A DNA stretch of 32,000 bases from Candidatus Saccharimonadota bacterium. GTDB taxonomy: Bacteria; Patescibacteriota; Gracilibacteria; BD1-5; UBA6164. Positions 1 through 32,000 of this stretch are shown piece after piece. The notes beneath the pieces are model-generated. The model did not search any database and had not been told where the DNA came from. It worked only from the letters and a program-made list of their open reading frames with translations. Within the stretch, counting starts at the first letter, position 1. Every line of letters begins with the position of its first letter. The stretch lies in the NCBI GenBank assembly GCA_965227835.1, contig OZ245768.1, positions 750,001 through 782,000 on the forward strand, written 5' to 3'. A program made the position numbers and the translations under genes.

Positions 1-1
1 T

Positions 2-1516
2 AAGAAGTTTAACAATTTAAAAACTATTATTTTATCAGGACAAGATTTGGATTCTATAATGAGTGATATTTATTTCAAAGAACTTTTGGCTGTTGCTTGA
101 AAAGAACTTATAGAAAAAAACAGAAGGCTAGTTTTTGATTTATATATAGAAAAAAAGAAGCTAGAGCAAGAAACTAGTTCTTTAAAAAAACTAAAAAGGA
201 ATTTTAATGTTAAGAAAAAGATATTGAATGATAAGAAATTGTTTAAAGAAAAAATACTTAAAGTTTCTAAATGACAAGATAGTCTTTATAAGAAATATAT
301 AAAACAAAAGCTAGATACAGAAAAAAACTTGAAGCTTAAAGCTTTTTCTGAGAGAGTAAAATTTTATGCTACATCAAAAAAAGTTCTTAGTAATTCATGA
401 TGTGAGTTTTTGGATGTTTCTAAAAATACACCTGAAGTAAGGACTTTATCTTCTAAGTGTTATGAGTTGAATAAAATTATATTTTTAGAAGCAGAACTTG
501 AAAAAAATAAAAATAAATGAGAAGAAAAAGATAGGTATAATTTTTTTTCATGGCCTGTACCTCCCTACTCGGGTATATCTGCTTATTTTAGGGATAATGA
601 ATATAAAAAGAGATTTGGAACAGATCATGATGCTGTTGATATTATAGCCAGTCAAGGTACTCCAATAGTTGCACCTGCTGATGGTTATGTTATATCATTG
701 AGTGAGCCTTTAGATGATTCTTATGCTTATATAGCTTTGAAACATATAGACTGAAAAGTTAGTGTTTACTGACATGTTAGTGAGATATTAGTTGAGAAAT
801 ATGATTATATAAAATCTTGAGAGATATTTGCTAAAACTTGATGAACTTTTTGAACTTCTTGAGCTTGATATATAACTACAGGTCCTCATCTTCATTTTGA
901 AATTTTGGAAGATAAAGTTGCTGTTGATCCACTTAAAAGTTTGGATTTAAGTTATCTTGATTTTAAGAATTTGCCAGAATATTATAGACTTGATTTTCTT
1001 ATGGATTACAGAGAAAGGACTTGAAAAGATTATAGAGTGAAAGATGAACCTTGAAAAAGAGTTTTTAGGCTTGATTGAAATACAGAAATAGAAAGGCAGA
1101 AATCTTTGCTAAATAAATATGCTAGGAGTGATTTTAGGAACTGGGATATGTGGGTTGAGGAGTCTTTGAGGTGGAACATAGATCCTAGTTTTATGATGTG
1201 TGTATGACTTGCCGAAAGTAGTCTTGGTGTTAATTTAAAAACTCCTTATAATGTTTGAAATGTTTGAAATGTTGATTCTTGAGGTACTTGGACTATGACT
1301 TCTCCTAGGCATTGAATTTGGTGGATGGGCCATACTTTGAATAATAAATATTTAGGTAGTTACAATGAAATATCAAAGCTTAGTTGATATGGTAGAAAAG
1401 GTAATGATCCTATTTATGCTTCAGATCCTGTAAATTGGCATAGAAATGTTATAAAATGTATGTCTACTATCAAGGGACAATATATATGAGATGATCACAA
1501 TTTTAGAACTTATTAG
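2..1516 (+). CDS. Secreted peptidoglycan hydrolase: coiled-coil N-region, M23 (LytM) metallopeptidase domain, C-terminal glucosaminidase/lysozyme-like domain; 5' end lies outside the window
   Basis: The frame is open across the whole span only if TGA is sense. M23 motifs are present: DHDAVDI, GTPIVAPADGYV, Y-G(TGA)-HVS, and TG..TTGPHLHFE. TGA falls at conserved Gly positions (e.g. 752-754, 770-772). The C-terminal part reads ...GLAESSLGVN.... Stop is TAG at 1514-1516. Confidence 0.85.
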
Positions 1517-1534
1517 TTTTTATGAAATTAGAAA

Positions 1535-1557
1535 AGAGGCAACCTACGGCTGCCTCT
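1535..1557. terminator. Bidirectional GC hairpin terminator (copy 1 of a conserved hairpin)
   Basis: AGAGGCAACC-TAC-GGCTGCCTCT, flanked by an A-run and a T-run. It lies between the convergent M23 gene and membrane-protein paralog 1. Confidence 0.6.
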
Positions 1558-1563
1558 TTGAAA

Positions 1564-2237
1564 TCACTCCTTATTTGATTGTCCTTCATACAAGTTAAGT
1601 CCTATCATTGCTACCAAAGCAAGAAAAAGTTGAGGCAAAATAACATATGGAATACCATATGGAACTAAAAATATAATATGTATGGGAATTACATATAATA
1701 GTATCAGTTCAGGCTTACTATCAACAAATACTTGCTTAAATCCATCAAGTTTATATGTAAATAACGTTGTTACTATTAAGGAAATTAAAGCAATTAAAAA
1801 GATATAATATAGAAAATCAGTTAAACCAAAGATAATACCAAAGAAAAAACCAAAAAATAAAGATGAAAAGATATTAAAAAAAGAGAGATAAATATAATTC
1901 CAACTGTTTGAAAAATTCTGTGACTACCACTTTCATAAAAATCCCCTTTTTCGCTCTTTTTTCGATATTTTCCTAGGTATTCTATATATTTGTATCTATA
2001 CAATATAATTGCCTCAAATAATGTTGATATTGCAATCATAATATTAATAGTAAACAACATATCCTTGCTTCCTTGAAAGTATTCTTCAATTTCTTGTGAA
2101 TATACTATCCAAGCTGACATAATTATCAGTAACGACGGTGCTAGTTTTTGATAAAAACGATAATTAAAAAATACATTTTTACCAAAGAAATGACACAACT
2201 TTAAGGGCATGTCATATAAGCTTTGTTTAATATTCAT
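1564..2237 (-). pseudogene. Polytopic membrane protein, paralog 1 of the 3471-4160 gene, split by a frameshift near 1821-1830
   Basis: The 138-aa ORF 1821-2237 (MNIKQSLYDM...) aligns to the N-half of the 229-aa paralog. The C-half (…ELILLYVIPIH…NLYEGQSNKE) continues in another frame over 1564-1827 and ends at TGA 1564-1566. AAGGAGG lies 7 nt upstream of the ATG, and TTGACT-16-TATAAT lies further upstream. Confidence 0.6.
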
Positions 2238-2416
2238 TTTTTCCTCCTTTTAAAACAATTGAAAAGAATAAAAACAAAAATATTATAATAAATTTTATTT
2301 AAAAGTCAATAAAAAATGGTAGAGTCTATCACGAAATGTAACCTTTAGAAGATATGATATACTCTAAAAGATATAATTAAATTTTTGTGATATGAAATAC
2401 TGAATTTTATTAAAAA

Positions 2417-2439
2417 ACAGGCAGCCTACGGCTGCCTGT
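2417..2439. terminator. Conserved GC hairpin terminator (copy 2)
   Basis: ACAGGCAGCC-TAC-GGCTGCCTGT, flanked by A and T runs, directly after the TGA at 2446-2448 of the decayed paralog. Confidence 0.6.
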
Positions 2440-2445
2440 TTGAAA

Positions 2446-3068
2446 TCACTCCTTATTTTGTCCTTCATACAAGTTAAATCCTATCATTACTACCAAAGCA
2501 AGAAAAAGTTGAGGAAGAAAAGCATAGAAAGTACCATATGGAGCTAAGGGTATAAATGGAAATAAGGATATAATATGTATACATATAATAGTATCAGTTC
2601 AACCTTGTTATAAATCAATTTACTCTTATACACCATGTTTGATGTACATAATTTAGTAATCATTTACGAAACTTAATATAAATCCATCTAAATATGAGTC
2701 AAAAATATGATAATGTGATATTATAAGGAATAACATAGAAAGAGTTAATATGATTGAAACAAGGAAATTATGAAAAATGGAAATAATAATAATAATAAGT
2801 GATTATAAAATACCAAGTGGAATAACACCAATTAAGAATCCAAAACCACCAAAATAAGAGAAATAAATATGAAATGTTTCAAATTTATAAGCTCCACTAT
2901 CATAATAAATAGTTTACCAGGTATTCTATATAGTTGTATCTATACAGTATACCTGCCTGAACTAATGTTAGTATTGCAATAATGGTAATGTTAAAGAATT
3001 TAAATCTCCAACCTGAAAGTGAATATACTATCCAAGCTGTCATAATTATCAGTACCGGTGCAGTTTTT
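2446..3068 (-). pseudogene. Decayed, 5'-truncated paralog 2 of the membrane-protein gene
   Basis: Nucleotide and protein similarity to paralog 1 (…APVLIIMTAWIVYS…ILYRYNYIEYL… and the C-terminal …NLYEGQNKE-TGA). It lacks the MNIKQ start region and carries in-frame TAG/TAA stops and deletions. Confidence 0.55.
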
Positions 3069-3441
3069 TGTATTTTATATTTTATTTTTTACCTTTATAT
3101 AAGTAAAAATCAGTAGATTTTATATTGATTGAATTTTATAAAGATAAAGTTAGCTTAAATAAGTCATTTATAGAAATACCTACAATACATATGTACATGA
3201 TCTTCTTCCATTCATATCTTTATTATTATTAAAGATAAAACATTAAAAATAGCTTAATATGTCCTACTTTATTTCAAAGTAAAATATAGGTCATACAATT
3301 TTTCACTTATAAAAAGTGGGTTTTTATAGTTTTGAGAAAATGGATAGAATCTATAACGAAATGCAACTTTTAGAAGACATGATATACTCTAAAAGATATA
3401 ATTAAATTTTTGTGATATGAAAATATGAATTTTATTAAAAA

Positions 3442-3464
3442 ATAGGCAGCCTACGGCTGCCTAT
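3442..3464. terminator. Conserved GC hairpin terminator (copy 3)
   Basis: ATAGGCAGCC-TAC-GGCTGCCTAT, flanked by A and T runs, immediately after the TGA at 3471-3473. Confidence 0.6.
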
Positions 3465-3470
3465 TTGATG

Positions 3471-4160
3471 TCACTCCTTGTTTATATTTATTTGTTTATT
3501 ATTCCTATATAACTTAATACCTATAACTATTATCAGAAAAGTAAAAGCATATAAAAATATATAAGGAACAAAAGTTTGGATAAAGCCATATGTCGCTATT
3601 AATAAAAGTTTTACAGGAATTATATATAGTAGCAATAATTCCATTTTGTTATTTAAATCAATCCCAAGATCAAAAATCGGATCTTTCATTGTAATTAAAA
3701 TTAACTTCACAATTACCAAAGATAATGTAATACCAATTATCAGTGCTCCAATATAAGAACCACGGGTAAGAAAAAAAGCCATAAAACCTAAAACGACACC
3801 CCAAGAAACAGAACAAAGTATGATTGAACTTATACCTAGAAGTTTTAAGTATTTATTTTCAAAGGATTCTTCACCTTCTTTTATATAGTCTCCTAGATAC
3901 TTTATATAATTAAATCGGTACAATATCGCTATTTCAATCAATGTAAGTGTAATAATAATTGTATTAATTACTAAACTAACAATTTCATTTTGAAAACCTT
4001 GCCCAATTTCCTGCATAATCAACACATAAACTAACATAATCAATTGTAAGGATGGCACCAACTTTCCATAAAAATTATAGCTAAAAACTATATTTTTACT
4101 AGAAGAATGACATAACTCTGGAGTTATATCATAATCATATAAGTTTTGTTTAATATTCAT
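3471..4160 (-). CDS. Polytopic membrane protein, 229 aa, unknown function. It is intact in the standard code, contains no in-frame TGA, and terminates at TGA; under table 25 it would extend to TAA at 3435.
   Basis: The ORF is in the supplied track and has about 6 hydrophobic segments. AAGGAGGT lies 7 nt upstream of the ATG, with a TATAAT-containing promoter region at 4161-4233. All 14 Gly codons are GGN. Confidence 0.75.
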   Translation of the reverse strand: MNIKQNLYDYDITPELCHSSSKNIVFSYNFYGKLVPSLQLIMLVYVLIMQEIGQGFQNEIVSLVINTIIITLTLIEIAILYRFNYIKYLGDYIKEGEESFENKYLKLLGISSIILCSVSWGVVLGFMAFFLTRGSYIGALIIGITLSLVIVKLILITMKDPIFDLGIDLNNKMELLLLYIIPVKLLLIATYGFIQTFVPYIFLYAFTFLIIVIGIKLYRNNKQININKE

Positions 4161-4233
4161 TTTTACCTCCTTTTAAAATAATTGAAAAGAATAAAAACAT
4201 ATTTATTATAATAAGTTTTACTCGTAACGCAAC

Positions 4234-4264
4234 AAAAATAGTTGAAGAAAATTCAACTATTTTT
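4234..4264 (-). terminator. Intrinsic terminator downstream of the 4296-5669 gene
   Basis: AAAAATAGTTGAA-GAAAA-TTCAACTATTTTT: a perfect 13-bp stem with a T-run on the minus strand. Confidence 0.55.
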
Positions 4265-4295
4265 ATTTTATTAAAATATATAAAGTTATTAATAG

Positions 4296-5669
4296 TTAAG
4301 ATACATCTCTAAGTGATGCACTAGCAAATTCTCTTTGAAGTTTTTTTTCGTATCAATCTCAAATTATAAAATCCATTGTTTCTTTTAAACTAAAACCTCA
4401 TATATCTCTATTTGTAAATTCTAATCATTTTAAAAGCATAGAATTATATACTTCCATAACCTTTTTCTCAAAAATCAATTTAAAGTCCTTAAAATCTAAT
4501 CAGATTATTTCAGAAAATTCACCACAAAGACCATATATTTCTATAAACCTAGATAAAAATCATTCACCATGTATAGATCAAATATCATCTAGTAATATTT
4601 CTCATATATCAAGGCTTACTCAGTTTATGGTAGTATCTACAAGCAAACAATCAGAACCAAATCTATATGATAAACCTAAACCATGCAATAATCCATGATA
4701 ATACATTATATTATGTATAAAATTACTTACTATTTCTTCTTTATTATCATTTTTAAAAATTAAATTCAAATCTAGTCATCATTTAAACTTTAAAATATCA
4801 GCTACTCTAGTTGATACTCAGAAGTTTGCATATATCATATTACCATGAGGTCATTTTTTTAAAATCTCCTCTATCAATTTATCAAAAGATCAAAAACCCT
4901 TAACTTCATCCATACTAAAAAAAGATTTTGAAAATTGAACAATATTTGTTAGAGAATTATCATCCTCTTTAATAATAGATTTTATAGTTTCTATGTAATT
5001 AGATCAATCAATTCATTTTTTAAGTTCCGTAACTGATATTGGCATAATTGTAGGAGCAAATTCTCAATTTATTTGCAAATTTACTTCTTGAATATAAGCT
5101 CATATTTTAGCCTCCATTAATAGTCTTTGTGAAGTTTCAGATCATATAAAAGGAGGGGCATAAGAACCTTCTTTAAGTTTCCTAAATTTATTACCACGGT
5201 ATAAATCTGCTCATTTTAAATTTATGCTTATACCTTTTTTAAAATAATTGGTACTTCTTCATCAATGAAATTCTCTTCTCCATCAATTTTTAAGAGTATT
5301 TTTGGAACTTAAAATGTTACTAACTTTTGAAGGAGTCCATAAAGTTAATCATTTGAAGAAATTTATATCTCGAGAATTAGATTTTAACAATGCCAACTCA
5401 CCTGTTGTTTTTACTCATAATGCCTTACTTAAATGTTTATAGTATTTTTCCATAAATAATTCTTTTTCTCTTTTTTTTCCTAATATTGGAGATAGTAATT
5501 CTAATAATTCTATATCTACTTCTACATCTGAATCTGCATTTATGCCTCAATATTCTTCTGATTTTTCATCTAATCATATTTCTAAATATCATTCGTCTGC
5601 AAAAAATAAACTAGGATTCTCAGTAAATCTAACATTTTTATTCTCTAAAGCTTTTTTTAATATTTCCAT
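4296..5669 (-). CDS. Hypothetical cytoplasmic protein, 457 aa, no family recognised
   Basis: A continuous minus-strand frame under table 25 with many TGA-Gly codons (plus-strand TCA is abundant). ATG at 5669, TAA at 4296-4298. Sequence runs MEILKKALENKNVRF…HGNMIYANFG…YYHGLLHGLG…. Confidence 0.7.
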
Positions 5670-5802
5670 ATATTTTTTATTAATTTTTAAAGTTTTTACA
5701 TTTTAATTATTATAATTTATTTGTCAAGAAAAAAATTACATTAATTTAATTAAAGTATGGTAAAATAAAAATAGTAAAATTTTATTTTCTTATTTTGAAT
5801 AT

Positions 5803-6732
5803 ATGAAAAGAGTATATTACCTAATTTTTATAATTTTTGTTAGTTTTCAAAGTAGTACTTATGCTATGATAGAGTGAAATGAAGTTGATAAAGCATCAAA
5901 AAATGCTAATTTCATACTCAATTTCTTTAGTGCAGAAATGTTTATAAACTTTGCATTTGCTATTATAGTTATAATTTCAACCATAGCTGCTACGAAAATA
6001 GCAGACTCTAAAATTAGAAGATTTCTAGAAACATCATGAGATTGAGAAAACAGAGAAGAACTTGCTTGAGTACTTACAAGAACATCAAACATAGCTATAA
6101 TTTCTATTTGATTCTCAATAACTCTAGGTATTCTTTGAGTAGATATGTGAATATTTTTATGAGGTCTTGGTATTTGAATTTGATTTACCATGAAAATATT
6201 TCTTTCAAATTTCATAGCTTGAATAATTATGGTTACAAATTGAACTTATCATAATTGAGATATAATTGAAATAGAAGATAGATCATGAACAATAAAAAAA
6301 ATAAATTCCTTGTTTACAGAAGTAGAACAGTTTGATTGAATAATATTTTTTGTACCCAATTTAAAATTTTTAGAAAATAATGTTCAAAATTTTCACTCCA
6401 ATGATAAAAGAAGAGTAGACATAGATATTTGAGTTGATTATGATACTGATCTTTTAAAAGCTAAAAAAATATTACTTCAAATACTCCAAAACTTCCCAAA
6501 TATTTTAAAAGCTCCTGCTCCAAGTATTTTTATAACTAGTTTTGATAGCAGTTCTATAAATATTAGTCTAAGATTTTGGGTAGACAGTAAAAATTGAGAC
6601 TTCTTTGGGACTAAATCAAATGTAACTGAAACTATAAATATGGCTTTTAAACAAGCATGAATAGTCATACCTTTCCCTCAAATAACACTTAGTAACAGAT
6701 CAGATTTTAAAATAGGTATGCAGAATATATAA
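5803..6732 (+). CDS. mscS: Small-conductance mechanosensitive channel (MscS family)
   Basis: 309 aa under table 25. TM helices are followed by the conserved beta-domain …NGDIIEIEDRSGTIKKINSLFTEVEQFDGIIFFVPNLKF…NFHSND. Stop is TAA at 6730-6732. Confidence 0.85.
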
Positions 6733-6798
6733 GTTTTATAGGCTTATAAAGACTTCCAAGCTTATTTCTCTTTTTTTAGGAATAAGCTTTTTTGTTAT

Positions 6799-8004
6799 GG
6801 GACCTCTGCAATATTGTTGAAAAGAACAAGAAAAAAGTGATTTTGAATAAAAATCACTTTTTTTGAAGAATATATAAGATAATTTCTATGAATTATGCCT
6901 TTTTTTAGGTATAATTTCCAAATTTAGGCACAATTCACCTATTAGAAAGCTATATATACCTCCTTGCCAATAGTTCAAAATTATAAATAGCACAAGATAA
7001 AAACCAGTGCATAGCATTCTTAACTAATCATCTATATCTTGTTTTATAATTTCAATATTTAGCCTTTAAAATAGAAAAAGGATGTTCTACTCTTGCCCTA
7101 ATAGTAGATTTAATTCTATTTTGTTCTTTTTGATAAGAAGTCAACGGATTATTTCTAGATCATCTTTCATTGAACTCTCACTTAATTCATAACTCATCTA
7201 AAAATTTTATTTTATCTTTACTTATATAGGCACTATCTCAATATGCCTCTTCACTCTCATCTCAAGTCATTAAAGTATCAGATAATTGTGAATCATGTAT
7301 CTTAGCTGTCGTATATGTTGTATTCATTACAAAGTCTCCTCTCTTTGTTGTTTCAATATGAGCTTTATATCAATGATAACTTCTTCAATTCTTCTTTGTA
7401 AAACTAGCTTCCTTATCTCTTGTATTTTCTCATTTATTATTCTTTCTTCATTTTGGTGATTCTATTATAGTACCATCTTGAATAAATCACTTTTCTACTG
7501 TAAATCACATTTCAGCTAAAATAAATTGAGTCATTGTAAATATAGTTTCCTGACTTCAGTTTTCTGATAATTCATTTCTAAATCTACATATTGTTGTTTC
7601 ATCTGGTATATCTTTAGACTCCGATATTCATAGAAACTTTTGAAAGCTATTTCTGTCTCTTATTTGATCTTCTATTTCCGGATCTGATAATCCATATAAT
7701 CATTGAAGAAATAGTATTTTTAACATTTTTTGTATTTCCATTCTTGGTCTTCAAACTCATCAATCTGATATTTCTCTAGATAAATTAATTTTATTTGATA
7801 TTGATTCCCATGGGACTACTTTATCTAATTTTGTTAGAAACTTTTCTGTTCTTGTAATTCATAACTCATTTTGGAAATAATTCAAAAATGTTTGTTGTTC
7901 TTTAAATGGTGACATAATCATTAAAAAAAAATTAAAATATTTATCATATTTTAATCTTTTTATTATATTTTTGTAATTTAAATCTATCTTTTTGCAGAGG
8001 TCCC
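6799..8004 (-). mobile_element. IS5-family insertion sequence (about 1.2 kb)
   Basis: 13-bp perfect terminal inverted repeats GGGACCTCTGCAA (6799-6811) and TTGCAGAGGTCCC (7992-8004). Flanking 4-bp direct repeat TTAT (6795-6798 and 8005-8008). A single DDE transposase ORF lies inside. Confidence 0.8.
6950..7915 (-). CDS. IS5-family DDE transposase (321 aa)
   Basis: The table-25 translation shows an N-terminal InsH-like region (…GRPRMEIQKMLKILFLQGLYGLSDPEIEDQIRDRNSFQKFLG…) and a DDE_Tnp_1 C-terminus (…YGDSAYISKD…RARVEHPFSILKAKYG…RYRGL.KN). It contains many TGA-Gly codons. Confidence 0.85.
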
Positions 8005-8085
8005 TTATGTTATTAGAATAAAACAAACAAATCAAAGAAAACTATAAAAAATAGGTTAATACCAAAAATGTGTTCTATTTTTTTA

Positions 8086-8110
8086 GGCAGAAGTCTTTAG
8101 CCTTTTGCTC
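8086..8110. repeat. REP-like hairpin repeat (GGCTTTAGCC family), copy 1
   Basis: GGCAGAAGTCTTTAGCCTTTTGCTC. It belongs to the same family as the copies at 22.47, 22.53, 22.57, 24.42, 24.53 and 26.91 kb. Confidence 0.6.
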
Positions 8111-8419
8111 TTGATAGGAATTTCTATTTTTGAAGAAAAACATACCAGATTTATAGCGAAATTTAGCTCTTTACTTTTATGTAAAATTTCTATATTCAAA
8201 AAAATCTCTGGATTTGCAACGAAAATACTTTTATTTTTGATTAATTTTTAAAATACTCTAAATGAATAATTACATAAATAAAAAATAAAATTATTGATTC
8301 ATCCTGTTTTTATTTATGTAAAATATTTAATAATTTTTATAGCAAAAAATATTTGACTTTTATAGTAAAAAATATATATTTTTTATAGAGATAATTTATT
8401 TATTTTAAAAGAATATAAT

Positions 8420-9244
8420 ATGAAAACTAATTTTAACAAACTTGTTAATAAAATGTTGAAAAAATGATGAAAAATACTTTTTAAAAAAGATATTTTTGAG
8501 ATTATAGATCCTGAAAAAAAGACTAAATATGAAAGTAGATTGGATAAAATTATTTACAGACTTAAATCTGAAGAGATTATTTTAAGTATAAAATCATGAG
8601 TTTATATAATACCTTTACCTGAAGATAAAAAATTAAACAAAGTTGATTTGCTGGATAAATATTATCTTGAACTATTGAAAAAATACATAAAATACCATGT
8701 TTGAAACTCTTACTATATTTCATGAAAAAAATCTCTTGAAATTCATAATAAAGATTTTAGCATCGCTGAAAAAGTTTTTGTTGTTAATAGAAGTTTAAAT
8801 AAAAAAATCAAATTTTATAATTACGAAATTATTTTTAAAACTATATCTACAAGGAGAGAATCAAATATTTATTTATATAATAAAAAAAACTGAAATAAAT
8901 ATAGCAATTTATACTCTAAGTTTTCTAATTTTGTAGTGAAAAAAAACATTGAAGGGTATGAATTTAAAATATCTTGTTTAGAATTATCACTACTTGAAAC
9001 AGCCTTAGTATCAGATTTAGAAAGTGGTTTTGATATTAATTTAATAAATAAAACATTGAAAAAATATTCAAAAGTATTTGATAAAAGTATTTTTTATGAG
9101 GCAGGAAAATATAAATACATTATGTCTTTCAATAGACTCAAAGAATTATCCAAGAATATAAACAGAGATCTTTATGAAGTTTTTTTAGATATAATAAAGA
9201 AAAATTGATGACTTTTTATTTGAGAAGGACTTAGAGGAATATAA
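8420..9244 (+). CDS. AbiEi-like winged-helix protein (putative type IV antitoxin/transcriptional regulator fold), 274 aa
   Basis: The table-25 frame joins the 8936-9208 ORF to upstream sequence. The N-terminal region (…IIYRLKSEEIILSIKSGVYIIP…) and the central region (…YYISGKKSLEIHN…VFVVN…) resemble AbiEi-family architecture. The functional call is tentative. Confidence 0.45.
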
Positions 9245-9303
9245 AACATTTGGATTTTTGTAACAAATTTAATAAAATGGATTTTATTTATTATTACTAA
9301 AAA

Positions 9304-9771
9304 ATGAAATTAAACTTAGAAAACAAATTTGATATTTTAAATTCAAGCCTAGAATCATCCAAAATTGATTTAAAAACAATTTTATCATTTAGCGATAAAA
9401 CAATATTATATTTTTATCCAAAAGATGACACACCTTGATGTACAATTGAAAATAAAGATTTTTCTTGCCTAAAAGATGAATTTTCTAAAATTGGAATAAA
9501 TGTTATTTGAATATCAAAAGATTCTATTGAATCACATACAAAATTTATAAAAAAATATGACTTAGAAATAGATTTAATTTCTGACCCAGATTTGGTTTTA
9601 CATGAATCTCTTTGAGCATACGGAGAAAAAAATAATTATGGAAAGATAGTAAAGTGAGTAATTAGATCAACATTTTTATTGAATAAAAAATGAGATATTT
9701 TGCAAGAATATAGATGAATAAAAGCAAAATGACATGCAGAGAGATTATTAAAAGAACTACAAAATGTTTAA
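9304..9771 (+). CDS. bcp: Thiol peroxidase / peroxiredoxin Bcp
   Basis: FYPKDDTPGCT active-site motif with the Gly encoded by TGA at 9436-9438, then …ISKDS..SH.KF..K…. 155 aa, TAA stop. Confidence 0.9.
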
Positions 9772-10510
9772 AGTACTTATAACATCAGCTTTACACAGAG
9801 AAGTTAAAATAATAAAAAAAGAAATAAAAAAACTAGCTTTAAAGAATTTTAAAACTAGTTTTTTTGCTATGGGGCTTTGAAATTATTTATCAATATTAAA
9901 TCTAACTAAATACCTAGAAAAAAATGATTTTGATTTAGTCTTAAATATAGGAGTTTGTTGATACAAAAGTGAATATAAAAAATCTATTCAAGTCTGAAGA
10001 ATAAAAAATATTTCTAACGATAAAGAATTAATAGTACCTAATATAATAAAATTTTTAGAGATTGAATCTATAGTTACAAATGAAAGACCAGTATATAGTT
10101 TTGAAAATTTATGAGATGAAAACTTTTTTGATATGGAATCTTATGGTTTTGAACTTGTATGTGATAGTTTTAAAATTCCTAGAATTATACTGAAGATACC
10201 AACTGACAAAATATGAGAAGAAACTATAAATTTTGATTTAGAAAAAGCAGAAAAATACTTAAAAGAAAATATAGATTACAAAAAACTTTTTTATAAAATA
10301 GAAAAGTATTTATGAGATTTAAAAGAGAATGACATTTGAATAGATATAAAAGAAGAGATTTTATCTCATTACAAATTTAGCTTTTCGCAAAAAGTTATAT
10401 TGGAGAAAAAAATTAATAGATTTATTGTACTTGGACTTTGAGATATAAATAAATTTTTTGAGAAAAATAAACACTTAGATAAAAAAGAATTTTTAAAAAA
10501 ATTATGATAA
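9764..10510 (+). CDS. Nucleoside phosphorylase/nucleosidase-superfamily (PNP_UDP_1-like) protein with a roughly 90-aa C-terminal extension
   Basis: The ATG overlaps the bcp stop by 8 nt. Motifs AMGLGN, NIGVCGY and DMESYGF resemble the MTA/SAH-nucleosidase / futalosine-hydrolase fold. 248 aa under table 25. Confidence 0.5.
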
Positions 10511-11547
10511 TATACATAGAAAAAGAAATTTCTGATCTTGAAATAACAAAAATCATTATAGGTAAATTTAAAAATGCTAATATTATATTTATAGATAATT
10601 ACAAAAATATTTTTAGCAAAACTCTACCAAAAAATTCAAATAAATGATCATTTGTTTTAGCTAAAATAAAAACAGATTCTATATTGGAAGCACCAAAAAA
10701 TTATGGGCATAATAACATAAATTCATATTTCCTAAAAACTAGCCTAAATTGTGTATTCAACTGTTCTTATTGCTATTTAAAATGAGCATTTAAAAACGAT
10801 ATCCCTATTTATTTTCTAAATTATGATGAGATTAAAAGTCAAATAGAGAAAAAAATAAACTCTATATCTAACTTGAATAATAAATGAAAAAATGAATATT
10901 TGGATAATGATTATGAATTGAGATTAAAAACATATAAAGGATACAAAAATAAAATTTGGTTTTATTCATGAGATTATTCTGATATAATATGAGCCAATTC
11001 TATCACTAGATTTCTAGAAAATTTCGTGGAATTTTTTGAAAAATTTGATAACTCAATGATGGAAGTCAGAACAAAGTCTTCTAATATTAAAGATATATTA
11101 GACCTATGATTTGTACCAAAAAATACTGAATTTGCTTTTTCTTTAAATCCACAAAACCTAATAGAAAGTTATGAGTTTTGAACTTCTAGTTTAAAAGATA
11201 GAATAAAAGCAATAAATAAATTGCTTGGTTTATGATATAAAGTTTGATTAAGGTTTTTACCACTTCTTCCAGTAAAAAATTACAAAAAAATTTATAGCGA
11301 ATTTGTAGCTCTTATAAAAGAAAATATAGATATGAATAAAATAACTTCCTGTTTTGCTTCAGGTCTTTTGTATACAAAAAAAGATTATAAAGTTATGCTT
11401 AAAAAATATCCAAAACTGGATTTATTGTATAAACTACAAAAAGAAAAAGATGGATTTTTTAGAGAAGAAAAAGAAGTTAGAGACTTTTTTTATAAACTAT
11501 TTAAAAGCCTTGATGAAAAATGTTTTATTTGTTTGGATGAATTTTAA
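10504..11547 (+). CDS. Radical SAM protein of the spore-photoproduct-lyase (SPL/SplB-like) family
   Basis: CxxxCxxC cluster in LNCVFNCSYCYLKG. The start overlaps the upstream stop. 347 aa under table 25, and the C-terminal 71 aa match the supplied ORF 11332-11547. Confidence 0.75.
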
Positions 11548-11686
11548 ATTTAAATAAAAAATATTTATTTTTGAAAAAAGATATGTGTTTTAAAATCTAT
11601 CCCCCCCAATTTTTGAATAAAAATTTAGACAAAAATTTGCTAAAAGCTAGCTCAAAGAATATAATCACATTTATACAGAGTAAACT

Positions 11687-12890
11687 GAGCCTGTTGTAAA
11701 TTAAACTTTGACTATTAAAAAGAGAAAAAAGAGATATAATTAGATAGTAATTATATTCTAAGAAAATACCTATGTGAGAATCAAATCAAATAAGTTTTGT
11801 TATCCTAAACGAGCTAATTCCAGAAAATCATCAATATCGTAAATTTAAGAAATTGTGGAACTTTGATTGAGTAAATAAAATACTAAAAAATATAGATCTA
11901 TGAAAAACTCATGTATGATATTGAGTAAAAAAATTATTTCTATGTTTACTAATCCAGTTTATGGAAGATCTATCAGATAGAGAGTTAGAGAAATATCTTG
12001 CAGAAAATTTAGCTGGTAAATGGTTTTGCTGATTTAAATTAACAGATAAAACTCCAGATCATAGTATATTCACAAGAGCAAGAAAAAAGATATGAACAAA
12101 TGAACTATCAAAGATATTTGAAGATTTAAAAAATCAATTATCAAATAAGGGTTATATGAGTGAAGTGTTTACATTTGTAGATGCTTCTCATTTAGTTACT
12201 AAAGCTAATTTATGGGAAGAAAGAGATAAATGAATAAAAGAATGATATGAAAAAATGAATAATGAAACTCTTCCAAAAGTTGCTAATGATAAGGAAGCTA
12301 AAATTTGATCTAAGTGAAAAAATAAATTTTGGTATGGTTATAAAAAACATGCTAGTGTTGATATGCAATCTTGAATGATAAACAAGATAGCTATAACTCA
12401 AGCTAATGTAACAGATGCAAAGTGAATGAAGCATGTATTACCAAGTTCATGAGCAGTATATGCTGATAAGTGATATTGTATTTGACCGGCTGTAATATCA
12501 ACAAAAAAGAAGTGATTACATCTATGTGCAATAAAGAAAAATAATATGAAAGATAAGAACAAGGATAAAGATAAGTTTTATTCTAAACTTAGATCTCCTT
12601 ATGAGAGAGTATTTTCAAAAATGAATCATAGAGTGAGGTATAAGTCTGTAGTAAAAAATCAGTTTACTGCATTTATGGAAGCTATATCTTTTAATCTCAA
12701 AAGATTAGTTGTTTTAGAGGAAGTCCCAATAGTTTAGATTAGTTTCCTTAGGTGGATTGCGTCTAAAATCCTAAATTATATATAAAAATGGCTATAATTT
12801 AACAAAAAATAGATGAATTTTATAAATCTTTCATCTATTTAGTACTTTTCTTAATTAAAACTCTTTTTAAAGTCAAAACGCAACAGACCC
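11687..12890 (+). mobile_element. IS5/IS1182-like insertion sequence (about 1.2 kb)
   Basis: Imperfect inverted repeats: GAGCCTGTTG…TTTGACT.TTAAAAAGAG (11687-11724) against the reverse complement of CTCTTTTTAAAGTCAAAACGCAACAGACCC (12861-12890). Flanked by direct AAACT at 11682-11686 and 12891-12895. Confidence 0.7.
11772..12737 (+). CDS. IS5-family DDE transposase (321 aa)
   Basis: The table-25 translation reads …FMEDLSDRELEKYLAENLAGKWFCGF…DASHL…YADKGY…RSPYERVFSKMN..VRYKS..KN. It is in frame with supplied ORF 12546-12737. TAG stop. Confidence 0.85.
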
Positions 12891-12946
12891 AAACTAGAAA
12901 ACTGTTCTAAAAAATCCAAAAAATAATATTTTTTAAAAAACACACT

Positions 12947-13921
12947 ATGAAAAAAATTTTTTGTATCATTTTTACTTTTTTTCTAAGTTATTCTTTAACT
13001 TTTTCATATAATTCAAAAGAATGGGTTGATACTATAAATCAAGTTATGAAGGAATTAGAGAACACTAAATATAGTTTTAAATATAATGAATGAAGTTCTG
13101 CAAAGTCTAGTTATCATATATTTTTTGAAGAAAGGATGGTTTGATATATACATGCAACTGATAATTGAATATCTATGTGATGATGATGGCAATGAAATTG
13201 AGAAGTATGAAAATTTTTCACAAAAACTAACTATACAAAAGATGATATTTTAAAATACTTTTTTAAATATGAAAATAATATAGAGAATGTTAATACTGAT
13301 ATAGATAATTTTATAGTAAAAAAAGATAAACTATATTATGACGAAGATTTAGGAAAACTTATTTTTTATTGAGAAATTGATTTAAAAAAGACTTGAAATT
13401 TTATATCAGAACTTTCTCTCAAAATAAACCCTCTAGATGAAGATATAGAACCATTTGGTAGAATAATTTTTTTTATTTTAGATAAAGAAAAAACTAATGA
13501 AATAATTTCTTCGGATTCAATTGAACTATTTAATGATTATGACTATCTGATAGAGAGTTATAATTTTTCTTTCTATGAATGTAGGAAATGAATTGAAAAA
13601 CAAAGTATATATTATGCTGAATGTTTATGAAAGACAAAGATTTGAAGCACTGAATCAAAAAAGGTTAATATTAAAATTGAAAATAAATTTACAAATAAAA
13701 TTAAAAATAGACTACAAGAATTATATAAAAAAATTGAGAAAGAGGAAAAATGGATAGATTTTATAGAAAAATTTGATTCAAAAATAAAAAATCTCGATAA
13801 AAATAAACTAGAAAAAATATCTGAGAAAATTGGAGATATATCTAATAAAATGAAAAATGATAAATATGAGGATTTATTTGAATATATGTTACTTAGATTG
13901 CTATTGGAAATAGGATATTAA
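12947..13921 (+). CDS. Hypothetical secreted protein (324 aa)
   Basis: N-terminal signal-like segment MKKIFCIIFTFFLSYSLTFS. The frame is continuous under table 25. TAA stop at 13919-13921. Confidence 0.65.
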
Positions 13922-13962
13922 AAATAATGTTATTTTAAAATTTATAAATAAATCTAAAAACC

Positions 13963-15339
13963 ATGGATATAAATACAATCATAACTCAAATTTTACTAGC
14001 TCTTTTTCTTTGAGCTTTTATATGACTTCAAAAAGAAATATATCTAAATCAAGAAAAAGAAAACTTAGAATTTTTATGAATTAGAACAAGTATATTTTTA
14101 TCTATACTTTGAACTATCTCTACTCTTTTTATTGAATCCTCCTACATCGTACCAATTTCATTTATATCCGTTTTAGTACTTATATCTATTTCTCATATTT
14201 CATGAGCCTTTAAACTAAACAGATATTGAATAACTGCAGAACTATGAGCATTACTGGTTTTTTTAATTTGAGTACTTATTTGATTTTGATTTGAAGTAAT
14301 TGCCATAATTTTAACCATAATAATAGCTTGAGTTAATACATTTAAAGCAAGTATAAACAAATTTGCCAGTTCCTTGAATATAAAAGAATGGTTAGCTTCA
14401 CTACAACTTCTAGTTTTTTCGGGGGCTATTTTACCTGTAATTCCAAACAAAGCAGTATCAGAATTATTTATATGAACTAAGTTTGAACTCAACGAGTCAT
14501 GACTTTTATACGCAATACTTTCAGACATTAATTTATTTAAAGTATGGCTCTTTGTGCTATTTATATCTTGAATTTGATTTGTTTGATACTTCTTATCAAA
14601 ATTTATTTGAGCAAAAGGCTGAATTCCTATCTCAGCATTTCTTTGAGCACTTTCCAGCTCTACAGCTGTAACTATATCTCTTGCCTCACAAGAAAAACAA
14701 GCCCAAAAAACAAAAGAAAACAAAACTATATCTTTTATATTTGCTTGCTGAATACTTATAGGTATAGCCACTATGATGCTTAGAGTTATCTTGGGAATAT
14801 TTGTTATTGGAGGGCTTAGCCTTTGAGTAAATATATTTTACATTCCCCTTTCTATGTCTATTTTTTCAGCAATTCTAGCTTTTTATTTTTTCAAAAAATA
14901 TTCATATGAAAAGAAAAAATCAAGTGATAATAAAGCAGAAATAAAACTATCTAGTCCTTTTGAGATTATACCTGCTATAAAGTTTGGACTTTTTTATGTT
15001 ATGATTTCTGTACTTATGAATATGGCTATTTATTTTCAAGACTATATAAGTGAAAAAATCTCATGGGTATGAGAAAATATGACTCTATATGTAATTTCTT
15101 TTATATCTGGTTTTGCAGATGTTGATGCTATATATATAAAAGTTTCACAACTTGTTCCAGACTGAAAAATACTTGCCTCTGTTTGAGTGATAACCATAAC
15201 AATAGCAGTTATTATGAATACTATGGTAAAAGCCCTATACATAAAAATTAGCTCTAGTAATTATTTAGCAAAACTTATGTTTTATATGATTTCACTTATC
15301 TGTATAGTTTGAGGAGTTATTACATACTTTGTTGTTTAA
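13963..15339 (+). CDS. MgtC/SapB-family membrane protein with a DUF4010-like C-terminal half
   Basis: 458 aa and polytopic. The N-terminus LLALFLGAFIGLQKE…LGIRTSIFLSILG matches the MgtC-type motif. It is in frame with supplied ORF 14854-15072. The supplied 192-aa ORF 14193-14771 is antisense to it. Confidence 0.7.
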
Positions 15340-15389
15340 AAATTTAATTTTAAAACAAATATAAAATAAAGAATATTAACCAAATAAAA

Positions 15390-16859
15390 ATGAAAATAAA
15401 ATTAATACTAGTCGTCTTTTTATACACTATATCAATAAATCTACTTAGTGCTAACACACAGTGAATAGAAAATATAAAATACAAGAAAAATATACACATA
15501 AATGAAATATTTAGTATAGATTTAAGGCAAATTGAATATGACTTGAAAGAACAAAATAATTCAAATATATTGTTTGAATGGAATATGGAATGAGAAAATA
15601 CTCAAATATGATCAATATTTAAAAAAGAGTTTAAAAAGTCATGAGATTATACTATAGATTTAAGTATATATAAACTATATCTAAAAAACAAGGAACTAAT
15701 AACAAACAAAAAGATAAATATATTTGTCTATGATAAAAAAATAACTGGGATTTTTGATGAATATCTATGAGAAAAAATAGACACGTTTATAGCTAATTCC
15801 AAAGATTCTTGAGTCTATATAGAACCCATTTTGATAAAAACAAAAGATATAGAAAAAATAAGAATATTAGAGAAAATATCAGGAAAAATAGATGAATCAT
15901 GATACATAATAATATGGGGAAACAAAGAATTTATTTTTGATATATTATCAAAAATAAGCTATGAAAAATACGAAAAAAGTTTAAAAATAGTAATAATATC
16001 CCCTTTTAATATAAATATACTTAAAACATATATTTGAAACTTCATATCAAATAAAAGCTTTATAGAAAATACACTATTGATAGACGAATCTTCTAAATAT
16101 GAAATTTTAAAACAAGCACTAGATATAAAGCTTTTAAAGAAAGAAATGTCAAAAAATAATTATGAATATGTAGAAATAAACTCAAAAGAAGAAATAAACC
16201 CTTTTTTATTTGTATCTAAGTTTATAAATAATCTATCAAACAATTGATTCTCAACAGTTGATATATACATCATACTTATTATTCCCTTTTTACTAGTATG
16301 AGTAATAGTGTTTAAACATTTAATATGATTAAGTACAACTTGATTGATAATACCTACACTTCTAACATTACTTTTTATAAAGCTGTCTTTCGTTCCAACA
16401 ATGATAATAACCTCAACATTTTTATTTACAAACTTGCTTATATCAAAACTAATATCTAAATACAAACTACATTATTCCCCAAGAATAGTTTTGGTGACAA
16501 TTATAAACATAATAATTATAATAATAACTATAAATATACTTATAAGAAATAATATGCTAAGCTTAAGTATAAACGATATTATGTTTATAATATTTTTTAT
16601 AGTTATATCTGAGAAAGTTATGAACCTAATAGTATCAAAAGATTTATTTGAATACAGAGATACTATAATAAATACAATAATTTTCTCAATACTGGCATAT
16701 ATGTTTTTCAGTCTTGGTATAATAAAAACATTTATACTTTCATATCCAGAAATTATAATATTTCTAACACCTATTGCTTTTGTTATATGAAGATTTACAG
16801 GCCTTAGAGTAACCGAATATTTTAGATTTAGAGATGTAATAAAAAGTATAGAAGAATAA
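15390..16859 (+). CDS. Membrane protein: signal peptide, roughly 270-aa extracytoplasmic domain, and a C-terminal 7-TM domain (resembles the 7TM module fused to inactive transglutaminases)
   Basis: 489 aa under table 25 and in frame with supplied ORF 16344-16790. The C-terminal tail reads …GRFTGLRVTEYFRFRDV…. The family call is tentative. Confidence 0.6.
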
Positions 16860-16873
16860 AAATATATCTCACT

Positions 16874-17296
16874 CTAAGAAAACCTGCGAATTTCAATTTC
16901 TCTCTGTTCTAGAATATTTGTCCTAAATAAACTTACAGACAAATCTGGAGTATAATGGTCTTTTATAAGCTCTGGCCACTCTATCAAAATAATTCAATTA
17001 TTATTATCCAAGATGTCTTCAGCTCAAATAGAGAAAAACTCCCCATAGTTACTAAGTTTATATAAATCAAAATGAAATATATCTATTTTTTCTAAATCTA
17101 AAATTCAAAAATATTTATTATAATAAGTATAAGTGGGAGAACTAACAACACCTTTAACTGATAATATATTGTTTAATATATATTTAATCATAGTAGTTTT
17201 TCAAGCTCCAAGATCTCCATAAAAAAAAATTATATCTCATTTTTTCAGAGAAAAACTAATATTTTTGATTTCTTTTAGACTATATTTTAACTTCAA
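16874..17296 (-). CDS. tsaE: tRNA threonylcarbamoyladenosine (t6A) biosynthesis ATPase TsaE
   Basis: FFYGDLGAGKTT P-loop (third Gly is TGA, plus-strand TCA at 17201-17203), then SPTYT and EWPE motifs. Probable TTG start. TAG stop. Confidence 0.85.
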
Positions 17297-17398
17297 AATA
17301 AGTTAATTTAAAAATTAATGTGATTTTTTTTGCAAATAATAAAAAAGTATTATACAATTGTTATGTAAAAATATTTTTTATTAATTAAAACTAATCTT

Positions 17399-17749
17399 AT
17401 GGAAACTCTAATAGAAGTAAATAAAAAAGAAGAAAACTGAATATTAATATTCAATATTTCAGGAGAACTAGATGAAACAAATGCCGATAAAACTTTTAAC
17501 GGTATATATAAAGAGATATGAGATTTTAACTCAAAAAAAATTCTTTTAGATCTTAGTGGATTAAAATATCTTAACTCAAAATCTATATGATATATAGCAG
17601 ATATATATTCAAATGTAGAAGATTCTGATAGTAAAATGTATATATCTAATTGTGATGAATGAGTAAAAGATGTTTTGGAACTAGTATGAATTACTACTAT
17701 TGTTCCAACAGTAGATACAAATGAAGATGCTATAAAGGAAATGAGCTAA
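17399..17749 (+). CDS. STAS-domain anti-sigma-factor antagonist-like protein (SpoIIAA family)
   Basis: 116 aa: …ISGELD…ILLDLSGLKYLNSKSIGYI…V.ELVGI…, a typical STAS pattern under table 25. Confidence 0.75.
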
Positions 17750-17787
17750 GTTTAAAAAGACTTAGGTAAATGATTTTTCTAATAAAT

Positions 17788-17813
17788 AAGAGTAAGGAAC
17801 AGTTACTCTTTTT
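17788..17813 (+). terminator. Intrinsic terminator after the STAS gene
   Basis: AAGAGTAA-GGAACAG-TTACTCTT followed by TTT. Confidence 0.5.
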
Positions 17814-17890
17814 ATATAATTATATGGAGCTTGAAGTTCACACTGTTGTTTAAATATTAATTTATAATCTTTTAATTTTAATTTCATGTT

Positions 17891-18580
17891 ATGGAGAAAA
17901 TATTAATTATATTTCTTGGAGTATTTTTTTTACTAACAGGTTGCTCAAATTTTGAGAAAGAAATTATTGATGAAAATCAAGAAACAATTATTTTAAATAG
18001 TAAAATATTAGAATTTTTTTTTAACAATGTTGGTTTTTTTGCAAATACTGAATTAATAAATAATTTTACAAGATATAAATCATCTGAAGAAGAATATACT
18101 TACTTGAATAAACTAGAAATTGTTGACAATAGGACCTCTCTAAACAGACTTGCTTTATTTAGTAAATCTCCATTAGATGATGTGAAAATAAAAATATTTC
18201 CTTGCTCTCAAATGCCTTTAAGTTTTGAAAAAAAAGTAAAAATTTTGTGAGATTGTTTTGAAATTAATCCTGGTACAACTTTTGAAGTTTCAAGAGAGGA
18301 TTTTTTAGTTTTCCCTGAGAAAATATTTAAAAACATTGAAGATTATAATTTTGGACAATCTAAAGAAAAAGGAGGAGTCCTTTTAATGTCATCTACCAAC
18401 CAAGAACATTGGGACGAAACATTTTCTGGACATTATATTGAAAATAATAATCATGAAGTATATCTCTCTTTATTTTATCCTAATAGTAAAGAAAGTGAAA
18501 AAACAAAAATATATTTTACTATGTATTTCAATTTTAATGGATACTATTATATTGATTTTAAAGATAGAAAATATAAGTAA
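17891..18580 (+). CDS. Putative lipoprotein (229 aa if the single TGA at 18248-18250 is read as Gly)
   Basis: Lipobox FLLTGC. Supplied ORFs 17891-18250 and 18386-18580 are in the same frame, and the 135-nt gap between them has no TAA or TAG. Confidence 0.6.
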
Positions 18581-18753
18581 AAAGATATAGAAGAAAAATT
18601 TGAGATTAAAAAGTAAGAATTATGATTGCTTAAATTTTGTAAATATGCCGATAAAGCCATAGAACATTGAACCATGACGGAAGAAGATAAACAAAAACTT
18701 ATTGAAAAATTCTATGAAAGAAATCAAAAGAAAGTTTCATAAAAACATAAAAA

Positions 18754-18788
18754 ACAATTGCTAGAAATGAAACTAGCAATTGTTTTTT
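18754..18788. terminator. Bidirectional intrinsic terminator between convergent genes
   Basis: ACAATTGCTAG-(8 nt)-CTAGCAATTGT, with an A-run upstream and a T-run downstream. Confidence 0.65.
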
Positions 18789-18799
18789 AATTAAGTTTT

Positions 18800-19186
18800 T
18801 TAAACACTATCAATTATTTTTCTTATAGTATTAGAGATATCTCTATCTAAATCCTCTAAATTAGGATTTGAAACAAGTTTTCAGATTATATCCTCTGGCA
18901 ATCAAGTACTAATATAAACATCATCCTCTTTCTCATAAACTATCACTGAACAGGGCAAAAAAACTCCTAAATCCATATCTTCAGACAAGTATTTATAAGC
19001 AATTTCTGGTTTACAAAAACCAAGTATCCTATATTCTCAAAAATTCTCTATCCCCTTTTTTCTTATTTTTTCAGATACATCTATATTTGAAACTAGTCAA
19101 AAACCTTCTTCTCAAAAAGCTATAGAAAGCTCATCTAAAGTCTCAAAAAAACTAAAAGAAGATTTTTTTGTATAAGCAAATCACAT
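18800..19186 (-). CDS. DUF302-domain protein
   Basis: 128 aa: …ILGFCKPEIAYKYL…DLGVFLPCSVIVYEKEDDVYIS…, matching the DUF302 pattern. TAA stop. Confidence 0.8.
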
Positions 19187-19218
19187 AATAAATTATATAA
19201 AATAAATAAATTTTCTCC

Positions 19219-20049
19219 CTAACTAAAAAATTTACTATCTTCTATTTCTCATAAAATTACTCTGCAGGTATACTTTATATCTTCTGTAAAATCAGATTTT
19301 AAAATCCATTTCAAATAACTCTTATCTATATTTAGTATCTCTTCAAAAGTTTTTCATCTATATTTTCATATCTTAATAGTCTTCATACAAATAAATTGTT
19401 TTTTCGTCATTTCAATCATCTTATCAAGAATTTCATCATCACTCAAATTGAGTAATTCTTTTATGATAAAAAACATTTTATAAAAAATCTGTTCTAAAAC
19501 AACTACATCTCAAAAAGCATCGTGAGCATTAACTTTTTGGAGTTCTCATTTTTCATCAAGTATTTCATATATTTCAAAAAAATATCTCAAATATTGCAAA
19601 GTAAAATATTCTGGTTCTTCTCATGACTCTGATTTTAAAACTCATTCACTATGCATTATCTTTGATATCTTAAGAGTATCTATCATAATAGAAGAAAAAG
19701 AAATTCAGGATTTTTCTAAAACATCAGTATCAAATTTGATATTGTGAGCTATAATAATGCTATCTGAAAAATCTTTGCTAAATTTATTTTTAATATCATT
19801 ATCTAAATATTTTCAACCAGATTTTTCAAAGAGCAATTTTTTATATATACCATGAACAGCCATAGAAAAAACTTGTATTCTAGTATCTGTATTAAAAAAA
19901 TAATTTTCATCTATTTTTTTATCTTTTTGATATTTTCTATAAGCAAGCTGAATCAAATCTCAATTTGAGATTACTTTACCTTTTTGATCTTTTAAAATAC
20001 CAGTAGTTTCTGTATCAAAAAACAATATATCTTTGGAATTTTTTAGCAT
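19219..20049 (-). CDS. DEDDh 3'-5' exonuclease (DnaQ/epsilon-like) with a C-terminal KYRGKTFEEI…YLKWIL domain
   Basis: Exo motifs FFDTETTG, AHNIKFD and HDAFGD are present. 276 aa under table 25. TAG stop at 19219-19221. Confidence 0.8.
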
Positions 20050-20151
20050 TTTTAAAATATATAAAAAATTATTTTTCTGCAGAAAGTTAATTTTTCAGCC
20101 TCTAATTAATTTAATAATAGTAACATTATATTAATTACACTAATTTTTACA

Positions 20152-20627
20152 AAAACAAAAAAGCTGGATTATTCCAGCTTTAATATCTTACTGCCACTTC
20201 CCTTCTCTCTTGCTGAACTTTGATTGATTTACTTCAAGTATTGTAACACCAGCAATCTTACAATACTTATAAACGAAGTTCTTTATCAATTTTATTCCAG
20301 ACTATACTGAAACAACTATTCCTCTAACGACGCTAATTGAGGAAAAAATCGCTAGTTGCATCACTTAAAACTCAGTACATAACTGAACTTTAAGGATAGT
20401 TTCTAAAACTATGCACAAAAGAGTAAGGGACAGTCGGATGATAGGGTTTATAACTTTAACCCCTTAAGTATGTATTTCTCAAAGAATAAATGCTTTAATT
20501 AATTGATTAAAAAAGGGAACGGAGATCCCTAGTTAATCTAAAAACAATTATTCAGGAACAAACATCATCCATTTAAATTCATGTAGTAAGAAGAACCTTT
20601 TTGATGTGTCAGTATCTCTAACACACT
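20152..20627 (-). ncRNA. Unclassified structured ncRNA, paralog A (about 470 nt including the terminator)
   Basis: A consensus promoter lies upstream. The body is visibly GC-richer than its flanks and has no plausible ORF on either strand. A long-range helix pairs 20416-20431 with 20193-20212. It ends in hairpin AAGCTGGA-TTAT-TCCAGCTT (20161-20180) plus a T-run on the minus strand. Confidence 0.55.
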
Positions 20628-20803
20628 GGGTATTATATTAAAAATATATTATGAGTCAAATAAAAAATAGTCAATTAATCTTGGTTGCCTATTTAAAAGG
20701 AAAAATAAGACCTTTTTAATAGCTAAAATTATAATGAAAAATACTTCTTTATCCAATTTATTGATGAAAAATGTATAAAGTTTTTGTACAAAAAACATAA
20801 AAA
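20606..20803. repeat. 198-bp direct repeat, copy 1 (promoter block plus the first ~22 nt of the transcript)
   Basis: By eye it is identical base for base to 21258-21455. Confidence 0.9.
20632..20659 (-). promoter_or_regulatory. Sigma70-type promoter of ncRNA A
   Basis: On the minus strand: TTGACT (20659-20654), a 16-nt spacer, then TATAAT (20637-20632). The predicted start is around 20625-20627. Confidence 0.6.
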
Positions 20804-20808
20804 TAATA

Positions 20809-20860
20809 CAAAAATAGATTAATATAATTTCAAAAATAGATTAATATAATTTCAAAAATT
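20809..20860. repeat. Tandem duplication of a 22-bp unit
   Basis: CAAAAATAGATTAATATAATTT occurs twice, followed by a partial third unit (CAAAAATT). Confidence 0.8.
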
Positions 20861-20917
20861 AATAAAATAAATAATTTTTAAATGATATAAGCTATTTTAG
20901 TTTGTTATTTAAATTCT

Positions 20918-21279
20918 TACAAAAAAAACTGTGATTTTATCACAGTTTTATATTTTAACACTCCTTATCTCTCTTAACCAAACTTTAGGAAAGCTTCAGA
21001 TAATATTGAGATGCAACACATTACCGAGTGAAGCATATCATACCGTCATTAGCAGTCCTTATTCCCGTATTTTTGTACGTGGGTGGGAGCAATCAGATCT
21101 CCTATGTGGAGGTCATGCTAATTGCATTCGGAGAAGAGAGAGTAGAGTGCCCAGGCCGTACATTACCTGGAACTTACTTTATGATTTACCAAACGGACCT
21201 AAAAAAACTTAAAGTTTGGTAAACCAAAGGACATCATCATGACACCCGATTTGAAAAGTGTCAGTATCTCTAACACACT
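20918..21279 (-). ncRNA. Unclassified structured ncRNA, paralog B (about 360 nt including the terminator)
   Basis: It has the same promoter and 5' leader as A and is the most GC-rich stretch of this locus. A closing helix pairs 21130-21151 with 20958-20975, and nested helices include ATTAGCA/TGCTAAT. It ends in hairpin AACTGTGAT-TTT-ATCACAGTT (20927-20947) plus a T-run on the minus strand. Confidence 0.55.
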
Positions 21280-21455
21280 GGGTATTATATTAAAAATATA
21301 TTATGAGTCAAATAAAAAATAGTCAATTAATCTTGGTTGCCTATTTAAAAGGAAAAATAAGACCTTTTTAATAGCTAAAATTATAATGAAAAATACTTCT
21401 TTATCCAATTTATTGATGAAAAATGTATAAAGTTTTTGTACAAAAAACATAAAAA
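21258..21455. repeat. 198-bp direct repeat, copy 2
   Basis: Identical to 20606-20803. Confidence 0.9.
21284..21311 (-). promoter_or_regulatory. Sigma70-type promoter of ncRNA B
   Basis: An identical copy of TTGACT-16 nt-TATAAT, offset by 652 bp from the promoter of A. Confidence 0.6.
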
Positions 21456-21579
21456 AACCTGTTTATAAAAAATTTGATTTTTACTTCATCATATATAATA
21501 TCTTGAAGGGTTGATTTTAGTTACTTGAAAAAGAACTAAGAAAATTATAATATAAAATTTAAAAAGTTAATATAAAAAT

Positions 21580-21813
21580 ATGGCAATCTTAACAGATGAA
21601 CAAAGAGAAAAATTAAGAAAAGCTTGAATAAAAGCTCCTCATGTAAATGAAACTTGCATAGGTTGCTCTGCTTGTGTAGCTATTGCTGGAGAAGCTTTTG
21701 ATCTTAATGATGAAGGAAAATCAGAAGTAATAGAATGTAATAGTTATAATGAAGAAGATATAGACAATGCTATTGCCGCATGTCCTGTTGATGCTATATC
21801 ATGGAAAGAATAA
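21580..21813 (+). CDS. Small [4Fe-4S] ferredoxin
   Basis: 77 aa with CIGCSACV … CPVDAI cluster motifs. One TGA-Gly codon. TAA stop. Confidence 0.85.
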
Positions 21814-21899
21814 ATCAAAGAAAGATAAAAACAACTATATTTTTGTGTATAAAAGTTTAGTATGATATAATTTACACAAATTAAAGCTAAATATAAAAT

Positions 21900-22424
21900 A
21901 TGCAATATATTATAATATCTATAATAGTAGTTTTTATAATCTTCATATGGAGACTTTTTGTCATAAGAAAAGGTATAAATAAATTGGAATTAAATATAAG
22001 AAGGACATTTAATTCCAGAACAAATATGATACCTGCTATATTTGAAAGTACAAAAAATATATTTTCCAAGCATGAAGAAATATTTGAAGAGGTATTGAGA
22101 CAAAGAAAAAAAGAACTTTATAAATTTTATATACAAAAAAATATAGATAACCTAGATAATGATTTTGTGGAACTATTACATATAGAAAAACTTATACACC
22201 ATGAGCTAAATTTTATATTCAAAGTTTCAGAAAGACATCAAAAACTCAGTAAAAAATGAAACTTTATATATTTAAAAAACCTAATAGTAGAGAAAAGTTA
22301 TGATATAGCAGGTTTAATGGAGGAATATAAAAGTAAAATAGGTTTATACAATAAATTAATAGATATAAAAAATGCAACTATAATATGAATGATTATCCCT
22401 TTGGATAGAAAAATAGTAATATAA
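21900..22424 (+). CDS. LemA-like membrane-anchored protein
   Basis: Supplied ORF 21900-22259 continues through a TGA to TAA at 22422-22424 (174 aa). It has an N-terminal TM helix followed by …NSRTNMIPAIFESTK…, a LemA-like pattern. The family call is tentative. Confidence 0.55.
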
Positions 22425-22450
22425 GAGCTTCCTATATAGGAAGCTCTTTT
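22424..22450 (+). terminator. Intrinsic terminator after the LemA-like gene
   Basis: AGAGCTTCCT-ATAT-AGGAAGCTCT followed by TTT. Confidence 0.65.
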
Positions 22451-22454
22451 GAAT

Positions 22455-22600
22455 TTTATTTCTTGTCAACAGAAGGCTTTAGCCTTTTGGCTTTTAGTAG
22501 ACAGAGTTTAGTTCTTTGGTTTTTACTTTTCGTCAACAGAAGGCTTTAGCCTTTTGAATTTTATTTCTCGTAAACAGAGAGCTAAAGCTCTTTTATCTTG
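22455..22600. repeat. Tandem array of four roughly 38-nt REP-like hairpin units (GGCTTTAGCC family)
   Basis: Units are centred on CAACAGAAGGCTTTAGCCTTTTG (22467-22490 and 22534-22557), a degenerate GACAGAGTTTAGTTCTTTGG (22500-22519), and AAACAGAGAGCTAAAGCTCTTTT (22572-22595). No unique spacers separate them. Confidence 0.75.
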
Positions 22601-22727
22601 TAAGAAATTTCTCTTTTTAAAAAAGCTCCCAGTTCTACACAAAGGATGCTTTTAGTTTTGATTGATATTAAAAATAGGTTGAAAAATTACTTTCTAATGC
22701 TAAAAATAAAGATTTTTTAGGTAATTT

Positions 22728-23687
22728 TTATGAATTTCTCTCTCTTTTAAAAACAAAAAGTAGTGATCATACTATAAAAGCTAAAACAAAAAATAGAAAA
22801 GTTTCAGTCGGTCAAGTATTTGGAAGACTTTCTTTCTTTTTAGCTACAGTTTCAACTATAACCTTATCTTCTTTTATTTCATCACCACTATTTAATATTT
22901 GCTCATTCATATCATTATTTGAAACCTCTATTTCCTCTTTAGGAGAAACCTCATTTTCTAAATCTTCTAATTCATTATTTTCATCAGAAATTCATGCTGC
23001 TTGTAAGTCTTCATTTTCTATTTCCTTAAAGACTTCTGGAACTTCAAACTCTATAACACCATCAACTCAAGCTTTTATTTTTTCTCAGTTTTCTCACTCT
23101 AGAGTTACAACTGTAGCAGAATATTTGGATTTCTTTTTCAAATCACCATTTAGAGTTAGTTCAAGGTTATTAGAGTTAGTTTCATATTTATTTACTTCAA
23201 TATCTTCTAAACTATCCTCCAAACTAACAACATTTACAGAAACTCAAGTTACATCTTTTTTTAAATTTAAATTGAAGGAAAGTTTTAAAAGATTAGCCGA
23301 AATCATTTCAGCAGAATCTATTTTGAGATCTTGAAGTTGTCATAAGGTAGAAAAAGAAACTTCTTTAGAATATTCAGATTCATTACCCAAAGAATCATAA
23401 GACTTAACTGCTATAAAATATTCAGTTCAAACTTCTAAATTTTCAATTACAGCTTTAGCATCTTCATTTACTACTATTTCAAGCTCATTTTCATAAGTTC
23501 AGCCTTCAGCAGAAGTCTTACCATAAGATACAGCATAAATTTCTGCTCAAACAGAAGGGGCCCAAGAAATTTCTAATCTGTCTTCATAAGCTTTATCTAA
23601 AACAATATTGGAAGGAGCAAGAAGAGCAAAAGCATAACTAAAAGATAAAATCAATAAAAAGAAGAAAAGTATTTTTAGTAATTTCAT
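22728..23687 (-). CDS. Surface protein with signal peptide, fibronectin type III-like domain, and a C-terminal LPXTG sortase sorting signal
   Basis: 319 aa. The FN3-like region reads …LEISWAPSVGAEIYAVSYG…. The C-terminus is LPNTG (Gly is TGA; codons at 22812-22826), followed by a hydrophobic helix and KRERNS. Confidence 0.8.
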
Positions 23688-23793
23688 AAGGGAATATTTA
23701 GTGAAATAAAATTTGTGGAGTATAACAAATAATATATAATTTGTAATTGATTCCTATATTAACAAAAAAATATTTTTTTACAAAAAATTATTT

Positions 23794-24351
23794 ATGACAA
23801 AAGTTTACTTAAACAAATTAAAGGCTATAAAAAACAAAAGGAAGTGAGCTTTTACCTTACTAGAAATAATGGTTGTTATAGCATTGATGTGAATACTAGC
23901 CATATGAGTAACAAATCTAAATTTCAATTCTATATGAGATAAACAAAGGCTAGACTGATTTTTTTATGAAATAAAAACAAATATAGAAACTATTAAAAAT
24001 AATGCTTTAATATGAAGAGAGATTAAAGATGGAAGCAATGTAATAATATGAAACAAGTGGCAAATAGATTTTAGCAATTCAGGCAGTGGGATAATAAAAA
24101 CATATTATTATAATTGAAGTACGAAAAAAAACTATCCATTATACGATACTATACCCGAGGCAAACTACGAAATTTCTTTTAAAAATAGTGGTACTGGTTT
24201 AACTTCTACTTGAAGTATAATAATAGAATGAAAAGATTTAATATTAGATAAGCCAGATTCAAACGATAAAAAGATAGAAGTGGAAATAAAATACAAAGCC
24301 AGCAAAAAAACATTTAACATAAATGGTATCTCATGAGTTATAGAAGAATAA
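23794..24351 (+). CDS. Type IV pilin-like / pseudopilin protein
   Basis: Prepilin signal …KRKG|AFTLLEIMVVIALMGILA with the G-1 encoded by TGA at 23845-23847. 185 aa. TAA stop. Confidence 0.8.
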
Positions 24352-24423
24352 GAGAATATTAGTTATTTTATTTTAAAAAGACTGTTTTATTACTTTGTTA
24401 TTTAATAACCTAATATTAAATGT

Positions 24424-24447
24424 AACAGAAGGCTAAAGCCATCTGTT
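24424..24447. repeat. REP-like hairpin repeat
   Basis: AACAGAAGGC-TAAA-GCCATCTGTT (10-bp stem with one mismatch). Confidence 0.65.
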
Positions 24448-24531
24448 GAATATTAAGTTTGATCATAAATTATAATGTAATAATTTGAAGAATATGCTTA
24501 ACTCTACTTGCTAATATCTTTAGTTATCTTT

Positions 24532-24553
24532 AACAGAGGGCTTTAGCCTTTTG
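24532..24553. repeat. REP-like hairpin repeat
   Basis: AACAGAGGGCTTTAGCCTTTTG. Confidence 0.65.
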
Positions 24554-24678
24554 AACTTTAACAAAATTCTTTGACTCTTTATTATTATATAATACTAGAA
24601 TAAGAAATAAGAAGACTTTATTCCTTTAATTTTGTAAAATATCAATAAAAAACTTAAATTTTTAGTAAAAATCAAAAA

Positions 24679-26187
24679 ATGAGAAACAAAATATATATAT
24701 TAATACTTATAATTATCACAGTAACCTTATCATCTATAATATTTAAAAAAATTTATGACTCAAAAAAAGGAGAGTTAATAGACATTAATCAAATTGTAGA
24801 AATAGAAAAAGAGGTTGAAATAAAAAAAGAAGAAAAAAAAGAAAATTGAAAATCAATAGATGATTTTAAAAAAGAAATAATATCAAAATGACTTGTAATA
24901 AGAGGTGATATACATTTGAAAAATGATGATTATATATTTGCTTTACAAAAATTCACAAAAGCAAACAAAAAAACTCCAAACAATCCAAAAATTCTTGGTA
25001 AAATAGCTGAAACTTATTTTTTAATGAAAAATTTCAAGCTAGCACATAGATACTATTCAAAAATAACTGATAATAATGATTATAAGGAAAAAATAGCCTT
25101 AAGTTTTTTATACAAACAGGAAATAGAATCAATAGATTTTGAAAAAACTTCAAGTTGAACATCAAATTCTTGAAGTTTAGCTAAAATAGCAGAATTAAAA
25201 CAAGCTATAAAAGATATATGATTAGAAAAAGATGAAGAATTTTATTATCTAAATTCTTTGGAGTGTTTAGATAGCTTTTATAATTGTAAAATTAATTTTG
25301 ATGATTATTTCAAAAATAAAGATTATTCTGCAGAAAATCAAAATCTTGAAAATATAAGAGAAGCTATAAATAACTATAATAACTTAAAACTTGATGAACC
25401 TTATTATAAAGATACTTATATAATAGGTGCTTTTTTTGAAAACCAAAACTACCCCATAGCTATAGTTTTAGCAAAAAAAATGCTTGAAGAAAAAAAGAGC
25501 TACAAAGTAGTTTTAAAAATAATTGCTCAAAGTTATTTTGAACTAAACAGACTTGGAGAATCAAATAAATATCTTTTAGAATATGCTAGAATTGATAGTA
25601 AAAGCCCTGATGTTTATTATATGATAGGTGTAATATCACAGAAAAACAATGATTATATAAAAAGCAATATATTTCTAAACCTAGCCTTGGAACAGAATTA
25701 TAAAAATGTAGAAAATATATATAGACTTCAGTTATATAATTATCTAATACTTGAACAAAAAGGAAAAATAATTGATACTTTTGATAAACTTATAGCCTTG
25801 AAAGAAAAACCTGATTTTAATGATTTAATACTTGCCACTTATTATAATGTAGTAAATTGAAATATAGAAAAAGCAATACTTTTAACTGATAAATGACTAG
25901 AGCTATATCCAGAAAAAGAGGATTTTTATTGATTTAAAGCATGGTTACAGATAGAAAAAGGAAGACTGGATGAAGCTGAAATATTGCTTGAAAAAGCAAA
26001 AGAGATAAACTCCACAAATGCTCTTGTTATGTTGAACTTATGAAGGATATCCAAAATAAAATATGAAAAAGACAGAAAATCTTTTGATAAGATAAGAGCT
26101 TCTATTCTCTTTAAAAGGACAGTAGAACTAGATTCAGCTGAAATATGAGAGTTGGCAAAGAAGTATTTAAAGGAAATAGAAGATTAA
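24679..26187 (+). CDS. Membrane-anchored tetratricopeptide (TPR) repeat protein
   Basis: 502 aa under table 25, joining supplied ORFs 24916-25158 and 25258-25860. It has an N-terminal TM helix and repeated …A...Y.KA…P.N… TPR-like helical pairs. Confidence 0.75.
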
Positions 26188-26750
26188 ACCCTTTTAAAAC
26201 TTTCAATTTCGGCTTCTCATTTCAATATAGATATAAGATCTGGAACGGTTTTTATTATTCCCTTCCCTAAATCATATAAAAGCTCTGTAATAACAATAGT
26301 GGTATTCAAAATACCTAAACTCATACCCATAATATGTTCAGATACATTACTTGGATTTTTTGCTTTATTAAGTATTTTTTCTGGAAGTATTTTTTTTATT
26401 ATTTCACTATCATTTCATGTAGCAGAAATTTGTGTAGCTTCTAAAATCTCTTTTAGCTCGTTTATTTCATTTTTACTAGCTTCTTCTATTAACTTTCTAG
26501 CTCCTTCCAAAACTAAAATAAGCCTGTTTAGGCTATCTTCATCTAATCAATTATCAATAGCTTCTTTATTTTCAGACTCATCCAAAGATATCTCACTTTT
26601 AAGCTCTTCTAAAGATAAATGAGTTTTGTATATAAGTCTTTTAGCAAGCTTTTCAGACAAAGAAAAATCCTTTGAAATCTCTAAACTTAGTTTTTCAAGT
26701 AGTTCTTTTTCTTTTAGCATTCAAGAGTTAATTTCTAATTTTTCTTTCAT
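26184..26750 (-). CDS. Hypothetical protein (188 aa), helical N-part and hydrophobic C-part
   Basis: Continuous minus-strand frame under table 25 (MKEKLEINSGMLKEKELLEKL…). Its TAA stop overlaps the TPR gene's stop within TTAA at 26184-26187. Supplied ORF 26299-26622 is antisense to it. Confidence 0.6.
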
Positions 26751-26793
26751 AATTTTTTATAAGGTATAATTTAAGGAGAGAGTTAAGGTGAAG

Positions 26794-26890
26794 TCTGTTC
26801 TACTCTCTTCTCCTCCAAAGGAGAGAGGTTGGGGGGTGAGGGCTGTACGGAGAGGATTAGGGTGAGGTTTTTCTTGGGTTAGGGTGAGGA
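26794..26890. repeat. GC-rich palindromic element copy 1 with a G-tract tail
   Basis: TCTGTTCTACTCTCTTCTCCTCCAAAGGAGAGAGGTTGGGGGGTGAGGG followed by …GGGTGAGG…GGGTTAGGGTGAGG. Confidence 0.8.
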
Positions 26891-26911
26891 CTAATCAAAA
26901 ATTATCAATGG

Positions 26912-26935
26912 GCAAATGGCTAAAGCCATCTGTTG
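26912..26935. repeat. REP-like hairpin repeat
   Basis: GCAAATGGCTAAAGCCATCTGTTG, lying between the two GC-rich elements. Confidence 0.6.
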
Positions 26936-27014
26936 AAGGTATATACTAAATTTAGGGTAAATTGTAATAAAATCTATTTTACTCCCTTATAATAGTAATT
27001 TCTATTCTATTCCT

Positions 27015-27085
27015 TCTGTTCTACTCCCCTCTCCTCCAAAGGAGAGGGGCTGGGGGTGAGGTCCGATTGGGTTGGGGATAAGGTC
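27015..27085. repeat. GC-rich palindromic element copy 2 with a G-tract tail
   Basis: TCTGTTCTACTCCCCTCTCCTCCAAAGGAGAGGGGCTGGGGGTGAGGTC followed by CGATTGGGTTGGGGATAAGG. The hairpin is CCCCTCTCC-TCCAAA-GGAGAGGGG. Confidence 0.8.
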
Positions 27086-27117
27086 TATTCATTTCTTAAA
27101 AAATTTTTCATCAAATT

Positions 27118-28521
27118 CTAATCTTCCAAGCTTCCTTTAACTTCACTAAGAAAATTCAAAGCCTCCAAAGGAGTAAGACTATTTATATCTGTTTTTTTCA
27201 ATTTTTCTTCTACTTGTGATACTTTTTTTACTTCTAAATTATCATCTTTTAGGCCTCTATTTTCATTTTTAGGGTTTAAAAACAAATCCATGGAAAGTTG
27301 GGAGTTGGAGAAACTATTTTTTTCCAAAATTTTAAGCATTTTTTTAGCTTCATCTATTATTGATGAGTTAATTCAAGCTAGTTTAGCAACTTCAAGACCA
27401 AAAGATTTCTTTATTCCTCATGGTATTATTTTCCTCAAAAATACCAATTCTCAATTGTTTTCTCAAACAGATACAGAGAAATTTTTAACTCCGTGAAGAC
27501 TTTTTGATTCATCTATAAGTTCATGATAATGAGTAGCAAAAAGAGTTTTAGCTTTTATTTTATCATGATTTTCTTTTAATATACCCCAAGCTAGACTCAT
27601 TCCATCAAATGTGGAAGTACCTCTACCTACTTCATCTATTATCACAAAAGAATTAGAGCTTGAATTGTTTATTATATTAGCTACCTCCTGCATTTCAAGC
27701 ATAAATGTGGATTGACCAAAATATAGATTATCACTAGCTCAAATCCTAGAAAAGATTCTGTCTGTTATAGGTATAGTTCAGCTAGAAGCAGGAATGTAAC
27801 TACCTAAATGTGCCATAAGTATGATAAGAGCATTTTGTCTTAAAAAGGTAGATTTTCATCACATATTTGGTCAAGTGATTATATTGACGAAATTATCTTT
27901 TGTTAATTCTAGATCGTTTGATACAAAATCCTTTTCCGTTTGTTCAACTACAGGATGTCTAGCATTTTTTATATCTAGTTTGTAGTCTTTGGTAATTTTT
28001 GGTTTATTGTAGTCAGAAAAATATGCTAGGTTTGAAAGAGAAACTTCAAAATCTATAAAAGATGTTTTTTTTGATAGATTTTTTATTTCGCTATAACCTT
28101 CAAGGATTTCAGCTCTAATTTCTTGAAATAGTTCGTATTCTCTGGAGTTAAGATATGATGAAGCTTCTAAAAATTTCTTTTCAAAGTTTATTAGATCTTG
28201 GGTAACATATCTGGAAGCATTAACAAGTGTTTGTTTTTGTATAAAGTCTTCAGGTGCTTTTGAAACAAAAGATTTTGGGATTTCAATAAAATACCCAGAA
28301 ATATTTGTGTATTTTATTTTTAGGTTTTTTATACCTGTTTTTTCAATAAGTGTATTTTGATAGTTTGCCAGCCAGTTTTTAGAATTATCTAAAATATCTC
28401 TGTATTCATCTACTCTGCTATCAAATCAGTCTTTTATAATATTTCATCAAGTCAAAAGTAAATCTGGTTCATCTTTTATAGATTTCTCTATTAAATCAAT
28501 TATGTCTTGTATTTTTTGCAA
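27118..28521 (-). CDS. mutS: DNA mismatch repair protein MutS, C-terminal part only (clamp/lever, ATPase and C-terminal dimerisation regions); the N-terminal mismatch-binding and connector domains are absent
   Basis: 467 aa from a TTG start, with TAA three codons upstream. Motifs: RHPVVE, the ITGPNMGGKSTF Walker A (three TGA-Gly codons, plus-strand 27848-27880), [21 protein letters not shown], and C-terminal …[10 protein letters not shown]…. It joins supplied ORFs 27118-27339 and 27463-27702. Confidence 0.85.
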
Positions 28522-28693
28522 GGGTTTGGGGTTTTGTTATGTATAAATAAATATTATTAAATTTTATTTTAAAAAAACATATTATTAAGCTCATAAATTT
28601 AATAATATGTTTTTGAGTCACTTATTCAAATATATTTTACTATATATTGTGCTTTTAATTTAATAAAATATATTGAAAACTATATATTCATAC

Positions 28694-29338
28694 TTAATTA
28701 TCATCATCAGTATCATCACCAGCAGCATCAGCAGCAGCATCAGCAGCATCAGCAGCAGCAGCAGCAGCAACTGATGAGTTTTTAATAACTATCTTTTTAG
28801 TATTGACATCAGTACTAACCAAATCCTGTCCTGTTGATATATCATCACCTTGAGCTACTTCAGTATCTCTACCATTAGTATCAACTCATAGTTCATATCT
28901 ATTATCATCAGTTCAATTATCTACACTTCCATTTGCTTTATTAGAAATATTTCATGAATTTTCAAAAGCAGTAGAAATTTCATAAGATCATTGTTCTATT
29001 CAATTATCATCATCTCATACATCATATACATAACCACATCTAGAACCGTTACATGTTTGGTCATGTTTTGGATCTTCTGCTAAATTAGGCATATAAATCT
29101 TTACAGAAGTTAAATCACCTATCCAGTCAACTCATCATTGAGGATAGACTGATTCATCTTGATAAAATTGCTCTATAGAACCTTGAAGTGCTTTTATATC
29201 ATTTATCCTAGTAGAATCTCTAGCCTTTTGTATTTGACTTGTGTATACAGAAGTAGCACCAGTAGCTAATATTCAAATAATTGTTATAACTACAAGCAAC
29301 TCTATAAGAGTAAAAGCTTTTTTTATTGTTTTTTTCAT
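28694..29338 (-). CDS. Type IV pilin (PilA-like) with an Ala/Asp-rich low-complexity C-terminus
   Basis: MKKTIKKAFTLIELLVVITIIGILA prepilin N-terminus. 214 aa. The C-terminal …SSVAAAAAADAADAAADAAGDDTDDDN is encoded by a GCT/GAT triplet tract at 28701-28772. Confidence 0.85.
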
Positions 29339-29496
29339 AATAAAAAAGGTTAAAATATTTAATTTATGTATATTACACAAAATTATTATATCTTTCTTGT
29401 TTTGTTTTGTCAAAAAAACAAAACAAAAATTTATTGATTAAAGTGTTATCTGTATTATAATTTATTAATTAATTTAGCTTATTAAATAAAAAATTT

Positions 29497-29889
29497 ATGT
29501 ATTACTTTTTGTTTTTCTTTTTAGTTTTAATGGTATTTTCGATATTTTTAATTTTAAAGTTTTCCAGAAAAAAAAGGCTAAAAAAAGAAAGTAAGTTAAA
29601 ACTAGAAAGTCATTTTTATGAAATAAAAAAACTTAGTTCAAGTAAAGAAAGAATTACAGATTTTGATAAACTTTATCATAAAATACTTAGAGAGCTTAGA
29701 TATAGTTGAACTTTTTGAGAAATACTTAAAAGTAAACCAAAAATAATTGATGATATAGAGGAATTATGGGAATTGCATAAACTTAGAAATAAGTTGGTGC
29801 ATGATTTTTCTTCTATTTCAGAGAAAACTTTGGAAGAAAAAGCTTTGAGGTATGAAAAATTGGTATATGATTTTTTGGATAAGCTTTAG
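29497..29889 (+). CDS. Hypothetical small membrane-anchored protein (130 aa)
   Basis: Supplied ORF 29497-29709 continues through a TGA to TAG at 29887-29889. It has an N-terminal TM helix followed by a helical domain. Confidence 0.6.
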
Positions 29890-29906
29890 TATTTATATTT
29901 TATAGA

Positions 29907-30642
29907 ATGTATATTTGATCTGAAAGAAAAAAATTGAGATTAAAAGATTATAATTATTCAAGTAATTGATATTATTTTGTCACGATATGTACGAAAGATA
30001 GAATGAATTATTTTGGTGAGATAATTGATTGAAGGATGATTTTAAACGAATATGGGAAGATTGCTGAAAAAGAGATTTTAAAAACACCATATATAAGAGA
30101 AGAAATAAAAATTGATGAATTTATTATAATGCCAAATCATTTACATTTGATTGTTGTGATTGAAAATGGGGTAAATTTTGGGAATGTGGGGAATGACGGA
30201 AATATATCCAATGTGGGGAATGTTTCAAACATGGGGAATGCGGGAAATGTATCCACCGTGAAAAATGTATCCACCATGCCAACCGTAGAACACAGGCCTG
30301 CGTTCCCTACGGTTGGGACGTTCATCACGGTTGGGACGTTCACCACGGTTGGAACGTTCACCACAATCATCACAATCCCCCAATTCAATACAAAAAAATT
30401 ACCAACAACAAAACCATTACACAAAAAACAAATTATCAAACACAATACAAAGAATAAAATCACAAATAACATTAAACATAAGAAAACAATTAAATGATTT
30501 TACATTTAAATGGCAAAAATCATTCTTTGATAAAATTATACGAACAAAAGATCAATTAAATAAAACAAGAAAATACATTATAAACAATCCTTTAAAATGG
30601 GAATTTGATGAGAATAACCACAAAAAAAGACCCTCTAATTAG
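29907..30642 (+). pseudogene. IS200/RAYT-like HUH (Y1) transposase gene interrupted by a GC-rich tandem-repeat insertion and a +1 frame change
   Basis: The N-part in frame 0 reads MYIGSERKKLRLKDYNYSSNGYYFVTICTKDR…IMPNHLHLIV (HUH motif). The C-part in frame +1 (30289-30642) reads …LSNTIQRIKSQ…FKWQKSFFDKIIR…RKYIINNPLKW (catalytic Tyr region). The two cannot be joined without a frameshift somewhere in 30289-30430. Confidence 0.75.
30177..30362. repeat. Intragenic GC-rich tandem repeats
   Basis: Degenerate GGGGAATGT-type units span about 30177-30280. Three 18-bp units ACGGTTGG(G/A)ACGTTCA(T/C)C span 30309-30362. Confidence 0.8.
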
Positions 30643-30663
30643 AGAGCCTTTTTATATTTTATC

Positions 30664-31548
30664 TTACAAAATATTTGAAACATCAGAAGATTTAATTGGC
30701 TTTTTCACGAATTGATTGGCACTTGAAAAAGATTGTATATTTTGCTTTCTTTCTCTATTTTTAAGAACATCAAGTCTAATCTCTTTTATCTTGTTCATAG
30801 TATCCACGAAATGATCATATTTTTCAGCAATACCACAATAAATAACTCAAAGAGAATATTTACTACATGCTTTTGACTGCTCTATATTATGTTTATTCAA
30901 AATCTCAAAACTCTTACAATCTTCATGCAAAGTCTTACTTTCAACTATAACTAAATTCTTTAAATTAACCTCACTTTGTTTAGGATTCCTCAAATTCTCC
31001 ATCCTTATTTGAAAATCAATAGTAAGCCTTTCTTCTCAAACCTTGGAAACAAGAGTTATCCTTTTGTATTTAGTCTTTATAGAAGGGCTTATCTTGGGAG
31101 CTTTTTTTCAATCATAAACAGACTGCCAAACTCATTCAAAAAATCTTTTCTTACCCTTAGTCATAACTCAATGTTCTTGACTGGGAAACTCATACCTATA
31201 TTTTCTAGTTATACCATCTGTCTTATGCTTATATTCAAAAAAAGCTAAATCAGAATCTTTGTATAATCTAGTTCTTATTTTTGTCCTAGAATTAACTCAA
31301 TCTTGATGATTTTTATAAAACAAATAATCAGGTGTATCCATATAAACATTATCATAATTAAAAACTCTTCTATCAGCTATTTCCAAAACTCTAAAATCTT
31401 TCTTAAAATCCTTCAATACCAACTCAAACTCAGAGTTTGTCATTAAAAATTTTCTATCTATTCTTTTTAAAAAACTTGCACTAGCATTTAGTTCAGTAAG
31501 AGTAAGTTTATCAAACTCTTTCAAACTAAAATTAAAAACTTTTTCCAT
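30664..31548 (-). CDS. VTC-domain (polyphosphate polymerase-like) protein
   Basis: Supplied ORF 31297-31548 (…FLKRIDRKFLM…RVLEIADRRVFNYDNVYMDTPD…) continues through TGA codons to TAA at 30664-30666 (294 aa). The pattern is typical of bacterial VTC domains. Confidence 0.7.
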
Positions 31549-31851
31549 TTTTATTTTTGTTTTTGTTAGGAATATAAAATATTTTGTGGAAAAATTTAAT
31601 TCTTTATTGATTAAAATTTTTTAACTAAACTTGAAAAAAGACATTAAAATAACTGCTATAGCAGACATCAAAATATAAATTTATCAAACAAAAGTTAAAA
31701 AGTTACTACAAGAATTTTGAAAAATATTTCTAAATATACTTTCTTTAAAGATATTCTATAGTAATTTTTTTAATTTTAAAGGGAAATAATAAACCTCTCT
31801 TTATCCCACTGATTTATGATATCATACTTAAAAAATACTGTCAAAAAAATA

Positions 31852-31875
31852 AGGAGAAAAAAATATTTTTCTCCT
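31852..31875 (-). terminator. Probable intrinsic terminator for the gene ending at 31943
   Basis: AGGAGAAAAA-AATA-TTTTTCTCCT with a T-run on the minus strand (plus-strand A-run at 31843-31849). Confidence 0.4.
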
Positions 31876-31942
31876 GAAGAAGTCTATAAAGCAGTGACAA
31901 ATAAAGCAAAAAATAAGTTAAAAAATTTTTTAAAAATGTATT

Positions 31943-32000
31943 CTAATCTTTAATTTCGTTTTCAATTATATTAAGTGGTTCATAAAACTTTTCTAGATTA
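31943..32000 (-). CDS. 3' end of an unidentified gene (…NLEKFYEPLNIIENEIKD-stop)
   Basis: Open minus-strand frame running into the window edge, with TAG at 31943-31945. It is too short to identify. Confidence 0.3.
   Translation of the reverse strand, partial: NLEKFYEPLNIIENEIKD

What the first reader, a model, noticed from the sequence alone, without database searches (positions are those of the whole stretch)
1517..4233. A standard-code-style gene island (no TGA-Gly in the two readable copies, TGA-terminated, Shine-Dalgarno-led) inside a TGA=Gly genome
Seen: three tandem minus-strand paralogs of a roughly 229-aa polytopic membrane protein (3471-4160 intact, 1564-2237 frameshifted, 2446-3068 5'-truncated with internal stops). 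They differ from every other gene in the window in three ways. (i) The intact and frameshifted copies have zero in-frame TGA among 25 Gly codons (14 in the intact gene, 11 in the frameshifted copy), whereas TGA supplies roughly 55-65% of Gly codons in neighbouring genes. At about 0.4 per codon, 14 consecutive GGN codons has a chance of roughly 3e-6. The truncated copy cannot be scored for Gly-codon use: it has in-frame TAG/TAA stops and at least one TGA before its terminal one. (ii) All three copies reach a conserved AAGGAG-TGA directly in front of a GC hairpin terminator, so TGA looks like the intended stop. (iii) The intact and frameshifted copies have canonical AAGGAGG(T) ribosome-binding sites 7 nt before the ATG plus their own TTGACT/TATAAT-type promoters. 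I found no SD sequence upstream of the start codon of any of about 20 host-type genes checked here. Inference: the cluster was acquired from, or belongs to, a standard-code entity such as a Firmicute-like donor, plasmid or phage, and has not adapted to the host code. Alternatively it marks a chimeric assembly. The decay of two of the three copies fits foreign genes that do not function well in the recoded host.
Basis: partly seen in the sequence, partly recalled or inferred. Interest (0 to 1): 0.72.

Follow-up and report, generated by a model that had tools for sequence, protein, structure and literature searches.

The report
Foreign standard-code genes in a recoded bacterium
A bacterium that reads the stop codon TGA as glycine carries a 2.7-kb insert of three copies (one intact, two decaying) of an unknown membrane-protein gene still written in the standard genetic code. 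This is a clear but fairly ordinary trace of recent gene transfer across a genetic-code boundary.

Summary
The window comes from a Gracilibacterium (about 24% G+C) in which TGA encodes Gly and supplies 64% of Gly codons in 25 host genes. At 1517-4233 there are three tandem minus-strand paralogs of a 229-aa, six-helix membrane protein. They have 0 TGA among 38 recognisable Gly codons and end in AAGGAG-TGA before a G+C-rich hairpin terminator. The two copies that keep a 5' end have the only real Shine-Dalgarno sites in 32 kb.

New evidence supports foreign, standard-code origin:
- CGN is used for 4 of 7 Arg codons, against 4 of 213 in the host.
- ATT, AAG and NCG codons are enriched, and CpG is twice the host level.
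- The paralogs diverged to dS of about 1.4 without gaining a single TGA-Gly codon.
- The site is empty, or holds a different gene, in related species.

An independent metagenome contig from a sister strain has the same right-hand junction, so a chimeric assembly is unlikely.

The protein has no homologue among 1.84 billion representative proteins, so neither donor nor function is identified. A second Gracilibacterium carries an Aer-like chemoreceptor gene with the same signature, so the pattern recurs.

Verdict: a real, recently acquired standard-code islet that is now decaying. It is a new variant of a known kind and of moderate interest.

The parts
2..1516 (+). Left flank: host M23 peptidoglycan endopeptidase gene (3' 504 codons, TAG stop at 1514-1516). 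22 TGA among 35 Gly codons, no SD.
   Evidence: Orthologues occur in many Gracilibacteria.
1533..1559 (-). Intrinsic terminator of copy A: AAAGAGGCAGCC-GTA-GGTTGCCTCTTT followed by TCTAATTT. It starts 4 nt after the TGA.
   Evidence: dG -20.4, z -5.1. The stem carries G-C where copy C has U-A and copy B has C-G, a compensatory change.
1564..2237 (-). Copy A. A full-length paralog with one frameshift in a T7 run (1876-1882). 13 GGN, 0 TGA, 2 CGN. Ends AAGGAG-TGA (TGA at 1564-1566).
2243..2249 (-). Shine-Dalgarno site AAGGAGG of copy A, 5 nt before the ATG.
2282..2309 (-). Promoter-like TTGACT-16-TATAAT of copy A (11 of 12 matches).
   Evidence: Homologous to the copy C promoter region (repeat D3, 87% over 104 nt).
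2312..2414 (-). Conserved non-coding segment downstream of the copy B terminator. Together with the terminator and gene end it is 89% identical over 147 nt to the segment after copy C.
   Evidence: (repeat D1, 2312-2458 against 3337-3483).
2415..2441 (-). Intrinsic terminator of copy B: AAACAGGCAGCC-GTA-GGCTGCCTGTTT followed by TTTAATAA.
   Evidence: dG -21.1, z -5.8.
2446..3068 (-). Copy B, a pseudogene. It lacks the promoter, SD and first ~32 codons, and has several frameshifts and in-frame stops. Closest to copy A (about 85% nt identity). Recognisable fragments hold 11 GGN and 0 TGA. Ends AAGGAG-TGA.
3337..3439 (-). Conserved non-coding segment downstream of the copy C terminator.
3440..3466 (-). 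Intrinsic terminator of copy C: AAATAGGCAGCC-GTA-GGCTGCCTATTT followed by TTTAATAA. In code 25 the reading frame runs through this hairpin to a TAA at 3435-3437 inside the T-run.
   Evidence: dG -19.2, z -5.5. The public protein P0001 is the 241-aa read-through form.
3471..4160 (-). Copy C, the only intact gene. 229 aa, six hydrophobic helices, 14 GGN, 0 TGA, 2 CGN. Ends AAGGAG-TGA (TGA at 3471-3473).
4166..4172 (-). Shine-Dalgarno site AAGGAGG of copy C, 5 nt before the ATG.
   Evidence: Identical in the sister-strain contig L001.
4205..4232 (-). Promoter-like TTGCGT-16-TATAAT of copy C.
   Evidence: Read directly. Homologous to the copy A promoter.
4231..4267 (-). AT-rich, host-type terminator hairpin of g4296. 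It marks the right edge of the islet.
   Evidence: inverted repeat I21; dG -16.6, z -6.0.
4296..5702 (-). Right flank: g4296, a 457-aa lineage-specific gene with host-type coding (28 TGA among 44 Gly codons, no SD). It occupies the same variable M23-MscS slot.

Best explanation
The segment 1517-4233 is a small islet acquired horizontally. It evolved in a replicon that uses the standard genetic code and Shine-Dalgarno-dependent initiation, either a low-G+C bacterium or a mobile element or phage compatible with code 11. It was inserted, with at least two already diverged paralogs, into a variable slot between the M23 peptidase and MscS genes of this code-25 Gracilibacterium. This happened before two sampled strains split.

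Each copy is a self-contained monocistronic unit: a sigma-70-type promoter, an AAGGAGG ribosome-binding site, an ORF for a six-helix membrane protein, a TGA stop and a G+C-rich intrinsic terminator.

The following steps are inferred, not shown. In the present host TGA is read as Gly, so ribosomes should continue for 12 codons through the terminator stem to a TAA inside the terminator's T-run. This gives a 241-aa protein with the tail G-HQIGSRRLPIF. If the transcript ends before that TAA, the result is a non-stop message. Nothing has yet adapted the genes to the host code, and the array is eroding: copy B is dead, copy A is frameshifted and only copy C is intact.

The biochemical role is unknown. 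My guess, at low confidence, is an accessory membrane protein of the immunity or exclusion type that mobile DNA often carries in diverged tandem copies.
For: Shown by tool results:
1. TGA = Gly in the host and supplies 64% of Gly codons. The island has 0 of 38, Fisher p = 6e-12.
2. There are independent codon anomalies. CGN:AGR is 4:3 in the island against 4:209 in the host (p = 2.5e-5). ATT over ATA gives p = 2e-4, AAG p = 3e-3 and NCG p = 5e-3. Host membrane proteins do not share these shifts. CpG o/e is 0.52-0.55 in copies A and C against 0.25 for the host.
3. The only functional-looking SD sites in 32 kb are here. Strong SD is almost absent from about 195 ORFs of 12 Gracilibacteria loci.
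4. Copies C and A are 41% identical in protein, with dS about 1.4 and dN about 0.54. Only 6 of 19 Gly columns are shared, yet every Gly codon is GGN. The divergence therefore took place where TGA was not Gly.
5. The hairpin right after the TGA carries U-A, C-G and G-C at the same stem position in the three copies. The corresponding 'extension' residues change (I/T/R and I/V/L). It has evolved as RNA structure, not as coding sequence, so TGA was the stop.
6. The site is lineage-specific. One relative (M23 68% identical) has M23 directly followed by MscS. Another (69-70%) has a fatty-acid desaturase gene there.
7. An independent ENA contig from a sister strain (97-99.6% identity, lacking both IS copies) has the same g4296/copy C junction, SD and first 40 codons.
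8. There is a positive control. Gracilibacterium BROCD037 (L010, 16985-18494) carries a full-length Aer-like PAS-MCP gene. It is SD-led, has 0 TGA in 22 Gly codons where its neighbours use TGA for 75%, ends in TGA plus hairpin, and has one frameshift.

From the literature: phages without in-frame TGA, whose TGA stops are backed by nearby stops, are predicted to infect Gracilibacteria (PMC10746230).
Against: - No donor is known. There is no homologue at all in 5.8 billion clustered proteins, in 1.84 billion representatives searched with a profile, in plasmids, phages or IMG/VR, or in JGI metagenomes by DNA pattern.
- G+C (25%) equals the host's, so bulk composition does not mark the island.
- Overall synonymous-codon likelihood, excluding Gly, is no worse than that of one host membrane protein, g13948.
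- There is no integrase, transposase, tRNA or flanking repeat at the borders. The two IS5-like elements nearby are host-coded and absent from the sister strain.
- Only the right junction has independent support.
- The flanks of the copies are far better conserved (87-89%) than the coding sequences (56%). This needs an extra assumption, either gene conversion or constraint on the regulatory parts.
Confidence: 0.75

Rival explanations
1. Selection, rather than recency, keeps the cassette 'code-neutral'. On this reading it belongs to an element that moves between the code-25 Gracilibacterium and standard-code bacteria. It would therefore have to avoid in-frame TGA and keep SD, promoter and terminator signals that work in both.
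For: The paralogs are saturated at synonymous sites and still TGA-free. Regulatory flanks are better conserved than the coding sequence. An in-frame TAA backs up the TGA 12 codons later in all three copies. Code-11-compatible phages predicted for Gracilibacteria show exactly this design (PMC10746230).
Against: There are no phage or mobility genes in or next to the islet. There are no matches in phage, plasmid or viral collections. Two of three copies are decaying, which argues against current selection. A TAA within 12 codons is expected by chance at 24% G+C. In the cited study all integrated elements were code 25.
Confidence: 0.12
2. A native Gracilibacteria gene family has unusual expression needs. 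These could be very high translation through an SD, or expression when the UGA-reading tRNA-Gly is scarce. Such needs would select for GGN and for an SD.
For: Gene-to-gene scatter in TGA use exists. The lipoprotein gene 17882-18580 has 1 TGA in 10 Gly codons with otherwise host-like codons.
Against: This does not explain the CGN, NCG and CpG excess or the ATT and AAG shifts. It does not explain a terminator that evolves as RNA directly after a TGA. It does not explain absence from the orthologous site of relatives. It does not explain the lack of any homologue in other Gracilibacteria.
Confidence: 0.07
3. The segment is an assembly chimera or contaminant from another organism.
For: All coding signals differ sharply from the neighbours. 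The left junction has no independent confirmation.
Against: The same right junction is present in an independently assembled contig of a different genotype. The insert sits neatly between a host stop codon and a host terminator. G+C matches the host. The contig is 1.49 Mb.
Confidence: 0.03
4. The pattern is chance in an ordinary host gene.
For: None beyond the small size of the genes.
Against: p is about 1e-4 for copy C alone, even with overdispersion. Four other codon contrasts and the SD sites add to this.
Confidence: 0.01

Closest known systems
Recently acquired, unameliorated genomic islets (the classical compositional plus phyletic signature of horizontal transfer)
   Same: Atypical codon choice and dinucleotide content. 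Lineage-specific presence in a variable intergenic slot. Orphan gene content. Ongoing pseudogenisation.
   Different: The strongest marker here is the genetic code itself: 0 of 38 Gly codons are TGA against 64% in the host, and TGA is the gene's stop. The translation-initiation signal (SD in an SD-less genome) is the second marker. Bulk G+C is the same as the host's. No mobility genes or att-like borders were found.
Code-11-compatible phages predicted to infect Gracilibacteria and Absconditabacteria (Liu et al. 2023, mBio, PMC10746230)
   Same: No in-frame TGA. Where TGA is the stop, another stop follows in frame (here a TAA 12 codons on). Association with a code-25 host.
   Different: Those are free phage genomes over 20 kb linked by CRISPR spacers. 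In that study every integrated element was densely TGA-coded. Here a 2.7-kb chromosomal array has no phage gene and no match in phage collections.
Aer-like PAS-MCP gene in Gracilibacterium BROCD037
   Same: SD-led, TGA-free (0 of 22 Gly codons), TGA-terminated, followed by a hairpin and T-run, and interrupted by a frameshift, inside a code-25 genome.
   Different: It is a single gene with clear homologues in standard-code Proteobacteria (32% identity, full length). It is not an orphan tandem array.
Natural and engineered 'genetic-code firewalls' against gene transfer (for example recoded E. coli, PMC6207430)
   Same: Concerns whether genes written in one code work in a cell that uses another.
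   Different: Here the transfer goes in the permissive direction, from standard code into a stop-to-sense recoded host. The predicted cost is only a C-terminal extension. Nothing here has been tested experimentally.

Membership tests
Horizontally acquired genomic islet | Codon or oligonucleotide usage departs from the host genome | tested here: met
   GGN/TGA p = 6e-12, CGN/AGR p = 2.5e-5, ATT/ATA p = 2e-4, AAG/AAA p = 3e-3, NCG p = 5e-3. CpG o/e 0.48 against 0.25. Bulk G+C does not differ.
Horizontally acquired genomic islet | Absent from the orthologous site of related genomes | tested here: met
   L019 has M23 directly followed by MscS. L002, L015 and L016 have a desaturase gene there instead. 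A sister strain at 97-99.6% identity does carry it.
Horizontally acquired genomic islet | Donor lineage identifiable by homology | tested here: not met
   No homologue in any collection searched.
Horizontally acquired genomic islet | Mobility signatures at the borders (integrase, transposase, tRNA, direct repeats) | tested here: not met
   No tRNA in the window. No flanking repeat. The nearest transposases (6950-8041, 11751-12737) use TGA for 85-87% of Gly and are absent from the sister strain.
Standard-code (table 11) gene | No in-frame TGA. TGA, TAA or TAG ends the conserved protein. | tested here: met
   Copy C is open for 229 codons in table 11. All three copies end at an aligned AAGGAG-TGA.
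Standard-code (table 11) gene | Sequence after the stop does not evolve as coding sequence | tested here: met
   Compensatory stem changes U-A, C-G and G-C occur with non-conservative changes in the would-be residues. The sample is only three copies.
Standard-code (table 11) gene | Translation actually stops at TGA | not testable with these tools
   In this host TGA should be read as Gly. The public annotation reads through to 241 aa. Proteomics is needed.
Code-11-compatible phage or prophage of Gracilibacteria | No in-frame TGA, and TGA stops backed by a nearby alternative stop | tested here: met
   TAA lies 12 codons after the TGA in all three copies. This is expected by chance at this G+C.
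Code-11-compatible phage or prophage of Gracilibacteria | Phage hallmark genes (terminase, portal, tail, integrase) or similarity to phage genomes | tested here: not met
   PHROGs gave nothing below E = 0.08. There were no hits in INPHARED or IMG/VR.
Code-11-compatible phage or prophage of Gracilibacteria | CRISPR spacer match from a Gracilibacteria array | not tested
   No spacer collection was available.
Intrinsic (rho-independent) terminator | G+C-rich stem-loop followed by a T-run at the 3' end of a gene | tested here: met
   12-bp stems, 3-nt loop, dG -19 to -21, z about -5.5, followed by T4-T6.
Integron cassette array | Promoterless cassettes separated by attC sites, with an integrase nearby | tested here: not met
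   Each intact cassette has its own promoter-like site and SD. The inverted repeat is a perfect short hairpin with a T-run, not an attC. There is no integrase.
Any described protein family for the 229-aa product | Significant match to a Pfam, NCBIfam, PHROGs or PADLOC model, or a confident fold | tested here: not met
   Best E-values were 0.3, 0.47 and 0.08, with none in PADLOC. AlphaFold2 mean pLDDT was 44.6, so no fold search was run.

The most novel reading that the evidence does not exclude
The array is not a passive leftover. It is a cassette kept readable in both codes because it shuttles, on a phage or other element not yet sampled, between the code-25 Gracilibacterium and the standard-code bacteria it lives on. 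Alternatively it is expressed in those bacteria. It would then be a physical trace of the symbiont-host gene flow that CRISPR data only hint at, and a possible handle on the unknown host.
Probability: 0.1. Interest if true: 0.8.

Novelty: new variant of a known kind. Interest (0 to 1): 0.5.

Why it matters
It shows, in a chromosome rather than a free phage, that a stop-to-sense recoded bacterium can take up and keep genes written in the standard code. It also shows that such genes can be recognised by a simple four-part signature: SD-led, TGA-free, TGA-terminated, with a terminator right after the TGA.

The same signature picked out a clearly foreign chemoreceptor gene in another Gracilibacterium. 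A genome-wide screen with it could therefore do three things:
- list recent imports into code-25 lineages;
- date them by how far TGA-Gly has crept in;
- where homologues exist, point to donors that may be the still unknown hosts of these episymbionts.

The case also sets up a testable prediction. Read-through of the old TGA stop drives ribosomes into the transcription terminator. This may explain why imported genes decay.

The limits are plain: the gene's function and donor are unknown, and transfer followed by slow amelioration is expected biology.

Tried and rejected
- Homology. A word-indexed search of 5.8 billion proteins and a profile HMM search of 1.84 billion representatives returned only the window's own two products. 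Nothing was found by tblastn or blastn against PLSDB plasmids and INPHARED phages. Nothing was found by a peptide-pattern scan of IMG/VR. The stop-plus-terminator DNA pattern matched nothing in JGI metagenomes or IMG/VR. tblastn in code 25 against all fetched Gracilibacteria loci also found nothing.
- Family libraries. Pfam, NCBIfam, PHROGs and PADLOC gave nothing significant.
- Structure. AlphaFold2 on the three-row alignment gave pLDDT 44.6, too poor for a fold search.
- Fragment alignments. Aligning copy B fragments with MAFFT produced bad alignments (A3, A4). I dropped them and used A2.
- Fetching the source genome. Look-ups of P0001 and P0005 were not on record, and the genome is not a GTDB representative. 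A genome-wide survey and a check of the 16S anti-SD tail were therefore impossible.
- Overall synonymous-codon likelihood. The island is at the atypical end, but one host membrane protein scores the same. I rely on specific codon contrasts instead.
- Promoter scan. It is not informative in AT-rich DNA.
- Readings rejected. It is not an integron cassette array (no attC, the cassettes have their own promoters). It is not a type I toxin (229 aa; the PepG1 hit has E = 0.47). It is not a prophage (no phage genes). It was not delivered by the neighbouring IS5-like elements (they are host-coded and absent from the sister strain).
Full report
**Host and genetic code.** The window is 24% G+C. Long ORFs appear only when TGA is read as sense. 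In the MutS ATPase domain, 6 of 9 TGA positions align with Gly of E. coli MutS, including the Walker A GPNMGGKST motif, and none with Trp. The TsaE P-loop and the pilin leader agree. Relatives found through the neighbouring M23 peptidase gene are all named Gracilibacteria or Patescibacteria. The window's own genome is a 1,489,121-bp contig in NCBI/ENA. It is not among the GTDB representatives and could not be fetched. In 25 host genes TGA supplies 280 of 439 Gly codons (64%), and stops are TAA or TAG.

**The observation.**
- Copy C (3471-4160) is intact: 229 aa, six hydrophobic helices, 14 GGN, no TGA.
- Copy A (1564-2237) is full length apart from one frameshift in a T7 run (1876-1882). It has 13 GGN and no TGA.
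- Copy B (2446-3068) has lost its promoter, SD and about 32 codons and carries several frameshifts and stops. Its recognisable fragments still show 11 GGN and no TGA.

The chance of 0/14 is 7e-7 by simple binomial and 1e-4 with a beta-binomial fitted to the host genes. Island against host gives Fisher p = 6e-12.

All copies end in AAGGAG-TGA, 4 nt before a 12-bp G+C-rich hairpin and a T-run (dG -19 to -21 kcal/mol, z about -5.5).

AAAGGAGG(T/A)AAAA-ATG precedes copies C and A. None of 25 host starts has AGGAG or GGAGG, and these are the only two sites in 32 kb where AGGAGG precedes a real start.

Promoter-like hexamers are at chance frequency in this AT-rich DNA. Only their conservation between copies A and C counts, and host genes have similar promoters.

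**New evidence for foreign origin.**
- Codon choice. The island uses CGN for 4 of 7 Arg codons, the host for 4 of 213 (p = 2.5e-5). At the conserved ILYR position copy C has CGA where copies A and B have AGA, so CGA meant Arg where these genes evolved.
- Other codons. ATT is preferred over ATA (p = 2e-4), AAG is enriched (p = 3e-3) and so are NCG codons (p = 5e-3). Three host membrane proteins show none of these shifts.
- CpG. CpG o/e is 0.52-0.55 in copies A and C, against 0.25 for the rest of the window and 0.07 in both flanking conserved genes.
- Literature. CGN-box codons are depressed in these low-G+C lineages. [quoted passage not shown] Some island codons may therefore be poorly read, or even misread, in this host. 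That is a possibility, not a result.

**History of the copies.** Copies C and A share 41% of residues and 56% of nucleotides in aligned codons. dS is about 1.4 (saturated), dN about 0.54, and dN/dS about 0.4, so they evolved as proteins under constraint. Only 6 of 19 Gly-containing columns are Gly in both, yet every Gly codon is GGN. New Gly codons therefore kept arising as GGN, which would not be expected in a genome where two thirds of Gly codons are TGA. The divergence must have taken place in a TGA-free setting, or under selection against TGA. The array was probably acquired already diverged.

The non-coding ends are much better conserved than the coding parts: 87% over the promoter, leader and first codons of A and C, and 89% over 147 nt of gene end, terminator and downstream segment of B and C. 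This points to gene conversion or to constraint on the regulatory parts.

In the terminator stem the same position is U-A in C, C-G in B and G-C in A. Copy A also has a G-U wobble. The residues that a read-through would encode change non-conservatively. The hairpin has evolved as RNA, which makes TGA the original stop.

**Placement.** In one relative (M23 68% identical, L019) the M23 gene is followed after 67 nt by MscS and then the g8369 orthologue. In another species (69-70%; L002, L015, L016) a fatty-acid desaturase gene sits between them. In the window the slot holds the island plus g4296. g4296 is a 457-aa gene with host-type coding and no homologue outside this species. The slot is thus a variable site and the island is lineage-specific.

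**Assembly artefact?** An ENA metagenome contig (L001, ERZ25074195, 8,660 bp) matches the window at 97-99.6% identity and lacks both IS5-like insertions, so it is a different genotype. It carries the g4296 terminator, the copy C promoter region, the SD and the first 40 codons of copy C, with 2 differences in 361 nt. It ends inside copy C, as expected for an assembly break at a repeat. The right junction is therefore real and older than the strain split. The left junction has no independent support.

**What the protein is.** Unknown. There is no homologue in 5.8 billion clustered proteins or in 1.84 billion representatives searched with a profile. Plasmid, phage and viral collections and JGI metagenomes also gave nothing. 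No family model matches. The AlphaFold2 model is unreliable (pLDDT 44.6). The public protein P0001 is the 241-aa read-through product, with W at the TGA, meaning it was called with code 4.

**A second case.** I scanned about 195 ORFs in 12 Gracilibacteria loci and found strong SD sites almost nowhere. One exception is L010 (Gracilibacterium BROCD037), 16985-18494 on the minus strand. It is a full-length Aer-like PAS-MCP chemoreceptor gene:
- Pfam finds PAS domains.
- It has 100% coverage and 32% identity to proteobacterial plasmid copies.
- It has an AAAAAGGAG leader and 0 TGA in 22 Gly codons, where its neighbours use TGA for 75%.
- It has a TGA stop followed by a hairpin and T-run, and one frameshift.

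This is an unambiguous import from a standard-code bacterium, and it carries the same signature and the same decay. It serves as a positive control for reading the window's island in the same way.

**Mechanism.** Shown: the units have the anatomy of independent standard-code expression cassettes, and the host reads TGA as Gly. Inferred: in this host ribosomes pass the TGA and translate 12 more codons through the terminator stem to a TAA inside the T-run (3435-3437). The protein then gains the tail G-HQIGSRRLPIF. Transcripts that end in the T-run may lack a complete stop codon and become non-stop messages. Translation into the stem could also weaken termination. Whether the SD helps or is ignored depends on the 16S tail of this organism, which I could not read. 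The decay of copies B and A fits relaxed selection after transfer, but this is not demonstrated.

**Comparison with what is known.** The closest described phenomenon is the set of code-11-compatible phages predicted to infect Gracilibacteria. They lack in-frame TGA, and their TGA stops are backed by nearby stops (Liu et al. 2023, PMC10746230). In that study every integrated element was code 25. Here a code-11-style segment is chromosomal but has no phage gene. It is best filed as an unameliorated horizontally acquired islet whose clearest markers are the genetic code and the initiation signal.

**Confidence.**
- Foreign standard-code origin: about 0.75.
- Selection-maintained code neutrality on a shuttle element: about 0.1.
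- Native gene family with special expression needs: about 0.07.
- Assembly chimera: about 0.03.
- Chance: about 0.01.

**Verdict.** It is moderately interesting as a clean example and as a usable screen. It is not a new kind of system.

Noticed in passing
window 20155-21455: Two G+C-richer, minus-strand non-coding segments fold far better than shuffles: 20925-21250 (z -6.4) and 20155-20605 (z -5.4). Each ends in an intrinsic terminator. Each is preceded by one copy of a perfect 198-nt direct repeat (20606-20803 = 21258-21455). There is no Rfam 15 match even at E <= 1. They are candidates for a pair of undescribed structured RNAs sharing a duplicated promoter or leader.
   Followed up: partly
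L010 16985-18494 (Gracilibacteria bacterium BROCD037, JACFNZ010000001.1): An Aer-like PAS-MCP chemoreceptor gene written in standard-code style. It is SD-led, has 0 TGA in 22 Gly codons, and has a TGA stop plus hairpin and one frameshift. It sits in a genome that uses TGA for 75% of Gly codons. It is a clear import from a standard-code bacterium.
   Followed up: partly
window 6950-8041 (-) and 11751-12737 (+): Two IS5-like DDE transposase genes (DUF772 + DDE_Tnp_1) with very high TGA-Gly use (85-87%). Both are absent from the sister-strain contig L001. They are therefore recent insertions of elements native to code 25.
   Followed up: partly
window 27118-28536 (-): The mutS reading frame holds only the C-terminal ~470 residues (core, clamp and ATPase domains). 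A pilin gene (28694-29437) lies directly upstream, where the N-terminal mismatch-binding half should be. This may be a truncated mutS.
   Followed up: no
window 17882-18580 (+): A lipoprotein gene has only 1 TGA among 10 Gly codons, about 7e-4 by my own binomial estimate at the 64% host rate. Its other codon choices are host-like and it has no SD. It may be an older import or a chance outlier.
   Followed up: partly
window 29883-30650 (+): An ORF runs into a G/T/N/V-rich repetitive stretch (GNVGN..., TVGTF...). It has 12 GGN against 4 TGA, and the highest CpG o/e in the window (0.88). Its N-terminus reminded me of Y1/RAYT transposases, but this was not tested and there is no Pfam match.
   Followed up: no
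window 4296-5702 (-), g4296: A 457-aa gene with no family and no homologue outside this species occupies the same variable M23-MscS slot as the island. It has host-type coding (64% TGA) and holds 2 of the host's 4 CGN codons. The slot seems to have been filled in two layers with different histories.
   Followed up: partly
Public proteins P0001, P0003 and P0005 of this genome: The database products carry W at TGA positions. P0001 ends ...NKEWHQIGSRRLPIF, and identity to the Gly translation is only 90-96%. The gene calls used here were evidently made with code 4, although TGA is Gly in this organism.
   Followed up: no
window 3374-3402 (+): A promoter-like site (AAGACA-17-TATAAT) lies on the opposite strand inside the conserved segment downstream of copy C. 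It points back into the terminator and the 3' end of the gene. A possible antisense transcript could explain why this non-coding segment is conserved. At this G+C such matches are at chance level.
   Followed up: no

Follow-up and report, generated by a model that had tools for sequence, protein, structure and literature searches.

Two neighbouring loci resembling genes for large folded non-coding RNAs in a Gracilibacteria genome

Two neighbouring minus-strand units, B and A, look like genuine genes for large folded non-coding RNAs. We tentatively favour the reading that they are a sibling pair of non-coding RNA genes from an orphan family confined to one lineage, located between divergent ferredoxin and ExoX-like exonuclease genes. 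They would have been inserted into a UGA-recoded Gracilibacteria genome, each gene having a sigma-70-type promoter and an intrinsic terminator of its own; the reading of UGA as Gly in BD1-5 is supported (PMC4032931). All positions refer to the window, the whole stretch of 32,000 nucleotides that was analysed, and are collected in Table 1.

Transcription units and the shared promoter module

The original prediction described two minus-strand units, each running from a promoter to a hairpin with a T-run, and both were seen at the sites given for them, with lengths of 355 nt (B) and 473 nt (A). The units lie head-to-tail in an intergenic gap, and each is preceded by an identical promoter-like TTGACT-16-TATAAT (11/12). 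The top-scoring promoter-like sites share their strand with significant terminators, at spacings of 355 and 473 nt, and terminator-like sites are concentrated in positions 19800 to 21900, where six were detected against 0.3 expected. As a class, promoter-like sites occur at chance density across the AT-rich window, so that the promoter call of A and B is based on score and position only. From these signals we infer that A and B are transcribed as discrete RNAs. No plus-strand (antisense) promoter was found inside either unit.

Both promoters are embedded in a 198-nt perfect direct repeat, each copy of which carries the palindrome TTTTTGTACAAAAA and takes in the first 22 nt of its RNA. The 22 nt common to the 5' ends, proposed as a feature shared by the two RNAs, are indeed present, but are merely the tail of this repeat, which includes the whole promoter region. 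The identical 198-nt module implies co-regulation of A and B.

Table 1. Features of the segment containing RNA B and RNA A (nt, position within the predicted transcript; P, pair probability)
Feature	Position in window	Strand	Details
RNA B	20925-21279	minus	predicted 355-nt transcript, inferred start 21279 to terminator end
Repeat copy 1	21258-21455	minus	palindrome TTTTTGTACAAAAA at 21433-21446, promoter at 21311-21284, first 22 nt (5' hairpin) of B
5' hairpin of B	21258-21276	minus	GUGUUAG/CUGACAC, nt 4-22, P 0.67
B pyrimidine-rich 5' strand, closing helix	21126-21150	minus	nt 130-154, pairs with nt 297-322, P 0.90-0.99
B purine-rich 3' strand	20958-20983	minus	GUUUGG..AAGAGAGA..GGAGUGU, nt 297-322; belongs to the shared 3' motif
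Terminator of B	20925-20949	minus	11-bp stem and U-run; terminator-like on the plus strand too
22-bp tandem repeat	20787-20870		about 3.4-3.9 copies, two perfect; between the B terminator and the A promoter module
Repeat copy 2	20606-20803	minus	palindrome at 20781-20794, promoter at 20659-20632, first 22 nt of A
RNA A	20155-20627	minus	predicted 473-nt transcript, inferred start 20627 to terminator T-run
5' hairpin of A	20604-20626	minus	nt 2-24, 9 bp, P 0.98
A pyrimidine-rich 5' strand, closing helix	20415-20434	minus	nt 194-213; 18-bp helix, P 0.93
A purine-rich 3' strand	20196-20213	minus	GCAAGAGAGAAGGGAAGU, nt 415-432; belongs to the shared 3' motif
Terminator of A	20160-20181	minus	9-bp stem and U-run
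Segment missing from the relatives' ferredoxin-exonuclease spacer	about 20118-21463		about 1.35 kb

Beyond the repeat, the likeness of A and B is modest and limited to the 3' ~70-95 nt. The match over the 3' ~95 nt reaches a z-score of 5.3 against shuffles, which falls to ~2.2 when other pre-terminator segments from the window serve as the reference, and it ranks just below known repeats among terminator-bearing segments. The motifs that had been described as shared, GAUGAUGU and AAAGUU...AAGAGAGA, were recovered from both RNAs. The cores of A and B are not alignable.

Composition, coding potential and predicted structure

In agreement with the original prediction, the unit bodies are GC-richer than their surroundings, with 38.3% GC in B and 31.9% in A against 14-18% in the flanks and spacers. 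These values lie at the 99th (B) and 96th (A) percentiles among windows of the same length, and the two units form GC islands in a genome of 25% GC.

The lack of a credible ORF in either unit was likewise borne out. Of the four longest stop-to-stop ORFs in the region, none matched Pfam (0/4), the antisense ORF of B gave only chance matches to repeat proteins among 1.84 billion representative proteins, and no protein similarity was detected for the A/B segment in the frames tested. No ORF is common to A and B by sequence, frame or Shine-Dalgarno context, and 1-nt indels interrupt the 3' motif, the sole conserved body segment; both observations argue against coding. It is therefore improbable that A and B are mRNAs for very small peptides of the kind seen at type I toxin and leader-peptide loci; such loci are often tandem and lineage-specific, and their mRNAs highly folded with 5'-3' pairing. 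A does pair in this way (nt 37-43 with nt 436-442), ORFs of 13-14 codons start at nt 41 in B and nt 46 in A and both end in UUUUAG, a 33-codon ORF in B follows AAGGA-N6-AUG, and the ATG of a hydrophobic ORF of 49 codons marks the exact start of the 198-nt repeat. However, 5.8 billion proteins contained no homologue of this 49-aa ORF, copy 2 lacks a ribosome-binding site for it, and the lack of an antisense promoter within the units also speaks against peptide mRNAs. A type I toxin-antitoxin locus is a poor fit, as A and B have no ORF in common and no plus-strand promoter lies within the units.

Both RNAs are predicted to fold far more stably than expected. The minimum free energy (MFE) is -114.1 kcal/mol for B (z -7.38 versus shuffles) and -130.9 kcal/mol for A (z -5.70), compared with a background z of -0.70 +/- 1.31 in 355-nt windows and of only -0.34 in another GC-rich island (26770-27110). 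The minus-strand folds are 16 kcal/mol stabler than the plus-strand folds and contain 16 G-U pairs each, where their plus-strand counterparts have 4 and 7. Kinship of A and B with the hairpin elements at 26794-27056 was rejected, the likeness being at noise level and that region not globally structured.

Each RNA is predicted to form at least 10 helices, with a multi-hairpin core enclosed by a long pyrimidine/purine helix in A and in B. Pairing of the 3' purine strand with an upstream pyrimidine strand had been proposed for both RNAs, and this closing helix was found in the MFE structure of both, with mean pair probabilities of 0.90-0.99 and with the earlier coordinates inside its limits. In B, the pyrimidine strand is the best partner of the purine strand anywhere in the RNA. 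Of the nested helices suggested for B, CUCC/GGAG and CGUA/UACG were recovered, and AUUAGCA/UGCUAAU was not, with an ensemble probability of ~0 and a cost of 11 kcal/mol when forced. The suggested kink-turn-like element did not hold up, for its CUGA (nt 17-20) is buried in the stem of the 5' hairpin (P 0.67-0.98). A C/D-box or kink-turn RNA was rejected more generally: A carries UGAUGU rather than UGAUGA, and the box spacing is unequal in A and B. Scores for snoRNA models were 13-20 bits against thresholds of 41-95, and these models were rejected as well.

Covariation in the closing helix was evaluated by comparing cognate and crossed duplexes. The cognate pyrimidine/purine duplexes reach -24.2 kcal/mol (A) and -20.8 kcal/mol (B), while the crossed duplexes give -20.5 kcal/mol for the B pyrimidine strand with the A purine strand and a weaker -14.1 kcal/mol for the reverse combination. 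Since the B pyrimidine strand pairs equally well with the A purine strand, and only the other crossed duplex is weaker, the covariation, seen in two sequences, is one-sided. A MAFFT/RNAalifold consensus of the 3' parts yielded -3.75 kcal/mol from a poor alignment of the two sequences in which the shared motif was misaligned. Thus, of the covarying helix claimed earlier, complementarity stands in both RNAs, and reciprocity is only partial (n = 2 sequences). A 'duplicated family' with a covarying closing helix is not established.

The fold stability bears on whether the segment could be non-functional, either a pseudogene in decay or a GC-rich insert that is flanked by promoter- and terminator-like signals by chance. 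The segment is an orphan with no evidence of conservation, and promoter-like sites are no more frequent in the window than chance predicts, as this reading would have it. On the other hand, the z-scores of the folds lie 4-5 standard deviations past the genomic background, twice, terminators are strongly enriched, no protein similarity appeared in the frames tested, and the perfect 198-nt promoter module is retained on both units. We give this reading a small probability.

Known RNA families, homologue searches and the syntenic site

Rfam 15 (4227 models, including RNase P, tmRNA, SRP, 6S, OLE, ROOL, GOLLD, HEARO, raiA, group I/II introns and riboswitches) returned no match at gathering score across the whole window. 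At E <= 10, a 1.8-kb stretch and each unit alone gave only junk, with scores of 9-21 bits where the thresholds are 41-100, and ARAGORN detected neither a tRNA nor a tmRNA of standard or permuted type in the window. These results agree with the earlier view that the RNAs are not RNase P RNA, tmRNA or SRP RNA, and the Rfam check covers 6S RNA as well.

The neighbouring genes encode ferredoxin, LemA, the ExoX-like exonuclease and DUF302. Consistent with the original prediction, which saw no adjacent reverse transcriptase, TnpB/IscB or recombinase, the window ORFs include no TnpB/IscB, IS110 recombinase, reverse transcriptase or Cas, and the window holds no CRISPR-like array. Omega RNA, bridge RNA, retron msr-msd and tracrRNA were rejected, as no partner-protein gene adjoins the units. 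No target, chaperone or partner gene was identifiable in the window.

Searches of GTDB species genomes, JGI metagenomes, IMG/VR, INPHARED phages and PLSDB plasmids yielded no homologue of A or B, translated searches of protein collections gave none, and a literature search found no report of such RNAs. The exact 5' 22-mer had no match in the viral, GTDB-genome and metagenome collections. The degenerate 3' motif matched twice in the viral collection, both times by chance in coding sequence, and in 105 metagenome stretches, none with a matching context; nhmmer gave the same chance motif only, and blastn against phages and plasmids gave nothing relevant. Around homologues of the exonuclease, nhmmer of A and B found nothing at 31 loci. 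A descriptor search of related loci (purine strand, upstream partner, terminator) retrieved, among Gracilibacteria, only the window itself, and the GC-rich ORF-free islands at related loci proved to be tRNAs, small genes, a SAM riboswitch and REP-like hairpins, none of them an analogue of A or B. The searches thus gave neither homologues nor significant covariation in relatives, an outcome that the original prediction had listed as speaking against it; that no homologue was found is largely because the collections hold no close relative (in the nearest relatives the flanking exonuclease is 61-65% identical). A closer match, P0001 (96%), is evidently a protein of the window itself, translated with UGA as Trp.

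In these relatives (L001, L032 and L033), the ferredoxin-exonuclease spacer is only 140-190 nt long and contains no RNA gene, which marks the RNA pair as inserted in a single lineage and argues against a housekeeping RNA. A highly divergent RNase P RNA, tmRNA, SRP RNA or 6S RNA is the least probable of the explanations that we considered. B is of a size that would suit RNase P RNA or tmRNA, and GC-rich islands of AT-rich genomes are usually such RNAs, but the missing segment at the relatives' syntenic site is joined by the lack of any meaningful Rfam match at E <= 10 on the isolated units, by the ARAGORN result and by the presence of two dissimilar copies.

The insertion could also be read as the remnant of a mobile or extrachromosomal element (a small replicon origin, phage or satellite) whose structure matters as DNA or single strand, or no longer matters. 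Such an origin would suit a 1.35-kb segment inserted relative to relatives, the 198-nt perfect direct repeat with its neighbouring iteron-like 22-bp tandem repeats, and a window that holds IS5-like and Y1/RAYT-like transposase ORFs and REP-like hairpins. We nevertheless consider it quite unlikely, given that IMG/VR, INPHARED phages and PLSDB plasmids contain no match, no rep, integrase or transposase gene adjoins the segment, neither terminal inverted repeats nor a target duplication were seen, and the G-U-rich strand asymmetry favours RNA. A replication origin was rejected, with no DnaA-box cluster and a GC skew that tracks gene strand.

Comparison with known systems and possible roles

OmrA and OmrB of Enterobacteria are neighbouring paralogous sRNAs that are nearly identical at both ends and diverge in the middle. 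A and B resemble them in their head-to-tail order, in having a promoter and terminator each, in their identical 5' ends, similar 3' ends and divergent centres, and in the implied co-regulation. In contrast, OmrA and OmrB are ~85 nt long, Hfq-dependent and lightly structured, whereas A and B are 355-473 nt long and densely folded, and there is no sequence relation. Their size and dense structure are atypical for base-pairing sRNAs.

CsrB/CsrC, RsmX/Y/Z and CrcZ/CrcY are large paralogous protein-sequestering sRNAs. They are comparable to A and B in size (250-400 nt), in being paralogues behind equivalent promoters, in an upstream palindromic activator site and in their many hairpins. They differ in carrying many loop motifs (GGA or A-rich CA), whereas GGA occurs six times in A and four times in B, near chance. 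GGAAUA, with four copies against 0.29 expected and one of them in a terminator stem, is one mildly enriched hexamer. The E. coli LDR/ldr-rdl, zor-orz and ibs-sib loci are tandemly repeated type I toxin-antitoxin loci and share with A and B the ~500-650-bp repeat units in an intergenic spacer, the lineage specificity, and highly folded transcripts with 5'-3' pairing; A and B differ from them in having neither a conserved toxin ORF nor an antisense RNA gene.

Densely folded bacterial RNAs of more than 300 nt are rare, and the characterised ones are biochemically unusual. OLE, raiA, ROOL, GOLLD and HEARO are, like A and B, long, GC-enriched, multi-helix intergenic RNAs, and were likewise found as GC-rich structured intergenic regions. 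A and B could found a new class of such large 'ornate' RNAs, similar in size and complexity to OLE, raiA, ROOL and GOLLD and acting as a protein-bound scaffold or catalyst rather than a base-pairing regulator, in line with their length, at least 10 helices each, very low z-scores, multi-branch cores enclosed by a long closing helix, and the excess of GGAAUA. This is unlikely, as the known ornate RNAs are widespread, being conserved over many genomes with abundant covariation, whereas A and B are known from one locus, with no second genome found to carry them, are missed by the Rfam models, have cores that do not align, and have an empty syntenic site in relatives.

If A and B are instead sibling genes of an orphan family, as we favour, they would be switched on and off together via the identical 198-nt module, and a putative factor binding the TTTTTGTACAAAAA palindrome could control both. 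Each transcript would comprise a 5' hairpin, variable hairpins, a multi-hairpin core of ~150-200 nt and the closing helix directly before the terminator. The RNAs would work in trans, either as riboregulators of high stability or by binding protein. Common ends could provide stability and shared handling, while unlike cores would present unlike loops and hence address unlike targets, as in other sibling sRNA pairs.

Known from one locus, A and B are a lineage-specific curiosity and not demonstrably a new RNA class. There is an outside chance that they are the first two members of an unseen class, in which a fixed 5' hairpin and closing helix hold interchangeable cores of ~150-200 nt that serve as specificity modules for an unlinked protein partner, for instance when interacting with a host or prey cell. 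To our knowledge, candidate-phyla-radiation bacteria such as Gracilibacteria, which have tiny genomes, have almost no characterised regulatory RNAs. If the favoured reading is true, this lineage-acquired pair would offer a way into RNA-based regulation in uncultivated, probably episymbiotic or predatory cells.

Two putative transcription units and their shared repeat

The 1.53-kb gap between the ferredoxin and exonuclease genes holds two head-to-tail units on the minus strand, RNA B (21279 to 20925) and RNA A (20627 to 20155), which are probably real structured noncoding RNA genes. As originally predicted, each has an identical predicted promoter and ends in a hairpin with a T-run, and the bodies are GC-richer than their surroundings (B 38.3%, A 31.9% versus 14-18% in spacers; 99th and 96th percentile). 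Terminator-like sites are strongly enriched in the gap region (6 seen, 0.3 expected); promoter-like hexamers occur at chance density across the AT-rich window, so the promoters are assigned by their top score together with their strand and position.

Features of the gap, its flanks, and the predicted RNAs (nt, transcript numbering)
Feature	Position	Strand	Remarks
Ferredoxin gene	21580-21813	plus	flank of gap
Promoter-like TTGACT-16-TATAAT of B	21311-21284	minus	sequence match
33-codon ORF MTVGYASLGNVLHLNIIGSFPKVWLREIRSVKI	20951-21049	minus	within RNA B; two UGA codons; AAGGA-N6-AUG in front
Terminator-like hairpin and T-run of B	20949-20925	minus	unit length 355 nt
22-bp tandem repeat AAATTATATTAATCTATTTTTG	20787-20870	minus	~3.4-3.9 copies; iteron-like or operator array
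Promoter-like TTGACT-16-TATAAT of A	20659-20632	minus	sequence match
Terminator-like hairpin and T-run of A	20181-20160	minus	unit length 473 nt
ExoX-like 3'-5' exonuclease gene	19219-20049	minus	flank of gap
Perfect 17-bp bidirectional terminator	18748-18789		between convergent genes; accounts for z -5.07, the only other strong score in the window
Closing helix of A	nt 194-213 with 415-432		18 bp; P 0.93
Closing helix of B	nt 130-154 with 297-322		21 bp in three segments; P 0.90-0.99

The promoter, upstream DNA bearing the perfect palindrome TTTTTGTACAAAAA, and the first 22 nt of the RNA all belong to a 198-nt perfect direct repeat (20606-20803 and 21258-21455), of which 176 nt lie before the transcript. 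The common first 22 nt are thus present as predicted, but as the tail of this repeat rather than an isolated conserved handle. MAFFT could not align the A and B bodies; that the non-transcribed AT-rich DNA beside them is perfectly identical suggests that the promoter module was recently duplicated or gene-converted. Outside the repeat, likeness is confined to the 3' end (…AAAGUU…AAGAGAGA…ARGG…AGUG… and terminator). Aligned globally, the final 95 nt scored 41 (shuffles -2.7 +/- 8.3). With other terminator-bearing segments of the window as an empirical null, the pair ranked fourth of 120; for the 70 nt that precede the terminator stem its rank was second of 120 (z about 2.2), with known repeat copies ahead of it. 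These ranks make homology of the bodies plausible but modest. The 22-bp tandem repeat lies directly upstream of A's promoter module alone.

Predicted folds

Relative to dinucleotide shuffles, fold z-scores were -7.38 for B and -5.70 for A, against a background of -0.70 +/- 1.31 (53 windows of 355 nt across 32 kb), in which the sole further outlier was the bidirectional terminator. A possible 22-codon ORF (MTEEDKQKLIEKFYERNQKKVS) lies just upstream of the latter. GC richness alone is not the source of the signal, since another GC-rich island (26770-27110) gave -0.34. The minus-strand folds of A and B are 16 kcal/mol stabler than the plus-strand folds and contain 16 G-U pairs each versus 4 and 7, a difference that speaks for an RNA from the minus strand and against a feature of the plus strand or of the DNA itself. 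That A and B are sequence devoid of function is considered improbable.

By partition-function folding the two RNAs are built alike in outline. Each opens with a 5' hairpin, followed by several more hairpins (in A, GGAUGAU/AUCAUCC closes the domain that they form); a long helix of pyrimidine-rich (Py) and purine-rich (Pu) strands then encloses a multi-hairpin core, and the terminator comes right after this helix. The closing helices fell at the coordinates originally proposed. Their claimed covariation is borne out in part: cognate duplexes reached -24.2 (A) and -20.8 (B) kcal/mol and A-Py with B-Pu only -14.1, but B-Py with A-Pu was near cognate at -20.5, and the invariant core AAGAGAGA/UCUCUCUU supplies most of the pairing. 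Among the inner B helices, the ensemble contains CUCC/GGAG and CGUA/UACG (P 0.76), while AUUAGCA/UGCUAAU has P of about 0 and forcing it costs 11 kcal/mol. The suggested kink-turn finds no support: CUGA lies inside the 5' hairpin stem, A reads UGAUGU rather than UGAUGA, and C/D-box models scored far under threshold.

Genomic setting, coding potential, and homologue searches

The window has 24.7% GC, and its ORFs of at least 100 aa sum to 3,406 aa under table 11 but to 11,346 aa under table 25 or 4, so it makes sense as genes only with UGA as a sense codon. Homologues of the flanking exonuclease carry the name Candidatus Gracilibacteria, a clade in which proteomics showed that UGA encodes Gly (PMC4032931). 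The top protein match, P0001, is 96% identical, with about as many mismatches as there are UGA codons (10 of 276), and is therefore almost certainly the window's own protein with UGA translated as Trp. The relatives that follow are only 65% identical.

Ferredoxin-exonuclease-DUF302 synteny is kept in three related loci (L001, L032, and L033), whose exonucleases are 61-65% identical to the window's and whose divergent ferredoxin and exonuclease genes lie just 140-190 nt apart. Spacer sequence conserved in these relatives (AAATCAAATTTTTATA…TTAAATTAAATTGAAT) is recognizable on either side of the A/B pair. On these comparisons the ~1.35-kb segment 20118-21463 is judged a lineage-specific insertion, a strong argument against a divergent housekeeping RNA, which we regard as highly improbable. 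Origin as leftover mobile or replicon DNA would fit the inserted segment, its 198-nt repeat, and its iteron-like repeats; we give it a low probability.

Neighboring genes encode ferredoxin, LemA, the exonuclease, and DUF302; the remaining products are peptidase, membrane, pilin, TPR, MutS-fragment, IS5-like, and Y1/RAYT-like transposase proteins. The window has no reverse transcriptase, TnpB/IscB, IS110 recombinase, or Cas gene and no CRISPR array; the original prediction likewise saw no reverse transcriptase, TnpB/IscB, or recombinase gene adjacent to the pair.

The A/B bodies were also said to lack a credible ORF, and this held. The four longest ORFs of the region had no Pfam match, and the 93-aa antisense ORF of B retrieved just two repeat proteins, by chance, from 1.84 billion representative proteins. 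A and B have no sense-strand ORF in common by sequence, frame, or ribosome-binding context, and three 1-nt indels in the sole conserved body segment are incompatible with a conserved reading frame; peptide or type-I-toxin-like mRNAs are accordingly an unlikely reading. Short ORFs of 13-14 codons near both 5' ends were leads without support, as was the 33-codon ORF, which has a good Shine-Dalgarno sequence and stops just before the terminator of B but has no counterpart in A. A 49-codon hydrophobic ORF (MFFVQKLYTFFINKLDKEVFFIIILAIKKVLFFLLNRQPRLIDYFLFDS) begins exactly where the 198-nt repeat does and ends inside the RNA promoter; it too lacks support, since 5.8 billion proteins include no homologue and the A-side copy has no Shine-Dalgarno sequence.

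Rfam 15 gave no match in the window at gathering thresholds and only noise at E<=10, including A and B each alone, as anticipated; ARAGORN detected neither tRNA nor tmRNA. The exact 5' 22-mer was absent from IMG/VR, one genome per GTDB species, and JGI metagenomes. A degenerate 3'-motif pattern found two chance matches in viruses, both coding, and 105 metagenomic stretches, none of which shares the terminator and low-GC surroundings of A/B. Against the 141 fetched loci (0.98 Mb) nhmmer returned just chance motif matches again, and blastn against phages and plasmids returned nothing. The 31 loci around exonuclease homologues yielded no nhmmer match; a descriptor designed for this structure found no analogue in them, and none has a GC island of this kind. 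In related Gracilibacteria loci L005 (5780-5890) and L016 (5120-5230), elements upstream of metK resemble SAM-I riboswitches by eye; their AAGAGAG-containing start is superficially like the A/B 3' motif but unrelated.

Other repeats of the window and interpretation

The intergenic island 26767-27120 (up to 47% GC) is probably a REP-like element. It carries two 90% identical copies of a 42-nt hairpin (26794-26835, 27015-27056), with compensatory changes between their stems (CTCTTCTCC/GGAGAGAGG versus CCCCTCTCC/GGAGAGGGG), and five GGGTGAGG-like motifs; likeness of its CTACTCTCTTCTCC arm to B's pyrimidine strand is at noise level. Four copies of a ~49-nt REP-like or terminator-like element with hairpin CAGAAGGCTTTAGCCTTTTG lie at 22448-22601 and 24512-24560, three of them in tandem after the LemA gene. 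ORF 29883-30506 resembles by eye a Y1/REP-associated tyrosine transposase (…YYFVTICTKDR…HLHLIV…), and its product may act together with the REP-like hairpins; Pfam found no transposase match in a partly frame-shifted 80-aa fragment, and an 18-bp tandem repeat (30301-30364) interrupts or extends the ORF, giving GNV/TVGTF peptide repeats. Three diverged paralogous membrane-protein genes form an array at 1500-4200 in which intergenic modules recur, among them a conserved GC-rich terminator hairpin AGGCAGCCTACGGCTGCCT. Two different ORFs, 6953-8041 (minus) and 11751-12734 (plus), are by eye IS5-family DDE transposase-like, in a region rich in mobile DNA.

The A/B family is unassignable to any known one. 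The collections searched contain no genome closely related to the source. That A and B represent a new class of ornate, protein-associated RNA is unlikely. We tentatively favor a reading of the pair as co-regulated sibling genes for structured sRNAs in an orphan family, lineage-acquired or lineage-created, including a trans-acting regulatory function. The identical promoter module would place A and B under common regulation, their conserved ends would provide common stability and handling, and their differing cores could direct them to differing targets. Further members with covariation, or discrete transcripts, would sharply raise the interest of the pair.
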